Positions 1 to 64,000 of a DNA stretch of 64,000 nt are shown in pieces. Both the position numbers and the translations under genes were made by a program. The DNA is from Deltaproteobacteria bacterium (lineage in GTDB: Bacteria; Desulfobacterota; Anaeroferrophillalia; Anaeroferrophillales; Tharpellaceae). The notes beneath the pieces were generated by a model. That model was not told the DNA's origin. It saw nothing but the letters and a program-made list of their open reading frames with translations, and did no database searches. Numbering within the stretch: position 1 is the first letter of the stretch; each line of letters starts with the position of its first letter. The stretch is taken from NCBI GenBank assembly GCA_016938065.1, contig JAFGVI010000026.1, forward strand, positions 13,904-77,903, written 5' to 3'.

Positions 1-600
1 ATCTGCAAACATCGCCGTACCGCTGTCGGGGAATTTACCCAGAAGTCTCTGATAGAGCACGGCGTTGTCAAGCTGGCCCCGCTCCAGGGCTTCGCAATCA
101 AATTTACGCAGCATTAAAGCCTGCCAGGCGAGAATATCGGTCGGTACCCAGGGAGCCGGCATCAGTTTAAGCATGGCAAATTCAAAAGGAAGCAGGGCTG
201 GATCGGCCGCAATTTCCGCCAGACGCTGATTGAAACCGGCGCAATAACCATTGATTACAGCTTTGCTTTCATCATCAAAGTTGGCGAAAGCCTCTTCAAG
301 TTCGATTTTGGAGTAGCCTATAGTGCGCACAAAAACATCGGTTTCGAGTTGATCGGGACCGAGAATCTCAGCTAAGGTGCCCAGCCCTGAACGTCGAAAG
401 GTTTCGGCCTGCCACAGGCGATCGCAGGCCACCGCATAGCCCACCGCCGCAAAAACCTCATCTATGGGGGCATCCTCCGGGCCCCTGACAAACCAGACGC
501 CCTGAGCGTCGCGGCTGGTGGTCACACTTGCCAGGACCGGAGTAATAAGCATTGCCAAGGCAACAAATCCTATTAGTATGCCCGCGAATAACTTTCTCAT
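1..600 (-). CDS. Penicillin/AHL acylase family (Ntn-hydrolase) protein. This is an N-terminal fragment; the gene continues beyond the window start.
   Basis: ATG at 600 on the minus strand; open frame runs to position 1 with no stop. N-terminus MRKLFAGILIGFVALAMLITPVLA is signal-peptide-like. Motif AVGYAVACDRLWQAETFRR resembles the conserved DRLFQME region of penicillin acylase alpha subunits. Confidence 0.5.
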   Translation of the reverse strand, partial: MRKLFAGILIGFVALAMLITPVLASVTTSRDAQGVWFVRGPEDAPIDEVFAAVGYAVACDRLWQAETFRRSGLGTLAEILGPDQLETDVFVRTIGYSKIELEEAFANFDDESKAVINGYCAGFNQRLAEIAADPALLPFEFAMLKLMPAPWVPTDILAWQALMLRKFDCEALERGQLDNAVLYQRLLGKFPDSGTAMFAD

Positions 601-717
601 CGTCGATTTCTCCTCTGGATATGCAGCTCCGTTAAAAAAAATTAGTACTACCTCACATATATTAAGATAGTCTAATTCTAATATTATAATAGCAGGGGTT
701 TGTCAATCACCCATTTG

Positions 718-1359
718 TCAAGCCAGAAGCTGCATGATCAACTGCATATCTTCCCAGGTTTCTTTCTTTTTGCCGGGGCTGCGCAGAAGGTAGGCGGGGT
801 GATAGGTCGGCACCAGCAGGCAGTAATCTTTATAGGGGTGAGCATGGCCGCGAAGTCTGCCGATTGAGGTATCGGTGTTGAGCATGGTCTGAGCCGCAAA
901 GGTACCAAGGGCACAGATTACTTTTGGTTTAATGGTCTCAATCTGACGATCCAGAAAAGGTGAGCAGATGGCGATCTCATGAACTTCAGGATTACGATTG
1001 CCGGGGGGACGGCATTTTATGATGTTGGCAATATAAACCTGCTCGCGGGTCTTGCCGATCGCGGCGATTATTTTACTCAGAAGCTGGCCCGATCTGCCGA
1101 CAAAGGGCTCACCTTGAAGATCTTCGTCGGCCCCCGGCGCTTCACCGACAAACATCAGTTCGGCGTTGGCATTGCCGGCCCCGAAGACCAGCTTGTTCCG
1201 GGTTGTATGAAGATGACAGCGCCGACAATCCCCCAAATCCCGGCGGATATCGGCCAGATCTTTTGCCGAATCGTGTTTCGGTTTGAGAACCCCCGGATTT
1301 TGTAATTGACGCTGATGAATAACATGGGCTTTTAATTGTTCAAGGTCATGAGCCAGCAT
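718..1359 (-). CDS. Uracil-DNA glycosylase, family 4 (4Fe-4S type)
   Basis: Motif GEAPGADEDLQGEPFVGRSGQLL matches the family-4 UDG signature GE[AG]PG...PFVG.(A/S)G.LL. Cys-rich N-terminal part (CRRCHLH). 213 aa. Confidence 0.85.
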   Translation of the reverse strand: MLAHDLEQLKAHVIHQRQLQNPGVLKPKHDSAKDLADIRRDLGDCRRCHLHTTRNKLVFGAGNANAELMFVGEAPGADEDLQGEPFVGRSGQLLSKIIAAIGKTREQVYIANIIKCRPPGNRNPEVHEIAICSPFLDRQIETIKPKVICALGTFAAQTMLNTDTSIGRLRGHAHPYKDYCLLVPTYHPAYLLRSPGKKKETWEDMQLIMQLLA

Positions 1360-1361
1360 GG

Positions 1362-2576
1362 TTACAACACCTGACCGCGCAAACGGCGTTTATGCTTGAG
1401 GGCAAGCATATGGTCCAGAATGACCCCGGCAACTTTTTCTTTGCTCATTAAGGGGAAATCGGTTGACTGGCCGTCACGGTCGATAATTTTGATGATATTG
1501 GTATCGACCCCGAATCCGGCGCCCGGAGCCGTAACATCATTGGCGACAATCATATCAAGATTCTTGCGCTTGATCTTTTCCTGCGCGTGAGCCAGCAATT
1601 TGCTGGTTTCGGCGGCAAAGCCGACCAGAAAAGGTCGGTCGGGACGCTGTCCCAAGCCGGCTAAAATATCGGGGTTAGGCTCAAGTTCAAGACAATAACC
1701 ACCTTCACGTTTAATTTTTTCCGCCGCCTGCACCGCCGGCCGGAAATCGGCTACGGCTGCCGCCATGATAACCGAGGTCACCCCGGCAAGATTAGCATTG
1801 ATAGCATCAGACATCTCAACCGCAGTCCTGCATTGTATGACTTTGATGCCCCAGGTTTCAATCTCAGCCGAAGGTCCGGCCACGAGAATAACTTCAGCGC
1901 CGCGCCGCCGGGCAACGGCAGCCAGACTGTAACCCATTTTTCCCGAGGAGCGGTTGGTCAGACAGCGGGCCGGATCAATTGCCTCTTCTGTCGGGCCGGC
2001 ACTGATCAGAATTTTTTCCCCTTTAAGATCGTCAGGACTCAAAAGGGCTTTGATCTCATCCATGATCGCCTCAATATCGGCGAGTTTGCCCCGGCCGACA
2101 ACGCCGCAGGCGAGTTCACCTTCAGCCGGATCCATAAAATGATAATTCATCTCTTTAAGATTGGCGATGTTTTTCTGCACCACCAGACTGGCCCACATGT
2201 TGGTATTCATAGCCGGTGCGAAAAGAACCGGCACCCGGGTTGCCATGACCATGGTCGTCAGAAAATCATCGGCAATACCATTGGCAATTTTTCCGATAAT
2301 GTTAGCCGTGGCCGGAGCGATAACCAGCAGATCAGCCCGGCTGGCCAGCGAGACATGGCCGATTTCAGAAGAGGCAAAAAGGGTGAAGATATCGGTAGTT
2401 ACGGGATTGCCGGAGAGGGTTTGAAAGGTGAGGGGACCAACAAACTCTGTCGCACTTTTAGTCATAATAACATTGACATTGGCTCCGTGTTTAGTCAGCT
2501 CTCTTAAAAGCAATACCGATTTGTAGGCAGCGATTCCACCGGTAACCCCGAGCAGAATCTCTTTTCCATGCAGCAT
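1362..2576 (-). CDS. coaBC: Bifunctional phosphopantothenoylcysteine decarboxylase / phosphopantothenate-cysteine ligase
   Basis: 404 aa. N-terminal flavoprotein domain KEILLGVTGGIAAYK and C-terminal CoaB ligase domain. Overlaps the downstream UDG start by a few nt (operon). Confidence 0.9.
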   Translation of the reverse strand: MLHGKEILLGVTGGIAAYKSVLLLRELTKHGANVNVIMTKSATEFVGPLTFQTLSGNPVTTDIFTLFASSEIGHVSLASRADLLVIAPATANIIGKIANGIADDFLTTMVMATRVPVLFAPAMNTNMWASLVVQKNIANLKEMNYHFMDPAEGELACGVVGRGKLADIEAIMDEIKALLSPDDLKGEKILISAGPTEEAIDPARCLTNRSSGKMGYSLAAVARRRGAEVILVAGPSAEIETWGIKVIQCRTAVEMSDAINANLAGVTSVIMAAAVADFRPAVQAAEKIKREGGYCLELEPNPDILAGLGQRPDRPFLVGFAAETSKLLAHAQEKIKRKNLDMIVANDVTAPGAGFGVDTNIIKIIDRDGQSTDFPLMSKEKVAGVILDHMLALKHKRRLRGQVL

Positions 2577-2696
2577 GTTTTATAATCTCCGCGAAAAGAG
2601 TTGATGGATTATGGATTTTTGTAACACTTTACCAGACAGCGCACAACAGATAACGCAAATCATGCTTGATGACAAGGATAAATGAAAAAAATGATT

Positions 2697-3098
2697 TCAT
2701 TGTTTTACTGACTCGGAGGGCAATCCAGGCCGCACCTTAAGCACGGTCTCCTTGCGCAACGTAACCGTGCCGGGCTTAGCCCCACGAGGTTTACCGACAA
2801 ATTTGGCCTTGGTACAGGAGACTGCCACCACCCCGCCGGCCCGAGCTTTGCTGTGCCAGGCAGCAACTGCCGCTGCCTGCCTAAGCATTTCCTTGTCGGG
2901 TTCCTGTGACGTTCCTTCAGGAGAGCGCAGAAGCACATGGCTGCCGGGCATGCCGCGAACATGAAACCACCAGTCCTCCGCCCGCGCCACCTTCAAGCTC
3001 AGCTGGTCATTGTCTTTGTCGCTGTGGCCGGCCATGATCAGCCAGCCTCCGGACAAAGGATATTCGTAAGCCTTGAGTTCATCGTTCTTCATTTTCAT
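2697..3098 (-). CDS. DUF814 / NFACT-R RNA-binding domain protein (standalone Rqc2/Tae2-like C-terminal domain)
   Basis: 133 aa. Motif WWFHVRGMPGSHVLL is typical of DUF814. Last gene of the pdxJ-acpS operon. Confidence 0.55.
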   Translation of the reverse strand: MKMKNDELKAYEYPLSGGWLIMAGHSDKDNDQLSLKVARAEDWWFHVRGMPGSHVLLRSPEGTSQEPDKEMLRQAAAVAAWHSKARAGGVVAVSCTKAKFVGKPRGAKPGTVTLRKETVLKVRPGLPSESVKQ

Positions 3099-3745
3099 AG
3101 TGCGTTATATTTTAAAGGGTATTGGGCAAAAAGTTTGTTCCAGCCGTTTATGTCAGCTCCTTTCTGGGAGTTTTCATAAGGAGCCAGAAAGTCAACATAG
3201 ACATTATGTAACTGTTCATAACCCCAGGAGGGCTCTTCCAGTGTTCGCGGCTGAATATAGAGAATAAGAAAATTATGGCCCGGATAACAGGACTGAAACC
3301 CCTCAAGCACCATTTCCGCATCTTCGCGGCTCGAAAATTGATTTCTTTTGATGAAATAAAGAACTCTATCTGATGATGAAGTCAGTTTTCTCCATTTGTT
3401 GACCAGGTAGTCGACTTTACTTTTCTCCACTGCATAAATTTTATCGAAATCGTAATCATTCCGAAAATGTCGTCTGCCGCTTTGCGGATCTAATTTGGAA
3501 TAGAGTTTGGAATGAAAGGCCACGCTGGTTTTTGTATCTCGAATCATGCTGTCAATCTCTGCCGGTTTAAGATTTTCTTTGACAAAGAGATCTTGAAAAT
3601 CGCTTCTGATAAGAGAGATAAGCTTGTCACTGTCCACTACGACAAACCGGAAGATACTGCTCTCGTTATAATTTATCCGCCAGAACTGAAAGCCGGCTTC
3701 ACAATTATCTCCTAAAGAGATGTAATGATCGAATTCTTTTTTCAC
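3095..3745 (-). CDS. DUF1796 family protein (predicted papain-like cysteine peptidase fold)
   Basis: 216 aa. N-terminal YISLGDNCEAGFQF matches the ISLGxxC signature of DUF1796. Overlaps the downstream gene by 4 nt. Confidence 0.45.
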   Translation of the reverse strand: MKKEFDHYISLGDNCEAGFQFWRINYNESSIFRFVVVDSDKLISLIRSDFQDLFVKENLKPAEIDSMIRDTKTSVAFHSKLYSKLDPQSGRRHFRNDYDFDKIYAVEKSKVDYLVNKWRKLTSSSDRVLYFIKRNQFSSREDAEMVLEGFQSCYPGHNFLILYIQPRTLEEPSWGYEQLHNVYVDFLAPYENSQKGADINGWNKLFAQYPLKYNAL

Positions 3746-3766
3746 TGGCGCCTCGTTTTAAACAGG

Positions 3767-5173
3767 TTAGAAATCGCACTCAGTCCGGTTGGCGTACTGT
3801 TTAAGCAGGTCATGATTGACAATTTCAAAAGTGTCCGGCTCTGTGCCCGGTTTAATAAATTTTTTGGCAGCAAAAACCTCAAGACCGAGGTTTAATCTTT
3901 TAAAATCGTAATCGGGGGCCGCGTTTTTGAGATCTGCGAGCGTAAACCGGTATCTTTCTTTGCCGGTGGCGCAAAGGTTTATAATCATCGGAGCAACTTC
4001 ATAGGTCGGGGTTGTGCAGATACCAGCCCGCACCCGATGCATCAGCTGGTCGCTGAAATCTTCGAGTTCGGGTAACTCGCCGGGTGAAATTTTCAGCGGC
4101 TGACCCAGATTGACAAAGGTTGTCGTCTCCTGCAGAGAGCCATATTCACGATTGAGCTTGACCAGCTGTTGAATGAGATCACCGTAACTGATATTGACCC
4201 CTTTACGACTCTCCTCAATGGCCAGATCTTCAGGCACACAGGTGTAGGAGAGTGAGATCGGTACAAAATAGACGCTGCGATCTCTTTTTTCGACAAATTC
4301 AAAAATATTCTTGATGATGCCGACTTTGGGTTTTAAAATTTTACCACTGCGGGAACGTCCTCCCTCAGGATAGAAAAGATAGGGTTCGTTGTGAAGCCAC
4401 ATGTACTGGTTGTGCTGTTTGAACGTTTCGATATAGAGTGGGTTGCCCAGCCACTTGATCTTTTTTTCAATCATATCATCGCGTTTAAGTTGACAGACAT
4501 TGAGCTTGGGCAGGATTTTGCGCGAGATGCCCCGATAGAGATTGCTCCCGGCAATAACCACCGGGGAGATCACCCCGGCCCGGTTCAGGGCAAAAAGGAT
4601 GGGCAGATGGTCGGCATTGGAGATATGGTTGGCAATGAAAAAGACCGGCTCGTTACCAACCAGACGACGTACTTCGTTGATGGTTCCGGGGAGCGTTTCA
4701 ACGGCTCTGATAGAGTCGACAAAGTGATTGAAGAGGCGCTTGCCGACAGCACGAAAAAGGATGAGAAAAGCCGGATTAAAGTCCGGAGCAATGTCTTCCA
4801 GATAGAGATTGGCGAGAAATCTTAGAGTATCTGGTCCTTCTAGTTTCTTAAGAAAATCAGTTCTTTGCTGAATGTTTTCAATAGATGACTTTAATTGCTC
4901 ATGACGCTTTCCCGATACGCCTTGAGCCCGTCCTTTAAGTCGGTGCAGAAGCAGGCCGTCATGCATCAGCTGCAGGTTTTTGGCTTCAAAAACCGTGAGG
5001 TCTCCGAGCATGCCCTCACGGCCATAATCGACCAGCAGATATTTAATCACCGAAGCGATCAGTCTTTGCCGGTCGATGCGACTTTTATTGACGGCCAAAC
5101 GGTTAACCAGCAGCAACAGCAGCGGGCTTCGGCTCAGGCTCAAAAGAAAATCTATGGCACGATCAATTTTCAT
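3767..5173 (-). CDS. Glycerol-3-phosphate / lysophospholipid acyltransferase-like protein (GPAT/LPLAT family)
   Basis: 468 aa. HX4D acyltransferase motif (ANHISNADHLPI) and FPEGGRSRSG (FPEGTRS-like) motif II. Confidence 0.65.
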   Translation of the reverse strand: MKIDRAIDFLLSLSRSPLLLLLVNRLAVNKSRIDRQRLIASVIKYLLVDYGREGMLGDLTVFEAKNLQLMHDGLLLHRLKGRAQGVSGKRHEQLKSSIENIQQRTDFLKKLEGPDTLRFLANLYLEDIAPDFNPAFLILFRAVGKRLFNHFVDSIRAVETLPGTINEVRRLVGNEPVFFIANHISNADHLPILFALNRAGVISPVVIAGSNLYRGISRKILPKLNVCQLKRDDMIEKKIKWLGNPLYIETFKQHNQYMWLHNEPYLFYPEGGRSRSGKILKPKVGIIKNIFEFVEKRDRSVYFVPISLSYTCVPEDLAIEESRKGVNISYGDLIQQLVKLNREYGSLQETTTFVNLGQPLKISPGELPELEDFSDQLMHRVRAGICTTPTYEVAPMIINLCATGKERYRFTLADLKNAAPDYDFKRLNLGLEVFAAKKFIKPGTEPDTFEIVNHDLLKQYANRTECDF

Positions 5174-5176
5174 CTT

Positions 5177-6202
5177 TTAATAAAGTTTATATTTTTCGCG
5201 CAGGGTCTGAGAGAGCTGCCCGAGACTGGCAAAGGCCAGGTTGACGGTTTTCTGTTTATCCGGATTGATCAGACAGCAGGTCGCCGGCGACAACAGGCTT
5301 TGCGCAAGCAACAGATCACGATCCAGACCTTCGTCGATGAGACCCTGCCAGGTTGATTCGAGCAGTGCGGTCAAGCTCGCATGATTCTCTTTTTTGAACG
5401 GTTCAATATTGGTCGGAACAACACCCCAGACGATAATGCCGCCCCGTTTAATGAAATTGATGATGGCTTTTTTGTAGAGGGGAAGAACCCTGGCATTGGT
5501 ATAGAGATCGATCGAAACGATATCCATGTCAAAACCCAAAAGAAAATCCCAGTCCGGATTGCCGCAGAGATGAATGCCCCGGGGCCGCTCGATCATACTG
5601 AAAAGATAATCGATATCTTCGCGGGCAAAAAGATCGCTATAGCCCGACATCGCGCTGAAGATGAACTGCAGACCCGGTTCATCGATAAACATAAAGGCGT
5701 TGGGATTTTTCTCTTTGAGGCGGGCCAGTTGGACATTTACCCGCCGGGCCATGAATTCATAAAGAAAGGGGCGCACCATATCATCAAAAATAATCGGTCG
5801 ATCATTTTCATCTTTTATGAAAAAACCAAAACTGACCGGCCCTTCGAGCTGCCCCCGAATGGCGGCCCTCTGACTTAGATCAAGTTCCAGAAAACGATGA
5901 TAAACGGCTGAATATTGGAAACTTACGTCAAAGTATTGGGGCTCTTCGAAATGACTCAAGGTATCTTCCAGCTCAGCCATAAACTTCTTACTCGAAAAAC
6001 GCAGGCTCTTTTTTTCAAGATCCAGGACAATGCCGGGGAAATGTTCCGCCGCCTGCACATACATATCTCCATAATAACTGTAGAGAGGCAGCTGCGGCCA
6101 GAAGGGGATATCGAGCGAGAGAGCCAGCTGCAGCGCTTCATCGACGTCGGTATGGGGCATGACCGCCATCGCGGTGGTTAGCAGGTTTCCGGGCAGCGGC
6201 AT
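5177..6202 (-). CDS. URO-D/CIMS-like TIM-barrel protein (short cobalamin-independent methionine synthase / uroporphyrinogen decarboxylase-like family)
   Basis: 341 aa. FIDEPGL resembles the MetE IQIDEPAL motif, and IHLCGN resembles MetE/UroD HxCxx. Assignment by motif recollection only. Confidence 0.4.
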   Translation of the reverse strand: MPLPGNLLTTAMAVMPHTDVDEALQLALSLDIPFWPQLPLYSYYGDMYVQAAEHFPGIVLDLEKKSLRFSSKKFMAELEDTLSHFEEPQYFDVSFQYSAVYHRFLELDLSQRAAIRGQLEGPVSFGFFIKDENDRPIIFDDMVRPFLYEFMARRVNVQLARLKEKNPNAFMFIDEPGLQFIFSAMSGYSDLFAREDIDYLFSMIERPRGIHLCGNPDWDFLLGFDMDIVSIDLYTNARVLPLYKKAIINFIKRGGIIVWGVVPTNIEPFKKENHASLTALLESTWQGLIDEGLDRDLLLAQSLLSPATCCLINPDKQKTVNLAFASLGQLSQTLREKYKLY

Positions 6203-6215
6203 CGGAGCCTCCTTC

Positions 6216-6611
6216 TCAGGGAACAGTTACAGTTGTTTCAAGAACGACAAAAGCCAAAGCAAAATCCTGCTCATGCGAGAGACTCAACCAGGAAACCGCC
6301 TGATTTTTTTCGTAGCAAACCCGGTGGGCCCGGTTGTGCAGTTTCAGCTGGGGTTGACCGAGATTGTTGTTGATGACTTCAACATCACACCAGCTCAGAC
6401 CTTCCCGCAAGCCCAGACCCAGGGCTTTGACAAAAGCTTCTTTTGCGGCAAAGCGGGCGGCCAGGTGAATTGCCGGTCGGGCTTTAGCAAAAGCATAAGC
6501 AGTTTCCGTCTCACTGAAGACGCGCTGCAGAAAACGCCGGCCGTAACGTGCGACCAGCGTTTCGATGCGGCTGACCTGAACAATATCGCTGCCGATGCCG
6601 ACGATACTCAT
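6216..6611 (-). CDS. acpS: Holo-[acyl-carrier-protein] synthase
   Basis: 131 aa. N-terminus [17 protein letters not shown] is the classic AcpS start. Overlaps the pdxJ stop (6608-6611). Confidence 0.85.
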
Positions 6612-7321
6612 GGCAACAGGGCTTTCATCTCCCGCACAGCTCGTTCAAGGCCAACGAAGATGGCGTGACCGATAATACTGTGACCGATGTTGAGTTCTTC
6701 CAGCCCGGGAAGGTTGGCAATGGGAATAACATTGCGATAGTTCAATCCGTGTCCGGCATTAATTCTCAAACCGAGATTAGACGCGGTAATGCAGGCCAGA
6801 TCAATCAGGGAAAATTCTTTTTTAAGATCGTCTTCACTTTGCGCGTCACAATAACGCCCGGTGTGGATCTCAATAAATTGAGCACCGATAGAAGCCGCCG
6901 CTTCAATCTGATCGAGGTCAGGATCAATAAAGAGGCTGACGACAATACCTGCATCCTGAAATTTTTTGACCACCGGTTCCAATTTCAGACGATGTCCGAT
7001 TACATCCAGTCCACCCTCGGTGGTCAACTCTTCCCGCTTTTCCGGCACAAAGGTGGCCGCGTAAGGTTTTATCTGCAGGGCAAAATCCAAAATTTCCGGA
7101 GCCAGGGCCAGTTCCAGATTCAATCTGGTTTTTATAGTCTCTTGCAGCAAGCGCACATCGCGTTCCTGAATATGGCGATGGTCTTCCCGCAGATGTACCG
7201 TGATGCCGTCCGCCCCCCCCAGTTCAGCCAGAACAGCGGCGTTGACCGGGTCAGGTTCGCTGATACCCCGAGCCTGCCTGACGGTTGCCACATGATCGAT
7301 ATTTACGCCGAGTTTTACCAT
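6608..7321 (-). CDS. pdxJ: Pyridoxine 5'-phosphate synthase
   Basis: 237 aa. N-terminus [19 protein letters not shown] is the canonical PdxJ start. Confidence 0.9.
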
Positions 7322-7444
7322 GAATCATTTCTCCTGTTTCTGTCAGTATCGCTGTCAAATTATGCGCTCTATGTACAGACGGCAAAACAATTTCTAAATG
7401 CTGATCTTCTGTGTCTGTCAAAGGCAGTTTTCAGAGGTGGTTTT

Positions 7445-7639
7445 TTAAAGTCCCAGATAGGGCAGGATTTTACTGATACCGAAAATTATCAGGACAATTG
7501 CGGCCAGACCGACGGCTATTTTAAGAATGAAGGCGCCGATCCGAAAAGCGATATAAAGAACTACCGCACCGACAATCAGGAAAACGATGCTTTGCCAGTC
7601 AAATTGCGCATTCGAGAAATAGTTGCCGAAATTATTCAT
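7445..7639 (-). CDS. Small hydrophobic membrane protein (two predicted TM helices), hypothetical
   Basis: Track ORF 7445..7699. Internal ATG at 7639 is preceded by AAGGAAAA, giving MNNFGNYF... (64 aa) with two hydrophobic stretches. Confidence 0.35.
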   Translation of the reverse strand: MNNFGNYFSNAQFDWQSIVFLIVGAVVLYIAFRIGAFILKIAVGLAAIVLIIFGISKILPYLGL

Positions 7640-7964
7640 GGGATTTTCCTTTTTCCTCATGTTTGGTTGCGTAGTGGCGACCTTCAACCCCAAAGTCACT
7701 TATCGTAGAATTATGAGTAGATGGGATTATTGAGTTTTTTTGTGCAGATTGCACATAATAAAGCGAGCCGTTGCAAATTGCAAGCAAGATCGAAACTGCG
7801 GCAAAGGCTTTTAGCGAGATTTTCCAGCGGTAATCTGACTGGTCGACTTTTTAACCATCATGGTTAAACACTTGACTTCTTCTGATTTTAGTTTAGAATC
7901 CTCCATATTTTTTTGATGCTGAGGGTTACTCTTTAAGAATATGAGATGTGAGGATTGCTAACAT

Positions 7965-8450
7965 ATGAATGGATGTCCATGCGGTTCAGGAAAAGATTAT
8001 CAAGGATGTTGTGAGTTATTGATAACGGGCGTGAAAAAAGCGACCACCGCCGAAGAGCTTCTGCGGGCGCGCTACAGTGCCCATGCGAAACTGGAGATGG
8101 CTTTTGTCAAAGAGACAGTTCATCCGGAAAAAATATCTAAATATGAACCTTCAACGGCAAAGGATTGGGCTGAAAAATCAGAGTGGGAAAGGCTGGAAAT
8201 TATCGATACGGAAAAAGGGGGAGTCGATGACGAAACTGGAGAGATCGAATTTGTTGCCCATTTCCGACAGAAAGATAAGTTGAAAACTCATCACGAGCTG
8301 GCTCATTTTAAGCGGCATGATGGAGAGTGGTTTTTTTATGACGGTCAGGGAGTTGTACCGAAACAGGTGGTTCGTTCTCAACCTAAAGTCGGCAGAAATG
8401 ATCCCTGTCCCTGCGGCAGCGGAAAGAAATACAAAAAATGCTGCGCTTGA
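7965..8450 (+). CDS. ychJ: YchJ family (UPF0225) protein with N- and C-terminal SEC-C metal-binding motifs
   Basis: 161 aa. CPCGSG at both ends ([12 protein letters not shown]...[16 protein letters not shown]). Confidence 0.8.
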
Positions 8451-8520
8451 GATCTGTTTTACCCATCAGGAATTGTGCCGCAAAGACAAAAATCAAGCTG
8501 ATGATCAAAGCTGCAAGCAC

Positions 8521-8548
8521 AAAAAAGGGAGGCCGGAGGCTCCCTTTC
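8521..8548. terminator. Bidirectional rho-independent terminator between convergent ychJ and the HesB-like selenoprotein gene
   Basis: AAAGGGAG-GCCGGAGG-CTCCCTTT, a perfect 8-bp stem, flanked by an A-run (8521-8526) and a T-rich stretch. Confidence 0.55.
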
Positions 8549-8581
8549 CTGATGGACAATATCTTGTGATATGATCCGGCT

Positions 8582-8905
8582 TTATGAACAGCAGGAACTG
8601 GTTGAACCACAGCCGGAACAGCCGCCGCCGGCTTTACTTAAATCGATATTGGCGGTAATACTGAAACCGACATTTTTAAAATCGACCTTGATCGGTTTGA
8701 CTTTTTCCATGAATTCGCGATCCACCAGAAAGGTGAAATCGCCAAAGGTGTAGCTTTCATCGGTGGGGCGCGCCTGATCCATGACCATGGAAAGAGAGGG
8801 GCCGCCTCAGCCGCCCTCATTGAGGAAAATTCTGATTGGTTCGGGCTCACGATTGGTAAAATAGCCGGCGATCTGTTCGGTTGCGGCTGAAGTCACTTCC
8901 AGCAT
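8582..8905 (-). CDS. IscA/HesB-like A-type Fe-S carrier protein, predicted selenoprotein (in-frame UGA at 8807-8809 = Sec codon 33)
   Basis: ATG at 8905 (minus). The 107-codon frame reads MLEVTSAATEQIAGYFTNREPEPIRIFLNEGG-[TGA]-GGPSLSMVMDQARPTDESYTFGDFTFLVDREFMEKVKPIKVDFKNVGFSITANIDLSKAGGGCSGCGSTSSCCS. It aligns along its length with IscA/SufA/ErpA, and the TGA sits at the first conserved Cys of the GGGCSG motif. A SECIS-like hairpin (UCCAU-GGUC-AUGGA, plus coordinates 8778-8791) lies 15 nt 3' of the UGA. The ORF track shows only the C-terminal 68-aa piece (8582..8788). Confidence 0.6.
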
Positions 8906-8930
8906 CTGCTCTCTCCTTTGCATTTGAGTT

Positions 8931-8955
8931 TGTCTGATTGTCTGATTGTCTGAGT
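8931..8955. repeat. 3 x 8-bp tandem repeat TTGTCTGA
   Basis: tttgtctgattgtctgattgtctgag, in the divergent intergenic region between the selenoprotein gene and galE. Confidence 0.85.
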
Positions 8956-9068
8956 TTTTCTGTTTAAAGCGCAACGAGTTATTTTAATCTCATAGCTTTC
9001 TGCTATGAAAACAATAGTCATCAAATGAATTTTTGTCAACTTACTCTTTGCGAAAAGGGGTAAAATAT

Positions 9069-10091
9069 ATGCGAGTTTTAGTTACAGGCGGCACCGGCTA
9101 TATCGGCAGCCATACAGTTGTTGAACTTTTACAGGCAGGCCACCAGGTTGTAATTATTGATAATCTCAGTAACAGTTCACACCGGGTTCTAGAGAGGATT
9201 GAACATATATGCAGGAAAAAGGTGGAGTTTTACGAAATTGACCTGCGCCATCCTTCGGCTCTGAATGATTTAATGACCCGGAATAAATTTGATGCAGTTA
9301 TTCATTTTGCCGGGCTGAAAGCAGTCGGCGAGTCGGTGGAAAAACCTCTCGCCTATTATGAAAACAATGTCGGCGGCAGCCTTAATCTTTTTCAGGCGAT
9401 GGCGCAATCGGGCATAAAAAATCTGGTTTTCAGCTCTTCGGCAACTGTTTACGGCGATCCCGACAGAGTACCGATCGATGAACATGCGGTCTTGAGACCG
9501 AGCAACCCCTATGGTCGCACAAAGTTGATGATTGAACAAATACTGACCGATCTGCACGCCTCCGACCAACAGTGGAATGTCATTCTGCTGCGCTATTTCA
9601 ATCCGATCGGGGCACATGCAAGCGGTCTGATCGGTGAGGATCCCCGCGACATTCCGAATAATCTTCTACCCTATGTTGCTCAGGTTGCCGGCGGAAGAAG
9701 AGCTCAACTGTCGGTTTTCGGCGACGACTATGAGACCCCGGATGGAACCGGGGTTCGCGACTATATTCATGTTGTTGATCTGGCCCTCGGCCACCTCCGG
9801 GCGCTGGAGAAAATTACGAGTGATCCCGGATTACTCTGCTGCAATCTCGGCACCGGCACCGGTTACAGTGTTCTCGAAGTCGTGAAGACTTTCAGTCGGA
9901 TCTGCGGCATCACCATTCCGTACACTGTCGTTCCCCGGCGGGCTGGAGACATTGCAACCTGCTATGCGGACCCGACTTATGCGCAAAAAACTCTGGGTTG
10001 GGTTGCGGAACGTGATTTGCTTTCAATGTGCGCTGATGCCTGGCGCTGGCAAGAACAGAACCCTGATGGATTTGGAGGAAACAATGATTGA
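9069..10091 (+). CDS. galE: UDP-glucose 4-epimerase
   Basis: N-terminus MRVLVTGGTGYIGSH (Rossmann) and a YGRTK catalytic motif. Track ORF starts at 9033; the internal start MRVLV at 9069 fits GalE homologs. Confidence 0.9.
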   Translation: MRVLVTGGTGYIGSHTVVELLQAGHQVVIIDNLSNSSHRVLERIEHICRKKVEFYEIDLRHPSALNDLMTRNKFDAVIHFAGLKAVGESVEKPLAYYENNVGGSLNLFQAMAQSGIKNLVFSSSATVYGDPDRVPIDEHAVLRPSNPYGRTKLMIEQILTDLHASDQQWNVILLRYFNPIGAHASGLIGEDPRDIPNNLLPYVAQVAGGRRAQLSVFGDDYETPDGTGVRDYIHVVDLALGHLRALEKITSDPGLLCCNLGTGTGYSVLEVVKTFSRICGITIPYTVVPRRAGDIATCYADPTYAQKTLGWVAERDLLSMCADAWRWQEQNPDGFGGNND

Positions 10092-10281
10092 TCAAATTGG
10101 TAATGATGCAGGTAGAATCTGGAATGAGCTGGAACTTAACGGCGAAATGACGACAGGGGCTTTGAAAAAGAATTTAAAAATTTCTCCGTTCGACCTCAGT
10201 GTTGCCATCGGCTGGCTCGCCCGGGAGGATAAGGTGGCTCTTTCGCGCAACGGCAACACCATTAAACTGCAATTGAAGTAA
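10084..10281 (+). CDS. Small winged-helix (wHTH) domain protein, hypothetical
   Basis: ATG at 10084 preceded by GGAGGAAACA (RBS). Overlaps the galE stop by 8 nt. 65 aa, MIDQIGNDAGRIWNELELNGEMTTGALKKNLKISPFDLSVAIGWLAREDKV. Confidence 0.45.
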   Translation: MIDQIGNDAGRIWNELELNGEMTTGALKKNLKISPFDLSVAIGWLAREDKVALSRNGNTIKLQLK

Positions 10282-10286
10282 GACTT

Positions 10287-11384
10287 TTGCCGGCCTCCGT
10301 CTATCTTGATTCATGCCTTGCCTATAAGGCGGAAACGATTGCTGAATCCTTACGCCGGGGCTTGTCCGCTCTCAATCTTGAAGATTCCGTAAGAAGTGGA
10401 GATCGCGTACTTCTGAAGCCGAACCTGATTATGGCGAAGGCTCCGGAACTTGCGACCACGACGCATCCGGAGGTGGTGCGTGCCGTCGCCATGGTGCTTA
10501 AAGATTGCGGCGCCCGGCTTTTTCTCGGCGACAGTCCCGGATTTGGCTCGCTTGACCGCTGTCTGGAAAAAAGCGGTTTGCAATCAGTCATGAAGAAGAT
10601 GGATATCGCCAAGGTCTATTTTACTGAAGAGACCACGGTGATGGATAATAATAACCTGATTGCCAAAAAGTTGACTCTGGCAACGGCCGCCTTTGCCTAT
10701 GACAAGATCATCAATCTGCCAAAACTCAAAACTCACTCGATGATGGGTTCAACCCTGGCAGTCAAGAATCTTTTCGGTTTTATTCCGGGATTGATGAAGA
10801 TCAAATGGCATCTGCGGGCAGGTCATAACCGTCAGCTGTTCGCCCGGATCATGCTTGATATCTATCGTCAGGTTACCCCGGTCTGGAATTTTATTGATGG
10901 TATCGTGGCCATGGAAGGGGAGGGTCCCACCGGCGGACAACCTCGGCATTGCGGTTTACTGGCACTTGCGGCCGAAGCCCCGCTGCTCGACTGTCTGGTT
11001 GAAAAATGGAGTGGTCTTTCCGCAATGACGCCGATCAGTCAAGAGGCGCAGAAACTTGGCTGGCTACCGGCAGAGCGGCTTGTCGCCGCGGGTCCGGCCG
11101 CAGCCAGTCCGCTCAGTCCCGCGCTGAAACCGGCTCAGGGAGCAACCCGGGCAACCTTTCCCGGGCAACGTCTCTGGCGTCGCCTGCTGGTGCTGAAACC
11201 TCAGATTACCCGTTCCCGCTGTCAGCTCTGTCGTGTCTGCGTACAGCATTGTCCGGCACAAGCCATGCAATTGCTTAACAACAAAATTGTGATTGACTAT
11301 AAACGCTGCATCCGCTGTTACTGCTGCCAGGAGCTTTGTCCTTACGGAGCCGTGCGTGTCGGTTACGGTCTGGTTTTCTGGTGA
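10287..11384 (+). CDS. DUF362 domain protein with C-terminal 2x[4Fe-4S] ferredoxin domain
   Basis: 365 aa, TTG start. RVLLKPNL motif of DUF362. C-terminal CQLCRVCVQHCP...CIRCYCCQELCP are two CxxCxxCxxxCP ferredoxin motifs. Confidence 0.65.
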   Translation: MPASVYLDSCLAYKAETIAESLRRGLSALNLEDSVRSGDRVLLKPNLIMAKAPELATTTHPEVVRAVAMVLKDCGARLFLGDSPGFGSLDRCLEKSGLQSVMKKMDIAKVYFTEETTVMDNNNLIAKKLTLATAAFAYDKIINLPKLKTHSMMGSTLAVKNLFGFIPGLMKIKWHLRAGHNRQLFARIMLDIYRQVTPVWNFIDGIVAMEGEGPTGGQPRHCGLLALAAEAPLLDCLVEKWSGLSAMTPISQEAQKLGWLPAERLVAAGPAAASPLSPALKPAQGATRATFPGQRLWRRLLVLKPQITRSRCQLCRVCVQHCPAQAMQLLNNKIVIDYKRCIRCYCCQELCPYGAVRVGYGLVFW

Positions 11385-11424
11385 TAAAAATTCTGGAACC
11401 CCGATCAGAACAAAAGGATTATAA

Positions 11425-12336
11425 ATGAATCGTAAAAATTTAAGCTGTATTGATCTTGACGAGCCTCGCCTTGAAGGTTTTTCCCAGTTTATCAGTGCCT
11501 GGCTCTATCAGGGTGAAGATTTTACTTTCCTGGTTGATCCCGGACCTTTGGCAACCATCCCTTATCTGCTCACGGAACTGAAAAAAAGGGGAGTTACGAA
11601 ACTTGACTATATCCTGCTCACCCATATTCATATCGACCATGCCGGAGGTACGGGAGAACTCTTGAAGGGCTATCCGGAAGCTCAGGTCATCTGCCACCCT
11701 CAAGGCATTAAGCATATGATCGATCCGGAAAAACTCTGGCAGGGTTCACTTAAAGTCTTAGGCTATATGGCGGAAGTTTACGGCGAGATCGTTCCGGTGC
11801 CCGAGGCCAATATCAGTTTTTCTGAAGAGGTCGGCACTACCGGCATTCGCGTTTTTATGACCCCCGGACATGCTCAGCATCATCTCTGTTTTCTGTTTGC
11901 CGATCTGCTCTTTGCCGGCGAGGTTGTCGGCGTGCGCAGTCCGGCACTCAGCGGTATTTATATGCGCCCGGCAACGCCGCCTAAATTCATGCTTGAGGTT
12001 GCACTTGATTCAATTGATCGGATGATTGCTCTGGCTCCCCGCTATCTGGTTATCGCCCACTACGGTCTGGTGGAACCGGCTCTGGAATATCTCAAGATCG
12101 GGCGTAATCAGCTTAATCTCTGGGTCGAAGGGGTCAGGAAAGTCAGCTCAGCCCCTGACAGGGCAGCTACTGATAGCGGGATTGAAGAGAAGCTTTTTGA
12201 ATGGCTTTTGCAGCGCGATGCAAACTATCGCCGGATTAAAGAGTTACCCCCGGAAATTTATGCGCGGGAACGCTATTTTCTCGGCAATACGATGCGCGGC
12301 ATGCAGGATTACCTGGACAGTCAACCAGCGATCTAA
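11425..12336 (+). CDS. MBL-fold metallo-hydrolase
   Basis: 303 aa. THIHIDHAGG metal-binding motif (HxHxDH). Confidence 0.7.
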   Translation: MNRKNLSCIDLDEPRLEGFSQFISAWLYQGEDFTFLVDPGPLATIPYLLTELKKRGVTKLDYILLTHIHIDHAGGTGELLKGYPEAQVICHPQGIKHMIDPEKLWQGSLKVLGYMAEVYGEIVPVPEANISFSEEVGTTGIRVFMTPGHAQHHLCFLFADLLFAGEVVGVRSPALSGIYMRPATPPKFMLEVALDSIDRMIALAPRYLVIAHYGLVEPALEYLKIGRNQLNLWVEGVRKVSSAPDRAATDSGIEEKLFEWLLQRDANYRRIKELPPEIYARERYFLGNTMRGMQDYLDSQPAI

Positions 12337-12370
12337 CGGGAACGGGAAAAATATTCAGACGATAAAATTG

Positions 12371-13333
12371 TCATAGTTCCCGTTCAGTAACAACCTGGTT
12401 TTTGCCGCGCCGTTTCGCCAGATAGAGCGCATCGTCGGCTCGCTTTATGAGTGAGTCGACATCATCATCGGCGGCAAAATTTGCAACACCGATGCTGACG
12501 GTAATCTGCAGCGTAACTCCGGTTTTTCTGCTGGTCAAGGTACTTTGCGCCAGCATCTTGATTATTTTATTGCCGGCTTGAACCGCTTGATCAATATCGA
12601 TTGAAGGCAGCAGGCAAATAAACTCCTCACCGCCGAAACGCGCCGGAAAATCTGAATCACGCAGATTCTGACGTAAAAAAGAGCCGAGTCCCTTGAGAAT
12701 GCCGTCGCCGACCTGATGGCCATATTCGTCGTTGACATTTTTGAAATCATCAATGTCGATCAACAGCAGACTGAAGGTCTGATTATAGCGTTTGGCCCGG
12801 GAATGTTCCTCTGAAAGCCGGCTGAAAAGGGCCCGGCGATTACAAAGGCCGGTCAGCTCATCGATAGTTGCCATATCGGCAACTTCTTCCATTTTTTTCT
12901 GCAGACGTTTAACAGTTTCCTGAGCATCAATAATATTACTGTGAATCGCCTTGTTGTTATCGATGACAATGCCCAGTTCCTCTGCAATTTCCCGCTTCAA
13001 TTGAGCAAGGTCAGTGATGTTTCCGTATGCTTTAAGATTCAACAGATGATTATCGAGTTGAGCACAGTGGTTACCGGTAACCTGATCAAGTTTATCGATC
13101 ATCGTCGATAACTCTTTCATGATTCTCAGGCTCTGATCCTGGTGGTTACTTGCCTCTTTAAAATCACCCTGCCGCTGTTCTTCAATGATTTCCTGTGACT
13201 CTTTATCTGTAGAGGAGAGAAAACGGTAAAAGTGACGCGAATAGATATCCGGCAACATCGGTATCCGATGTTCAACCATATGGTGCAGGGTTTTTTTGGC
13301 AACCCGCGCAACGGTGAGATAAAAACGTTCCAT
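12371..13333 (-). CDS. Diguanylate cyclase (GGDEF domain) with N-terminal coiled-coil/sensor region
   Basis: 320 aa. RFGGEEF active-site motif, and RxxD I-site-like KRYNQTF region upstream. Confidence 0.85.
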   Translation of the reverse strand: MERFYLTVARVAKKTLHHMVEHRIPMLPDIYSRHFYRFLSSTDKESQEIIEEQRQGDFKEASNHQDQSLRIMKELSTMIDKLDQVTGNHCAQLDNHLLNLKAYGNITDLAQLKREIAEELGIVIDNNKAIHSNIIDAQETVKRLQKKMEEVADMATIDELTGLCNRRALFSRLSEEHSRAKRYNQTFSLLLIDIDDFKNVNDEYGHQVGDGILKGLGSFLRQNLRDSDFPARFGGEEFICLLPSIDIDQAVQAGNKIIKMLAQSTLTSRKTGVTLQITVSIGVANFAADDDVDSLIKRADDALYLAKRRGKNQVVTEREL

Positions 13334-13472
13334 GTCTAAGGTAAACTCTGGTGCGGGGCAATAATATTGCTATTTTGCCGCCTCTTTGTTAAATTGTTAG
13401 GCTGAAAATATTATGCCGTCTTTATAGTTAGTTATGAGCCTGCCGTCAAGAAAATAACCTATGTAAACTATT

Positions 13473-15206
13473 TTGCCGCGGCTCAACTCTCTTTTTCTGA
13501 GAACAATCGTTATGGATATCTTTCACATTGATCGAACCTATCGCAATATCAGACGCTATCGTCAGATTGTCTCGGTTTTTATCAAATACGGTTTCGGCGG
13601 TCTTTTAGAGCAACTTGATCTTGACTACTATCTGGCGCTGGGTAAAAGTCTGATCACTCTGCAGCACATCAAGCGTGACGATCTGATTCGTTTCTCCAAG
13701 GCTGAGCGCCTGCGGCTGGCCCTTGAAGAACTGGGCCCGACCTTTGTCAAACTGGGACAGCTCCTCTCAACCAGACCCGACCTGGTCTCTCCGGATATTC
13801 TGCTCGAACTGCGCAAACTTCAGGACAAGGTCCCGGGATTCTCTTTTGCCGAAGCAGAAGAACAAATCAAAACTTCAATCGGCTCTCCGCTGACAGAAGT
13901 TTTTAAGGAGTTTTCCCGGGAACCGGTTGCCGCGGCTTCAATTTCACAAGTGCATCGAGCCCGGCTTCGAGACGGAAGCGATGTTGCCGTTAAAGTGCAG
14001 CGACCGGAAATCGAAGAAATGATCGCCACCGACATTGACATTATGTTCACCCTGGCCCAACTGGCCACGAAACATATAAGCGAGCTTGAGCCCTATCAAC
14101 CGCTTCTCCTGGTCCGGGAATTTGCCAAAAATATTCGTCTCGAACTTGATTTTCAGGTTGAAGGACGCAATATTGATCGTTTCGCCAAAAACTTTGCCGA
14201 TGATCCCACCGTACACATTCCCACGGTCTACTGGCAGCAGAGCAGCAGCAAGGTTTTAACCCTTGAATGGATTGACGGTATCAAAGTTGATGAATTGGAC
14301 CTAAGCGGGGAGAGTGCCTTCGATCCGCTTGTTCTGGCGGCCAATGGCGCCGACTTTGTTCTGCGCCAAATTCTGGAATTCGGTCTTTTTCATGGTGACC
14401 CTCATCCTGGAAACCTCTTTGTCCTCCCCGGAAATGTTATCGCCCCCATAGATTTCGGGCTTGTCGGCCGCCTTGACGATGAGTTGGCCAGCGCCTTGCT
14501 CGATCTACTCATATCTCTGTTAAAACAGGATGTTCAGGGTCTGCTGCGAGTTATGTTCAGAATCGGAGTCGTGGATGAAGAGAAGATAAATTTGAGAGAA
14601 TTAAGGGCTGATCTCTTTGATCTGCTGGATCGTTATGTCGGGGTTTCTCTAAAAAATCTTCGCCTGCATAATCTGGTGAAGGATTTTATGCGGATTGTCA
14701 GCTTTCATCAGATTCGCTTTTTGCCGGATTTTATGCTTTTACTGCGGGTTTTGCTTTCAGTCGAGACAACCGCCCGCCAACTTGATCCCGATTTTGATTT
14801 TGTCACTCACGCCGCACCTCTGGTCGAAAAACTGGCGGAAAAAAGGTTTTCTGCGGAACATCTGCAAAAAATTGTCCGATCACAGTTGCGCGAGCTTTCA
14901 TCCCTGCTTGAAGTTATTCCGGGTGCGACCCGCGACATTCTAAAAAAATTAAGTCGCGGTCATCTTCGTTTTGAATTCGAGCATTTAGGCCTCGACCTTT
15001 TCAGCAAGAATCTCGACCGAATTGCCAACCGCATCTCTTTTACGATGGTGGTATCAGCAATCATTATCGCCTCCTCCCTGATCATGTCGGCCGATAACGG
15101 CTTTAAGATATTCGGTTATCCATTACTGGGAATTATCGGCTATATTCTGGCTGGAGGCCTGGGCACCTGGCTGGCAATCGCAATTCTGCGATCGGGAAAA
15201 ATGTAA
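13473..15206 (+). CDS. ubiB: ABC1/UbiB-family atypical kinase (UbiB-like), C-terminal TM helices
   Basis: 577 aa. ABC1 kinase-like core (VAVKVQRP, HGDPHPGN) and a hydrophobic C-terminus. The true start may be the internal M at 13512. Confidence 0.75.
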   Translation: MPRLNSLFLRTIVMDIFHIDRTYRNIRRYRQIVSVFIKYGFGGLLEQLDLDYYLALGKSLITLQHIKRDDLIRFSKAERLRLALEELGPTFVKLGQLLSTRPDLVSPDILLELRKLQDKVPGFSFAEAEEQIKTSIGSPLTEVFKEFSREPVAAASISQVHRARLRDGSDVAVKVQRPEIEEMIATDIDIMFTLAQLATKHISELEPYQPLLLVREFAKNIRLELDFQVEGRNIDRFAKNFADDPTVHIPTVYWQQSSSKVLTLEWIDGIKVDELDLSGESAFDPLVLAANGADFVLRQILEFGLFHGDPHPGNLFVLPGNVIAPIDFGLVGRLDDELASALLDLLISLLKQDVQGLLRVMFRIGVVDEEKINLRELRADLFDLLDRYVGVSLKNLRLHNLVKDFMRIVSFHQIRFLPDFMLLLRVLLSVETTARQLDPDFDFVTHAAPLVEKLAEKRFSAEHLQKIVRSQLRELSSLLEVIPGATRDILKKLSRGHLRFEFEHLGLDLFSKNLDRIANRISFTMVVSAIIIASSLIMSADNGFKIFGYPLLGIIGYILAGGLGTWLAIAILRSGKM

Positions 15207-15295
15207 ACCGGACCGGAACAAGCCGTCTGAAAAAATCTCAAGCATGCCGGACCTCTGGTTTAAAGGGTTGATAAACCGTCACTTTCACCAATTAT

Positions 15296-16699
15296 TCATC
15301 GCTCGGATAACTTTTCGGTGACATAATTCTTGACTGCAGTTGTTTGCGCTTCGACAAGCTCAAAACGGCAGGGGAGTTCCGCCAGTGCGGCAATTTCCGG
15401 CGGCGCCGCCGGAAACACGCCGATGGCCTCTTTGACGGCGTCGGGAAACTTCGCCGGATGGGCTGTTGCCAGACAGACAATGGAGGAGGTGACCGAATTG
15501 CGCCGCTGAAGCTCCCGGGCGGCCCGGACTCCGGTTGCGCTATGCGGATCCAGAGTGTAACCGGTTTTATCCCAGGTATCTTTAATAGTTGACAGAATGG
15601 CTTGATCGTCTACGCGACAACTGGAAAAATCCCTGGCTGTTTCAGCGGAAAGAGCCGCGCTTACCTTGATTTCTCCTGAAGTTGTAAATTCTGCCATCAT
15701 CTCTTTGAGTTTTGCCGCATTACAGTCATTAAGATAGTAGAGATAGCGCTCAAAATTACTGGCCAGCTGAATATCCATTGACGGACTCAGGGTTGGCGTG
15801 ACGGTTGCTCGCTGATAGATACCGCTTCTGATAAAACGGTGCAAGATATCATTGGCATTGGTGGCAAGGAGCAGTTTTTTAATCGGCAAACCCATCTTCT
15901 TTGCCATCCAGCCGGCAAAAATATTGCCGAAATTACCGGTAGGCACGACAACCGTGAAATCTTTGCGCGCCTCCGGCGGCAGTTGACTGAAGGCACTGAA
16001 ATAGTAGACAATCTGGGCCATGATCCGGGCCCAGTTGATGGAGTTGACTGCCCCCAGATGAAAACTGTGTTTGAATTCGAGATCGGCAAAAAGTTCTTTG
16101 ACAATCCGCTGACCATCATCGAAATTTCCCTTGATTGCCAGATTGAAAACGTTATCATCCAGCACTGAGGTCATCTGTTTTTCCTGAACCGGACTGACCT
16201 TGCCGTGGGGATAGAGAATAAAAATATTGATATTTTCCTTGCCCCGAACCCCATGGATTGCGGCACTGCCGGTATCGCCGGAAGTGGCGCCGATAATGTT
16301 CAGTTTGCTTTTTTCACGAAGCAGCAGGTATTCAAAGAGATTGCCCAGAAACTGCAGGGCAACATCTTTGAAGGCAAACGTCGGTCCGTGAAAAAGCTCA
16401 TGAATGTAGATATCGTCGACTTTTTGCAGAGGCACAACTTTTTTATGGGAAAAGGTGGCATAGCTGGCTTCGATCAGTGCAGACAAGGTTGGCGCTGGAA
16501 TATCATCCCCAATAAATCGAGAAAAGATGGCCATGGCCAATTCGGTGTAGGAGAGATCGGTTAAGGCCGCGATCTCAGAGGTTGAGAAAACGGGAATGCT
16601 CTCCGGCAAAAGCAGGCCGCCATCGCTGGCCAGCCCCATCATTACCGCCTGATTGAACGATACAGGGTCGATCCCGCCCCGGGTACTGATATATTTCAT
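15296..16699 (-). CDS. thrC: Threonine synthase
   Basis: 467 aa. MKYISTRGG start and FAFKD PLP-lysine motif. Confidence 0.9.
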   Translation of the reverse strand: MKYISTRGGIDPVSFNQAVMMGLASDGGLLLPESIPVFSTSEIAALTDLSYTELAMAIFSRFIGDDIPAPTLSALIEASYATFSHKKVVPLQKVDDIYIHELFHGPTFAFKDVALQFLGNLFEYLLLREKSKLNIIGATSGDTGSAAIHGVRGKENINIFILYPHGKVSPVQEKQMTSVLDDNVFNLAIKGNFDDGQRIVKELFADLEFKHSFHLGAVNSINWARIMAQIVYYFSAFSQLPPEARKDFTVVVPTGNFGNIFAGWMAKKMGLPIKKLLLATNANDILHRFIRSGIYQRATVTPTLSPSMDIQLASNFERYLYYLNDCNAAKLKEMMAEFTTSGEIKVSAALSAETARDFSSCRVDDQAILSTIKDTWDKTGYTLDPHSATGVRAARELQRRNSVTSSIVCLATAHPAKFPDAVKEAIGVFPAAPPEIAALAELPCRFELVEAQTTAVKNYVTEKLSER

Positions 16700-16767
16700 A
16701 AGTGAAAAATTCCGCTCTTACGTCGCAAATCTAATGAATAAGCTCATAGTTGCAATTATAGTTTATT

Positions 16768-17802
16768 TCAGCGTACTGAAAATTCATGCACCGCATCAAT
16801 CATCGCTCTGGCATGATCAATCGGGGTGGTCGGTAAAATACCGTGACCGAGATTGAAGATATGGCCGTTACGGTTTTCAGCCTGAGCAAGGATTCTTTTT
16901 ACCCGTTTTCTGATTTCGGGAATGGGGGCGAAGAGGGCAACCGGTTCAAAATTTCCCTGCACCCCGCGATCATATCCGATGCTTTCCCAGGCTTTTTTAA
17001 GATCCTGCCGCCAGTCAAGACCAATGATGTCGCCGCCGGCGGCAACCACCTGAGGCAACAGGGTCGAGGCCTGATTGGCAAAATGGATTTTGGGAACATC
17101 GTAGATATCAAGAGCGGCAAAGATTTTACGGTTATAGGGAAAAACATACTCTTCGTAATCAAGCGGTCCAAGACAGCCCACCCAGCTGTCAAAGAGCTGA
17201 ACAACCTGAGCCCCGGCCTCTATCTGGGCCTTCAGGTAGGAGATAACTGTATCCGTAATCATCGCCATCAGCTTATGGTAGACTTCAGGATTGGCATACA
17301 TCAGGGTTTTGACATGCTGGTACTGTTTGGAGCCTCCGCCTTCAACCAGATAGCTGGCCAGGGTGAAAGGCGCACCGGAGAAACCGATCAACGGCACTTT
17401 ACCTTCGAGCTCACGGCGCAAGATGCGAATCGCGTCCATCACAAAAGGTACGGCTTCTGCCGCCTCTATGACATGCAGACTCTCAAGATCTTGAGCTGAT
17501 CGGATGGGCCTGTCGACCACCGGACCACGGCCCTCATGAAATTCGATGGCCGAACCCATGGCTTCAACAGGCACAAGAATATCAGAAAAGAGAATAGCAG
17601 CATCAATTTCCATACGCCGTAAGGGTTGCAGGGTAACCTCAACCGCCAATTCCGGGGTTTTGCACATCTCCCAGAAAGAGTGTTTTTCCCGTAGAGCCCG
17701 ATATTCGGGCAGATAACGGCCCGCCTGGCGCATCATCCAGACCGGAGTACAATCTACATCCTGACGTCGGCAGGCGCGTAAAAAGCGATAATCATTTTTC
17801 AT
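16768..17802 (-). CDS. hemE: Uroporphyrinogen decarboxylase
   Basis: 344 aa. PVWMMRQAGRYLPEYR is the canonical HemE N-terminal motif. Confidence 0.9.
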   Translation of the reverse strand: MKNDYRFLRACRRQDVDCTPVWMMRQAGRYLPEYRALREKHSFWEMCKTPELAVEVTLQPLRRMEIDAAILFSDILVPVEAMGSAIEFHEGRGPVVDRPIRSAQDLESLHVIEAAEAVPFVMDAIRILRRELEGKVPLIGFSGAPFTLASYLVEGGGSKQYQHVKTLMYANPEVYHKLMAMITDTVISYLKAQIEAGAQVVQLFDSWVGCLGPLDYEEYVFPYNRKIFAALDIYDVPKIHFANQASTLLPQVVAAGGDIIGLDWRQDLKKAWESIGYDRGVQGNFEPVALFAPIPEIRKRVKRILAQAENRNGHIFNLGHGILPTTPIDHARAMIDAVHEFSVR

Positions 17803-17939
17803 CTTGTCATAACTCCTGTAAAAGCATATATGAGATTTCTTCGAGTGGGCAGGCCTCTGCCGTTATCTTCTATTAACCAGCAGCCCGTCACTAACATAAT
17901 CGACCATTCCATTCAAGAAAATTCAATTTCACCGTACTC

Positions 17940-18812
17940 ATGGAGGTAACCAGCTTGAACCCTAATCTTGAACTGACCCCTCAATTCTGGCGTGATTATG
18001 TCTTGTCACGCAAACGCTCTCTGCCCCGCAAAAATATTGCAACCGGCAAAAAATGGGATCAGATGGCTGAACATTACCACACTTTTGAAGAGGATGAATC
18101 ATTCGTTGCCGAACAGCAGTGGATTAAAACAGGCTTAATCCAGCGGGGCATGCTGAATCCCGATCAGGAAATTATTGATATTGCCTGCGGCCCGGGCACC
18201 CATTGTTTCGATTTTGCCAGAAGCTGCCGTCATGTCACGGCTGTCGATGTTTCAAGCAAGATGATTGAACAGGTGAGGTTGCGGCAAAAAAAAGAGCAGG
18301 TTGATAACCTGACAGTCATCTGTCATGATTTTTATGATTTTCAGCCGCAGCAGCAGTATGATACAGTTTTTGTCTCAATGAGTCCCATTTTGAATGAGCT
18401 TGAAAGCGTCGATCGTCTGCTGAAAATGAGCCGGCGCAATCTGGTTTTGATCTACTGGGCCGGGGTTCGCGATAATCCGCTTTTCCAGAACTGTTTTAAG
18501 ATGATCTATGATGAAGCATATCAGTGGGATGCTATGGATATAACGACTATTTTCAACTATCTCAATGCTCTGGGCTACTCACCGGAGATCACCTATCTGC
18601 ATCCACTGTGGAAACGCCATGAAACGCTGGCGCATACGGTTGAACATCTGATCTGGCATCTTGAATTTTACCGCTCTCTGAGTGACGCTGAGAAAAAAAA
18701 GGTTTACGACCTGACGGCCCTTGAAGCCGACTCTCAGGGAATGGTGACCTATCTTACCCGGGTGCGTAAAGGAGCGCTCTTTCTTGATTTGGAAGCCGGC
18801 CGTAAGTTTTGA
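17940..18812 (+). CDS. Class I SAM-dependent methyltransferase
   Basis: 290 aa. IDIACGPGTH glycine-rich SAM-binding motif I. Confidence 0.6.
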   Translation: MEVTSLNPNLELTPQFWRDYVLSRKRSLPRKNIATGKKWDQMAEHYHTFEEDESFVAEQQWIKTGLIQRGMLNPDQEIIDIACGPGTHCFDFARSCRHVTAVDVSSKMIEQVRLRQKKEQVDNLTVICHDFYDFQPQQQYDTVFVSMSPILNELESVDRLLKMSRRNLVLIYWAGVRDNPLFQNCFKMIYDEAYQWDAMDITTIFNYLNALGYSPEITYLHPLWKRHETLAHTVEHLIWHLEFYRSLSDAEKKKVYDLTALEADSQGMVTYLTRVRKGALFLDLEAGRKF

Positions 18813-18862
18813 TGATTTACCGACTTAAAATCTTTATCACGGCCGGAAACTTTAAACTGTAT

Positions 18863-18890
18863 TGACTTTATCTTCTTTTATTTGTACTAT
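18863..18890 (+). promoter_or_regulatory. Sigma70-like promoter upstream of fprA
   Basis: -35 TTGACT (18863-18868), 16-bp spacer, -10 TACTAT (18885-18890). Embedded in the inverted repeat TTGACT...AGTCAA (18863-18896). Confidence 0.45.
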
Positions 18891-18999
18891 AGTCAAAGTT
18901 GTATTTTTGCAGACTGCTTGAGGATATTGTTGCACAAAAAATTATCCTGAATATTCAAAGGTAAAAGTTTTTCCGGCAGCGCCGAAAGGGGAGGAATAG

Positions 19000-20238
19000 A
19001 TGACAGCTATGATAAGCGATACAGCAAAAGCGGTAAAAATCATCAACGGAGTCTGGTGGGTAGGCGTCAACGATCACCTTAATCCTCTTTTTGAAGGCAT
19101 GTGGGCACTTCCGGACGGTATGAGATATAACGCCTACCTAGTTCAGGGCAAAAACAAAACGGCTCTGATTGAACTTTCCCGTGACGGTTTTGCTGAGCCT
19201 TTCATCAGAAAAATTGATGAGATTATTCCTTTGTCCGAAATTGACTACATAATTCATAATCATCTGGAACCGGATCACTCCGGTATTATTCCGATCATCT
19301 ACAAACGCTGTCCGCAGGCCAAAGTGCTGGCCACAGCCAAAGGTAAGAGCTTTCTTAAACAGTTTTACGGGGAAGGGGAGCGGGTTGACGCGGTTAATGA
19401 TGGCGACAGCATTGATCTCGGCGGTCGGACCTTACGTTTTCTCAGTTATCCCTGGCTCCATTGGCCGGATACCATGTTTACCTACCTGGAAGAGGACAAA
19501 GTCCTTTTCCCCTGTGATGCCTTCGGTGGTTACGGGGCCCCGGAAAAAGGCCTCTTTGATGATGAGATAGATCTGCAAACCTACTGGCCCGAGGCAAAAC
19601 GTTATTTAGGAACAATCGTCGCCTCCTATCTGGGCCATGTCGTCAAAGCAATCGACAAATGGCTTAAGGGAGGTATGGGCATCAACATCCTCTGCCCCTC
19701 TCATGGGCCGGTCTATCGCGGTAACCCGATGTCAATTATCAGCCGCTATCAGGAGTGGGCCAAAAATGACAAAAGTGACAAAGTCGTCATGATTGTCGGC
19801 TCAATGTGGGGCAACACGCATGAAATGGGAGCCATCGTCAAGCATCGCCTTGAGAAAAACGGGCTCGAAGTAAAATATTTTGATGCCGCCCTAGCGGAAC
19901 CGGGACAGGTTTTAGGGGAGATGCTCAATGCCGGCGGCATTGTTTTCGGGGCCCCGACCTATGATGCCAATATCTATCCGCGGCTTGAATATTTTCTGAT
20001 GCTTTTCAAAGGCAAGAAAAAGAACGGTTATCCGGTTGCAACCTTTAACCAGAACAGCTGGAATGTCAATATAACACCAAAAATCAACAGCTACCTGGAA
20101 GATATGAAGTCCCAGATTATTCCACCCCAGGTCGTCGGTCACGGAGCCCCGGACGCCGAAATCAGAAAAGAACTGGAGTTGATGGCTGACAATCTGACTG
20201 CCAAAATAAGAGATGCCTGCTTTATTCCGCAAGCCTGA
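19000..20238 (+). CDS. fprA: FprA-family A-type flavodiiron protein (MBL domain + flavodoxin domain)
   Basis: 412 aa. N-terminal MBL-like diiron domain (HNHLEPDHSG) and C-terminal flavodoxin-like domain (MIVGSMWGNTHEMG). RBS GGGGAGGAATAG lies before the ATG. Confidence 0.8.
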   Translation: MTAMISDTAKAVKIINGVWWVGVNDHLNPLFEGMWALPDGMRYNAYLVQGKNKTALIELSRDGFAEPFIRKIDEIIPLSEIDYIIHNHLEPDHSGIIPIIYKRCPQAKVLATAKGKSFLKQFYGEGERVDAVNDGDSIDLGGRTLRFLSYPWLHWPDTMFTYLEEDKVLFPCDAFGGYGAPEKGLFDDEIDLQTYWPEAKRYLGTIVASYLGHVVKAIDKWLKGGMGINILCPSHGPVYRGNPMSIISRYQEWAKNDKSDKVVMIVGSMWGNTHEMGAIVKHRLEKNGLEVKYFDAALAEPGQVLGEMLNAGGIVFGAPTYDANIYPRLEYFLMLFKGKKKNGYPVATFNQNSWNVNITPKINSYLEDMKSQIIPPQVVGHGAPDAEIRKELELMADNLTAKIRDACFIPQA

Positions 20239-20363
20239 TTACCCCATGAAAGATTTCTCAACCTGGACCCTTAATACTGGCGGGGCCTTTTTTGAGTAAA
20301 ATTTCAGGCGAAAGTGCACCAAGATTGACGGAAGAAATCTTTGTTGTTATAAAGGCCGTGAAT

Positions 20364-20999
20364 ATGGAGATAATTGTCCAAAAAATTGTAATTTACGCGG
20401 CGCCGATTCTCTTCGGCTTGACGTTTCACGAGTACGCTCACGGATTGATGGCTGATCGTCTGGGAGATCCTACACCGCGGAACATGGGTCGACTGACATT
20501 AAACCCCGTCGTACATCTTGATCCGATTGGAACCATGGTTTTCTTTGTCACGCAAGCTTTTGGCTGGGCCCGGCCGATTTCGATCAATCCCGGCAACCTC
20601 AACTCTCCCCGTCGTGATCTGATGTGGATTGCGCTGGCCGGACCCCTGGCTAATTTTCTTCTGGCTCTGTTTTGCGCTTTACTGTATCATCTTTTCAGAG
20701 CGGGTTCGGCCGTGATGGGAGAATGGCTCCTGCTGCCTTGCCAGAAAATGGCTGTAGCTGGCGTGGTGGTCAACCTCTCTCTCGGTCTTATAAATCTGAT
20801 ACCGATTCCTCCCCTGGATGGCGGCCGCATTCTGGCCGGTATTCTGCCCGAGCGACCCGCTGGCTATCTCGCTAAAATTGATTCTTACGGCACAATTCTT
20901 CTCCTTATTCTGGTTTTAAGCGACAGCTTGAGTCTTTTTCTCTGGCCCCTGCTTTCGGGCTTGACCAGCTTCCTGCTTTACGGAGTAATATCTTTTTAA
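20364..20999 (+). CDS. Site-2 protease family zinc metalloprotease (membrane)
   Basis: HEYAHG (HExxH) in the first TM region. Multiple TM helices and an LDGG motif. The track ORF begins at 20292; the internal M at 20364 is a more plausible start. Confidence 0.7.
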   Translation: MEIIVQKIVIYAAPILFGLTFHEYAHGLMADRLGDPTPRNMGRLTLNPVVHLDPIGTMVFFVTQAFGWARPISINPGNLNSPRRDLMWIALAGPLANFLLALFCALLYHLFRAGSAVMGEWLLLPCQKMAVAGVVVNLSLGLINLIPIPPLDGGRILAGILPERPAGYLAKIDSYGTILLLILVLSDSLSLFLWPLLSGLTSFLLYGVISF

Positions 21000-21045
21000 T
21001 CACAACTTTCAACGGACAACAGTTGAAGCTATACATGAGGTATTT

Positions 21046-22038
21046 ATGGCAGCAAAAAAGAAGAGGGTTGTTTCGGGCATGCGAACAACGGGTAAACTTC
21101 ATCTCGGACACTACCACGGTGTGCTCACCAACTGGCTCAAACTCCAGGATGATTATGATTGTTACTTTTTTGCCGCTGACTGGCATGCCCTGACCAGTGA
21201 GTACCAGAATCCGGCTATAGTGAAAGAGAGTACCAGAGACATTTTTATTGATTGGTTGAGTGTCGGCATCGACCCGGAGAAGGCGACCCTTTTTATACAG
21301 TCGCAGATCAAAGAACACGCCGAACTCCATCTTCTCCTTTCGATGATTACCCCTCTGCCCTGGCTTTTGCGCAACCCCACCTACAAAGACTCGCAGGTCG
21401 TAGGGCAGGGGGAGGAACAGGCAACGTACGGCTTTCTCGGCTATCCGGTTCTCCAGGCAGCCGATATTATCATCTATATGGCAAACCTGGTGCCCATCGG
21501 TGTAGATCAACTGCCCCATGTCGAATTGACCCGGGAAATTACACGCCGTTTCAACTATCTTTATGGCGATACCTTTCCGATACCGGAACCGATTCTGACC
21601 GAGCTCTCCAAAGTAACCGGTCTCGATGGCCGCAAGATGAGCAAAAGCTACAATAATGCCATTCACCTTTCTGACGACGAAGAAACGCTGAAAAATAAAG
21701 TCGCTTCGATGGTGACTGATGTGCAGAGGGCCCGGCGTAAAGATCCGGGAGATCCAGAAAAGTGTAATCTCTTCCCTCTGCATCCGCTCTATTCGCAGCC
21801 GGAAGAGATTGCTGAAATCTGTTCCGCCTGTCCCAGGGCTGAAATCGGCTGCGTTGACTGTAAAAAGATTCTCTTGCGCAACCTGATAAGGGGTCTGGCC
21901 CCGGTTCACGAGAGACAGAGCTACTATCAGAATCATCCCCAATTGCTCGACGACATCATTGCCGATGGCACGGAAAAAGCCCTGGCCATAACCCGGGAGA
22001 CGATGCTTAAAGTACGGGCGGCAGTCAAATTAAGCTGA
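21046..22038 (+). CDS. trpS: Tryptophan--tRNA ligase
   Basis: 330 aa. Class I HIGH-like GKLHLGHY and KMSKS motifs. Confidence 0.9.
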   Translation: MAAKKKRVVSGMRTTGKLHLGHYHGVLTNWLKLQDDYDCYFFAADWHALTSEYQNPAIVKESTRDIFIDWLSVGIDPEKATLFIQSQIKEHAELHLLLSMITPLPWLLRNPTYKDSQVVGQGEEQATYGFLGYPVLQAADIIIYMANLVPIGVDQLPHVELTREITRRFNYLYGDTFPIPEPILTELSKVTGLDGRKMSKSYNNAIHLSDDEETLKNKVASMVTDVQRARRKDPGDPEKCNLFPLHPLYSQPEEIAEICSACPRAEIGCVDCKKILLRNLIRGLAPVHERQSYYQNHPQLLDDIIADGTEKALAITRETMLKVRAAVKLS

Positions 22039-22059
22039 TCTTGAGCAAAGCAGGAAAAC

Positions 22060-22827
22060 GTGGAACCTGATACAGATTTAATCCGCTTGCAGAAATATAT
22101 CGCCGACTGCGGCGTAACCTCAAGACGGCGGGCAGAAATTATGATTTCCGAAGGACGGGTCAGCGTTAACGGAAATATCATTAATGAGCAAGGGGTTAAA
22201 ATAAATCCGCAAGCCGATCAGGTTAAGGTTGATGGAAAGATTGTCTCCCTGAAGGCGGAATCGTCCAGAAAAACCCTGCTGCTGCATAAACCGGTCGGTT
22301 ATGTAAGCACGATGGAAGATCCTCAGAACCGTCCTCTGGTGAAAGATCTGTACGCCGACCTCAAGGAACGCTTTTATCCGGTTGGCCGGCTGGACATTAA
22401 CACTTCAGGATTACTGCTCTGCACCAACGATGGAGAACTGGCTTATCAGTTAATGCATCCCCGCTTTAAATTTGAAAAAGAGTATCTGATAACCGTAGCT
22501 GGTTATTTTGGCATCAATGATCTGACTGCCTTAAAGAGGGGAGTTGAACTTGAAGATGGACCGGCTCAACCTTTACGGGCATGGATTAAACAGAGCCACA
22601 GTCGACAAAGTGAGCTCTCCATGGTGATCGGCGAGGGACGTAACCGACAGGTGCGACGGATGATGGCGGCTCTGGGTTTTTCAGTAATATCTCTGCAACG
22701 AACCAGACTGGCGTTTCTCACCCTTGCGGGCGTTAAAAAAGGTTCATGGCGCTGGCTGCAGAAGCCTGAGCTCGATAATCTCCGCCGGCTGGCGGAAAAG
22801 GGGCAGGACGATAAAGATGGGATCTGA
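22060..22827 (+). CDS. rluB: rRNA pseudouridine synthase, RsuA/RluB family (S4 domain + catalytic domain)
   Basis: 255 aa. N-terminal S4 domain (RLQKYIADCGVTSRRRAEIMI) and catalytic GRLDINTSGLLL motif. Confidence 0.8.
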   Translation: MEPDTDLIRLQKYIADCGVTSRRRAEIMISEGRVSVNGNIINEQGVKINPQADQVKVDGKIVSLKAESSRKTLLLHKPVGYVSTMEDPQNRPLVKDLYADLKERFYPVGRLDINTSGLLLCTNDGELAYQLMHPRFKFEKEYLITVAGYFGINDLTALKRGVELEDGPAQPLRAWIKQSHSRQSELSMVIGEGRNRQVRRMMAALGFSVISLQRTRLAFLTLAGVKKGSWRWLQKPELDNLRRLAEKGQDDKDGI

Positions 22828-25069
22828 ACCTCTGCAAGTAATTTTTCTCTGGCATATGCATCAGCCGGATTATCGGGATGCCAAAGCCCAGCATGCAATG
22901 ATGCCCTGGGTACGCCTGCACGGCATTAAAGATTATCTGGACATGGTAACCATTCTGGACGATTTTCCCAAGGTTCGACAAAATTTTAATCTTGTCCCTT
23001 CGCTTCTGGATCAGCTGCAGGGTTATGTTGACGGCAGCTTAAGCGATCAGGCCTTGGAGCTTACCTTGAAAAAAGCCGACCTGCTGACTGTCGAAGATCG
23101 GGTCAGTCTGCTCGGTTCATTTTTTCACGCCCATTGGGATAACATGGTAAAACCCTATCCACGTTACTGGGAGCTCCTCAAAATGCGCGGGTTTCATCCA
23201 TCAGCCCAGGCTATGCTTGAAGTGCAGCGTTATTTTTCACAACAAGACTTTCTCGATCTTCAGGTCTGGTACAATCTGGTCTGGTTCGACCCGGTTTTCC
23301 GAACGCAATATCCGTTTCTGCTCGGACTGATCCGGCGAGGGCGCAATTTTACGGAAGATGACAAGCAGGCGCTCATCCTGCTGCAGCAGCAGATTCTCAG
23401 CAAGATCATTCCCGCCTATAGAAGTCGGCATGAAGCCGGCAGAATAGAACTTTCAACAACTCCCTATTATCATCCGATTCTGCCGTTGCTTTACGACAGC
23501 AATCTTGCGTCAATCTCCCAGCCGCACGACCCCTTACCAAGCCTGCGCTTCTCCCACCCCGAAGATGTCGCAACCCAGATCAACAGAGCCATGGAACGTC
23601 ATGAACAATATTTTGGTCATCGGCCGGTCGGAATGTGGCCATCGGAAGGGTCAGTCTGCCAGGAAATCATTCCTTACTTTTATCATGCAGGTATTCAATG
23701 GATTGCTACCGATGAAGGGATTCTGGCTAATTCAATCGGCCGCGAACCCCAGCGCAACCAGTTTGATGTAGTAAACGATCCAGCCTCGTGGTATCGCTCC
23801 CACCGGATTGAAGAAGGAAATGGGGGAGTCGATGTAATTTTTCGCGACCACCTGCTCTCTGATCTTATCGGTTTTGTCTACTCGCGTTGGAATGAAAATC
23901 AGGCGGCCGACGACTTTATCCAGCGCCTGCTGGAGATCAAAAAAGCTATGGGCAACCAAGTAGGTGAGAGAGCCGTAGCCATAATTCTGGATGGAGAGAA
24001 TGCCTGGGAACATTATCCCGGAGATGGCGCTCCATTTCTGCGGGAACTTTATGGTCGCCTGAATGACAGCTCCGAACTGGAAGCTGTGACCATCGCTGAT
24101 TATCTTTCCCGACGCCGGGAACCAGCCCCTCAGATCAAGCGGATTTATCCCGGTTCGTGGATTAATCGCAACTTCAGGATCTGGATCGGCCACCAGGAAG
24201 ACAATCTGGCGTGGGATTATCTGGGACAAGCGCGACGAACCCTGGTTCTTTTTGAGCAGCAGCACAAAGAAAAGATAAAAGCAGATACCAGTTTAAAGGA
24301 AAAAATCAATAACGCCTGGGAACATATCTATATCGCAGAAGGAAGTGACTGGTGCTGGTGGTACGGAGACGATCACAGTTCAGAAAATGATGCCGACTTT
24401 GATGAACTGTTCCGACAGCATCTGATAAGTGTTTACCTTTTCCTGGATGAAGCAGTGCCGGAAAATCTCAGTCGACCAATCATCCAGATTGACAAAAAAC
24501 TGCATCCCAAGACAGAGATCATCTCCTTTATCAATCCTAAAATAGATGGTGACATCAGCAGTTATTACGAATGGAGAGCAGCAGCTCTTTATGACGTAGC
24601 CCAGCTGGGTGGAGCCATGCACCGATCTGAATATCTGGTCAAAGAAATTTTTTACGGATTCAGTCTGGAAAAGTTTTTTCTGCGAATCGACATTGAGCGA
24701 AAATTCTTAATCGACAATGACTATCTTATCGATATCAGCATTGTTAAAGGGCCGCAGAAGAAGGTTGTCTGTCAAATCTGTTATATGCCTGAAACCCAAC
24801 GTTTAACCATTACTTACAACCGGTTTGCCGATACAGAGCGCCTACGGCTGGATGAAAGCTGTCTGGATGGTGAAATCTGTTTCGCCGTCGATACAATACT
24901 TGAACTCGGTATCAGCTTTGCCTTCCTTGAACTTGTAGCGGGTAATGATCTTAACTTTGCCGTAACCATAAAACAGCATGGGGAGGAGGTGCAAACCATA
25001 CCTTCCGGCGGATATCTGCATCTTACCGTTCCAGGACCAGACTTTGAGGAACATATGTGGTATGTATGA
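22817..25069 (+). CDS. Glycoside hydrolase family 57 protein (alpha-amylase / 4-alpha-glucanotransferase-like)
   Basis: The start MGSEPLQVIFLWHMHQPDYRD carries the GH57 HQP motif. About 750 aa. The ATG at 22817 overlaps the rluB stop (track ORF starts further upstream, in frame, at 22724). Confidence 0.75.
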   Translation: MGSEPLQVIFLWHMHQPDYRDAKAQHAMMPWVRLHGIKDYLDMVTILDDFPKVRQNFNLVPSLLDQLQGYVDGSLSDQALELTLKKADLLTVEDRVSLLGSFFHAHWDNMVKPYPRYWELLKMRGFHPSAQAMLEVQRYFSQQDFLDLQVWYNLVWFDPVFRTQYPFLLGLIRRGRNFTEDDKQALILLQQQILSKIIPAYRSRHEAGRIELSTTPYYHPILPLLYDSNLASISQPHDPLPSLRFSHPEDVATQINRAMERHEQYFGHRPVGMWPSEGSVCQEIIPYFYHAGIQWIATDEGILANSIGREPQRNQFDVVNDPASWYRSHRIEEGNGGVDVIFRDHLLSDLIGFVYSRWNENQAADDFIQRLLEIKKAMGNQVGERAVAIILDGENAWEHYPGDGAPFLRELYGRLNDSSELEAVTIADYLSRRREPAPQIKRIYPGSWINRNFRIWIGHQEDNLAWDYLGQARRTLVLFEQQHKEKIKADTSLKEKINNAWEHIYIAEGSDWCWWYGDDHSSENDADFDELFRQHLISVYLFLDEAVPENLSRPIIQIDKKLHPKTEIISFINPKIDGDISSYYEWRAAALYDVAQLGGAMHRSEYLVKEIFYGFSLEKFFLRIDIERKFLIDNDYLIDISIVKGPQKKVVCQICYMPETQRLTITYNRFADTERLRLDESCLDGEICFAVDTILELGISFAFLELVAGNDLNFAVTIKQHGEEVQTIPSGGYLHLTVPGPDFEEHMWYV

Positions 25070-25428
25070 AAGAACTTCAGCTGTACCTTAATAAATCAAC
25101 GATAAAAATTTTTAAAGACTTTTTTAAATACTTTTCGAGATTTTTATTCGTGCCCCACTTTCTACCTTCATAACTTCTGATAAGATGTATTATGTTAACT
25201 TTAATCGGTGGACGAAAAGACCTGGTTCGCCCTTGCACACCTCCATACATACCGAACGCCTTGCACAGGTTACTTTTGCTCACAGGCTCAATTCGCAAGC
25301 TACCTTCATTCATACAGCTATCAATGAAATTATTTCTGGACATCTTTACCGTAAAGCTGTTACGCTTTGTTCGATCTTGCGGGCTCGTTCGCATCAGTTA
25401 AGTTAATAATATTCAGCAGGTCTTTTTT

Positions 25429-26040
25429 TTGCGCATGAAGAAAAACATTGCAGTAGCCGGCAATATAGGATCTGGCAAATCCCGTCTTATCGACTTCCTT
25501 TGCGCCACTTATCCTCTGGTGCCGTTCAAGGCCTCCTGCGACAATCCATATCTCAATAATTTCTACAGCGATATGCCGCGCTGGTCTTTTCATTCACAAA
25601 TCTTTATCTTAACCGAAAAATTTAAAAACTTTGAAAAGCACTCATCTACCTTCCATTCAGTTATCCAGAATCGAACAATTTATGAGGATGCTGAAATTTT
25701 CGCTCGCAACCTTTATCAGTCCGGTGAGATGAGCGAAACCGACTTCAAAGTCTACTATGATTTTTTCCTTACTCTGACCAGAACCCTGCCGCCCCCTGAT
25801 CTGCTTATCTATCTTCACTCCTCTGTCGGAGCGTCCAGAAAACGCCTACAGGAACGTTCTTCCCCTTTAAATCGACAGATTACCAATTCGTATTTAAAAC
25901 GCCTCAATCGCCTGTATGTTAACTGGATTGCCGACTACAATCTTTCGGAAGTTATTATTATCGACACGGAGCACCTCGATTTTGCCACCAACCTTGTCGA
26001 CCGTGTTGATATACTTGCAGCAATTGAGAGATTTATCTGA
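25429..26040 (+). CDS. Deoxynucleoside kinase (dAK/dGK/dCK family)
   Basis: 203 aa. P-loop AVAGNIGSGKS at the N-terminus, with downstream deoxynucleoside-kinase-like motifs. Confidence 0.75.
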   Translation: MRMKKNIAVAGNIGSGKSRLIDFLCATYPLVPFKASCDNPYLNNFYSDMPRWSFHSQIFILTEKFKNFEKHSSTFHSVIQNRTIYEDAEIFARNLYQSGEMSETDFKVYYDFFLTLTRTLPPPDLLIYLHSSVGASRKRLQERSSPLNRQITNSYLKRLNRLYVNWIADYNLSEVIIIDTEHLDFATNLVDRVDILAAIERFI

Positions 26041-26184
26041 TTTATCTTTTCACCTTTAATCTTTTACTTCAACCTTTGCCTCAGTCGCGACTTTGCGATT
26101 AAATCCCTTTTTAACTTGACAATTTTCGTTCCATCCAGTAATGAGTCGCGCAAATTTATAATACTCCATGGAGGATATTTACAC

Positions 26185-26466
26185 ATGATTTGCCAGACCA
26201 TAAGAAAAGGAAGTGAATGTTTTTTGATGAAGGCTAACGGCTGTTCTTTTGCTGATGGCAGCTGTAAACCGATAATCGACAAATGTGAAGGATGCGCCCG
26301 GGTAACCGTAGTAGATGAAAAAAGTTATTGTCTCTCCTACCCCGATCCGGCGAGCCGTTGGCTCAATGGAACCTGTACCATGGCGACACACATCAAACGT
26401 GACGTTGAACAGATCAAGAAGAAGATCAACCCGTTGAAAGCTTCGAAAAAAGGTATTCGCAGCTAG
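26185..26466 (+). CDS. PxxKW-like cysteine-rich small protein (about 10 Cys in 93 aa), function unknown
   Basis: ATG at 26185 preceded by GGAGGATATTTACAC (RBS). Sequence MICQTIRKGSECFLMKANGCSFADGSCKPIIDKCEGCARVTVVDEKSYCLSYPDPASRWLNGTCTMATH. The PDPASRW-NGTC motif resembles the PxxKW family signature. Confidence 0.5.
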   Translation: MICQTIRKGSECFLMKANGCSFADGSCKPIIDKCEGCARVTVVDEKSYCLSYPDPASRWLNGTCTMATHIKRDVEQIKKKINPLKASKKGIRS

Positions 26467-26498
26467 GTCTTTATCTATTCTTATTTGGTTCAACCCTA

Positions 26499-26533
26499 TA
26501 AGGCAGGAAGAGTATTACCATCTTCTTGCCTTA
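26499..26533 (+). terminator. Candidate terminator hairpin after the PxxKW-like gene
   Basis: TAAGGCAGGAAGA-gtattaccat-TCTTCTTGCCTTA, one mismatch, weak U-tract. Confidence 0.35.
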
Positions 26534-26554
26534 TGAGTTTTATGACTTCGATCT

Positions 26555-27112
26555 ATGCGCATAACCGGCGGCACATTTAAGGGCAGGAAATTAAACACTG
26601 TCAGGAATAAGGCCGTTCGGCCTACCAAGGCGATGGTTCGTGAAGCTCTGTTTTCGATATTGGGACCGGGTTTTTGCCATAACAAAAGAATTCTCGACCT
26701 CTTTTCCGGCAGCGGCATTATGGCTCTGGAGTCATTAAGTCGCGGCGCACGACAGGTCATCTGTGTTGATTCGGATGTTGACAGCTGTTCTCTTATTAAA
26801 ACTAATTTCAGTTTGCTCGGGGCTGACAGTTCGGCTCAATTGCTGCACATGGGTGTTTCACAGGCATTATCATATCTCGCTTCTTCCGGGAAAATATTTG
26901 ATCTGATTTTTTTAGATCCGCCTTACACTGATCCCGAAATCGGGATAAAGACTATGGATGACGCTTTTACCGCGCGACTTTTTGCTCCCGACGCCACTGC
27001 CGTCCTTGAACACAGGGCGAAAATTGATCTGCCCCCGTCAAAAGGCATGACGATGTGGAAACAGAAAAAATATGGTCTGACTATGCTTACCTTTTTTAGA
27101 AAAGAGCTATGA
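26555..27112 (+). CDS. rsmD: 16S rRNA (guanine966-N2)-methyltransferase
   Basis: 185 aa. MRITGGTFKGRKL start and a DPPY catalytic motif (FLDPPY). Confidence 0.8.
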   Translation: MRITGGTFKGRKLNTVRNKAVRPTKAMVREALFSILGPGFCHNKRILDLFSGSGIMALESLSRGARQVICVDSDVDSCSLIKTNFSLLGADSSAQLLHMGVSQALSYLASSGKIFDLIFLDPPYTDPEIGIKTMDDAFTARLFAPDATAVLEHRAKIDLPPSKGMTMWKQKKYGLTMLTFFRKEL

Positions 27113-27174
27113 TTTTCATTTAACTTGTGTCTACGCCTGTTTATTTTTATTTAAGATCTACAACGGAGAGTCTT

Positions 27175-27687
27175 TTGACACTGTTTAAAAAAGAAATCTC
27201 GCATGAAAAGACGGTTGCCGTTTTTCCCGGTTCTTTCGACCCCGTTACGGTTGGTCATATTGATCTGATTGAAAGGAGTGCGGTTGTTTTTGATGAGGTT
27301 GTGGTTGCCGTTGCCTGTAACCAGGAAAAGACCCCGCTTTTTACAGTTGAAGAAAGAATCAAGATGATCGAGCAGGTTTTTTCTCATAATCTACAGGTCA
27401 AGGTTGAGACCTTCAGTGGGCTCCTGATCGACTATCTCATTAAAAGGGAAGCCCATGTCATTATTCGTGGCCTCAGGGCGGTTTCCGACTTTGAATATGA
27501 ATTTCAGATGGCTCTGATGAATCGTAAGCTGGCCCCCGGCATCGAAACTTTTTTCATGACTTCCAGTGCCCTCTATACCTATGTCAGTTCTAGAATTGTT
27601 AAAGAACTCGCCTCTTTAGGAGGAGACGTCTCAGATCTTGTTCATCCACTGGTTGAGAAAAAAATTAAAGCAAAATATAGCTCCTGA
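27175..27687 (+). CDS. coaD: Phosphopantetheine adenylyltransferase
   Basis: KTVAVFPGSFDPVTVGHIDLI matches the canonical CoaD N-terminus. A TTG at 27175 preceded by GGAG is the likely start (track ORF starts at the in-frame ATG 27127). Confidence 0.85.
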   Translation: MTLFKKEISHEKTVAVFPGSFDPVTVGHIDLIERSAVVFDEVVVAVACNQEKTPLFTVEERIKMIEQVFSHNLQVKVETFSGLLIDYLIKREAHVIIRGLRAVSDFEYEFQMALMNRKLAPGIETFFMTSSALYTYVSSRIVKELASLGGDVSDLVHPLVEKKIKAKYSS

Positions 27688-27688
27688 C

Positions 27689-28564
27689 GTGAGTTTTCTG
27701 AAAAACTACTGTAAAGTTGCAGGCGCACTTCTTCTGTGGAGTACATGGGGGGTCCTAGTAAAAAGACTTCAGCTCGCACCCCACCATATTGTTTTTCTGA
27801 CAACTCTTTTTTCCCTGCCCACGATCCTGGTTTTAGCCGGCAGGAATCCGAGAACACTGCGCGATAATCTTTCCGGAGCTCGCCGGAATTACCCCTATCT
27901 TGTTCTTCTGGCTCTCAGCCTGCTCATCAATAATTACTTTTACTTTGCTGCGTTCAATCAGACTTCTATTGCGATTGCGGTTTTTTCACACTATACGGCA
28001 CCTCTTTTTGTTGCCTTGATGGCTCCATTTCTGATTGCGGAAAGGTTTGAGAAACGTCTTCTGCTTCCGCTTTTCATGGCATTATCGGGCCTCGCGCTGA
28101 TTCTTGCTCAGGACTGGCTTACCAATTTTTCGGCCGCTGATCTGAAAGGATCTTTTTATGGGGTTGCTTCCGGCCTGGCCTATGCCTTTACGCTTATCTT
28201 TGCTAAACGTTTAACCGCATATCTTACCCCTTTATCTCTAGCTTTCTGGCAGGGATTCTTCATTGTTGTCTTATTATTCCCTTTTTATATTTTAAGCCCT
28301 CCCTTATTTTTACCACAGTCAGCTTGGTTTCTGCTGGCTGGCATAGGTGTAACGCATTGTGCCTTGGCCCCAATGCTCTATCTCTCCGGTTTAAAACATA
28401 TTAAAGCCCAGCATGTGGCGGTTATCGGCTATATTGAGCCTTTGTCAGCGGTTTTACTCGGCCTCCTGCTGATGCATGAAGCTCCAGTCTGGTCGACCTG
28501 GCTAGGCGGTTCGGCAATACTTTTTTCCGGATTCATTATCACCAGCCAGAAAAAGACAATTTGA
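27689..28564 (+). CDS. EamA/DMT-family transporter (10 TM)
   Basis: Highly hydrophobic ORF of about 291 aa with two EamA-like halves. GTG at 27689 lies just after the coaD stop (track ORF starts at 27638, inside coaD). Confidence 0.65.
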   Translation: MSFLKNYCKVAGALLLWSTWGVLVKRLQLAPHHIVFLTTLFSLPTILVLAGRNPRTLRDNLSGARRNYPYLVLLALSLLINNYFYFAAFNQTSIAIAVFSHYTAPLFVALMAPFLIAERFEKRLLLPLFMALSGLALILAQDWLTNFSAADLKGSFYGVASGLAYAFTLIFAKRLTAYLTPLSLAFWQGFFIVVLLFPFYILSPPLFLPQSAWFLLAGIGVTHCALAPMLYLSGLKHIKAQHVAVIGYIEPLSAVLLGLLLMHEAPVWSTWLGGSAILFSGFIITSQKKTI

Positions 28565-30318
28565 ATAATATGACTGTTAATAATAATTATTTCCGAATGT
28601 GGAAGATGCAGGAAGCGCCACCCGAACTGCACAGAAATTTTTGCGATGAACTCGGAATCTCTGCACTGCTCGCTTCAATTCTGATCAACCGTGGCTTTAA
28701 AGATACACAGAGCGCTCGTGACTTCCTTTATCCGTCGCTGCATAACCTCCCCAACCCTTTTCTCCTGTCAGGTATGGAAAAGGCCGTAGATCGCCTGATT
28801 CTCGCTTTTCGTCGTCAGGAAAAAGTTTTTGTTTTCGGCGATTATGATATGGATGGCATCTCGGCTACCGCAATTTTGGTAGATTACTTAAGACGCACCG
28901 GTTTTATTGTCGACTACTCCATTCCGTCACGACTTACCGATGGTTACGGCCTTAACCTTGAGGCGGTCAAAAAAGCAAAGTTATCAGGTGCTAATCTGGC
29001 CATAACCGTTGACTGCGGAATTTCTGACTACGAAGAAGTTGTCGCTGCCAATGCTCTCGGACTTGATATTATCCTGACCGACCATCATCAGATTCCGGAA
29101 AAAACACCTCCGGCATATGCCATAATCAATCCCCACCTTAAAGATTGTCAATATCCCGACAAGGTGCTGGCCGGAGTCGGGGTAGCCTTCAATCTGATGA
29201 TGGCCTTGCGCAAAAGTCTGCGCCAGGCCGGTTTGACTAAGGATGTAAACCTGCTTCAATACCTTGACCTGGTGGCTTTAGGCACGGTTGCCGATGTGAT
29301 GCCGTTAACTGGTGTAAACCGAATTTTTGTCAGTTTTGGTCTGGTTGAAATTAACAGATCCTATCGTCGCGGTCTGCGCGCGTTAATTAATTCCTGCCAT
29401 TTTCAGCAGGGTCAGACCATTAAAGCCCGTGATCTGGCCTTTCGGCTGGCACCGCGCGTCAATGCTGTCGGCCGTATCGCCAACGCCGCGACTGCAGTTG
29501 AACTTTTTCTGACTAAAGATCAAGCGGTGGCCGTCAGACAGGCCCAGTATCTTGAGGAGTGTAACGAACGTCGACGTGAGATCGAGAAAGCAATCAAGAA
29601 CGATGTCGAAGAGATGATTGGCCGGGATGAAGAGCTTATCAGGGCCAAAACTATTGTTCTGGCTGCTGAGAACTGGCACCCCGGAGTCGTTGGTATTGTC
29701 TCATCCCGAATAGCTGAAAGTTACGGTAAACCGACCATTCTGATCGCCCTGGAGAACGGCATCGGCCGCGGCTCCGGCCGCAGCATCGAGGGGTTGAATC
29801 TGGTTGCGGTGCTGGAACACTGCCAAACCCATCTGATTCGTTTCGGCGGCCATGAACAGGCCGTAGGCTTGACAGTTGCTGAAGAAAATATCGCAGATTT
29901 ACGCATGCACATCGAAAATTACATGAACAACTATGAGCCCATGCAGGAAACCATGCCTGACCTGCATATAGACGACACTCTCAATCCGGCTGCAGTCAAC
30001 CAGAAATTACTTGAAGAGCTGGAAATTCTGCAACCCCTGGGTCAGGGCAACCCGGAGCCTGTCTTTGCCATGCATGCAATGCAACTGGTCAAATCTACGA
30101 CCATCGGTCAAAATGGCCGTCGCCATATGAAATTTATCTTCAGCGATGAAAAAAATTGCCGCTTACCGGGCATCGCTTTCAATTTTTCCGGTGATTGCCC
30201 GGAAGGCGGCGCAAATGTCGATCTGGCCTTCACGCCAGAAGAAAATGTCTGGCAGGGTAAAACAGAAATCCGTCTCAACCTTGTAGCTCTGCGCTCAATC
30301 CGGCAAGGCGACGACTAA
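28561..30318 (+). CDS. recJ: Single-stranded-DNA-specific exonuclease
   Basis: 585 aa. DHH motifs (VFGDYDMDGISATAIL, TDHH) and a DHHA1 domain. Confidence 0.85.
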   Translation: MNNMTVNNNYFRMWKMQEAPPELHRNFCDELGISALLASILINRGFKDTQSARDFLYPSLHNLPNPFLLSGMEKAVDRLILAFRRQEKVFVFGDYDMDGISATAILVDYLRRTGFIVDYSIPSRLTDGYGLNLEAVKKAKLSGANLAITVDCGISDYEEVVAANALGLDIILTDHHQIPEKTPPAYAIINPHLKDCQYPDKVLAGVGVAFNLMMALRKSLRQAGLTKDVNLLQYLDLVALGTVADVMPLTGVNRIFVSFGLVEINRSYRRGLRALINSCHFQQGQTIKARDLAFRLAPRVNAVGRIANAATAVELFLTKDQAVAVRQAQYLEECNERRREIEKAIKNDVEEMIGRDEELIRAKTIVLAAENWHPGVVGIVSSRIAESYGKPTILIALENGIGRGSGRSIEGLNLVAVLEHCQTHLIRFGGHEQAVGLTVAEENIADLRMHIENYMNNYEPMQETMPDLHIDDTLNPAAVNQKLLEELEILQPLGQGNPEPVFAMHAMQLVKSTTIGQNGRRHMKFIFSDEKNCRLPGIAFNFSGDCPEGGANVDLAFTPEENVWQGKTEIRLNLVALRSIRQGDD

Positions 30319-30845
30319 CGGTCATAGAAAGGGCTCTTGCTGGTTATTGAGAGCGGTATCGCATAGGCGATCTTCACATCCGCCGGCATCATGCCCAACT
30401 CAAGGACCGCTTTGCCGCAGGAGAACATGATGCGGTTGTCGATATGATGTAAAGCGGCAACCGAGGCGGCACTGCCCATGGCAATTCCCAGATCAATAAT
30501 ATTAAAGTTGCAGCGCCCCTCCCCCTCCCGCCGGCAGGCCTGGCAATCGCTGTAGCCGCAATCTCCACAGTGAGGTATGCCAAGAGGCTGGAATTTAGTA
30601 CCAACGACCAGAACCGCCGGGACCTGATAGATATTGTTGGCGTCACGCTGAAAAAAAGGTATATCTTCATCCACAGCTATCTTTTCCATCCTTTTGGCAA
30701 CCCGGTCTTTTTCATCCGCCGTCAACAGGATGGTCACAATCGTGTCAGCCCCCTTTCCTTTCGGAGCTGTCCTTGCCGCCGCAGCCATCAGACGAGCAAC
30801 CTCGAGAACCGCATCTTTTTCCAGATCCTTATCAAATGTAATCAT
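30315..30845 (-). CDS. DUF2148-like Fe-S (ferredoxin-domain) protein, hypothetical
   Basis: About 176 aa from MITFDKDLEK. Cys cluster HCGDCGYSDCQACRREGEGRC. The stop overlaps the recJ stop (convergent). Confidence 0.45.
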   Translation of the reverse strand: MITFDKDLEKDAVLEVARLMAAAARTAPKGKGADTIVTILLTADEKDRVAKRMEKIAVDEDIPFFQRDANNIYQVPAVLVVGTKFQPLGIPHCGDCGYSDCQACRREGEGRCNFNIIDLGIAMGSAASVAALHHIDNRIMFSCGKAVLELGMMPADVKIAYAIPLSITSKSPFYDR

Positions 30846-31016
30846 TTTTCTCCCTCGCAATTATTTTTATCGATCACCAACAAGAAAATTGTGGCAAAGA
30901 GACAATAAACATGATAATCGTTAATTAACATTTTTACAAGTGCTGTAATTTCACATGCAACTCTGTTGAGCATGAACACCTTTTACCTTTCGGTAAAAGC
31001 GTGGGGTTAATGGAAA

Positions 31017-31511
31017 ATGTCGCAATCGGCGCTCTGGGCTCCCTGGAGAATCAACTATATTCTGCATAAAAATATCGAGGAAGATGCAGCCTGCCTCTTC
31101 TGCCGGCTGCCTGAAGAAAAAGATGACCGCACAAACCTGATACTGCAGCGTACGCAGTTTAGTTATGTCCTCTTGAATCGTTATCCATACAGCAGCTGTC
31201 ATCTTCTGGTGGTGCCCTCTGTCCATGTTGCCGACCTCGATGAGCTGGAACAGGAACCTTATATCGATTTGATGCTGCTGCTCAAAAGGTCAATGAAAAA
31301 GTTGCAGGAAGCGCTACACCCGGCCGGCATCAACACCGGTCTGAATATGGGAGCCGCGGCCGGAGCCGGGATAGCGGCCCATCTGCATTTTCATATAGTT
31401 CCCCGCTGGTCCGGGGATCACAATTTTATGCCGGTGATCGCTGACACCATGGTAATGCCGCAACATCTTGATTCATCATATGAAATGCTGAAGCCTTTTT
31501 TCAGCACTTGA
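31017..31511 (+). CDS. HIT-family hydrolase
   Basis: 164 aa. Histidine triad HLHFHIVPR. Confidence 0.75.
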   Translation: MSQSALWAPWRINYILHKNIEEDAACLFCRLPEEKDDRTNLILQRTQFSYVLLNRYPYSSCHLLVVPSVHVADLDELEQEPYIDLMLLLKRSMKKLQEALHPAGINTGLNMGAAAGAGIAAHLHFHIVPRWSGDHNFMPVIADTMVMPQHLDSSYEMLKPFFST

Positions 31512-31545
31512 TTAACTTTTTTGTTTTGTAGAGAGGATTGTTCTG

Positions 31546-31905
31546 ATGCGCTACCTTAAAATTGCTCTAATTCTGATTTTCCTGCTGCTGGCCCTGGTTT
31601 TTATTTTTCAAAACAGTGCGGCTTTATCTGTAGCCGTAGACTTGAAATATGGGGTCGGAGAGTATGTTCTGCATAAATCACCGCCTCTTTATATCGTGAT
31701 TTTTTGCGCACTTTTTCTCGGTGTCATAATGGTTGCCGCGTTTGATATTATAATCATTTTTAAAAATCGCCGCCTGCTGAAGAAACAGAAAAAGAGTATC
31801 AGTGAGCTTGAAAGTGAGCTGGCAAAATTTCGTAATCAGCCGCTAACCGACAACGGCGTTACGGCTGATGCTGCGGCTGTAGCTTCTCCGGCCAGTGAAG
31901 CCTAA
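31546..31905 (+). CDS. lapA: LapA-family (DUF1049) inner-membrane protein
   Basis: 119 aa, two TM helices. Immediately upstream of the LapB-like gene, the conserved lapA-lapB arrangement. Confidence 0.6.
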   Translation: MRYLKIALILIFLLLALVFIFQNSAALSVAVDLKYGVGEYVLHKSPPLYIVIFCALFLGVIMVAAFDIIIIFKNRRLLKKQKKSISELESELAKFRNQPLTDNGVTADAAAVASPASEA

Positions 31906-31957
31906 ATTAAACCACTTCAGTCGGTCATTAATTTAAAGTAAGTTAGTAAAATCCTGC

Positions 31958-33184
31958 ATGCCTTTATCCACTCTGCTATCTGTAGCTCTGCTCTCTCTGC
32001 TGTGTTTGATTTTTCTTTTTTGGGGACTGAAAAGGCTGTTCGCCTTTCGCTGCTACTGTTTTCCGAAATCAAAAATTAATAAAATTCCTCAGGTCGTCAA
32101 GGCGGCAGAAGAGTTGACTGAAAAGTCGGCTCTTCTGCGCACCTATTTCAAAGGACTTTCTTATGTTATCGCCAATGAAACCGACAAGGCTGTAGCGGAG
32201 TTTGTTAAAGTCGCTCGGATTGACACCACCACGGCGGAAATCTATCTGGCTTTAGGACAGCTTTTTCGAAACTCCGGTGAAATGGAACGGGCCATTCGCG
32301 TACATCGCGATATTCTGCTGCGACCCAACCTGCCTGACGACGTGCGTCGACAAACATTCTTCGAGATTGGTCTGGATTACAAACGGGCTGGATTATTTGA
32401 CCGGGCCTGTCGGGCTTTTGAAGAAATTTTGGCCCGGGATCCAGAAAATCCCGGAGCCCGCAAGGAACTGTCATCACTTTACATAAGCCTGCGGGAGTGG
32501 GAAAAAGCTCTCGCACTTCATAAAGCCGATCCCTCTTCTGAAAACAAAATCAATCTCATTGCCCATTTAACCACCGAGGTCGGCAAAGCGGCTGAAATTT
32601 CGGGAGACAGGAAAAAGGCACTTAAGTTTTTTCTTGAAGCCTTAGCGCTTGATGATAATTGCATTGATGCCTGGCTTCATTATGGAGATTTTTTACAGAG
32701 TGACAACCAGATACCTGAGACCCTGGCGGCCTGGGAAAAAGCCTTCACCCTGAATCCTGACTTTGTCGGGCTTGTTACCAGCCGTTTTTCCACTCTATCT
32801 GAAAACCTCAGAGATACAGTTGAAGCTGAGTTCTTCATGCGCCATTTGGAAGAGTATGGCTCGAAGAAAAAGTTCAACCTTGCCTATATCGGCTGGCTGA
32901 TCAAGGCAGGTCGTCTGCACGATGCCGGCCAGCGTCTGGAACGGGTCATGCGTGAAAAAAGCGGTGATGCGGAAGTTTTTTCCCTGGTCAGACACTTGTT
33001 GCAGAAGTTGCGTTCTTCCTCTGAAACAGAGCATAAACTTTACGACTCACTCGTCAGCAATTTTTTTTCCACCCAACTGCGCTTCGAGAAAGCCTATCGT
33101 TGCCGGAAATGTGGTTTTCAAGTTGATGAAATGGCCTGGCAATGTCCGCGCTGTGCAACCTGGGACTCTATTGCAGTTCGTTAG
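31958..33184 (+). CDS. lapB: Lipopolysaccharide assembly protein LapB (YciM): N-terminal TM, TPR repeats, C-terminal rubredoxin-like zinc finger
   Basis: 408 aa. TPR-like repeats. C-terminal CRKCGFQVDEMAWQCPRCATWDS is a CxxC-x9-CxxC motif. Confidence 0.75.
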   Translation: MPLSTLLSVALLSLLCLIFLFWGLKRLFAFRCYCFPKSKINKIPQVVKAAEELTEKSALLRTYFKGLSYVIANETDKAVAEFVKVARIDTTTAEIYLALGQLFRNSGEMERAIRVHRDILLRPNLPDDVRRQTFFEIGLDYKRAGLFDRACRAFEEILARDPENPGARKELSSLYISLREWEKALALHKADPSSENKINLIAHLTTEVGKAAEISGDRKKALKFFLEALALDDNCIDAWLHYGDFLQSDNQIPETLAAWEKAFTLNPDFVGLVTSRFSTLSENLRDTVEAEFFMRHLEEYGSKKKFNLAYIGWLIKAGRLHDAGQRLERVMREKSGDAEVFSLVRHLLQKLRSSSETEHKLYDSLVSNFFSTQLRFEKAYRCRKCGFQVDEMAWQCPRCATWDSIAVR

Positions 33185-33236
33185 CATAAAGTCACGGGAA
33201 CTTATTTTAACCTGGGCTTCCCTATGAATTTCGCCT

Positions 33237-33638
33237 ATGAATTTCGAAGATAATTTACGTGGCTTTTATCGCTGCAATATTCAGCTTCCTTTCTCTTTTT
33301 CGATAATCAGGGATAAAGAAGTTATCGGACCCTATCTCGGCCGTACTCTCAATTTAGGGGGGGGAGGAATGTATTTTGCGACAAGCTGCCCTCTGCTTCA
33401 GCCCGGCACCCTGATTCTGGCTGAGTTCCAGTCTGCCAACTGTGAAGAAACCCTGCCCGAAGGAATGCCTCCAGGAGACTTCATGGCTCGAGTGATACGG
33501 GAAGAGCCAGGTGCTGATGACCCAAACAGAGAAAAGCGTTATTGTTTAGCCGTTGAGTTTAAGTTTCCTCACAAAGCCAGTAAAAATGATATTGTGGCTT
33601 TTCTTAATCGTTACGAAGCACATCGCAAAAGTTTTTGA
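33237..33638 (+). CDS. PilZ-domain c-di-GMP receptor (single domain)
   Basis: 133 aa. RxxxR-like ...RGFYRCNI and (D/N)xSxGG-like LNLGGGGMYF motifs. Confidence 0.55.
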   Translation: MNFEDNLRGFYRCNIQLPFSFSIIRDKEVIGPYLGRTLNLGGGGMYFATSCPLLQPGTLILAEFQSANCEETLPEGMPPGDFMARVIREEPGADDPNREKRYCLAVEFKFPHKASKNDIVAFLNRYEAHRKSF

Positions 33639-33674
33639 CTACGAGCATCCGCCGTCGATCTCTGCAGAAAAATA

Positions 33675-34139
33675 CTAGGGCAGACCTCGATATTTAAGCT
33701 GCAGCCCATTAAGAAAATTGCGCAGGATCTGATCCAGACAGTCGCGATAATGTCTATGCCCGGGCTTGCGGAAGAATGCACTGAGCTCATGTTTGCTGAT
33801 ATTAACTTTAGACTGCCTCATGATTTCAACAATGTCATCAGCTTTCAGATCCAGGGCAATTTTTAATTTTCTGAAAATTATATTATTGTTCAGCTCTGAT
33901 TCAGGAGCAACCGACACCCCCTCTTGTTTCCCCCGCAAATCACTGATCAGACCGTTCAGAAAAAAGGAAAGATCCGTGTCGCTGCACTTTTCAAAGGCCG
34001 GATCATCATCTTTTCTCAACCAGTTACTTATCTGTTCCCGGCTTATCTGCTGCCCGGTAAGAGCAAAGACTGCAACCATCTTAGCGTCCTTGAAATCGAA
34101 GATATAGCGAATCCGGCGCAATAAATCATTATTGGTCAT
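33675..34139 (-). CDS. DUF1456 (YehS-like) family protein
   Basis: MTNNDLLRRIRYIFDF matches the DUF1456 N-terminal repeat; a second repeat lies downstream. Internal start at 34139 (track ORF begins at 34238). Confidence 0.55.
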   Translation of the reverse strand: MTNNDLLRRIRYIFDFKDAKMVAVFALTGQQISREQISNWLRKDDDPAFEKCSDTDLSFFLNGLISDLRGKQEGVSVAPESELNNNIIFRKLKIALDLKADDIVEIMRQSKVNISKHELSAFFRKPGHRHYRDCLDQILRNFLNGLQLKYRGLP

Positions 34140-34161
34140 ACAACTCTCCGCAATAAGTGTT

Positions 34162-35085
34162 TCAGGCCGGATTTTTTTCCAGCGAACCGATGAAATCAAC
34201 CACTCTTTTACAGCCCTGACGGTCGAGGTAGTTCTCAATACCGGCGACGATCAAAGCCGCACTCTGCGGATTGATGAAACTGGCCGTACCTATTTCAACA
34301 GCGGTAGCTCCGGCCAGCAGAAACTCTAAGGCGTCACGCTGATTAACGATGCCGCCGATACCGATAACCGGTACCGATACCGCACTTGCTACCTGATAGA
34401 CCATACGCAGGGCTACCGGTTTAATAGCCGGACCGGAGAGCCCGCCGGTTGTATTTCCCAGAATCGGTTTTTTTCGGTCAAGATCAATCGCCATACCCAT
34501 CAGGGTATTGATCAATGACAAAGCATCGCTGCCGGCCTCTACCACCGCCTGTGCGATTGCAACAATGTCGCTGACATTGGGAGAAAGTTTAGTGATCAGG
34601 GGCAGCGAGGTTGCTTGACGCACCGCGGCCACCAGTTTGGCGGCGGCCGCAGGATCAGTGCCGAACTGAATACCTCCGGCTTTGACATTAGGACAGGAGA
34701 TGTTGATTTCAAGAGCGGAAATTCCTTCAACCCCATCCAGCCGCGCCGCCAAGGCAGCATAATCAGCTTGCTCTTGGCCGAAGATATTGACAATAACCAC
34801 GGCTCCGAGTTTTCGCAAAAGCGGGAGTTCCATCGATAGAAACTGTTCTATGCCGATATTTTCCAGGCCGATCGCATTGAGCATCCCGCAGGCAGTCTCA
34901 GTGATTCTGATCCCCGGATTGCCGGTTTTCGGTTCCAGGGACAAGCCTTTAGTGATAATCCCCCCCAGTTTCGCTATATCAAAATAGGGGGCATACTCGC
35001 GACCATATCCAAAAGTACCGGAAGCGGTCAGAACCGGATTTTTCAGAATCAGTCCCGGAGCTATCTCAACCGTTAGATCTACCAT
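34162..35085 (-). CDS. pyrD: Dihydroorotate dehydrogenase, catalytic subunit (class 1B)
   Basis: 307 aa. LKNPVLTASGTFGYG start. Overlaps the pyrK stop (TGATG). Confidence 0.9.
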   Translation of the reverse strand: MVDLTVEIAPGLILKNPVLTASGTFGYGREYAPYFDIAKLGGIITKGLSLEPKTGNPGIRITETACGMLNAIGLENIGIEQFLSMELPLLRKLGAVVIVNIFGQEQADYAALAARLDGVEGISALEINISCPNVKAGGIQFGTDPAAAAKLVAAVRQATSLPLITKLSPNVSDIVAIAQAVVEAGSDALSLINTLMGMAIDLDRKKPILGNTTGGLSGPAIKPVALRMVYQVASAVSVPVIGIGGIVNQRDALEFLLAGATAVEIGTASFINPQSAALIVAGIENYLDRQGCKRVVDFIGSLEKNPA

Positions 35086-35930
35086 CAGAAAATCACCTTC
35101 CGGGCCGGGAAAACCGGACCCTGAGTGCAGACTTTTGCTGTTTCAACACCACCCGCACCGGTTTCAGCAAAGACGGTCTGCACACACCCGAGGCAGACCC
35201 CGAAACCGCAGGCCATGCGATTTTCAAGACTCAGATAACCTTCATTACCACCCGTTTGTAAAATTTTTTGCACGCTTTTCAGCATTGCTTCCGGTCCGCA
35301 GGCGAAAATGCGCGCCTGGGAATTATTGAGCAGTTCTGCAGCCAGTATCTGAGTCACCAGACCATGGCGACCGCAACTGCCATCGTCGGTAATCGTTTTG
35401 ATCCGCAGGCCGAGAGCAACAGCGGCCGTAAGTTCATTCAGCAGAATCAATTCGGCATAACTGGCCGCTCCATAAAAGAGGAAGGTTTCAGTCAGAGACT
35501 GATTCGAATCAAGAGCCGAGAAGATGTACGAGGCAATCGAGGCGATACCCATACCACCGGCGACCAAAAAGAGAGGGCTCACCTCACCTTCTTCCGTCTT
35601 CTGCTGTGGATAGCCGTTACCTAACGGCCCGTGCACGGCCACCGAACCGCCTTTTTCGAGTTGACACAGTTGTGCACTTCCTCTACCCACGTTTTTAATG
35701 ACCACCTCAAACCACTCTTCATGCCAGCGACAAAGGCCGAACGGTCTGCGCAGCAGAGGATCAAAAAGGCTATTGTCTATACCCAGCATGACAAAGCGGC
35801 CCGGTTTTGCCGCACGGCAGAAATCTTTGCCTGATTTAAGTCGCAGACGAAAGATACCCTGAGACAGTTTCTGTTTATCGATTATTTCCGCATTAAAAAG
35901 AAACAATGTCCAGCACCTTATCCCCGCCAT
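35085..35930 (-). CDS. pyrK: Dihydroorotate dehydrogenase electron-transfer subunit (FAD/2Fe-2S)
   Basis: C-terminal CGFGVCLGC 2Fe-2S motif. The start is uncertain: ATG 35930 or TTG 35906. Confidence 0.8.
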   Translation of the reverse strand: MAGIRCWTLFLFNAEIIDKQKLSQGIFRLRLKSGKDFCRAAKPGRFVMLGIDNSLFDPLLRRPFGLCRWHEEWFEVVIKNVGRGSAQLCQLEKGGSVAVHGPLGNGYPQQKTEEGEVSPLFLVAGGMGIASIASYIFSALDSNQSLTETFLFYGAASYAELILLNELTAAVALGLRIKTITDDGSCGRHGLVTQILAAELLNNSQARIFACGPEAMLKSVQKILQTGGNEGYLSLENRMACGFGVCLGCVQTVFAETGAGGVETAKVCTQGPVFPARKVIF

Positions 35931-36192
35931 CAATAAATTTCAGGCCAAATGTCATCTGTTCATCAGGATTGCGTCTGGCCCATATCATTTCAGCCTGATA
36001 TTCACTAATCCTGCCATTTTTTTCAGTTAACCTGAGCGTAGCTTTGACCGGCACCTGCGTGGTGATGCGCAAACCACCATCGGAGATATCGATAGTTTCG
36101 GCGGTAACGATATCAGCATCAACAAAAAACTCAACCTGCGCTTTTATTCCGACCCGGGGAAACTGCCTTCTGCTCTCAGTTTTTTTATCCAT
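35893..36192 (-). CDS. PilZ-domain c-di-GMP receptor (single domain)
   Basis: 99 aa. RRQFPRV (RxxxR) and DISDGG (DxSxGG) motifs. Its 3' end overlaps the pyrK 5' end. Confidence 0.6.
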   Translation of the reverse strand: MDKKTESRRQFPRVGIKAQVEFFVDADIVTAETIDISDGGLRITTQVPVKATLRLTEKNGRISEYQAEMIWARRNPDEQMTFGLKFIDGGDKVLDIVSF

Positions 36193-36265
36193 GTTGAACC
36201 TTATTCATTAATATTTATCAGCTTGAAGAGCGACAACCCGTTACATGGGTTTATTTCATCTTGAG

Positions 36266-36299
36266 ACCGTTTCTTCACCTTAACCGTTTCTTCACCTTA
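36266..36299. repeat. Perfect tandem duplication 2 x 17 bp (ACCGTTTCTTCACCTTA)
   Basis: Seen directly at 36266-36282 and 36283-36299. Flanked by two copies of TATTCATTAAT (36213-36223 and 36312-36322). Upstream of the hexaheme cytochrome gene. Confidence 0.9.
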
Positions 36300-36430
36300 T
36301 ATGTAGATATTCATTAATGATGCAAGAAGAAAATCGGCGAAGTCAGATGCGGCTGAGCAAATAATTGGACATTTAAAAGCCAAAGTGCTATTATTCCCAA
36401 CGCCGAAAATCAAACAGCTGTCTATGGAGG

Positions 36431-36904
36431 ATGGAGATGAGATTAAGCACACTGGTTCTGACAATTTTTTTCCTGCTGGGATCCCTGACATCTTTTGCTC
36501 TGGATGCCCCTTCCGGGTTGATCCATGTTACCAAAGCTGACCCGACTACCGATCGTAAACCTTCCATTTTCATTCACTCCAAGCACGATCAGTACAAGTG
36601 CGAACTATGTCACCATACCTGGGACGGTGCCGGCGAAATCGAAAAATGTGCTTCCTGTCATCCGATTTTCCGTCACACTCAGCATCTGGATCAGAAATGT
36701 GATAATTGTCATGGAAGCTGGGAGATGTCGCGAGACATCAAAGAGTGCGGAGATTGTCATGCCGGTAATGATAAAGGAGGAACGCCCAATATAATCAGGG
36801 TATCCCATCGGGCTTTATGTAAACGCTGCCACCGAGAACTGGAAAAAGAGAACAAACCGACGGGTCCGACAACCCCCTGTACATCCTGTCACCGGGAAGA
36901 TTAG
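36431..36904 (+). CDS. Periplasmic multiheme (hexaheme) c-type cytochrome, c3/c7-like
   Basis: 157 aa. Signal peptide MEMRLSTLVLTIFFLLGSLTSFA. Six CxxCH motifs: CELCH, CASCH, CDNCH, CGDCH, CKRCH, CTSCH. RBS GGAGGATGGAG. Confidence 0.8.
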   Translation: MEMRLSTLVLTIFFLLGSLTSFALDAPSGLIHVTKADPTTDRKPSIFIHSKHDQYKCELCHHTWDGAGEIEKCASCHPIFRHTQHLDQKCDNCHGSWEMSRDIKECGDCHAGNDKGGTPNIIRVSHRALCKRCHRELEKENKPTGPTTPCTSCHRED

Positions 36905-36940
36905 CGCCTGATAGGATCGCTTTGGATTGCCCCCCGGCAT

Positions 36941-37384
36941 TTACAGATTAATCTGCAAGAGCAAGGCGGCGTTGGTATTGTTATCGTAGTATCCCGGACG
37001 ACGACCGCTAAGTATAAATCCCATTTTTTCGTACAGAGCTATAGCCTTGAGGTTCTTTTCAGAGACCTCAAGGTGAACGGTGGTCACCATAGCCTGTCGC
37101 AACCCCTGCAGACTTTCCCTCAGCAGAGTCCATGCCATCCCTCGCCGCCGTAATTGCGGAGAAACCGCAACCTTTAAAAGTTCAGCTTCCGGCGCAAATA
37201 TTTTACAGCAGCTGTACGCGCCAACCTCAGTCCGGCCGGGAAATCTACCAACAAGAGTAAGTGTCAAGGGATCGCAAAGTGTCGCCGCGAGGCTTGCTTC
37301 ACTCCAGGGAGAGCTAAATGAGACCTGCTCTATCGTCAATATCTGAGGAAGATCTTTTATAGTCGCTTTAGTGAAGGTTAACAA
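36941..37384 (-). CDS. rimI: Ribosomal-protein-alanine N-acetyltransferase (GNAT)
   Basis: GNAT motifs (RRRGMAWTLL). A TTG at 37384 preceded by GAGGAAG gives 147 aa, the RimI size (track ORF extends to 37489, overlapping mogA). Confidence 0.6.
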   Translation of the reverse strand: MLTFTKATIKDLPQILTIEQVSFSSPWSEASLAATLCDPLTLTLVGRFPGRTEVGAYSCCKIFAPEAELLKVAVSPQLRRRGMAWTLLRESLQGLRQAMVTTVHLEVSEKNLKAIALYEKMGFILSGRRPGYYDNNTNAALLLQINL

Positions 37385-37410
37385 GCTCTTCCTCAATGTC
37401 TGATAAAACC

Positions 37411-37908
37411 TTATGAACCACAATCTGTGGGATCTCCGGCCAGCTTCTCCAACGCATGCGGCAGTGCCGGCAGGATTACTTCCAGGCACTCGCTTGCAGC
37501 TTTAGGACTGCCGGGGAAATTGACAATCAGGGTCGTTCCGCGAATGCCGGCAACCGCCCTTGAAATCATGGCATGCGGAGTGATCTGCAGACTTGCAGAA
37601 CGCATCGCTTCAGCAAAACCTGGAGCCGGACGCTCAACTACCGCCATGGTAGCCTCCGGAGCCAGATCCCGAGGCGAGAAACCGGTGCCGCCGGTAGTCA
37701 GAATCAGTGAGACCGTGCCGCTGTCACACCACTCAGCAAGTTCTTTTTTAATCTCCTCCGGTTCGTCACTGACAACTTTTTCAGCGACAACAACAAAGTT
37801 GGCCGTCTCCTGCAGGCGCTTGCGCAAAGCCGGTCCACTTACATCCTGACGCTCCCCGCGGGAGCCACGATCACTGATAGTCAGGATGGCTGTGTGATAT
37901 TGCATCAT
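37411..37908 (-). CDS. mogA: Molybdenum cofactor biosynthesis protein MogA/MoaB family
   Basis: MQYHTAILTISDRGSRGER and GGTGFSPRD motifs. Internal start near 37908. Confidence 0.8.
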   Translation of the reverse strand: MMQYHTAILTISDRGSRGERQDVSGPALRKRLQETANFVVVAEKVVSDEPEEIKKELAEWCDSGTVSLILTTGGTGFSPRDLAPEATMAVVERPAPGFAEAMRSASLQITPHAMISRAVAGIRGTTLIVNFPGSPKAASECLEVILPALPHALEKLAGDPTDCGS

Positions 37909-39475
37909 CGCTCCCTTTACGCATATATTTATATTCAATCCCGTCAACCAAAGCCTGCCAGCTCGCCTCGATAATATTGGTCGACACCCCTACCGTTCCC
38001 CATTTGTTGCCCTGATCATCTTTCGATTCAATCAAAACCCGGGTAACTGAACTGGTGCCTTTGTCCGATGAAAGGATTCTGACTTTATAATCCTCCAGTT
38101 TGACTTTTTTCAGCTCCGGATAAAATTTTTCCAGGGCTTTGCGCAAAGCGCGATTCAGGGCGTCAACCGGACCTTCCCCGACTGAGGCGGTATGTTCGAT
38201 AACGCCGCCGACTTCAATCATGACCGTAGCCTCGGTCAGAGGAGGACGGTCATGCCTGAATTTATTGACCATGACGCGAAAACCCATAAAAGTGAAGATC
38301 GGCTTATAACTGCCGGTTGTCTTTTTGACCAGCAGTTCAAAGGAAGCTTCCGCCCCCTCGAACTGGAAACCTTTCTCCTCAAGATCTTTGATCCTGCGCA
38401 AGATCTCTTCCGTATCTTCCTGGCTGCCCAGATCAAGATCATACTCTCTGGCTTTATAGACGATATTGCTGCGACCGGAGAGATCGGAAACCAGAACCCG
38501 TCGTTTATTGCCGACCGCTTCCGGATCAATGTGCTCATAGGTCTGGGGATCTTTCTGCACCGCACTGACATGAATGCCGCCCTTATGAGCAAAAGCGCTG
38601 CGACCGACGAAAGGCATGTGTCGACTGTGCCGTTTATTGGCAATCTCATCAACATAACGGGATAATGAAGCAAGCTGAGACAATTTTTCCGGGTTAATAA
38701 TATTGTAACCCATCTTGATCTGGAGATTGGGTATGATTGAAGTCAGATTGGCATTGCCGCAACGTTCACCAAAACCGTTAATGGTTCCCTGCACCTGAGT
38801 AACGCCGTGACGGACCGCCAGCAGAGAACTGGCAACCGCCGTCTCGGAATCGTTGTGAACATGAATGCCTAAAGGGACATCCTTCCCCAGTACCTGACGG
38901 ACCGTATCGATGATGGCCGTAATTTCATCGGGCAGGGTGCCGCCGTTGGTATCGCAGAGAACCAGGCAGTGAGCTCCGCCCTGTTGTGCCGCTTTCAGGG
39001 TTGCCAGAGCATATTCGCGGTTATTTTTAAAACCGTCGAAAAAATGTTCCGCGTCATAAAAGACCTCAGCCATGTATTGCTTTAGAAAAGCCAGGGAATC
39101 TTCAATAACTAACAGATTTTCCGCTAATGTAATATGCAGAGCATTAAGAACATGAAAATCCCAGGCCTTGCCGAAGATGGTTGCCACCTGCACGCCGGAT
39201 TCAACAATCGCTTTAAGATTGAGATCATATTCAGCCTGATTTTCCAGTTTTCGCGTACTGCCGAAGGCCGTAACTCGGGCATTTTTGAGCTTAACTTCTT
39301 TAATTTTGTTGAAGAAGCTGAAATCCTTGGGGTTTGATCCCGGCCACCCGCCTTCGATGTAGTGAATACCGAAGTCATCCAGACGGCGAGCGATTCTGAC
39401 CTTATCATCAGCCAGCAGTGAGATATCCTCAGCCTGAGTTCCATCCCTTAACGTTGTATCATATATTTTTATCAT
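37871..39475 (-). CDS. cimA: (R)-citramalate synthase / 2-isopropylmalate synthase family (likely CimA)
   Basis: MIKIYDTTLRDGTQAEDISL start (DRE-TIM barrel). About 534 aa with a LeuA-type C-terminal regulatory domain. Sits next to lysC, as in the Geobacter citramalate-pathway organisation. Confidence 0.75.
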   Translation of the reverse strand: MIKIYDTTLRDGTQAEDISLLADDKVRIARRLDDFGIHYIEGGWPGSNPKDFSFFNKIKEVKLKNARVTAFGSTRKLENQAEYDLNLKAIVESGVQVATIFGKAWDFHVLNALHITLAENLLVIEDSLAFLKQYMAEVFYDAEHFFDGFKNNREYALATLKAAQQGGAHCLVLCDTNGGTLPDEITAIIDTVRQVLGKDVPLGIHVHNDSETAVASSLLAVRHGVTQVQGTINGFGERCGNANLTSIIPNLQIKMGYNIINPEKLSQLASLSRYVDEIANKRHSRHMPFVGRSAFAHKGGIHVSAVQKDPQTYEHIDPEAVGNKRRVLVSDLSGRSNIVYKAREYDLDLGSQEDTEEILRRIKDLEEKGFQFEGAEASFELLVKKTTGSYKPIFTFMGFRVMVNKFRHDRPPLTEATVMIEVGGVIEHTASVGEGPVDALNRALRKALEKFYPELKKVKLEDYKVRILSSDKGTSSVTRVLIESKDDQGNKWGTVGVSTNIIEASWQALVDGIEYKYMRKGSDDAISHSHPDYQ

Positions 39476-39517
39476 TAGGCACCGCAAAAATTAGTCAGTC
39501 ATCCGCCCTGCAAACCA

Positions 39518-40750
39518 TCAGCTCTCGTTTTTGCTCTCTTCAGCCAGATCAAACTCCTGATGCAGAACCCTTACCGCCAATTCCGTATATTTTTCAGCAA
39601 TAACACAGGAGACTTTGATCTCAGATGTACTGATCATCATGATATTTATATTTTCCCGAGCCAGAGCAGCAAACATACGCCCGGCAACATTGGCATGGGT
39701 CCGCATGCCGATACCGACAATTGAAACCTTGGCAATATTTTTATCACCATTGATCTCACGTGCCCCGATTTCCCGATTAACCTCGCGCAGTGACGCCAGA
39801 GCGTGATCGTAATCAAGTTTAGGTACAGTGAAGGTCAGATCAGTCAAGCCTTCAGCTGAGATATTCTGAATGATCATATCGACAACAATGCCTTGAGCCG
39901 CAATTGCCGTAAAAATTGAAGCGGCAATACCGGGACGATCCGGAATGCCGCAAATTGTAATTTTAGCCTCATTTTTGTTATAGGCGACACCGGAAACGAT
40001 GGCTTTTTCCATACCTTCTTCCTCCTTGCAGACAATGGTTCCCTGAGTAGTGGTAAAACTCGAACGAACATGGATGGGGATGCCGTGCTTTTTGGCAAAT
40101 TCTACTGAACGAATCTGTAAAACTTTGGCTCCGAGACTGGCCAGCTCAAGCATTTCATCATAAGATATTTTATCCAGTTTACGGGCCTGATCACAGATAT
40201 TGGGATCGGTCGTATAGATGCCGTCGACATCAGTATAAATTTCGCAGACATCCGCCTGCAGCGCTGCGGCAATGGCAACCGCGCTGGTGTCTGAACCGCC
40301 GCGACCCAGGGTGGTGATGTTGCCGTTCTCATCCACCCCCTGAAAACCGGCAACCACCACGATCTGCCCCTGCTGTAAAGATTTTTTAATGCGGTCGCCA
40401 TCAATATCGATAATGCGCGCGCGGCTGAAATCGTTGTCGGTACGGATACAAACCTGCGAGCCCAGATAGGAGATCGCTTTTTCTCCCAGGGTTTCGATCG
40501 CCATCGCCATCAGGGCAACCGAAACCTGCTCTCCGGAAGAGAGCAGAACGTCATGCTCACGACGATTATGTTCAGGATCGATCTCATTAGCCAGATTGAT
40601 CAGGCGGTCGGTCTCACCGGACATCGCTGACAAAACCACCACAACCTGATTATCCTCTTTTCTGGTGGCCACCGCTCGCCGCGCCACATTCATGATTCTC
40701 TCTATCGATCCAACCGAAGTACCACCATATTTCTGTATGACTAATCCCAT
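39518..40750 (-). CDS. lysC: Aspartate kinase (monofunctional, two ACT domains)
   Basis: 410 aa. Start MGLVIQKYGGTSVG. Confidence 0.9.
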   Translation of the reverse strand: MGLVIQKYGGTSVGSIERIMNVARRAVATRKEDNQVVVVLSAMSGETDRLINLANEIDPEHNRREHDVLLSSGEQVSVALMAMAIETLGEKAISYLGSQVCIRTDNDFSRARIIDIDGDRIKKSLQQGQIVVVAGFQGVDENGNITTLGRGGSDTSAVAIAAALQADVCEIYTDVDGIYTTDPNICDQARKLDKISYDEMLELASLGAKVLQIRSVEFAKKHGIPIHVRSSFTTTQGTIVCKEEEGMEKAIVSGVAYNKNEAKITICGIPDRPGIAASIFTAIAAQGIVVDMIIQNISAEGLTDLTFTVPKLDYDHALASLREVNREIGAREINGDKNIAKVSIVGIGMRTHANVAGRMFAALARENINIMMISTSEIKVSCVIAEKYTELAVRVLHQEFDLAEESKNES

Positions 40751-40968
40751 CTTGAAAAAACGCTACCCTCTCATGTTTGATAATTATAACAATGCGGTTT
40801 ACGACCATGCTTGCAGGTTTCTGCAAGTTAAGGTTCTCTCCAGTAATTAAAGCACCGAAACCCGGAGAGAAAGCCAAAAATAAAAAACTTTGTCTCCAGA
40901 ATCTCGGTGCTTTACAATCAGACTTGCCAGCGACTGAAAATTTAAATTTCCGACTCAGCGATTTTGCT

Positions 40969-42045
40969 TTATCCGGAAACTTTAATGGTATCAATCCAGT
41001 TATTGGTATCAGCCCTGGTTCCGTATTGAATGCCGGTTATTTCGTTGAAGAGTTTCTGCGAAAGTTCTCCGACTACGCCATGGTTGATAACGGCGCTGTC
41101 CTCTTTGTAATGGATGGAGCCGACCGGTGAAATGACCGCTGCGGTACCTGTACCGAACATCTCCTGTAAACGGCCGTTTTTGCCGGCCTGCATGACTTCG
41201 TCGATGCTGATCTGTTTTTCCAGCACAGGAATATGCCACTGTTCTAGAATCTTGATGGTTGAATCACGGGTCACGCCGGGCAGAATGCTGCCGTTCAGCG
41301 GAGGCGTGATGACTTGATCGTCAATCTTCACCATGATATTCATCGTGCCGACCTCTTCCAGCCACTTGAGTTCGTGAGCATCAAGCCAGAGTACTTGCGT
41401 AAAACCCTTTTCTTTGGCCCTTACGGCCGCCAGCAGGCTGGCGGCATAGTTGCCGGGAGTTTTGATCTCACCGATACCGCCGCGCACGGCCCGGACAAAC
41501 TGATCTTCCACCATAATTTTTACTGGATTGAATCCTTCAGCATAGTAGGCTCCTACCGGAGAGAGGATGATCATCAGTTTATAGGTGTGAGAAGGACGAA
41601 CTCCCAGAAACTGATCTGTCGCGAAAATAAACGGCCGAATATAAAGGGCCGTACCCAGCGCTGAAGGAACCCAGGCATTGTCGATTTCAAGCAGTTTTTT
41701 CAACCCGGCAAGCAACTCTTCCACATCAATTTCCGGAATACAGACCCTTCTGGCCGAGTTATTAAAACGCCGGAAATGGTCACGGGCGCGAAAAAGATTG
41801 ATATTGCCATCCGCGGCTCGAAAAGCTTTCATCCCTTCAAAGATCGCCTGACCGTAATGCAGAGCCATCATTGAAGGCTCGAATTGAACCGGACCATAAG
41901 GCTCAATACGGATATCGTGCCAGCCCTGCTCCAGATTGTAATCCATAACCAGCATATGATCGGTAAAATGCACCCCGAAACCGAGAGCGTCAGAGGCCGG
42001 AATTTGTTTTCGATTTTTACTTAGATTGACTGAGATGTTCGCCAT
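40969..42045 (-). CDS. ilvE: Branched-chain amino acid aminotransferase (class IV PLP)
   Basis: About 358 aa from MANISVNLSK. RBS AAGGA. Class-IV fold motifs (EGMKAF, NIMVKIDD). Confidence 0.85.
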   Translation of the reverse strand: MANISVNLSKNRKQIPASDALGFGVHFTDHMLVMDYNLEQGWHDIRIEPYGPVQFEPSMMALHYGQAIFEGMKAFRAADGNINLFRARDHFRRFNNSARRVCIPEIDVEELLAGLKKLLEIDNAWVPSALGTALYIRPFIFATDQFLGVRPSHTYKLMIILSPVGAYYAEGFNPVKIMVEDQFVRAVRGGIGEIKTPGNYAASLLAAVRAKEKGFTQVLWLDAHELKWLEEVGTMNIMVKIDDQVITPPLNGSILPGVTRDSTIKILEQWHIPVLEKQISIDEVMQAGKNGRLQEMFGTGTAAVISPVGSIHYKEDSAVINHGVVGELSQKLFNEITGIQYGTRADTNNWIDTIKVSG

Positions 42046-42079
42046 TGTTTGATCCTTGTACACGATAGATTTATAATTT

Positions 42080-42274
42080 TTAGAGTGCCGCCATAACAAT
42101 CCGGTGTTTAAGCAGGTCCATCTCCTTGATTGTCGCTTGAACTGTCAGACGATCTCCAAAGAGCCCAACCAGCTCCACCCCGCCTTCCTCTAAAGGGGTA
42201 ATCAGCGAAACATCTTCCATAAGAAGTTTTTCACCGCCAGCCTGATCGATAAGATAAGCATTTGATTGGCACAT
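42080..42274 (-). CDS. cooT: CooT-family nickel-binding protein (orphan)
   Basis: 64 aa. MCQSNAYLIDQAGGEKLLMEDVSLITPLEEGGVELVGLFGDRLTV shows the CooT-like Met-Cys N-terminus and beta-barrel pattern. Confidence 0.5.
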   Translation of the reverse strand: MCQSNAYLIDQAGGEKLLMEDVSLITPLEEGGVELVGLFGDRLTVQATIKEMDLLKHRIVMAAL

Positions 42275-42522
42275 AGTCCTTCAACTCCGTTTAATAAGTT
42301 ACAATTTTCAGGCGGTTTACACTGCCGGGCTGATGTTTTAAACGTTTTTCTTTATCACATCGGATTAGTTTAGTGCAAGCTTTGAGAAGCGCCAGGCTTT
42401 AAAATTTTATCGGCGGCGACAAGCGTTATCCGACACCGCCCGCGTTAGAGGTTGACAGCACCATAATAATCAAATAAAAAGAGGGAAATAGATAACATTA
42501 ACGATACATAGATGCCCTTGGG

Positions 42523-43866
42523 TTGCCAATGTTCAAAACCGCAGTTATTAATCTTGGTTGTCCGAAAAATGAGGTTGATGCCGAAAAACTTGTCTACCTC
42601 CTCTTGAAAGCGGGCTTTCCTCTTGTCACAGAACCGGAAGCTGCGGAAGTAATCATTGTCAACACCTGTGCTTTTATTCAACCAGCGGTCGAAGAAGCCG
42701 TCAACACGATTTTGCAACTTGCCGCATTCAAGGATAGCGGGCTTTGCCGACTCCTGGTCGTCTGCGGTTGTCTGCCACAAAGATACGGGGTTTCGCTGGC
42801 TCAGGAGATACCTGAAATCGACCTTCTGTTCGGAACTGCCGATTTCCATAAAATACCCGATGCGATAAAAAATTTTTCCCCCTCCCCCACTTCTGCTCAT
42901 CGGGCCGGCCTTATCACCCAACCCGACTACAGTTATCTGCACTCCGTGCCGCAGCACATTACGCCGCCTAACGCCTACAGTTATCTTAAAATTTCCGAAG
43001 GCTGCAACAATTGTTGCTCTTACTGCATGATACCATTCATCAAAGGACCGCAGCAGAGTGTGCCGCTTGCGACTCTTTTAACCCAGGCCCGCCGGATGAT
43101 AGCCGACGGTGTCTGCGAAATCAATCTGGTGGCTCAGGATATTACCGCCTACGGCAATGACCTTCCCGGAAAACCTCAACTTACGGAGCTGCTCAAAAAT
43201 TTACTTGAAATACCTTTTCTCGGCCGTCTCAGACTGCTCTATGCCTACCCTCACCGAATAACTCCGGCATTGATTGATTTGCTCGCCCGCGAAAAGCAGC
43301 TCTGCAACTATATCGATATTCCGATTCAACATATCAGCGATCCAATATTAACAGCCATGGGACGCCATGCGCGGGCTGAGGATATACGCTATACCCTGGA
43401 AACCATGAAAAACAGGATTCCTGATCTTTTTTTACGCAGCACCGTCATTGTCGGCTTTCCCGGTGAGAGTGATGACGATTTCAAAAAACTGCAGAATTTT
43501 ATCAATGAAGGTTTTTTTGACTACCTTGGTGTTTTTGCTTACTGGCCCGAGGAAGGCAGCCGGGCGGCCCAGTTTTCCAAGCAGATTCCCGAGGCGTTGA
43601 AAGAGGAGCGTTTACAGGCTATACTGGAAATTCAGCAGGGCCTGACGGAAAAACGTCTGCAGGCTGAAATCGGCAGAACCAGAGAAGTCCTGATTGAGGG
43701 TCTCAGCCAGGAGAGCGATCTTCTTCTGCAGGGAAGAACTGCCTTCCAGGCTCCGGAGATCGACGGAGTGACCTATATCACAGAAGGCGATGCCGCTCCC
43801 GGCACACTGGTCGATGTCGAAATTCATGACTGCCATGAATTTGATCTTTTTGCCCGCATCAAATAG
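42523..43866 (+). CDS. rimO: Ribosomal protein S12 methylthiotransferase (radical SAM, MiaB family)
   Basis: 447 aa. N-terminal MTTase domain (LGCPKN), radical-SAM CNNCCSYC motif and C-terminal TRAM domain. Confidence 0.85.
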   Translation: MPMFKTAVINLGCPKNEVDAEKLVYLLLKAGFPLVTEPEAAEVIIVNTCAFIQPAVEEAVNTILQLAAFKDSGLCRLLVVCGCLPQRYGVSLAQEIPEIDLLFGTADFHKIPDAIKNFSPSPTSAHRAGLITQPDYSYLHSVPQHITPPNAYSYLKISEGCNNCCSYCMIPFIKGPQQSVPLATLLTQARRMIADGVCEINLVAQDITAYGNDLPGKPQLTELLKNLLEIPFLGRLRLLYAYPHRITPALIDLLAREKQLCNYIDIPIQHISDPILTAMGRHARAEDIRYTLETMKNRIPDLFLRSTVIVGFPGESDDDFKKLQNFINEGFFDYLGVFAYWPEEGSRAAQFSKQIPEALKEERLQAILEIQQGLTEKRLQAEIGRTREVLIEGLSQESDLLLQGRTAFQAPEIDGVTYITEGDAAPGTLVDVEIHDCHEFDLFARIK

Positions 43867-43924
43867 CTCATCGATCAGCTTTCCCGGACCGGTGCCTGGC
43901 ATGAAAATAGCTTACTGATTACTT

Positions 43925-44668
43925 ATGTCAAATTTTGCTTATACCGAATTAACAGATGGAAAACAGGCCATTTTTGTCGATGATGAGTTTCTGCATCAGG
44001 TAAAAGTCTTGCGACAGCGTCCCGGGGATCAGATAAATTTTCTTGACGGTCGGGGCGGAGCCTATCAGGGGAAGATCAGCAAGATTGACAACCAGAAAAA
44101 AACATTAGCGGTTGAGATCACTGAATATACAGGATTTCCTCAGCCATTGCCCCTACAACTTCTGGTCGCCCTGCCGAAAGCAGCTAAAATCGATGCAATT
44201 ATTCAGAAAGCAGTTGAACTGGGTGTCTCCCGCATAACCCCTCTACTGACCGCCAGAACAATCGTGCGCATTGATTCACTGGAGAAACAGGAATCCCGTC
44301 ATCAGCATTGGCGAAATATTGCAGTTGCCAGCCTCAAGCAGTCCGGCGGCCCATATCTGCCGGTCATAGACCAGCCGACAAAGCTTATTGATCTTGATGG
44401 GATTAACCCTGCAGATTCTTCTATCGATAAAATAGTTTTTCACCCTCAAGCATCTCAACATTTTGCAGATACCGTGTGTCACCTCAACAAAGAGGCGGCT
44501 ACCGCGCTGCTGCTGGGGCCGGAAGGTGGTTTAAGCGAGGAGGAGATCGACTGTCTGACTCGGAAGGGCTATATGGCCAGCAGCCTGGGAAAACGGATTT
44601 TACGTCTTGAAACCGCAGTTGTCACAGCTCTTACTCTCGTGCAGTTTATTAAACGTAATCTTTGTTGA
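43925..44668 (+). CDS. rsmE: 16S rRNA (uracil1498-N3)-methyltransferase
   Basis: 247 aa. LLLGPEGGLSEEE motif. Confidence 0.8.
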   Translation: MSNFAYTELTDGKQAIFVDDEFLHQVKVLRQRPGDQINFLDGRGGAYQGKISKIDNQKKTLAVEITEYTGFPQPLPLQLLVALPKAAKIDAIIQKAVELGVSRITPLLTARTIVRIDSLEKQESRHQHWRNIAVASLKQSGGPYLPVIDQPTKLIDLDGINPADSSIDKIVFHPQASQHFADTVCHLNKEAATALLLGPEGGLSEEEIDCLTRKGYMASSLGKRILRLETAVVTALTLVQFIKRNLC

Positions 44669-44715
44669 ACACTCACCAATTTTTTTGTTTTACGCGACTT
44701 GACCAGGAGTTTTTT

Positions 44716-45432
44716 ATGAAGTGTCCTAAATGCGGGTATACCAGTTTTGACTATTTGCGGCAGTGCAAAAAATGCGGGGAAAGTCTCGATGAAAGCCGAC
44801 AGGCTCTAAATCTCAAGATGGGTGAACCAACCCTTTTTGCCGGACTGAAAGATGAACCTGCAAAAAAAACAGCTCTGACGCAAAAATCCAGCCACCCTTC
44901 CAATCCGGCTACGGTTTCTCCTCCTGATACGTCGACGCTTTTGACCAAATCTTCCGCTTTAACCTCTGCCGTAGAGCCAGCCTCAGCAAAAAACGGCGAG
45001 GCTGCTGTTTCCGGACTTGGTTTACTGGGCAATATGGAGAGTATACAACCCCGCCCCAACAGGAAATCCGGCATTGACGATTTACCGAATATAGAACTGG
45101 GAGAAAGCATAGCCGAACTTGATGGTTTAGAATTGACCCCAGATTTCAATGCCGACAGCAAGAGCGCCAAAGCCCCGGAAAATCAGGAAAAGAATAAATC
45201 AAAATTCGAATTGTTCGAAGTCGATGAGATCGCGGAAATTGTCGCACCCCGAAAAGAAAATATCCTGCAGGAAGATATCCCTTTTGAATTTTCGGCGAGT
45301 AATCTTGAGGAAATGAATCTTCCCAGTTCAGGCTCGGAACTTAATGATAAAGATCTGATTGAACTGGAGCTTGATATGGAAGACGATGAGAGTCTGGATC
45401 AGATCCTGGCCGACCTGCAGGCCAGAGAATGA
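44716..45432 (+). CDS. Zinc-ribbon protein with long acidic low-complexity tail, hypothetical
   Basis: MKCPKCGYTSFDYLRQCKKCGE (CxxC-x13-CxxC) followed by about 200 aa of Ser/Glu/Asp-rich, disordered-looking sequence. Internal start at 44716 (track ORF begins 44662). Confidence 0.4.
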   Translation: MKCPKCGYTSFDYLRQCKKCGESLDESRQALNLKMGEPTLFAGLKDEPAKKTALTQKSSHPSNPATVSPPDTSTLLTKSSALTSAVEPASAKNGEAAVSGLGLLGNMESIQPRPNRKSGIDDLPNIELGESIAELDGLELTPDFNADSKSAKAPENQEKNKSKFELFEVDEIAEIVAPRKENILQEDIPFEFSASNLEEMNLPSSGSELNDKDLIELELDMEDDESLDQILADLQARE

Positions 45433-45475
45433 AAAAGGGAGACAGGGCCTGCGCCTTGTCTCCCCGATTATTTTA
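45433..45475. terminator. Terminator hairpin between the convergent zinc-ribbon gene and the SPFH gene
   Basis: GGGAGACAGGGC-ctgc-GCCTTGTCTCCC (one mismatch), preceded by AAAA and followed by a T-rich stretch. Confidence 0.5.
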
Positions 45476-45560
45476 TGCTTTTTCCTATCTGCAGGCATCG
45501 ATCATCGTCGAGTGGTCGTTTTTCTTTTATCCTAACGACTGCCCTCCCATGTTCTGCACG

Positions 45561-46604
45561 CTACTGCGGGCCTGATGAGCTTGAAAGAGAGTTAATCCCC
45601 GCGGCTATCGCATCCAGTCCAGCACTTCCGCCGCAGTTCTCATTCTGTTGCGCCCAGGCTTCAGCCACGGAATCAGCTATGCGATAACGCAAAAAACGTT
45701 CGCCTTCGGGCCCGGAGAAAACTTTTGCCGTAGCTTCAATCTGCATCGCTTCAGCTTTTGCCTTACTGCGCACCAGCATCACCTCAGCTTTAATAGTCTC
45801 CGCCGTAACCCAATTTTTTGCTGCAGTTATTTGCGCTTCCGACGCCATAATGACGCTCTCTTTACGTGCCTCAGCCTCCTGCAAAGCAGCCAGTTTCCGA
45901 CCTTTAGCCGCCTCTTCCGCCTCCTGGGCGGCGACGATCGCCGCTTTCACTCTGACTTTATTGACCGCAATAGCTGCTTCCGCTTTTTTAATCTCTTCTA
46001 CCTTCTTCAGTAAGGCATCCGAAAAATTAAATTTATTGATTTTAAAAACAGTCAGCTCAAGACCCCGTTCAGCCAGCTGCTGATTGACCTCTTTTTTTAC
46101 AGACTCAAGATATTCAGTCTGTACCTGACCGTCCAGAAAAGTTTCGGCGGCGTAGTATGCAGCCCGTTCCTTAATCGTCGTTGTCGTGATTTCTGTTACC
46201 AGTTTATCAATATCGCCACCCCCGACACTGGCCAGACACAGACCCGCCTGCGCAGGAATAATACGATACCAGGTCGTAAAATCAGCGCTAACCGTATCAC
46301 CCTCTTTAGTCGTTAGCTTCAAACCTGAATTTTCACCACTGTCGGGATCAGATAAAGTCAGTTCTTTTTCACTGACCGCGATCCGGGCCAGGGTTGTCGT
46401 GATCGGGTTATAACCAGAGATGAACCAATAATGTTTTCCGGGGGCCAGAACGGTTAAATTAGCCCCCGCTTCAGTTTTACCAGTCATCACGACACCACGC
46501 TGATCGGCATCAATAACCGGGGCGAAATAGTAGCTTGCGGCAATCAAACCTGCCCCGCCTAAAACTACAACCAGCCCCACCAGCACTTTAATAACTCTGC
46601 TCAT
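45561..46604 (-). CDS. SPFH/Band-7 domain membrane protein with Ala/Glu-rich coiled-coil C-terminus
   Basis: 347 aa. N-terminal TM helix, SPFH-like core, and a long AEAAIAVNKVRVKAAIVAAQEAEEAAKGRKLAALQEAEARK coiled coil. Confidence 0.6.
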   Translation of the reverse strand: MSRVIKVLVGLVVVLGGAGLIAASYYFAPVIDADQRGVVMTGKTEAGANLTVLAPGKHYWFISGYNPITTTLARIAVSEKELTLSDPDSGENSGLKLTTKEGDTVSADFTTWYRIIPAQAGLCLASVGGGDIDKLVTEITTTTIKERAAYYAAETFLDGQVQTEYLESVKKEVNQQLAERGLELTVFKINKFNFSDALLKKVEEIKKAEAAIAVNKVRVKAAIVAAQEAEEAAKGRKLAALQEAEARKESVIMASEAQITAAKNWVTAETIKAEVMLVRSKAKAEAMQIEATAKVFSGPEGERFLRYRIADSVAEAWAQQNENCGGSAGLDAIAAGINSLSSSSGPQ

Positions 46605-46689
46605 AATCGATATATCCTTGATAAATATTGAAGAGACAAGTTCCTCTTAGCAAATCATCCCGTCTTCCGTCAACCTTTTCACGTTTATT

Positions 46690-47286
46690 TCAGATTTTTC
46701 CTTTTCCCTGGCGTACAACCTCATACTCATCTCCGGTTAAATCGATAATCGTTGATGATTCTGAGTCGATACTGCCGGCATCAAAAAGATAGCTGACCTC
46801 ATTTTGAAAGATATTCTTCAGAGACAAGACTGAATCACCCTGATTTGAAAAATCTTTAACGCTGACCGCCAGTAAAGCCGTGCCGAGTTCTGCGGTGATC
46901 CGCAGGCAAGCCGGATGTTGCGGAATTCTCACACCGACGGTTCGGCGTTTGGTGAGCACCATTTTAGGTACCAGACGGGAAGCTGAGAGGATAAAGGTAT
47001 AGGGCCCGGGAAGCAGATTCTTCATCATGCGATACGACGGATTGCTGACATTCGCATAGAGACTGATATCTTTTAAATCAGCGCACAAAAGCGTGATCTT
47101 CTTTTCATGCCGGCCGGTTTTCAAAGCATAAAGATTACTGATGCCTTTCTTACTGGCCAACGAGCAGACCGCGGCATAGTTGGTATCGGTCGGAATGATC
47201 GCCAGTTCACCCTGGCTTAAGGCCGCCAGAACCTGATGCAACTGGCGGGCTTTGGGCAAACCATCATATAGCTGAAGAATATCCAT
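46690..47286 (-). CDS. tsaC: L-threonylcarbamoyladenylate synthase (YrdC/TsaC family)
   Basis: 198 aa. YrdC fold motif ELAIIPTDTNYAAVC. Confidence 0.75.
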   Translation of the reverse strand: MDILQLYDGLPKARQLHQVLAALSQGELAIIPTDTNYAAVCSLASKKGISNLYALKTGRHEKKITLLCADLKDISLYANVSNPSYRMMKNLLPGPYTFILSASRLVPKMVLTKRRTVGVRIPQHPACLRITAELGTALLAVSVKDFSNQGDSVLSLKNIFQNEVSYLFDAGSIDSESSTIIDLTGDEYEVVRQGKGKI

Positions 47287-47304
47287 CCCTGAAAAATCAA
47301 CCCT

Positions 47305-48084
47305 CTATACCGGCTCCGTTTGCTTTTTGCCACAGACCTTGGCGACAACGATACTGACTTCGTAGAGCATTATGATCGGCACCGCCATCATCAGCTGGCT
47401 GGCGACGTCAGGCGGTGTTAAAATCGCTGCCACCACAAAAGAGCCGAGAATCGCATACTTACGTTTTGCAGCTAAGGTTTTGGCTTTGACCAGTCCGAGA
47501 ATGGCGAGAAAAGCAGTTACAACCGGAAGTTCAAAGACAATCCCGAAAGCAAACAAGAGACGTACTGAAAAAGAAAAATACTCTTTGACAGTCGGCATCG
47601 GCGTAATGAAATCAGTGGCAAACCCCATAAAGAATTTAAAGCCAAAAGGAAAGACAACAAAATAGCCAAACAGGGCGCCGCCGATAAAAAAGATACTAGC
47701 AAAAAAAACAAAGGGCAGAACATAGCGTTTTTCATGGGCGTAGAGTCCCGGAGCCGAAAAGCGCCAGACCTGATAAATGACGACAGGTGATGCTGCGAAA
47801 AAACCGGCCATCAGTGAAATTTTAAGATAGGTAAAAAAGGTTTCCGTCAGGCTGGTAAAAATCAAGCCGCTGTCAGCCGGCATAACCTCCAGCAGAGGAT
47901 TCATAAGCAGGCGGAAGAGCTCCGCCGAGTAGAAATAGGCGACCACCGTAAAGAGGGCAATGGCTATAAAAGAGATAATCAGACGTTTACGCAACTCCTC
48001 GAGGTGATCGGAAAGGTGCATCTCCCGATCTTCATCTTGCGCCTTATCTTTTTTCCCAGGCATGTCAGTTTCACTCGAACTCAT
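47305..48084 (-). CDS. tatC: Twin-arginine translocase subunit TatC
   Basis: 259 aa. HLEELRKRLI motif and six TM helices. Confidence 0.85.
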   Translation of the reverse strand: MSSSETDMPGKKDKAQDEDREMHLSDHLEELRKRLIISFIAIALFTVVAYFYSAELFRLLMNPLLEVMPADSGLIFTSLTETFFTYLKISLMAGFFAASPVVIYQVWRFSAPGLYAHEKRYVLPFVFFASIFFIGGALFGYFVVFPFGFKFFMGFATDFITPMPTVKEYFSFSVRLLFAFGIVFELPVVTAFLAILGLVKAKTLAAKRKYAILGSFVVAAILTPPDVASQLMMAVPIIMLYEVSIVVAKVCGKKQTEPV

Positions 48085-48419
48085 GACCCGGCTTCTACTT
48101 TTCCGTTTTCGCTGTTTTCAGCAAGCGCCTCCGGCTTGGAATCAGCACCCTCACCGGGCCGACTGACAGTCACTGTAATCGGCGGATCTTCCGGATACTC
48201 GATTTTGCTGATTTTGCGCTGCTCTTCACCTCGTTCGCGGTCGCTTTTTACGGTCTCTTCATCCTGATAGATACTGGTTTTGAAATCGTCTGCCGCCCGT
48301 CTGAATTCGGCCATTCCGCGTCCCAGAGTTTTAGCCAGTTCGGGAAGTTTCTTGGGGCCGACGACCAGCAGGGCGACAATCAGGATAATGATTACTTCTG
48401 TAAGTCCGATACCAAACAT
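48081..48419 (-). CDS. tatB: Twin-arginine translocase TatA/TatB-family subunit
   Basis: MFGIGLTEVIIILIVALLVVGPKKLPELAK is the canonical TatA/B N-terminus. 112 aa. The stop overlaps the tatC start. Confidence 0.75.
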   Translation of the reverse strand: MFGIGLTEVIIILIVALLVVGPKKLPELAKTLGRGMAEFRRAADDFKTSIYQDEETVKSDRERGEEQRKISKIEYPEDPPITVTVSRPGEGADSKPEALAENSENGKVEAGS

Positions 48420-48540
48420 TTCAACCTTTAAAATATGTTTTGCGCTGCGCCGTTGCAACGGTGTCGATATTTACGTTCAGACAAAGGAAAAGTCAACTTA
48501 AATGTTAAGCCGCAGGATTGTCATATCAGGTAAACTGAAC

Positions 48541-48573
48541 AAAAAAAGGCTGCCGTTATGGCAGCCTTTTTTT
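48541..48573. terminator. Bidirectional rho-independent terminator (after tatB on the minus strand, before the ferredoxin gene)
   Basis: AAAAAAA-GGCTGCC-gttat-GGCAGCC-TTTTTTT. Confidence 0.7.
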
Positions 48574-48658
48574 GTCGATATTGAACGATGGTGCAGAAAA
48601 CCGATTCGAAAACCGGGAAAACCGGCCTGAATTAAATTACCGCCCCGCCGCCTGCTAT

Positions 48659-48826
48659 TTACTTCTCTTCAATAGCATCTGTCGGACAGACTTCAACACA
48701 GGCGCCACACTCAACACATTTGTCCTGGTCGATTACATAGATATCGCCAGCTTCGCTGATGGCATCTTCCGGACACTCTTCGGCACAAGTACCACATGCA
48801 ACACATTCATCAGTAATTACGTACAT
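48659..48826 (-). CDS. 2x[4Fe-4S] ferredoxin
   Basis: 55 aa from [19 protein letters not shown] and [12 protein letters not shown] motifs. Confidence 0.75.
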
Positions 48827-48943
48827 TCTTTCCTCCATTTTAAAGTTCCGCACTTTAAGTAGATTTTTATATTGCTTAAAGAGCAGGTTTTTATTTGGCC
48901 GCCTTGAAAAGGAGACCGCTAAGATAAACTTAAACCATTACTT

Positions 48944-49513
48944 CTAAATAGACATGACTTCTTTCTCTTTTTCAACAATTACATCATCGACCTGTTTAAC
49001 ATATTCGTCAGTCAGTCTCTGAATTTCAGCCTGACCTTTCTTGTTTTCATCCTCAGTTATATCTTTATCTTTTTCCAGAGATTTGAGCATTTCAATGGCG
49101 TCACGCCGGTTTGAACGTAATGATATCTTACTGGTTTCACCAATTTTCTTGACCACCTTCACAAGCTCTTTACGGCGCTCTTCAGTCGGCCGGGGAATAG
49201 CCAGACGGATCTGTTTTCCGTCATTGCTCGGATTGATTCCAAGATCTGACTTATTGATGGCTTTCTCAATAAGCGGTATGACGGAATGATCCCAGGGTTG
49301 AATCGAGATCATACGGCTTTCCGGGATTGCCAGCGAAGCCACCTGATTTAAAGGGGTTGGCGTGCCGAAATAGTCGATCTTGATGCCGTCAAGCAGGGAA
49401 AGCGAAGCCCGACCGGTTCGTACCCGACCCAATTCGCGCCTTAATGCCTCCACCGTCTTCTGCATTCCGGCTTTACATTCATCTGTAACTTCAGTAACCA
49501 TCTCCAGGCTCAT
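48944..49513 (-). CDS. frr: Ribosome recycling factor
   Basis: 189 aa, canonical Frr sequence. Confidence 0.9.
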   Translation of the reverse strand: MSLEMVTEVTDECKAGMQKTVEALRRELGRVRTGRASLSLLDGIKIDYFGTPTPLNQVASLAIPESRMISIQPWDHSVIPLIEKAINKSDLGINPSNDGKQIRLAIPRPTEERRKELVKVVKKIGETSKISLRSNRRDAIEMLKSLEKDKDITEDENKKGQAEIQRLTDEYVKQVDDVIVEKEKEVMSI

Positions 49514-49546
49514 TTTTAACTCCTCTTTTGACGGTGCCGCAAAATG

Positions 49547-50320
49547 TTAATTGCCTACACGGGTGCCGATGTTTTCGCCGCATACAGCGCGTTTGATATT
49601 GCCGGACTCAGTCAGATTAAAAACCAGTATCGGCAGTTTATTATCCATACAGACCGAGATTGCCGCCGCATCCATTACCTTCAGTCCTTTCTGCAAGACA
49701 TCGAGATAACTGAGCTTATCAAAACGCCGGGCTTGAGGATGCGTTACCGGGTCACTATCATAGATGCCGTCAACCTTAGTGGCTTTAAGAATGATATCGG
49801 CCTGTATCTCCATCGCCCTTAGGGCCGCCGCAGTATCGGTTGAAAAAAAAGGATTGCCGGTTCCGGCAACAAAAATGACAATCCGCCCTTTTTCGAGATG
49901 ACGCACCGCCCGCCGGCGAATATAGGGTTCGGCAACTTCATGCATTGAAATAGCCGTCATCACCCTGACCTTTACGCCATGCCGCTCAATCGCATCCTGC
50001 AGAGCCAGGCCGTTGATAACTGTCGCCAGCATGCCCATATGGTCTGCCGTCGAGCGATCCATGCCTTTGGCCGAGGCGGTAATGCCGCGAAAGATATTCC
50101 CTCCCCCGATAACGATTGCCGTCTCCAGTCCCAGCTGATGGATCTCAACTATCTCTGCGGCAAAACCTGAAATCGCCAAAGGATCAATCCCATACTCACC
50201 GCTCCCCATCAGGGCCTCGCCGGAGAGTTTCAGCAGCACCCTCTGATAAGCTAAAGCTGATACGGGAGCGACATCTGCAGGCGCTTCCGCCAACGGAAGG
50301 TTATCTACGTGAGTCGACAC
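49547..50320 (-). CDS. pyrH: UMP kinase
   Basis: 257 aa. LLKLSGEAL motif. Confidence 0.9.
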
Positions 50321-50973
50321 TATTTATTAAGCTGGTTGGCCACTTCCTGGGCCAGATCGCAACTTCTCTTTTCCAGACCTTCACCCATAACAAATCTCGT
50401 ATAGCGCCGGATGCTGATATTTTCACCGGTCTTCGCAATCATCTGCTTGATGCAGTCCTCAATTGAAATATCGGTGTCCTTAACAAAGGGCTGCTCCAGT
50501 AAGCAGTTATCCTTGTAGAATTTTTCAATCTTACCTTCAATAATCTTGTCGATAATTTTTTCAGGCTTGCCGCTGTCCAGAGCCTGAGTGCGGAAAATGC
50601 CGCGCTCGGTTTCAAGCACATCAGCTGCCACATCTTCACGGGCCAGAGCAATCGGGGCCGCCGCCGCAATATGCATGGCAATATCTTTGACAAAGTCTAC
50701 GAAAGCCTCGGTTCTGGCGACAAAATCGGTTTCACAGTTAACTTCAACCAGAACCCCGATTTTTCCGCCGGCATGGATGTATGAAGCCACTACCCCTTCC
50801 GAAGTGATGCGACCACCCTTTTTCGCGGCGGAAGCCAGCCCTTTTTCCCGCAAATAAACCAGGGCCTCGTCAAGATTGCCGTTCTTTTCTTTTAAAGCGC
50901 CCTTACAATCCATAATTCCGGCACCGGTCTTCTCACGAAGCTCCTTGACCATCGCCGCTGAAATCTGAGCCAT
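50320..50973 (-). CDS. tsf: Elongation factor Ts (short form)
   Basis: 217 aa. [27 protein letters not shown] start. Confidence 0.9.
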
Positions 50974-51089
50974 TATATATTCTCCATTGAACAGTTTCTT
51001 TGTAAATTTTTATTAACACCGCGATCTCGCAAACAGGTTCATGTGCTCATGCCTGTCCGCTCCCTGATGAAAAAAACAGTTGGCCCGAA

Positions 51090-51893
51090 TTAAACCTCGG
51101 CTTCAACTGCAGCGGCCTCGATTTCACCGACTCTCTCGACAATCGGCATTCTGCCTTCATCAACGACGACTTCAACCTCTTCCTCATCACGCCCCAGCTG
51201 CCTCTCCTCACGCAGAGCCCGTCCTTCGATGCAGGCTTCGGAAATACTTGTGCAGAAAAGTTTGATCGCGCGAATAGCATCATCATTACCGGGAACGACA
51301 TAGTCGATTGAATCAGGATCGCAGTTGGTGTCAACAATGGCAACCACCGGAATCCCCAGCTTTTTCGCTTCGGCTACCGCAATGGCTTCGCGTTTGGTGT
51401 CAATGACAAAGATACAGGCCGGAGCCTTCTTCATATGTTTGACCCCGCCAAGGTTTTTCTCAAGTTTTTCTCTCTTTTTTTCAAGCTGGAGAACTTCTTT
51501 TTTCGGCAGCAGATCGTAGGTGCCGTCCTCTTTCATGGTCTCAAGCTTGCGCAGCCGGTTGATACTTTTTTTGATCGTATCAAAATTTGTCATCATACCG
51601 CCAAGCCAACGATTATTGACCCAGTACATGCCGCTGTTGACGGCCGCTTCCCTGATACTTTCCTGCGCCTGTTTTTTCGTACCGACAAAAAGAACATCTC
51701 CACCAGCAGCGACGGTGTCGACGATAGTTTTATAAGCCGTCCGGTAAAGCTTGATAGTCTGCTGCAGATCAATAATGTAGATGCCGTTACGAGCCCCAAA
51801 GATATATTTTTTCATTTTGGGATTCCAGCGTTTGGTCTGATGCCCGAAATGAACCCCGGACTCCAGCAGTTGTCGCATTGTTACCATTGCCAT
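51090..51893 (-). CDS. rpsB: 30S ribosomal protein S2
   Basis: [27 protein letters not shown] is the canonical S2 start. Internal start at 51893 (track ORF extends to 52010). Acidic C-terminal extension. Confidence 0.9.
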
Positions 51894-52143
51894 CTTGTTT
51901 CTCCTTAACATAAAAGACGTTGGTTTTGCTTCCGTCTTTCCTTCTAACCGATACCAACCGGACCACCCGGCACCACAGTAGCGGCCTTTTGATTCAGGAC
52001 CATGCCGCATCAGATTTAGATTTCCGATCAGCCCTCAAATCAAAACAGAAAAACGTGTGAATTTGAACGCGGCCTAGTTACCACATGAAGGCTCACTTTG
52101 CAAGGGGAAAAGAGAGCTTGCAAAAGGCCGCGCCTGAGGCTTG

Positions 52144-53067
52144 TTATCTCTCCAGTATCTGCCTTGCAGCCTTGACGTCGGCTGCAATCAGCGCATGCAA
52201 CTCGGCAATTGATGAACAGGCTTTTTCTTTACGCAAAAGTTTAACAAATGTAAGCTTCAAATTCTCTCCATAGAGATCCGCATCAAAATCGAGAATATGG
52301 ACTTCAACCGTCAGTCCCGTATCCGCAAAAGTCGGATTGTAACCGATATTGACAACCCCCATATAACGTTTCTCGGCATGTTCAACCCAGACGGCATAGA
52401 CCCCTTCACAGGGATAAAGTTCCACCTCTGAAACCAGATTAGCCGTGGGAAAACCGAGTCCCCGACCGCGCCCTTTTCCCCGGACGACCCGACCGCTGAT
52501 CGCACAGGGACGACCGAGAAACCGCGAAGCCTGTTCAATGTCCCCGCGCATGATCGCTTCGCGGATTTTGGTACTGCTGACCAGCTCTCCATCGATACGA
52601 CAGGGAGGAGCGACTTCGACCTGAAAACCATGAACCTCTCCCAGTTCCTGCAGTCTCACCAGTGAACCTTCCCGGTTACGGCCAAAGTTGTAGTTGTCGC
52701 CAACGACGACCACAGCCGCCCCCAGATGACGCACCAGAACATGGTCAACAAATCCATCAGCGGTAAGATTGGCAAAGCGAAGGTCAAAAGGAGCCACAAC
52801 CAGATTGTCAATACCACAGCCGGCAATCAGGTCGGCTTTACGTTCATAAGAAGTAATCAGAAAAATCCGACGGTCGGGAAAGAGAAGTTTTAAGGGATGA
52901 GGAGAAAAAGTCAAGGCCGCCGACTTAAGGTCAAGCGCCTTGGCCCGGGACGTTGCCCGGGCCAAAAGAGAACGGTGTCCGAGATGGACACCGTCAAAAT
53001 TACCGATCGCAACCACCTGACTTTGCGGCGGAAAGCACTGTTCACGAAAATTATTATAGATCTGCAC
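52144..53067 (-). CDS. ribF: Bifunctional riboflavin kinase / FMN adenylyltransferase
   Basis: 307 aa. GNFDGVHLGHRSLL motif. Confidence 0.85.
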   Translation of the reverse strand: MQIYNNFREQCFPPQSQVVAIGNFDGVHLGHRSLLARATSRAKALDLKSAALTFSPHPLKLLFPDRRIFLITSYERKADLIAGCGIDNLVVAPFDLRFANLTADGFVDHVLVRHLGAAVVVVGDNYNFGRNREGSLVRLQELGEVHGFQVEVAPPCRIDGELVSSTKIREAIMRGDIEQASRFLGRPCAISGRVVRGKGRGRGLGFPTANLVSEVELYPCEGVYAVWVEHAEKRYMGVVNIGYNPTFADTGLTVEVHILDFDADLYGENLKLTFVKLLRKEKACSSIAELHALIAADVKAARQILER

Positions 53068-53105
53068 AGTTTTTTATTTATGAAGATAAGCCATTACAGC
53101 GAAAT

Positions 53106-53951
53106 TTATTTGAAATGGCGCAGAAACTCGCCATCACGATCCATCACCACCGTCGCCCGCTTGGCCAGCGATTTGCCATAGGCCTGCAGAGAGCGATAGA
53201 ACTCATAAAAATCAGGGTCCTGACCATAGGCATCAGCCGAAATTTTAATCGCGGCCTGTTCCCCTTCACCTTTGATCTGCTCAGATTTTTTGTAGGCTTC
53301 GGAAAGAATAATTGTCCTTTCCTTATCCGCCTGGGAACGGGTTTTGATAGCCTCCTCTTCCCCTTCCGAACGGTAACGTTTGGCCTGCCTTTGCCGTTCC
53401 GCCTGCATCCGAGTAAAAACATGTTTTTCGTTCTCACGCGGGAGATCAGCCGCTTTGATCCGCACATCAATTACTTCAATGCCATAGGCCTCTGCCGCCT
53501 CATTACTCTGTACGGTCACCTTATGCATGATCTCTTCGCGCACCTTGGAGACGATATCAACCAGGGTCTCCCGGCCCAACTCAACCCGGAGCTGAGAATA
53601 GATAATATCATCAAGCCGTGACTGAGCTCCGGCTTCGGTGCGGACCGACTGGAAAAATTTAAGGGGATCAACAATTCGCCATTTTGAATAATTGTCGATC
53701 ACCAGATTTTTCTTGTCACTGGTGATGATCTCGGCCGGTGCCGCATCGTAATGCAGCAGTCGGCGATCGAAAAAACTTACCTGCTGAAGAAAGGGTATCT
53801 TAAAATTAAGTCCCGGCTCCTTGACCACCTTGATCGGTTTACCCAACTGCAGAATCATCGCCTGCTGGGTCTGGTCAACAATAAACAGCCCGTTGTAAAT
53901 AAAGATCGCAACCGCCACCAGAATAATTAATCCAAACTTGGCAAACTTCAT
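53106..53951 (-). CDS. hflC: FtsH protease modulator HflC (SPFH)
   Basis: 281 aa. N-terminal TM and SPFH domain. Overlaps the hflK stop. Confidence 0.8.
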   Translation of the reverse strand: MKFAKFGLIILVAVAIFIYNGLFIVDQTQQAMILQLGKPIKVVKEPGLNFKIPFLQQVSFFDRRLLHYDAAPAEIITSDKKNLVIDNYSKWRIVDPLKFFQSVRTEAGAQSRLDDIIYSQLRVELGRETLVDIVSKVREEIMHKVTVQSNEAAEAYGIEVIDVRIKAADLPRENEKHVFTRMQAERQRQAKRYRSEGEEEAIKTRSQADKERTIILSEAYKKSEQIKGEGEQAAIKISADAYGQDPDFYEFYRSLQAYGKSLAKRATVVMDRDGEFLRHFK

Positions 53952-55045
53952 TGTCCAGCCCTCCCGACCTGAGGTTGCGACCCGGTCAGGGCCGATTCAC
54001 TTGCACTGCGTTTAAGGCTTTGTGCACCGGTTTCGATCGGCAGTAAAGGCAGCAGGGAACGGCTCACCTTGGGATCGACAATAATTTTGTCAATATCGCT
54101 TAAAACGTTTTCCATCATCTCCAGCTGCATCCGTTTTCGCGTGATTTTCGGAGCCACCTTGTAGGCGGCCAGGTTGGCCAGAAAACGATCGGCTTCACCG
54201 GTGGCCTGGTTGACCAGTTCGGCTTTGTAAGCCAGGGCCTGGTTGGTCATCTCTTCTGCATTACCTTTGGCTTTGGGCAGAATATCATTACTGTAGCCCT
54301 GCGCTTCGTTAATCAGGCGGATCTTGTTTTCCTTGGCACTGGCAACATCCTGAAAAGACTGGATAACCTCTTTAGGAGGATGGACGTCCTGAAGCTGGAC
54401 GGCGACGATCTGGACCCCCGCTTTATAGCCGTCAAGCACCTCCTGCAGGCGCTTTTCACAATCCTGCTGCACCTTGTTTTTACCGGTGGTCAGAACAATA
54501 TCGATATCATTTTTCCCGATCACCTCGCGCATCGCCGCTTCGGTCGCAACCCGCACAGTTTCGGTCTGGTTATTAACATTGAACAGGTAAGCAATCGGAT
54601 CACTGATGCGGTACTGGACAATGAATTGGGCGTTAACAATATTTTCGTCACCGGTCAGCATCATTGACTCACCGGGCACCATCTGATAGCGGGCCGGAGG
54701 ACCGGCTGAGATGGTCCGAAAACCGATCTCCAGACGTTTAACCTGTGTGACTTTGGGTTTTAAGACCGATTCTATCGGTTTCGGCAGATGCCAGTGTGGA
54801 CCCGATTCCGTCGTATAAATAGCTTCGCCAAAACGTTTGACAACCCCGAGTTCATCGGGACCAACGATATAGAATCCGGTTGCCAGCCAGCCGACCAGCA
54901 GGATCACCACCAACAGCAGGGGGCCACCGGGCAAACCACCCGAAACCCCTTTTTCGGCCCGATTAAAAACTTTTTTTATGATGTCATCAATGTCGGCTGC
55001 GGGTTTCCGGCCTTCATTTTCGTCGCCATTATATTCCCAGGGCAT
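53948..55045 (-). CDS. hflK: FtsH protease modulator HflK (SPFH)
   Basis: 365 aa. TM, SPFH domain and C-terminal extension. Paired with hflC. Confidence 0.8.
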   Translation of the reverse strand: MPWEYNGDENEGRKPAADIDDIIKKVFNRAEKGVSGGLPGGPLLLVVILLVGWLATGFYIVGPDELGVVKRFGEAIYTTESGPHWHLPKPIESVLKPKVTQVKRLEIGFRTISAGPPARYQMVPGESMMLTGDENIVNAQFIVQYRISDPIAYLFNVNNQTETVRVATEAAMREVIGKNDIDIVLTTGKNKVQQDCEKRLQEVLDGYKAGVQIVAVQLQDVHPPKEVIQSFQDVASAKENKIRLINEAQGYSNDILPKAKGNAEEMTNQALAYKAELVNQATGEADRFLANLAAYKVAPKITRKRMQLEMMENVLSDIDKIIVDPKVSRSLLPLLPIETGAQSLKRSASESALTGSQPQVGRAGQ

Positions 55046-55156
55046 CTCTTCTCCTTGACGTTCAACTAAAATTTTTATTGCCTTACAGATGTAAGGTACT
55101 AATTAAGCAACTAAACCGGCAAAAGTCAACCGGTTAATCACTGACGCTTGAATACC

Positions 55157-55966
55157 TTATTGTCCCAGCGGCATCATGTCGCAGCCGGCCGGAGGAATAA
55201 ACGTAAAAAAAGAGCGCGGCAGAGCCTTATCGGGGCCGCTCTGCCATTTGTAAGTAATCACAATTTCATTGGCAAAAAGATCAACCATCCGGGTTTCAGC
55301 CAGCATATAAGAGGCCGCTGAAAAGATCATTTCAAGCTTTTGAAAGGGGGGCGCCGGATCATTCGCCAAAGGAGCGAGTTCAACGACAATGCGGTCATCA
55401 ACTTTAGTGACGGCAAGCTTAAATTTCTCCGCTTGAAGCTGAAGCTCAGAGAGTAGATTAATGATAATCCGCGCCTCTTTGATATCCTTGACCGAGCCGG
55501 TCATTACCTGGTTCAAGTCGGGAGTATAGTACCAGAGGGTCTGGCCGTCCGACACTAACAGTTGTTTTTCCGGCAGTTGGTACTCCCAACGCATCTTATC
55601 CGGGCCTTGAATCCAGATCAACCCCATGCTCAAAGTCGTTTCATGGCTGTCGCTGTAGGTTGTTTTCTGAGTAAAGCGCCCGCTGAAAGCCATCTCCTGC
55701 AGATATTGTCGACGAATGCTTGCCAGGACAGATGCGACATCAAGATTCTCCGCCTTTTTAAGCTCTTCATTTTTTACCGTCGGTACCACTTGAGCCTCAC
55801 CCGAAACCTGGTTTTCCGATACCTGCCCGGCCATAACCGATGCCGCCAGCAGCAGAGACGCCAAACCAGCCGCCAGGAAAAGAGTCCGAGAAAAAAACCT
55901 GTCCGATCTTTTAAACAGTTTAAAAAAAATCTTATTCATACTTAATTCATTCCTGAACCGGTTCAT
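55157..55966 (-). CDS. LolA-like outer-membrane lipoprotein carrier/sorting family protein
   Basis: 269 aa. Signal peptide and a LolA-like beta-barrel pattern (TLWYYTPDLNQV). Confidence 0.5.
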   Translation of the reverse strand: MNRFRNELSMNKIFFKLFKRSDRFFSRTLFLAAGLASLLLAASVMAGQVSENQVSGEAQVVPTVKNEELKKAENLDVASVLASIRRQYLQEMAFSGRFTQKTTYSDSHETTLSMGLIWIQGPDKMRWEYQLPEKQLLVSDGQTLWYYTPDLNQVMTGSVKDIKEARIIINLLSELQLQAEKFKLAVTKVDDRIVVELAPLANDPAPPFQKLEMIFSAASYMLAETRMVDLFANEIVITYKWQSGPDKALPRSFFTFIPPAGCDMMPLGQ

Positions 55967-56319
55967 CCGGTTGGGGCAAATGGTTTATAATGTGTAAATA
56001 TTCAGCCAGTTTTCAGTTTGAGGGTGCTCAGGTGATTTTCCGGAACGTCTCGCTAAATTTCGTCGTTTTCCCCATTGAGTATGACATTGTTGACAACCTC
56101 TTTAATCTGCGAGCCATCAATTAAACAGTAACGTGGCAGAGCTGGTTCGACAAAGCTCAAAGATATGGAAGGTAAAAAACGCTTCTGCAAACCGCCAAGA
56201 CAGTGATTTGACGAGCATGGCGGAATTAAACATCAGTACCTAAATCAGGAGAATACCGAGATCATCGGCGACTGCCTTTTCCACGAGCTCGTTAACCGTC
56301 ACTCCCCCACCGTAATCTT

Positions 56320-57114
56320 TTAGCTGACAGCCATTGCAAAGACGCGGCAACTGTTAGCGCTGGTTGCGGCCGCCACTGCCACCGGATCCGTTTTGCGCAA
56401 GCGGGCAATTTCTTGGGCGACAAAGCTGACATGGGCCGGTTCGTTACGTTTGCCGCGATACGGAACCGGGCTCAGAAAAGGAGCATCGGTCTCGATCAGT
56501 AAGTCGTCAAGATTCAACTTTGCAGCCACCTCTTTCTGCACATGGCTTTTGGGAAAGGTGATGGTTCCCGGCAGGGAGATGGCAAAACCCAGATCGACAA
56601 AACGTCGCGCCCAATTGTAGTCGGCGGAGAAACAGTGGATCACCCCGCCATGCCGGTAGCCCTTTTCGGAACGAATAATGTCATAGACCTCCTGGTGAGC
56701 CTCTCGGTCATGAATGACTACCGGCAGCTGCAGTTCCCCGGCAATCTGTAGCTGCCGGGCGAACTCGCGGCGCTGCACGGCTTTGGAGGAGTGGTCGCGG
56801 TAAAAATCGAGACCGATCTCGCCATAGGCCACAACCTTTGGATCGTCAGCTAACGCTTTAAGCCGGGCATAGCCGGTTTCATCCGCATTCTTACTGTCGT
56901 GCGGATGAATCCCGATGGTCGCATAAAGACCCGGATATTGGTGGGCCAGTTCCAGAGCCCGGATGGAATCGGCCAATTCAGTGCCGATGACGATCATCTT
57001 TTCGACCCCGGCCGCCTGGGCCCGATCTATCACAGCCGTAAGATCATCGGCAAAAACATCAAGGTTTAAATGACAGTGTGAATCGACAAGCTGGAGAGGG
57101 TTAGCGTTCGACAA
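56320..57114 (-). CDS. tatD: TatD-family metal-dependent hydrolase (DNase)
   Basis: VDSHCHL start motif. TTG start at 57123 or 57114. Overlaps the upstream gene. Confidence 0.8.
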   Translation of the reverse strand: MSNANPLQLVDSHCHLNLDVFADDLTAVIDRAQAAGVEKMIVIGTELADSIRALELAHQYPGLYATIGIHPHDSKNADETGYARLKALADDPKVVAYGEIGLDFYRDHSSKAVQRREFARQLQIAGELQLPVVIHDREAHQEVYDIIRSEKGYRHGGVIHCFSADYNWARRFVDLGFAISLPGTITFPKSHVQKEVAAKLNLDDLLIETDAPFLSPVPYRGKRNEPAHVSFVAQEIARLRKTDPVAVAAATSANSCRVFAMAVS

Positions 57115-57844
57115 AATCTTCAAACCTCCGAACGAAATCGGCCAGGGCTTGCGCCGTCAGTTGACAGAGTTTTTCACCTTTTGCTTTACTGGCAAAGGCC
57201 GGATCGCCCCAGACCCCGCCGCGCCAGTAGGCCGTTTTATTGCGCACCAGGATATATTCAGGGAAATCGGGAAATTCACGGGGTGACGTCCCTTTCACTA
57301 ATGCCGGGAAAAGGTGGGCAATCCGTGAGGTCTCAACCTCACCGGCATGGGAATCACCCGCAACCTCAACAAGTTCACCGGCGGCGCGACAGCAGAAATC
57401 ATACTCATTGATAACTGCCAGGCGAATATCGGAAAAATCTGCCAGCACCTCCTCCCCGACCTCAATCAGAGCCCCGATATGGGTTTTTCCGGCATGGCCC
57501 GAGATCAGGATGAAATTACGCAGACCCTGCTTGTAATAACCCTTGACCAGATCACGCACCAGGGCCCGGAAGGTCGCCGGTGAGAGGCCGACAGTTCCCG
57601 GATGCTCCGAGGTGCTGCGGCAGATGCCGTAATGCACCGGCGGCGCCACAAACGTCGGGTAAATCGCCGCCGCCGCCTTGACCGAAGCGTAAACCTGCAT
57701 CGTGTCGGTATCGAGCGGCAGATGTTCGCCATGCTCTTCGGTTGAACCGAAAGGCAGAAAAATTGTCCGGCTCTGCTTGAGTCCGGCTGCAAATTCCGGC
57801 GTTGTAATATCGGTAATAATCAATCTGGACATCAACGACCTCAT
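57101..57844 (-). CDS. Creatininase/ArfB-family amidohydrolase
   Basis: 247 aa. EEHGEHLPL and SGHAG motifs. Confidence 0.65.
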   Translation of the reverse strand: MRSLMSRLIITDITTPEFAAGLKQSRTIFLPFGSTEEHGEHLPLDTDTMQVYASVKAAAAIYPTFVAPPVHYGICRSTSEHPGTVGLSPATFRALVRDLVKGYYKQGLRNFILISGHAGKTHIGALIEVGEEVLADFSDIRLAVINEYDFCCRAAGELVEVAGDSHAGEVETSRIAHLFPALVKGTSPREFPDFPEYILVRNKTAYWRGGVWGDPAFASKAKGEKLCQLTAQALADFVRRFEDFVER

Positions 57845-58078
57845 CTTGCTTGTTCGACAAAACCTGTTCTGTAAAATAGCGACGGCAAAAGTTCCAGACG
57901 CAGGGAGATGGTAATAATCAATTTGGTCATCTTAATCAAGCAAATCATTCGATCTTTTTTATTCAGTTTTTTAATATTGCAGTCGAGCATGAGCTATGAT
58001 AATTAAAGAGGCATTGTTATTTTTTTATTGCGAACCGCAAACAACTGACAAACAAGAACTTGCCGGAGAAAAAAAATC

Positions 58079-59275
58079 ATGCTGACGCTATCGACCCGTG
58101 TAAAAGAGATCAAACCCTCCCCGACCCTGGCGATTACCGCCAAAGCCAAGGCTCTGCAGGATGCCGGCGTTGATGTGGTTAATTTCGGTGCCGGAGAGCC
58201 CGATTTCGACACCCCGGAGAACATTAAAGAGGCCGGAATCAAGGCGATTCGCGATGGTTTTACCAACTATACCCCGGTCCCCGGCATCCCCAAACTCAAA
58301 CAGGCGATTGCGGCCAAGTTGAAACGGGAGAACAATCTTGATTATCAGGAGAATGAAATCATCGTCTCCTGCGGCGGCAAACACTCCTTTTACAATCTTG
58401 CCCAGGCCCTGCTTGATCCCGGCGACGAAGTTATTATTCAAGCCCCCTACTGGGTCTCCTATCCGCCGATGGTCTCCCTTGCGGATGGCGTGCCGGTAGT
58501 GCTGGAAACCTCCGAGGCTGAAGCGTTTAAACTTTCCCCGGAACGTCTGCAGGCGGCCATTACGAAAAAAACCCGCGCCGTCGTGATCAATTCACCCTCC
58601 AATCCGACGGGTGCGGCCTACACCTGGGAGGAGCTTCAGGCTCTGGCTGAAGTGGTGGTCAGAAACAATATCCTGCTGATCAGTGACGAGATCTATGAGC
58701 ACATCATCTATGACGGTTTTGTTCAGCGCAGTCCCGCCGAGATCAGTCCGGAAGTGAAAGAGCATTGCATTATTCTCAACGGGGTCTCCAAAACCTACTC
58801 GATGACCGGCTGGCGCATCGGTTTTACAGCGGGACCGGCGCCTTTAATCGCGGCAATGACCAAGATTCAGAGCCAGAGCACCTCGAACCCGACCTCGATT
58901 TCGCAGGTTGCCGCCGTTGAAGCTTACAACGGTCCCCAGGATTATGTCAAAAATGTCCTGGTCGATTTTACCGAACGTCGTGATTATATCGTCAAAACTT
59001 TAAATACCATTCCCGGCATCACCTGTTTTAATCCGCAAGGAGCCTTTTACGCTTTTCCCAGCATCAAAGGTTTGCTGGGAAAAACCTGCAAAGGGCGAAA
59101 GATTGATTCAGATCTGACCCTCTGCGATCTGCTGCTTGACGAGGCCAAGATTGCCGCAGTACCGGGTGAAGCTTTTGGCGCCCCCGGCTATCTGCGTCTC
59201 TCTTATGCCACCTCAATGGAAAACATCATCAAAGGTCTTGACCGTTTAGCGGAATTTGTTAAAGGTCTTGCATAA
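58079..59275 (+). CDS. aspC: Aspartate/aromatic aminotransferase (class I PLP)
   Basis: 398 aa. SKTYSMTGWRIG PLP-lysine motif. Confidence 0.8.
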   Translation: MLTLSTRVKEIKPSPTLAITAKAKALQDAGVDVVNFGAGEPDFDTPENIKEAGIKAIRDGFTNYTPVPGIPKLKQAIAAKLKRENNLDYQENEIIVSCGGKHSFYNLAQALLDPGDEVIIQAPYWVSYPPMVSLADGVPVVLETSEAEAFKLSPERLQAAITKKTRAVVINSPSNPTGAAYTWEELQALAEVVVRNNILLISDEIYEHIIYDGFVQRSPAEISPEVKEHCIILNGVSKTYSMTGWRIGFTAGPAPLIAAMTKIQSQSTSNPTSISQVAAVEAYNGPQDYVKNVLVDFTERRDYIVKTLNTIPGITCFNPQGAFYAFPSIKGLLGKTCKGRKIDSDLTLCDLLLDEAKIAAVPGEAFGAPGYLRLSYATSMENIIKGLDRLAEFVKGLA

Positions 59276-59299
59276 CTGTTAAATTTATCGGATTTCTCA

Positions 59300-59346
59300 A
59301 ACACGAAACCGACGAAGCTGCTGTTCGTCGGTTTCGTGTTTTTCTT
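59300..59346 (+). terminator. Rho-independent terminator after aspC
   Basis: Perfect 17-bp stem AACACGAAACCGACGAA / TTCGTCGGTTTCGTGTT, 7-nt loop, followed by TTTT. Confidence 0.75.
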
Positions 59347-59366
59347 GAAAGCATAAGCGGACAATC

Positions 59367-61382
59367 ATGATTACAGTTACCAATCTCAGTAAAAGTTATG
59401 GCGGCCAGAACCTTTTTTCCGATGTCAGTCTGCAGTTTGACCCCGGCAACCGCTACGGCATCGTCGGTCCCAACGGAGCCGGGAAATCGACCTTTCTGAG
59501 AATCCTCTGCGGCCTGGAAAGCGCCGACAAGGGGTCTGTCAGTCTGCCGGCCAAAATCAAGGTCGGAACCCTGAATCAGGATCACTTTGCCTTTGAAAAT
59601 GAGCTGTTAACCGATGTCGTCATGCAGGGTCTGCCGGAGCTCTTTACGGCCTTTGCCGAAAAGGAGCTGGTTCTGGCTCAGCCGGAGCCCTCACCGGAAC
59701 GGATTATTGAACTTGAAGAGATCATTCATCATTACGACGGCTATCAGGCCGAAAGCCGGATCGCCCAGATGCTGGAAGGCCTGGGCATTGCCACCATATA
59801 CCATAACCAGCCGATGCAGGTTCTCTCCGGCGGCTACAAACTCAGGGTGCTGCTGGCTCAGTGTCTCTTCAGTCAGCCTGAAGTCCTGCTTCTGGATGAA
59901 CCGACCAACCACCTTGATATCATGTCGGTGCGTTGGCTGGAGGATTATCTGGTTGACTATAAAGGCACCCTGATTGTGGTCTCTCACGATCGAGATTTCA
60001 TCAACCGGGTCTCCACCCATATTGCCGACATCGACTATCAGACCATCAAAATCTACCCCGGCAACTACGATTACTACCTGAAGGCCCGTGAGCTTGAGGA
60101 TCTGCAGCGGCGGCAGGAATCCGACAAAGCCGAAAAAAAGATGGGTGAGCTCCAGACCTTTGTCACCCGTTTTAAAGGCAAAGCCAGCAAAGCCCGCCAG
60201 GCCCAGAGCAAGATGAAGCAGATTGTCCGCATGGAAAAAGATCTGGTCAAGCCCCTCTACTCCTCCCGGGCCCACCCCCGCATCTCTTTTACCTGCTGTC
60301 GACCTTCGGGCAAAACCGTGCTTGAGGTTAACGGTGTGAGCAAAGCCTACGGGAACAAGAGAGTTCTGCACGAAGTCTCTTTTACCGTCAACAAGGGTGA
60401 GCGGCTGGCGGTTATCGGTCCCAACGGCATCGGCAAATCAACCCTTTTAAAGATCATTATGGGAGAACTTGAGGCCGATCAGGGTACGACAACCTGGGGC
60501 TATGAAACCTATCCCGAATATTTTTCCCAGGATCATCGGGAGCTGATTCCCAAAAATTCCACCCCGTATGAATATCTCTACAGCTACGGCCCGGGTGAGA
60601 GTATCGGCACAATCCGCGGCCAGCTCGGCAATCTTCTCTTTTCCGGAGATGATGTGCATAAAACTACCGCCGCTCTCTCCGGCGGTGAGGCCGCCCGGCT
60701 CATCATCGCCAAGCTGGTGTTAAAAAAAGGCAATGTCATGGTTCTTGATGAACCAACCAACCATCTTGATCTGGAGTCGATTGAAACCTTTATCAATGCC
60801 CTGGTCAAGTTTGACGGAACCATTATCTTTGTCAGCCACAACCGCTACCTCGTCAATCGGCTCGCCACCCGAGTCCTGGAGTTGAAAAGTGATGGTTTTG
60901 ATCTCTTCCCCGGCACTTATGAAGAATATCTTGAACACTTAGGCCACGACCATTTGAGTGGCGCAGTGCCGGCGAAACAGAAAATAACCCGCATGCGGGA
61001 GGTTAAAGAAGAAAAAGAGGAACCTGCGGAAAACCGCCCGCTTCCAAACAGCACTAGGCGCCAAAACGACAGCATGCCTCAAGCAACCGTCAGACCGCAG
61101 ATTCAGGATAAAACCCAGCGCAAAAAGATCAACAACCGGCTCAGACCTTTAAAAAAAGAGAGCGCTGAAGCCGAAGCTCTCTGCGAGGTGCTGGAAAAGG
61201 AGAATGAAAATTTCAACCTGCTCTTCTCGCAGCCGGAGTACTATTCCCAGACCGCGCCTGAATTAATCAAAAAACAGGCGGCCGCTAAAAAAGAGTGCGA
61301 AGAGAAACTGGCTTGGGCTTATCGTAAATGGGAAAAACTCAACCAGGAGATCGAAGCTCTGCAGCAGGAACTCGAAACATAA
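59367..61382 (+). CDS. ABC-F family ATPase (two ABC domains + C-terminal coiled coil; Uup/YheS-like)
   Basis: 671 aa. Two Walker A motifs (GPNGAGKST, GPNGIGKST), two LSGG signatures and a basic/coiled-coil C-terminus. Confidence 0.8.
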   Translation: MITVTNLSKSYGGQNLFSDVSLQFDPGNRYGIVGPNGAGKSTFLRILCGLESADKGSVSLPAKIKVGTLNQDHFAFENELLTDVVMQGLPELFTAFAEKELVLAQPEPSPERIIELEEIIHHYDGYQAESRIAQMLEGLGIATIYHNQPMQVLSGGYKLRVLLAQCLFSQPEVLLLDEPTNHLDIMSVRWLEDYLVDYKGTLIVVSHDRDFINRVSTHIADIDYQTIKIYPGNYDYYLKARELEDLQRRQESDKAEKKMGELQTFVTRFKGKASKARQAQSKMKQIVRMEKDLVKPLYSSRAHPRISFTCCRPSGKTVLEVNGVSKAYGNKRVLHEVSFTVNKGERLAVIGPNGIGKSTLLKIIMGELEADQGTTTWGYETYPEYFSQDHRELIPKNSTPYEYLYSYGPGESIGTIRGQLGNLLFSGDDVHKTTAALSGGEAARLIIAKLVLKKGNVMVLDEPTNHLDLESIETFINALVKFDGTIIFVSHNRYLVNRLATRVLELKSDGFDLFPGTYEEYLEHLGHDHLSGAVPAKQKITRMREVKEEKEEPAENRPLPNSTRRQNDSMPQATVRPQIQDKTQRKKINNRLRPLKKESAEAEALCEVLEKENENFNLLFSQPEYYSQTAPELIKKQAAAKKECEEKLAWAYRKWEKLNQEIEALQQELET

Positions 61383-61891
61383 TGAGTGAATCAATCAGCC
61401 GTTCGCAGAAAAGAATAACCGATCCCGCCCTGCATATTATTCTTTTTGAGCCCGAGATTCCAGCCAACACCGGTAATATCTCAAGGCTCTGCGCCGCAGC
61501 CGAACTGCCCCTGCACCTGATTCATCCTTTGGGCTTCAAAACCGATGACCGCAATCTTAAAAGAGCCGGTCTCGACTACTGGTCCGAGGTTGATGTCAGA
61601 GAACATGAAACTTTTGCGGCTTTTGTCGATTTCTGGCAAAAGATTACCCCCTCCCCGGCCCCACTTATTGCCTTAAGCGCCAAAGCGCAAAAAAATTATA
61701 ATACAGTAACCGCAATCGCGCCCGGTTTCGGACTCATTTTCGGCCCCGAAACCCGGGGTCTGCCGCAGACCATCCTCGAAACCTACCCCAGCTGTACCGT
61801 TCCCATGTGGGGCAAAGTCAGAAGCCTCAATCTTTCGACCACCGTCGGCATCGTCGCCTACCATTTTTTGCAGCAGTTAAAAGTTTTTTAA
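61382..61891 (+). CDS. trmL: tRNA (cytidine/uridine34-2'-O)-methyltransferase (SpoU family)
   Basis: MSESISRSQKRITDPALHIILFEPEIPANTGNISRLCAA. The ATG overlaps the abcF TAA (taATG). Confidence 0.8.
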   Translation: MSESISRSQKRITDPALHIILFEPEIPANTGNISRLCAAAELPLHLIHPLGFKTDDRNLKRAGLDYWSEVDVREHETFAAFVDFWQKITPSPAPLIALSAKAQKNYNTVTAIAPGFGLIFGPETRGLPQTILETYPSCTVPMWGKVRSLNLSTTVGIVAYHFLQQLKVF

Positions 61892-62063
61892 GCAGTTAAA
61901 TGGCATCCGAGGACAGAATAATTTTCACACAGTGCCTCAGTCTGGGAATCCCACCAGGTAGGCAATAGAGAAAATTTAACCTGTCTCCCGGTGTTGATTG
62001 TGAAAAAAATTCAGTCCCCTGCAATTTTTTCATTAAGCTGAATAGTTACAAAAAAACGTTCTC

Positions 62064-62077
62064 TTGACTTAGGTCAA
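62064..62077 (+). promoter_or_regulatory. FNR/CRP-family palindromic operator candidate (HcpR-like) upstream of hcp
   Basis: TTGAC-TTAG-GTCAA perfect inverted repeat about 105 bp upstream of the hcp ATG. A second TTGAC half-site is at 62126-62130. Confidence 0.45.
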
Positions 62078-62181
62078 AGATAAAAGGCCGGCTTTCCTCT
62101 AAATAGAGATTAAAGTAATCAAGATTGACAAATTAGATAGCCTTAACCCGGAAAACTCAACCTTAAAAGAGGAGATCAGTT

Positions 62182-63846
62182 ATGTTCTGTTTTCAATGTC
62201 AGGAGACCGCAAAAAATCAGGGTTGCACCATTAAGGGTGTCTGCGGCAAGCCGGAAGAGACCGCGAATCTGCAGGATCTTTTAATTCATACCTTGAAAGG
62301 TATCGCCGTTTACGGTGAGAAATTGAAAGAGTTTAATATCATCGATAAAGAGACCTCCCTCTTTACGGCCAAGGCCCTCTTTACCACGATCACCAATGTC
62401 AACTGGGATGATCAGAGCCTGTGTGACTTCATCAAGGAAGCTTTACAACGGCGTAACCAGTTACGCGATAAATTCATCTCAGCCTACAAAGCTGAAAATG
62501 GTCAGGACTTTACCGGGGCGCTGCCGGATGCCGCCACCTGGTTTTCTGCTGATACGACCGTCTTTGCTGAAAAGGCCAAAAGCGTTGGCGTCCTCGCCAC
62601 CGAAAACGAAGATGTCCGCTCTCTGCGCGAGCTTTTGATTATCGGCCTCAAAGGGGTTGCCGCTTACGCCGACCACGCCGCCATTTTAGGTTTTGAAGAT
62701 GAGGCTATCTACGCCTTCATCATGGAGGCCCTGGCCTCAACCACGAAAAATCTTTCGGTGGATGAGATGGTCGCTCTGGTTATGAAAACCGGTGAGACCT
62801 CAGTCACCACTATGGCCCTGCTCGATAAAGCCAATACCACGACCTATGGTAATCCGGAACTTTCCGAGGTCAATCTCGGGGTGCGCAACAATCCCGGCAT
62901 CCTCATCAGCGGCCATGACTTAAAGGATATGGAAGAGCTTCTTAAACAGACCCAAGGCACCGGCGTCGACGTCTATACCCACGGCGAGATGCTGCCCTGC
63001 AACTACTATCCGGCCTTTAAAAAATATGACCATCTCGTCGGCAACTACGGCGGTTCCTGGTGGCATCAGAATACGGAGTTTGAATCTTTCAACGGCCCCA
63101 TCCTCCTGACCACCAACTGCCTGGTGCCCTTAAAGAAAGAGAACACCTATCTGGATCGTCTCTTTACCACAGGGGTAGTCGGCTATGTCGGCGCCGCTCA
63201 TATCGCCGACCGTCCCGCCGGCGGCACTAAAGATTTTTCCGCCATTATCGAGCGGGCAAAAAAGTGTGCTGCTCCGACCGAGATCGAAACCGGTAAAATC
63301 GTCGGCGGCTTTGCCCATAATCAGGTTCTGGCTCTGGCCGACAAAGTGGTTGCTGCGGTCAAGTCGGGCGCCATTAAACGTTTTGTCGTCATGGCCGGTT
63401 GCGACGGCCGCCAGAAATCAAGAGCCTACTTTACTGAAGTCGCCGAAAAGCTGCCGCAGGATACCGTAATTTTAACCGCCGGCTGCGCCAAATATCGCTA
63501 TAATAAACTTGCTTTGGGCGATATCTGCGGCATTCCCAGAATACTTGATGCAGGCCAGTGTAACGACTCCTACTCCTTGGCCGTAATCGCCCTGAAACTG
63601 AAAGAGGTCTTCGGCCTTAAAGATATCAACGAGTTGCCGATCTCTTATGATATCGGCTGGTATGAGCAGAAAGCCGTGGCCGTCCTCCTGGCCCTTCTCT
63701 TTCTCGGCGTCAAAGGCATCCGTTTAGGACCAACCCTGCCCGCCTTCCTCTCCCCGGCCGTGGCGAAAGTTCTGGTCGAAAACTTCAATATCAAAGCGAT
63801 CGACACCGTCGAAAATGATATTGCGGCGATGATGAAGGGTGAATAA
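62182..63846 (+). CDS. hcp: Hydroxylamine reductase (hybrid cluster protein)
   Basis: 554 aa. [17 protein letters not shown]-terminal Cys motif. RBS AGAGGAGA. Confidence 0.9.
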
Positions 63847-63874
63847 GCAAACAACTGATTAATTAATTTACTGA

Positions 63875-63930
63875 AAAAAAGAGCCGTCGGTTTTGGGATT
63901 TATCATCTCAAAAATCGACGGCTCTTTTTT
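63875..63930. terminator. Rho-independent (bidirectional) terminator after hcp
   Basis: AAAAAAGAGCCGTCG ... CGACGGCTCTTTTTT, a 15-bp perfect stem extended by CGGTTTT/AAAATCG, flanked by A- and T-runs. Confidence 0.65.
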
Positions 63931-64000
63931 ATTAATCCGGCAGACAGATTCAAACAGAAGTATGACACGGCGATGATAGATGAAGCGTAAACCCAACCAT

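What the first reader, a model, noticed from the sequence alone, without database searches (positions are those of the whole stretch)
3095..6202. Three-gene module (DUF1796 papain-like, GPAT/LPLAT-like acyltransferase, MetE/UroD-like TIM barrel) embedded in the pdxJ-acpS operon
pdxJ-acpS is a widely conserved gene pair. Here it is followed on the same strand, with 4-nt overlaps or gaps under 25 bp, by three genes: a UroD/MetE-like protein, a 468-aa acyltransferase with HX4D and FPEGGRS motifs, and a DUF1796 predicted cysteine peptidase/transferase, ending with a DUF814 RNA-binding domain. The tight packing suggests co-transcription with the holo-ACP synthase. An ACP-dependent acyl-transfer pathway, for example synthesis of an unusual membrane lipid, aminolipid or ether-lipid precursor, is a plausible but unproven function. 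None of the three proteins has a confidently known role.
Basis: inference. Interest (0 to 1): 0.55.

Follow-up and report, generated by a model that had tools for sequence, protein, structure and literature searches.

The report
Clade-specific operon, not a lipid module
The three tightly packed genes after pdxJ-acpS are real, but they travel together only in one small bacterial lineage; the most notable one is an unannotated relative of the short "core" methionine synthases that is widespread in sulfate-reducing bacteria, so there is no sign of a new lipid pathway.

Summary
The genes, coordinates, motifs and tight spacing are all confirmed. The "three-gene module" does not hold up as a unit.

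- **X341 (5177-6202)** has no Pfam or NCBIfam model. It is a divergent member of the MesB/core-MetE family of zinc-dependent methyl-corrinoid:homocysteine methyltransferases. Its His-x-Cys...Asp...Cys ligands are intact, but the homocysteine-carboxylate Ser is replaced by Val. It occurs in at least 584 species. In 77 of 80 sampled species none of the window's other genes lies within 7 kb.
- **AT468 (3767-5173)** is a half-size PlsB/GPAT-type acyltransferase from a rare family. Only its close relatives (61% identity or more) sit after acpS-X341. Relatives at 33-38% never do.
- **DUF1796 (3095-3745)** is present in only some loci of the clade. Elsewhere it stands alone, lies in a rhamnose/glycosyltransferase cluster, or (in a giant virus) its structural match carries a glycosyltransferase name.

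The order pdxJ-acpS-X341-AT468-(DUF1796) is conserved only in a Candidatus Tharpella-like lineage. The best reading is a lineage-specific mixed operon: a probable methionine synthase, an accessory glycerol-phosphate acyltransferase and a glycan-associated protein. A dedicated ACP-dependent lipid pathway is not excluded but lacks support. Interest is modest and rests mainly on the X341 subfamily.

The parts
6608..7321 (-). pdxJ (pyridoxine 5'-phosphate synthase), first gene of the run
   Evidence: PF03740 E 1.2e-100; NCBIfam equivalog NF003625 363 bits, cut-off 190
6216..6611 (-). acpS (holo-ACP synthase); its start overlaps the pdxJ stop (ATGA)
   Evidence: PF01648 E 1.6e-20; TIGR00516 110.7 bits, cut-off 59.8; junction read
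6208..6215 (-). Shine-Dalgarno-like GAAGGAGG, 5 nt before the X341 ATG, inside the 13-nt acpS-X341 gap
   Evidence: sequence read directly
5177..6202 (-). X341: divergent MesB/core-MetE-family TIM-barrel protein. Putative Zn ligands are H211, C213, D232 and C309/C310. It has a DEP motif at 174-176 and V14 in place of the homocysteine-carboxylate Ser.
   Evidence: no Pfam/NCBIfam hit; more than 5565 homologues; 1498 cluster representatives; AF2 model pLDDT 83, top PDB fold hits are MetE; profile hit to 3RPD; motifs collinear with E. coli MetE; motif comparison
3767..5173 (-). AT468: half-size PlsB/GPAT-type acyltransferase. Motif I is NHISNADH (182-189), motif II LKR (R231), motif III FYPEGGRSRSG (267-277), motif IV VPISLSY (304-310). 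No transmembrane helix predicted.
   Evidence: PF01553 2.8e-11; TIGR03703 plsB 2.1e-20, below cut-off; profile vs PDB: human GPAT1 8e4y 1.2e-14 and bacterial GPAT 9vuq 3.4e-13; alignment A2; hydropathy
3095..3745 (-). DUF1796 protein (GTG start). It has an invariant GDNCE motif (C15) and H78, lacks the ~25-aa basic C-terminal tail of its homologues, and has the lowest GC of the 54 window ORFs of 150 aa or more.
   Evidence: PF08795 3.8e-07; alignment A4; AF2 pLDDT 86; no PDB match; matches to giant-virus DUF1796 models; GC 0.401 vs mean 0.493, sd 0.031
2697..3098 (-). stand-alone NFACT-R (former DUF814) domain protein; its start overlaps the DUF1796 stop. In most relatives it directly follows AT468.
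   Evidence: PF05670 5.6e-12; synteny
1362..2576 (-). coaBC, a syntenic flank 120 nt downstream. Probably has its own promoter and is not part of the finding.
   Evidence: TIGR00521 454 bits, cut-off 219.7; synteny in L019, L020, L100, L101, L105

Best explanation
The three genes form a lineage-specific extension of the pdxJ-acpS operon in a Candidatus Tharpella-like clade. They are not a dedicated pathway.

(1) X341 is a divergent subfamily of the MesB/core-MetE family. By inference from that family, a Zn2+ ion held by H211, C213, D232 and C309/310 activates a thiol. That thiol then takes a methyl group from a methyl-corrinoid protein. The most likely acceptor is homocysteine, giving methionine (about 0.5), but the Ser-to-Val change at the carboxylate-binding position leaves another thiol acceptor open.

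(2) AT468 is a soluble or peripheral half-size PlsB/GPAT-type enzyme. By inference it acylates the sn-1 hydroxyl of glycerol-3-phosphate (or DHAP) from acyl-ACP or acyl-CoA, as an accessory enzyme of this clade.

(3) DUF1796 is a dispensable Cys/His protein whose relatives associate with glycan synthesis genes.

Shown: gene identities, motifs, spacing and phyletic patterns. Inferred: co-transcription and all biochemical activities.
For: X341 is independent of the other two genes.
- At least 584 species carry it.
- In 77 of 80 sampled species none of the window's other genes lies within 7 kb.
- No neighbour recurs in more than 10% of loci.
- Individual loci L001, L003, L006 and L008 show unrelated contexts.

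X341 is MesB-like.
- It scores 150-175 bits against representatives that their sources call methionine synthase, in Methanomassiliicoccales and Chloroflexota.
- H211, C213, D232 and C309 are invariant or nearly so across 97 representatives. They sit where core-MetE of D. mccartyi has H215, C217, D236 and C312 (PMC7005905).
- Five motifs are collinear with E. coli MetE.
- MetE is the top fold hit.
- MesB was reported in 24 of 25 Desulfobacterales proteomes, often as the only methionine synthase (PMC7857596).

AT468.
- It is a rare family with 47 close homologues.
- It has GPAT motifs and hits GPAT1 and PlsB structures.
- Relatives at 33-38% identity sit in unrelated contexts across genomes of 25-70% GC.

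DUF1796.
- It is absent from L012, L019-L021 and L100-L105, and present in the window, L107 and L108.
- Homologues at 67% identity stand alone between UbiD and HDOD genes.
- A 38% homologue lies in a dTDP-rhamnose/glycosyltransferase cluster.
- The best structural match carries the name glycosyltransferase.
Against: - The order acpS-X341-AT468 is kept wherever the upstream DNA is present. X341 directly precedes AT468 in all 15 loci with a close AT468 homologue (61% identity or more).
- This includes a GC-rich sublineage (0.59 vs 0.49) whose downstream flank differs: RodA/FtsW instead of NFACT-R. L012 also lacks pdxJ.
- That persistence, together with 3-21 nt gaps and overlapping stop/start codons, could reflect selection for co-expression.
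- DUF1796 occurs in both sublineages, so it may be ancestral to the block rather than a late insertion.
- The methionine-synthase call for X341 is weakened by V14 replacing the Ser that binds the homocysteine carboxylate.
- It is also weakened by concerted changes around the Zn site (HLCGNPDW and TCCL).
- The X341 clade sits on the longest internal branch of the family tree.
- A canonical MesB next to MetRS exists in a Thermodesulfobacteriota MAG, so X341 could be a paralogue.
Confidence: 0.55

Rival explanations
1. X341, AT468 and DUF1796 form one dedicated pathway that is co-expressed with holo-ACP synthase and makes an unusual membrane lipid, such as an aminolipid, an ether-lipid precursor or a methylated or thio-lipid.
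For: Gaps of 3-21 nt and 4-nt overlaps. acpS-X341-AT468 is invariant in the clade even where the flanks differ. AT468 belongs to a family that uses acyl-ACP or acyl-CoA.
Against: Each gene has its own phyletic pattern. X341 occurs without the others in 77 of 80 species. Distant AT468 relatives never sit with X341 or acpS. DUF1796 is dispensable within the clade and is linked elsewhere to glycan genes. The clade's X341 is 67-70% identical to stand-alone orthologues, with no sign of divergence toward a new partner. acpS is a housekeeping gene, and pdxJ-acpS is itself a functionally mixed pair.
Confidence: 0.12
2. X341 is not a methionine synthase. It is a neofunctionalised MesB paralogue that methylates or alkylates a different thiol, possibly as part of a redox or nitrosative stress response in Desulfobacterota. 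Its position beside acpS and AT468 is incidental.
For: V/I replaces the carboxylate-binding Ser in all 13 representatives of the X341 clade, whereas 75 of 97 representatives keep Ser. Motif changes are concerted. The clade stem is the longest internal branch, 0.25 against a median of 0.034. PGAP and JGI call canonical types methionine synthase but call X341 types hypothetical. A canonical type overlaps MetRS in a Thermodesulfobacteriota MAG. Recurrent neighbours are Hcp, Crp/Fnr, rubrerythrin, hemerythrin, HAO-like cytochromes and a NIR_SIR Fe-S protein. FNR-like palindromes upstream are about two-fold enriched.
Against: Each of those neighbours occurs in 10% of loci or fewer. The Zn ligands and the Asp of the DEP motif, which binds the homocysteine amino group, are intact. 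A few loci place X341 beside CysK, NifS and a hexapeptide-repeat transferase, which hints at sulfur amino-acid metabolism. MesB was reported as the only methionine synthase in many Desulfobacterales (PMC7857596), and X341 may be that protein. Co-occurrence with a canonical MesB in one genome was not tested.
Confidence: 0.25
3. AT468 and DUF1796 are a two-gene accessory envelope module, acyltransferase plus Cys/His transferase or hydrolase, that inserted downstream of X341 in the clade ancestor. X341 and acpS are bystanders.
For: Both families are rare, with 47 and 18 close homologues. They are adjacent in the window, L107 and L108, and probably on three further contigs inferred from matching contig lengths of 11084, 11783 and 3448. 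DUF1796 identity tracks AT468 identity across the two sublineages.
Against: DUF1796 is missing from 10 of the 15 AT468 loci. DUF1796 orthologues at 67% identity stand alone elsewhere. No distant AT468 relative has a DUF1796 neighbour.
Confidence: 0.15

Closest known systems
MesB / core-MetE (cobalamin-protein-dependent core methionine synthase; D. mccartyi cbdbA481/Q3Z939; Deobald 2020 PMC7005905, Price 2021 PMC7857596)
   Same: Single ~340-aa MetE-like barrel with no folate-binding domain. Zn ligands are His-x-Cys, Asp (not Glu) and Cys at nearly the same positions (211/213/232/309 vs 215/217/236/312). It has KGQxTGP-like and DEP motifs. It scores 150-175 bits against canonical members. It is found in anaerobes of the groups where MesB was reported.
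   Different: It forms a separate, monophyletic subfamily on a long branch. Val/Ile replaces the Ser equivalent to E. coli S433. Motifs read HLCGNPDWD instead of HCCGNTDWS, and SPATCCLVNPD instead of TPSCGLGS. It is not named methionine synthase by PGAP or JGI. No Wood-Ljungdahl or methionine genes were seen next to it in 80 loci.
MetE C-terminal catalytic domain (PF01717; E. coli MetE, T. maritima 3BQ5, S. mutans 3L7R) and MesD (3RPD)
   Same: TIM-barrel fold (Foldseek E 1.9e-4, TMq up to 0.59). Motif order is the same: TT.IGS.P / KG..TGP / DEP / H.C / acidic residue / CGL.
   Different: No significant sequence hit to PF01717. The third ligand is Asp rather than Glu. The N-terminal folate domain is absent. 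Ser433 is not conserved.
PlsB / GPAT1 / DHAPAT-type glycerol-3-phosphate acyltransferases
   Same: HX4D motif, the FxEGGRSRxG motif III typical of GPAT/DHAPAT rather than PlsC, and motifs II and IV. Profile hits to human GPAT1 (1.2e-14) and a bacterial GPAT structure (3.4e-13).
   Different: Only 468 aa, against about 800 for PlsB. It lacks the PF19277 GPAT_C and PF27464 regions seen in its 25%-identity relatives. It scores far below the equivalog cut-offs (72.8 vs 618.5 bits). Its distribution is rare and patchy.
DUF1796 (PF08795, 'putative papain-like cysteine peptidase')
   Same: Passes the Pfam gathering score. The model superposes on giant-virus DUF1796 models (TM 0.5-0.7). Cys15 lies at the N-terminus of a helix and His78 on a strand.
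   Different: No solved structure, papain-like or otherwise, matches the model. The window copy lacks the basic C-terminal tail of its homologues. No experimental function is known for any member.

Membership tests
MesB / core-MetE methionine synthases | Sequence similarity to characterised MesB (Price 2021 used >=130 bits to Q3Z939) | tested here: inconclusive
As proxies, X341 scores 151.7 bits against a Methanomassiliicoccales cluster (P0286) and 153.5 bits against an Anaerolineae/Chloroflexota cluster (P0278) whose members are named methionine synthase.
MesB / core-MetE methionine synthases | Zinc ligands His-x-Cys ... Asp/Glu ... Cys | tested here: met
   H211 in 97 of 97 representatives, C213 in 96, D232 in 94, C309 in 96. 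They correspond to H215, C217, D236 and C312 of core-MetE CBDB1 (PMC7005905).
MesB / core-MetE methionine synthases | Homocysteine-binding residues (E. coli S433 for the carboxylate, D599 for the amino group) | tested here: not met
   D174 of the DEP motif is conserved. The S433 equivalent is V14, invariant in alignment A1, and V/I in all 13 representatives of the X341 clade; 75 of 97 family representatives keep Ser. The result is half met, so the substrate assignment is uncertain.
MesB / core-MetE methionine synthases | Host genome encodes the corrinoid Fe-S protein (AcsC/AcsD) and lacks other methionine synthases | not tested
   None of these genes is in the 64-kb window, and whole genomes could not be scanned with these tools.
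MesB / core-MetE methionine synthases | Methylcobalamin:homocysteine methyltransferase activity | not testable with these tools
   Needs a biochemical or complementation assay.
MetE catalytic domain (PF01717) | Significant match to the Pfam model | tested here: not met
   No hit even at E<=10. Only fold-level and motif-level similarity was found.
PlsB/GPAT-type acyltransferases | Four acyltransferase motifs, including HX4D and the GPAT-type motif III xEGGRSRxG | tested here: met
   NHISNADH, LKR (R231 aligned to the IRR of GPAT1), FYPEGGRSRSG and VPISLSY are invariant in alignment A2.
PlsB/GPAT-type acyltransferases | Equivalog-level match to PlsB (full length ~800 aa with the C-terminal GPAT_C region) | tested here: not met
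   72.8 bits against a cut-off of 618.5. Only residues 120-363 align, and there is no PF19277 or PF27464 hit.
PlsB/GPAT-type acyltransferases | Acylation of glycerol-3-phosphate at sn-1 | not testable with these tools
   Needs plsB complementation or an enzyme assay.
DUF1796 (PF08795) | Match above the Pfam gathering score | tested here: met
   30.5 bits against a cut-off of 23. Structural matches to proteins annotated as this family in BFVD, E 1e-7 to 1e-4.
DUF1796 (PF08795) | Papain-like cysteine peptidase fold | tested here: inconclusive
Conserved functional gene module (operon conserved across lineages) | Co-localisation of the three genes in phylogenetically distinct genomes | tested here: not met
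   Co-localisation is seen only in one Candidatus Tharpella-like clade. 77 of 80 species have X341 without the others. Distant AT468 and DUF1796 homologues lie in other contexts.

The most novel reading that the evidence does not exclude
The X341 subfamily is found in at least 584 species, is about 67-70% identical between Candidatus Tharpella-like bacteria and Desulfobacterales, and is covered by no Pfam or NCBIfam model. On the novel reading it is not a methionine synthase. It would be a zinc- and corrinoid-dependent methyl- or alkyl-transferase with a new thiol acceptor, loosely tied to Hcp/FNR-type stress genes. In the Tharpella-like clade it would be functionally coupled to the mini-PlsB acyltransferase, for example acting on a pantetheine-linked or lipid-linked thiol.
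Probability: 0.12. Interest if true: 0.6.

Novelty: new variant of a known kind. Interest (0 to 1): 0.3.

Why it matters
If X341 is the working methionine synthase of Desulfobacterota and their relatives, thousands of "hypothetical protein" annotations could be replaced. A gap in methionine biosynthesis models for sulfate reducers would also close. It would further show that the homocysteine-binding Ser is dispensable in this enzyme family.

If X341 is instead a paralogue with another acceptor, it is a very widespread unknown enzyme of anaerobic sulfur and C1 metabolism.

The half-size PlsB-like enzyme is a compact candidate for studying the minimal GPAT core.

The three-gene "module" itself does not point to a new lipid pathway.

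Tried and rejected
- **Single-sequence PDB searches.** These found nothing for X341 or DUF1796. The DUF1796 profile search also found nothing.
- **hhalign of the X341 profile against E. coli MetE.** It gave a collinear alignment but only 5.7% probability. I use it for motif correspondence only.
- **Second MesB-like gene.** I looked in the window and within 7 kb of X341 in all loci and found none.
- **Riboswitches.** I looked for SAM or cobalamin riboswitches in the window and upstream of X341 in 9 loci and found none.
- **Cluster look-ups for taxon names.** Look-ups on 30 representatives gave names for only a few clusters. They could not show whether canonical MesB and X341 co-occur in one genome.
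- **Context of canonical MesB types.** One locus sits beside MetRS and the other beside Hyp genes. Two loci are too few to generalise.
- **DUF1796 as a recent horizontal insertion.** Its low GC suggested this. I set the idea aside because DUF1796 sits at the same position in a divergent GC-rich sublineage, with near-host GC.
- **Literature.** A search for DUF1796 found no papers.
- **Promoter and terminator scan.** It gave no convincing intergenic signal inside the run, which is weak evidence either way.

Full report
**Observation.** The minus strand of window 700-7350 carries an unbroken run of genes:

| Gene | Coordinates |
|---|---|
| pdxJ | 6608-7321 |
| acpS | 6216-6611 |
| 341-aa ORF (X341) | 5177-6202 |
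| 468-aa ORF (AT468) | 3767-5173 |
| 216-aa ORF, GTG start (DUF1796) | 3095-3745 |
| 133-aa NFACT-R (former DUF814) protein | 2697-3098 |
| coaBC | 1362-2576 |
| family-4 uracil-DNA glycosylase | 718-1359 |

Profile searches confirm PdxJ, ACPS, PF01553 acyltransferase, DUF1796, NFACT-R_1 and CoaBC. X341 matches nothing in Pfam or NCBIfam.

- pdxJ/acpS: ATGA overlap.
- acpS to X341: 13 nt, containing GAAGGAGG.
- X341 to AT468: 3 nt.
- AT468 to DUF1796: 21 nt.
- DUF1796/NFACT-R: ATGA overlap.
- NFACT-R to coaBC: 120 nt.

A pattern scan placed no promoter-like or terminator-like site in any of the short gaps inside the run. The only correction is that motif III reads FYPEGGRSRSG.

**Organism.** The nearest named relative is Candidatus Tharpella sp., with pdxJ 90% and coaBC 92% identical (L020). 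NCBI places that genus in a candidate phylum, Tharpellota. The window is not from Desulfuromonadales.

**What X341 is.**
- It has more than 5565 homologues in the 90%-clustered protein collection. The best 120 are 66-100% identical, and most carry either no name or "hypothetical protein"; the Desulfonema limicola copy is named MetE-like domain-containing protein.
- An exhaustive HMMER search found 1498 cluster representatives, many of them full-length proteins at 27-35% identity.
- Some of those clusters are named "methionine synthase" or "methionine synthase II (cobalamin-independent)". They come from Methanomassiliicoccales, Thermoplasmata, Anaerolineae and Chloroflexota. Methanomassiliicoccales and Chloroflexi are among the groups in which Price et al. 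(PMC7857596) placed the MesB family of core methionine synthases.
- The AlphaFold model (pLDDT 83) is a TIM barrel whose best PDB matches are MetE structures: 3L7R at E 1.9e-4, and 3BQ5 with TMq 0.59.
- A family profile finds the MesD structure 3RPD as its best PDB hit, aligned through the DEP and H-x-C motifs.
- A profile alignment to E. coli MetE lines up KGQxTGP, DEP, H-x-C, the acidic ligand and CGL in order.
- H211, C213, D232 and C309 are invariant or nearly so across 97 representatives. They sit where core-MetE of Dehalococcoides mccartyi has H215, C217, D236 and C312, with the same Asp in place of the Glu of MetE (PMC7005905).

X341 is therefore a member, in the broad sense, of the MesB/core-MetE family.

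**X341 is a distinct subfamily.** All 13 representatives of its clade show concerted differences from the canonical proteins.

| Position | X341 clade | Canonical MesB-like |
|---|---|---|
| N-terminal motif | TTAM[AG][VI][ML]PHT | TGIGSLPHT |
| Around the H-x-C ligands | HLCGNPDWD | HCCGNTDWS |
| Around the last Cys ligand | SPATCCLVNPD | TPSCGLGS |

- The first change removes the Ser equivalent to E. coli S433, which binds the homocysteine carboxylate (PMC7857596).
- In a neighbour-joining tree the clade is monophyletic. Its stem is the longest internal branch, 0.25 against a median of 0.034.
- Mean identity to canonical members is 30%, against 36.5% among canonical members.
- Price et al. 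found MesB in 24 of 25 Desulfobacterales proteomes, often as the only methionine synthase. They also note that some genomes hold two or three paralogues.
- A canonical-type protein from a Thermodesulfobacteriota MAG overlaps the start of a methionyl-tRNA synthetase gene. So at least one MAG assigned to Thermodesulfobacteriota carries the canonical type.
- I could not test whether the two types co-occur in one genome.

I rate "methionine synthase" as the most likely activity of X341, at roughly 0.5. A different thiol acceptor is a serious alternative.

**Neighbourhood of X341.** A scan of one genome per species found at least 584 species with the gene. Most of the 80 best matches come from Desulfobacterales, Desulfatiglandales, Desulfarculales and unclassified Thermodesulfobacteriota or delta-proteobacterial MAGs.
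- Only three of those 80 loci (L019, L020, L021; 85-86% identical) share the window's context. In the other 77, none of the window's other seven genes lies within 7 kb.
- Individual look-ups agree. X341 sits after a riboflavin operon in D. limicola, beside an RND pump in L003, beside a B12-radical SAM gene in L006, and beside cysK-nifU-nifS in L008 at 79% identity.
- Clustering the neighbours shows no partner in more than 10% of loci.
- The recurrent neighbours are a 282-aa PCP_red/NIR_SIR iron-sulfur protein that overlaps the X341 start (8 loci), Hcp (8), Crp/Fnr regulators (7), rubrerythrin (6), HAO-like cytochromes (5) and hemerythrin (4).

**AT468.** Only 47 proteins in the collection are more than 30% identical to it.
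- It has the GPAT/PlsB-type motif set.
- Its profile hits human GPAT1 (1.2e-14) and a bacterial GPAT structure (3.4e-13) over the catalytic core.
- It is about half the length of PlsB and lacks the GPAT_C region.
- No transmembrane helix is evident.
- X341 lies directly upstream in all 15 loci that carry a close homologue (61% identity or more): the window, L012, L013, L019-L021 and L100-L108. Some of these may be the same genome sampled twice.
- acpS lies before X341 wherever the sequence extends far enough, and pdxJ lies before acpS except in L012.
- This clade has two sublineages. One has GC near 0.49 and continues into NFACT-R-coaBC-UDG. The other has GC near 0.59 and continues into RodA/FtsW.
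- Homologues at 33-38% identity come from genomes of 25-70% GC. They never have X341, acpS or DUF1796 nearby, and apart from the near-identical pair L010/L011 they share no neighbour.

**DUF1796.** Only 18 homologues were found.
- Within the clade it follows AT468 in the window, L107 and L108. It probably does so on three more contigs, inferred from matching contig lengths.
- It is absent from L012, L019-L021 and L100-L105, where AT468 is followed at once by NFACT-R or by RodA/FtsW.
- Homologues at 67% identity stand alone between UbiD and an HDOD/HD gene.
- A 38% homologue lies inside a dTDP-rhamnose/glycosyltransferase cluster.
- The model (pLDDT 86) places the invariant Cys15 at the start of a helix and His78 on a strand.
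- No solved structure matches it.
- It matches giant-virus proteins of the same Pfam family. The best match is a 615-aa protein named glycosyltransferase.
- The window copy lacks the basic C-terminal tail of its homologues. It has the lowest GC of the 54 window ORFs of 150 aa or more.
- Its presence at the same site in both sublineages argues against a recent insertion.

**Interpretation.** The three genes have three separate evolutionary distributions.
- X341 was found in at least 584 species, mostly Desulfobacterota, and usually without the window's other genes nearby.
- AT468 is rare and sporadic.
- DUF1796 is rare, dispensable, and linked elsewhere to glycan genes.

They lie together only in a Tharpella-like clade, whose whole neighbourhood is syntenic. 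The adjacency is therefore largely one inherited arrangement, not repeated independent evidence of functional coupling.

The best reading is a lineage-specific mixed operon that extends pdxJ-acpS, a pair that is itself functionally mixed. The persistence of acpS-X341-AT468 through a GC shift and a change of flanks is the main argument for some selective value in co-expression.

**Novelty and score.** Nothing here is categorically new.
- X341 is a new, very widespread variant of a known enzyme family. It lacks any curated model and has an altered substrate-binding position.
- AT468 is a compact variant of GPAT.

Interest is 0.3, carried by X341 rather than by the proposed module.

Noticed in passing
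L019-L098 (X341 loci from other species), 250 nt upstream of the X341 start: FNR/CRP-like palindromes (TTGAY-N4-ATCAA) lie 94-138 nt upstream of X341. At 2 mismatches or fewer they occur in 21 of 75 loci, against 10.5 in shuffles; at 1 mismatch or fewer, in 4 loci against about 1. An example is TTTGACTTAAATCAAA in L022 and L082. Seven loci also carry an adjacent Crp/Fnr regulator gene.
   Followed up: partly
e.g. L061:6148-6996, directly upstream of X341 in 8 of 80 species loci: A 282-aa protein with PCP_red, NIR_SIR 4Fe-4S and ferredoxin domains overlaps the X341 start by 4 nt. It is the only translationally coupled partner that recurs outside the Tharpella-like clade.
   Followed up: partly
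L180:2377-4964 (Thermodesulfobacteriota MAG GCA_034189485.1): A canonical MesB-type gene (P0244) is followed, with overlapping stop and start codons, by a methionyl-tRNA synthetase gene. This ties the canonical type, rather than the X341 type, to methionine.
   Followed up: no
window 62182-63846 (+): An ORF beginning MFCFQCQET..., like the hybrid-cluster protein (Hcp, Prismane family) that recurs beside X341 in other species. Here it lies 56 kb from X341. It was identified by eye against the Hcp confirmed and was not scanned itself.
   Followed up: no
window 7445-7699 (-): A small 84-aa ORF with a hydrophobic C-terminal half sits about 120 nt upstream of pdxJ on the same strand. A promoter-like site at 7783-7755 lies before it, so the transcript may start here.
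   Followed up: no
window 3095-3745 (-): The DUF1796 gene has GC 0.401, the lowest of the 54 window ORFs of 150 aa or more (mean 0.493, sd 0.031). Its homologues in relatives with GC 0.59 are only slightly below their local average.
   Followed up: yes
L019:9838-11671 and L100:7802-9635: These relatives have about 1.8 kb of extra DNA between the NFACT-R gene and coaBC, where the window has 120 nt. The content was not examined.
   Followed up: no
window 1-64000: No Rfam family reaches its gathering score anywhere in the window, on either strand.
   Followed up: yes

Follow-up and report, generated by a model that had tools for sequence, protein, structure and literature searches.

Positions 8582 to 8905 of the minus strand were best explained as a single monocistronic gene encoding a 107-residue IscA/HesB selenoprotein of the NCBIfam family NF038090, with a probability estimated at about 0.88. 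Positions are those of the window, i.e. the whole 64-kb stretch of DNA that was analysed. The gene would be transcribed from a conserved sigma-70 promoter (9039-9011) and translated from ATG 8905, which stands behind a good Shine-Dalgarno sequence. At the in-frame UGA of codon 33, SelB charged with Sec-tRNA(Sec) would be recruited by a hairpin located downstream in the mRNA (upper stem-loop 8791-8778, lower stem to about 8764). Sec would then be inserted and translation would go on to the TAA at 8582. Sec33, the invariant Cys96-x-x-Cys99 pair and Cys105 would most likely bind or transfer an Fe-S cluster or iron. Almost certainly, the gene belongs to the HesB-like/IscA selenoproteins, a known group, and is not of a new kind. 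The features of the locus were as follows.

9011..9039, minus strand: sigma-70-type promoter, -35 TTGACA (9039-9034), 17-nt spacer, -10 TATTGT (9016-9011)
8930..8953, minus strand: tandem 8-mer repeat CAGACAAT, three copies, in the 5' leader (Tandem Repeats Finder)
8911..8919, minus strand: Shine-Dalgarno sequence AAAGGAGAG, 5 nt before ATG 8905 (read from the sequence)
8810..8905, minus strand: N-terminal part of the ORF, codons 1-32, MLEVTSAATEQIAGYFTNREPEPIRIFLNEGG, with the ATG at 8905-8903 (translation)
Codons 1-32, minus strand: N-terminal part of the domain, helix 6-17 and strand 24-29 (secondary structure from a predicted model)
8807..8809, minus strand: in-frame UGA, codon 33, putatively Sec, aligned with the Cys that serves A-type carriers as first cluster ligand
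8764..8809, minus strand: predicted extended SECIS, lower stem pairing G3-G6/C39-C42 and C9C10/G35G36 (from the sub-lineage consensus fold)
8778..8791, minus strand: putative SECIS upper stem-loop UCCAU[GGUC]AUGGA (folds and conservation)
8585..8806, minus strand: C-terminal part of the ORF, codons 34-107, beginning GGPSLSMVMDQ and ending GGGCSGCGSTSSCCS (translation)
8582..8584, minus strand: stop codon TAA (translation)
8520..8551, minus strand: intrinsic terminator, hairpin AAAGGGAGCCUCCGGCCUCCCUUU followed by a U-run (fold of 8510-8581)

Gene structure and protein family

A preliminary description of this locus had read the minus-strand frame as ATG 8905, 32 codons, TGA, 74 codons and a TAA at 8582-8584, and this reading was exact. 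The promoter matched the consensus at 10 of 12 positions in a consensus scan, and TTGACA-17 nt-TATTNT was common to the upstream regions of all 11 homologues of the sub-lineage. The repeat in the leader (period 8, 3.0 copies, 100% matches) was absent among the relatives compared. The core GGAG of the Shine-Dalgarno sequence was located 7 nt before the ATG, and AAGGAGG-type sites were found at the same place in relatives. Downstream of the gene, the region 8510-8581 folded at -26.2 kcal/mol (z = -2.98; none of 200 shuffles was as good), and the terminator separated the hesB-like gene from ychJ, which is convergent with it. The hesB-like gene stood alone between galE and ychJ, outside any isc or suf operon.

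The protein, scored with U33 written as C, matched NF038090 (IscA_HesB_Se) with 104.8 bits for a cutoff of 85 (E = 2.4e-30), residues 1-98 being aligned on positions 1-101 of the 101 of the model. The homologue P0001, which is 86% identical and carries W at position 33, scored 91.8 bits, and all 40 aligned homologues, of Sec type and of Cys type, matched the same model. The name of the model and the alignments made here imply that NF038090 has selenoprotein members. The window protein shared with the family the GG[U/C]GGP motif that holds the Sec/Cys column, and nothing substantive distinguished it except its GenBank annotation. Other models scored lower, with 24.9 bits for PF01521 (Pfam), just under its cutoff of 26.3, and 38.6 bits for TIGR00049, well under its cutoff of 58.8. 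TIGR01911 (HesB_rel_seleno) matched only partially (residues 18-75, 26.2 bits, E = 9.1e-06); this score is far under the cutoff of 66.35, so the window protein was assigned to a sister subfamily and not to TIGR01911 itself. The UxGP motif was present as U33-G34-G35-P36, with G34, G35 and P36 invariant or nearly so.

When the family profile was compared with the PDB, IscA-type entries were recovered, first 1nwb (E = 1.4e-12) and then 2apn, 1s98 and 1r94. Residues 2-103 were aligned with 1nwb and with 2apn in single alignments that crossed residue 33, and in both of them codon 33 fell on the GGCSG Cys. Together with the NF038090 match, these alignments bore out the earlier proposals that the two halves form one protein resembling A-type carriers, and that the TGA occupies the place of the first invariant ligand Cys, which is also the invariant Cys of the Cys-type homologues. 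A-type carriers have three ligand cysteines, C-x(n)-C-x-C, which are C35, C99 and C101 in E. coli IscA. By the profile alignments with the PDB and the ranking of the fold search, the window protein shares its domain with IscA, SufA and ErpA (PF01521, TIGR00049; PDB 1nwb, 1s98, 1r94, 1x0g and 2d2a), but Sec33 stands in place of their first ligand Cys. Cysteines are found at the C-terminus of both, as C-G-C in the carriers and, in the Cys-rich tail of the window protein (C96-S-G-C99 ... C104-C105), as CxxC and the invariant C105. Cys96, Cys99 and Cys105 corresponded to invariant columns in the alignment with the Cys-type proteins.

The AF2 model was that of P0001. Its core had block-mean pLDDT values of 72-91 over residues 1-80 and its Cys-rich tail was disordered. 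Residue 33 was placed in the loop that links strand 24-29 to strand 37-42 within a single domain. The best 12 Foldseek matches were all structures of the A-type-carrier family, with low TM-scores (0.28-0.41, query-normalised). The fold search was therefore specific in its ranking but, given these scores, gives weak support to an A-type-carrier fold. Because the TM-scores were low and the tail was disordered in the model, the role of Sec33 as a ligand would be assigned by homology.

The Sec/Cys column and selection across the UGA

Relatives of the gene were collected in two ways. A search of genome contigs with back-translated patterns gave only Cys-type genes, because such patterns cannot contain TGA; codon 33 was TGC or TGT in all 24 of these genomic relatives. 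TGA-type relatives were retrieved from metagenomes with a degenerate DNA pattern, and codon 33 was TGA in at least 120 of them. In the 14 loci fetched without forcing this codon it was always TGA, and TAA or TAG was found in none. The proposal that the UGA encodes Sec at the position of the ligand Cys was thus strengthened by both collections. Upstream of the TGA, the 32 codons of the TGA-type relatives were in an intact frame behind a strong Shine-Dalgarno sequence, and of the 118 loci that extended as far as codon -32, 116 had an ATG there. Entropies at the three codon positions were 17.0, 11.1 and 38.4 over codons -31 to -7 (108 TGA-type homologues), which indicates coding selection. Purifying selection was thus acting across the UGA.

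It is highly improbable that the gene is a pseudogene, or that faulty sequencing or assembly turned a TGC or TGT into its TGA. A change of one base would suffice and MAG assemblies do contain errors, but an independent Logan assembly of SRR13394436 showed no mismatch over positions 7872-9335 (1464 nt), TGA included, which makes the sequencing error considered in the preliminary description very unlikely. Moreover, at least 120 diverged homologues carried the TGA with purifying selection on both sides of it, and a dedicated downstream hairpin was kept only in the TGA-type genes.

Gene callers report ORFs of 32 and 68 or 69 residues in the window and in its relatives, as would be expected if there were two small genes, one for a 32-residue peptide ending at the UGA and one for a 68-residue fragment translated independently from ATG 8788. 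This was judged very improbable. ATG 8788 is preceded by CCCUCUCUUUCC, in which no purine-rich Shine-Dalgarno sequence was found. The codons between the UGA and this ATG (GGPSLS) were conserved and in frame, and the stop was invariably TGA, never TAA or TAG. In addition, each Cys-type homologue is one uninterrupted protein, both parts are covered by one HMM or PDB alignment, and in the predicted model the UGA falls inside the beta-hairpin loop of one domain.

A reassigned code in which UGA means Trp or Gly is implicit in some ENA gene calls, and W was printed at position 33 of several ENA-derived database entries. However, TGA was the terminator of 9 of the 16 identified genes of the window, at lengths consistent with homology, and none of the 16 had an internal in-frame TGA. 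Likewise, 55 of 121 TGA-type homologous genes ended in TGA. Reassignment was refuted by the counts in the window and its probability is negligible.

Hairpins downstream of the UGA

A SECIS hairpin had been proposed in the preliminary description. Its place and its 15-nt distance from the UGA were correct, it satisfied the published rules and it was conserved, but taken alone it was no better than chance. UCCAU[GGUC]AUGGA begins 15 nt 3' of the UGA and its loop 20 nt after it. Bacterial SECIS rules ask for a loop of 3-9 nt, a stem of 4-16 bp, a spacing of 16-37 nt, an MFE <= -7.5 kcal/mol and a G among the first two loop nucleotides with G or U after it (PMC13188914). The window hairpin complied, with a 4-nt loop starting with GG, a 5-bp stem, a spacing of 20 nt and an MFE of -14.5 kcal/mol for the extended element (46 nt), vs -14.9 kcal/mol for E. 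coli fdhF. Loose stem, loop and spacing rules were also satisfied after 841 of the 2681 UGA triplets of the window (31%), so a test based on such rules was not discriminating. The folding energy was no better than that of shuffled sequences (z = 0.08 and 0.48) and was dropped as evidence for the hairpin. No Rfam family reached its gathering threshold over the window, and no SECIS family was found at E <= 10 over 8500-9000; this result was uninformative, given the diversity of SECIS elements in bacteria (PMC13188914).

It was the comparative data, and these only, that made the hairpin credible: its invariance, frozen synonymous sites and absence from Cys-type genes. UCCAU[GGUC]AUGGA was invariant in 11 distinct sequences of the sub-lineage, and therefore without covariation. 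Within it, the third base was frozen in the codons of Ser+6 (UCC) and Val+8 (GUC), and the same held for Arg+13 (CGC), which belongs to the lower stem. Of the four codons of the gene that were frozen despite at least four-fold degeneracy, three fell in +6..+13 (Fisher p ~0.002; p = 0.022 for the UCCAU[GGUC]AUGGA hairpin alone). With 5/5 pairs required, the hairpin formed in none of 24 Cys-type and none of 105 main-clade genes. The hairpin was thus under constraint at the RNA level.

In E. coli fdhF the SECIS is likewise a hairpin within the coding region, close to the UGA on its 3' side, and its apical tetraloop is also GGUC. In fdhF, G23 and U24 are conserved positions of the apical loop and G23 is a SelB-binding site (PMC8659212). 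The loop of the window hairpin (positions 23-26, 0-based, vs 21-24 in fdhF) is shifted away from the UGA by 2 nt, the stem has another sequence, and the bulged U17 of fdhF has no obvious counterpart in the window hairpin.

Genes of the main clade carried another hairpin, GGCUC[UGGAY]GAGCC, at +23..+37. Its pair cells were intact in 523 of 525 cases, with one compensatory change, and it contained frozen synonymous sites which vary in the Cys-type genes. In this register only 2/5 pairs form in the window; the window gene thus lacks the majority SECIS of the family. The chances are about even that this is one orthologous selenoprotein family with two mutually exclusive SECIS elements in the same codons, the sub-lineage of the window having swapped in UCCAU[GGUC]AUGGA at +18..+31. 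The swap would have come with the replacements A>V, L>M and E>Q/K, required by the new RNA. If this is true and both hairpins bind SelB, they would be a clean natural case of SECIS turnover, with the protein sequence dictated by the structure of the RNA. They would also form a matched pair for studies of SelB specificity in Desulfobacterales, and the alternative hairpins could serve in SelB recognition experiments.

Reading of UGA33 without Sec was considered improbable. In that case a near-cognate or suppressor tRNA would insert Trp or Cys, and the hairpin would only slow the ribosome or stimulate read-through; this would hold if, for example, the organism had lost its Sec machinery. The hairpin is indeed short and of no unusual stability, and no Sec machinery was seen within the 64-kb window: selA, selB and selD were not found there by six-frame tblastn with the E. 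coli SelA, SelB and SelD as queries, nor was a tRNA-Sec found by ARAGORN. A scan of the window together with about 520 kb flanking the homologues also gave no tRNA-Sec, and only two tRNAs of any kind. In two relatives, however, selA adjoined the homologous TGA-type gene on one contig. UGA33 takes the position of an invariant Cys of the Cys-type homologues, the classical Sec/Cys signature; the curated name of the family is IscA_HesB_Se; and the GGUC loop is the same as a SelB-binding loop. A related HesB-like family also takes up 75Se, the Sec incorporation having been confirmed by labelling for the HesB-like selenoprotein of the archaeon M. maripaludis (PMC11097638). SelB-like tblastn matches at seven homologous loci covered the GTPase domain only, with 25-30% identity, and were rejected.

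Known HesB-like selenoproteins and annotation of the gene

HesB-like selenoproteins are established in anaerobic Deltaproteobacteria, as had been noted in the preliminary description; they carry the UxGP motif and have Cys-type homologues (PMC13188914, PMC1794560). Catalogues have included them since the mid-2000s (PMC1794560). The family of the literature (TIGR01911; Geobacter, Desulfovibrio, Syntrophus and Methanococcus) consists, like the window protein, of small IscA-related proteins with U-x-G-P. No concept is changed by the present gene, as HesB-like selenoproteins and their interchange of Sec and Cys were already described about twenty years ago. It adds a well-supported case of Sec at the position of a metal-cluster ligand in a protein resembling A-type carriers.

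The main value of the gene lies in annotation, since TGA-type genes are called as short hypothetical proteins or with Trp at the Sec position. No other convincing case of a TGA-split gene was found in the 64-kb window. The TGA-type gene was present on at least 120 metagenomic contigs, which suggests that the selenoproteome of MAGs of the sulfate-reducing Desulfobacterales type is systematically under-called. For the window gene, mechanical ORF calling listed only the 68-residue fragment 8582..8788. Mis-annotation had been predicted, and the GenBank entry (hypothetical protein MBN2808201.1, JXR80_01770) is exactly this fragment. Many close relatives were likewise deposited as 'hypothetical proteins' of 68-69 residues (MEA3347499.1 and MCK5540487.1 among them).

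Gene structure, annotation and neighbourhood

On the minus strand, a reading frame preceded by the Shine-Dalgarno sequence AAAGGAGAG starts at ATG 8905 and runs for 32 codons (MLEVTSAATEQIAGYFTNREPEPIRIFLNEGG) to a TGA at 8809-8807. The same frame continues past the TGA for 74 codons (GGPSLSMVMDQ...GGGCSGCGSTSSCCS) and ends with TAA at 8584-8582. The sequence was re-read, and all coordinates of the preliminary description (ATG, TGA, TAA, hairpin and 68-aa ORF) were correct. Mis-annotation of the gene, which it had also predicted, was confirmed: the mechanical ORF listing of the locus contains only a 68-aa piece (8582..8788), and GenBank lists exactly this piece under locus tag JXR80_01770 as MBN2808201.1, a ‘hypothetical protein’ of a MAG designated Deltaproteobacteria bacterium. 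No Shine-Dalgarno sequence was found upstream of its internal ATG at 8788. The NCBI MAG records MBN2808201.1, MEA3347499.1 and MCK5540487.1 hold only the 68-69-aa C-terminal fragment, named hypothetical protein, and some ENA-derived predictions (the homologous proteins P0001, P0003-P0005 and others) have the TGA translated as Trp. Mis-annotation of hesB-like genes with TGA at codon 33 (TGA-type) is systematic across MAG records and is one of only two modest additions to knowledge made here.

The gene is monocistronic, with the following arrangement:

9039-9011, minus strand: sigma-70-type promoter predicted from sequence (TTGACA-17 nt-TATTGT)
8930-8953, strand of the gene: perfect tandem repeat of the 8-mer CAGACAAT (three copies) in the 5′ leader
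8520-8551, minus strand: strong intrinsic terminator, predicted (z = −2.98)
9033-10091: galE, neighbour, divergent from the hesB-like gene
7965-8450: ychJ-like SEC-C-motif gene, neighbour, convergent with the hesB-like gene
L146:10855-13084, L147:5608-7836 and L148:3186-5415 (homologous loci of sub-lineage relatives): cysteine desulfurase-Rrf2-NIL/4Fe-4S stretch

The window gene belongs to a sub-lineage (‘SMVMDQ’) from which 11 distinct sequences were collected, with roughly 80-87% nucleotide identity. The TTGACA/TATTNT arrangement is kept upstream of 11/11 of these loci, and the conserved promoter would imply a leader of about 100 nt. The tandem repeat is absent from the relatives and specific to the window. 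The galE/hesB-like/ychJ synteny is conserved throughout the sub-lineage. The genes next after ychJ in some of these relatives encode a cysteine desulfurase (Aminotran_5), a regulator of the Rrf2 family and a protein with NIL/4Fe-4S ferredoxin domains, an Fe-S or sulfur-mobilisation neighbourhood, whereas the window carries pdxJ and acpS at that place.

Codon 33 among relatives

Two kinds of homologue were retrieved by protein search: many fragments of 64-70 aa whose first residue is the Met that follows the TGA, and full-length proteins (100-140 aa) with C or ‘W’ in column 33; gene callers working with an alternative code translate TGA as W. Codon 33 was TGC or TGT (Cys-type) in 24/24 reference-genome relatives (Desulfobacteraceae, Desulfoluna, Desulfobacter, Desulfobacula, Desulfospira and Desulforapulum), as scanned by a method blind to TGA. 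A degenerate DNA pattern including TGA matched at least 120 metagenomic stretches. Among the matches listed, the upstream frame was open in every TGA-type stretch, an AAGGAGG-type Shine-Dalgarno sequence lay ahead of the start, and codon −32 relative to the UGA (the start) was ATG in 116 of the 118 loci reaching it and TTG in the other two. Codons −31 to −7 were unconstrained by the search pattern; their summed entropies among the matches listed were 17.0, 11.1 and 38.4 bits at codon positions 1, 2 and 3, respectively, the signature of protein-coding selection. Loci were also fetched by the C-terminal fragment alone, with the codon unconstrained, and codon 33 was TGA in 14/14, never TAA or TAG.

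The results exclude four readings as serious alternatives. A pseudogene is opposed by the open upstream frame, the coding selection and the TGA-type relatives, and two independent genes by the comparison across codon 33. Sequencing error, which the preliminary description had proposed to check, is countered by a second, independent assembly from Logan (run SRR13394436), identical to window 7872-9335 with 0 mismatches and with the TGA retained. As for a reassigned code, this organism uses TGA as a normal stop codon: it terminates 9 of the 16 confidently identified window genes and occurs internally in none.

L105, a metagenomic stretch, has one TGA-type copy on each strand; the two are nearly identical and reflect either an inverted duplication or a palindromic artefact of assembly. 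In three other TGA-type loci (L062, L074 and L127), aberrant long C-terminal extensions replace the Cys-rich tail; chimeric contigs, frameshifts or fusions might account for them.

Two putative SECIS hairpins

8791-8778, minus strand: hairpin UCCAU-GGUC-AUGGA, starting 15 nt past the UGA

This hairpin had been proposed as SECIS-like. Its sequence, place and 15-nt start were confirmed on analysis; taken alone, it does not discriminate. It agrees with each of the four published rules for bacterial SECIS elements (PMC13188914), with a 4-nt loop starting GG, a 5-bp stem, 20-nt spacing and an MFE of −14.5 kcal/mol. In folding energy it does not differ from shuffled sequence (z = 0.08 and 0.48), and 841 of 2,681 window UGA triplets (31%) pass the loose stem, loop and spacing rules. 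On its own the hairpin means little. The suggested covariance-model check gave no Rfam match for the hairpin region or the window.

Comparison across relatives makes the hairpin credible as a SECIS, because it is invariant in the sub-lineage, its synonymous sites are frozen and it is absent from Cys-type genes. The segment UCCAUGGUCAUGGA is unchanged in 11/11 sub-lineage sequences. Among these sequences, 24 codon positions encode an unchanging amino acid that has four or more synonymous codons; a single codon is used at only four, three of which are Ser+6 (UCC) and Val+8 (GUC) within the hairpin and Arg+13 (CGC) within the predicted lower stem. For this clustering, our Fisher test gave p ~0.002 for the region, which was picked after seeing the data, and 0.022 for the proposed hairpin alone. 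The five pairs can be formed in 0/24 Cys-type genes. The apical GGUC tetraloop is identical to that of the E. coli fdhF SECIS (fdhF sequence verified in E. coli genomes), but lies 2 nt farther from the UGA. Within the apical loop of fdhF, G23/U24 are the conserved positions; SelB binds at G23 and at the bulged U17 (PMC8659212). A terminator scan also returned a small hairpin enclosing the UGA codon (GGCUG-AGG-CGGCC, 8800-8812, minus strand), with a weak pyrimidine run after it. This match to the consensus probably arose by chance, although it coincides with the lower portion of the predicted SECIS.

The remaining 105 distinct TGA-type sequences among the matches listed form the main clade (loci L026-L144, e.g. 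the L026:903-931 region). They share an almost invariant AUGGCUCUGGAYGAG at +21..+35, in which synonymous sites are frozen (GCU 96%, CUG 100%, GAG 99%); the equivalent sites are variable in Cys-type genes. The block folds as GGCUC[UGGAY]GAGCC (+23..+37). Among the matches listed, 5/5 pairs form in 103/105 sequences and 523/525 pair cells are intact, with twenty wobble-compatible changes and one compensatory change (C-G to U-A, in L127). In this register (equivalent position 8772-8786) the window forms 2/5 pairs only, and main-clade genes among the matches listed form at most 3/5 in the window's register, so that the family appears to use two mutually exclusive hairpins, i.e. two alternative putative SECIS designs. 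This is the other modest addition to knowledge. The change in the RNA is accompanied by the sub-lineage amino-acid differences A>V, L>M and E>Q/K.

Family, fold and proposed product

The window protein was scored with Cys written at codon 33 (107 residues). It matched the whole of NCBIfam model NF038090 ‘IscA_HesB_Se’ at 104.8 bits (curated cutoff 85) and fell under the cutoffs of TIGR00049 (38.6 vs 58.8 bits), TIGR01911 ‘HesB_rel_seleno’ (26.2 vs 66.35) and Pfam PF01521 (24.9 vs 26.3). A 34-homologue profile matched the A-type carrier structures Aquifex AQ_1857 (1nwb, E = 1.4e-12), HI1723 (2apn) and E. coli IscA (1s98, 1r94), each in a single alignment over residues 2-103, with residue 33 opposite the Cys of the GGCSG motif. 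Both halves thus align with A-type carriers and the TGA falls at the first ligand Cys, as the preliminary description had stated. The fold was modelled with AlphaFold2 on P0001, 86% identical to the window protein (mean pLDDT 72.8; block means 72-91 across residues 1-80). In this single-domain model, residue 33 lies in the loop joining strands 24-29 and 37-42, and the Cys-rich tail is disordered. The Foldseek top 12 were A-type-carrier-family structures only (DsrR, IscA, SufA, AQ_1857 and HI1723), with low TM-scores (0.28-0.41, query-normalised), a ranking that lends weak support to this predicted fold.

A 2006 catalogue of 25 bacterial selenoprotein families already included the HesB-like selenoproteins, which occur in Geobacter, Desulfovibrio, Syntrophus, Syntrophobacter and others (PMC1794560). 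In Methanococcus maripaludis, 75Se labelling confirmed one of them, its function still being unclear (PMC11097638). A 2026 review gives them with TIGR01911 and a UxGP motif, its text making no mention of NF038090 (PMC13188914). The window protein shares this motif (U-G-G-P), yet scores under the TIGR01911 cutoff. It belongs to a sister model, NF038090; judging by the name of this model, its curators at NCBI are already aware that it contains selenoproteins. From the known HesB-like selenoproteins and the NF038090 membership, the gene is therefore a new member, at present mis-annotated, of a known family. The proposed selenoprotein reading is supported by the family match, the Sec/Cys column, the coding selection and the hairpin conservation, and we put the probability of a genuine selenoprotein gene at about 0.88. 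The family and the phenomenon (Sec in HesB-like proteins) are already established.

Most likely, Sec would be inserted at codon 33 in a SelB- and SECIS-dependent manner. The product would be an A-type-carrier-like protein with a selenolate in place of the first ligand thiolate, and Sec33 may act with the invariant C96-x-x-C99 and C105. The analysis demonstrates how the gene is built, which family it belongs to, how selection has acted on it and that the RNA is constrained; Sec insertion, SelB binding and a role with Fe-S clusters are inferences. The 64-kb window contains no tRNA genes, no selA, selB or selD detectable by six-frame tblastn with the three E. coli proteins as queries (annotated K-12 genome), and no sel genes among its 20 ORFs annotated by HMM. 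In two main-clade TGA-type loci, the contig with the hesB-like gene also carries a clear selA some 5-6 kb away (L032:102-1343 and L114:12965-14206); its product matches E. coli SelA at 48% identity, with E about 1e-104. Elsewhere in the window are a hybrid-cluster protein/hydroxylamine reductase gene (62182-63846, 838 bits) and a gene for a DUF362-type 4Fe-4S ferredoxin-domain protein (10287-11384), both consistent with an anaerobic, Fe-S-rich lifestyle.
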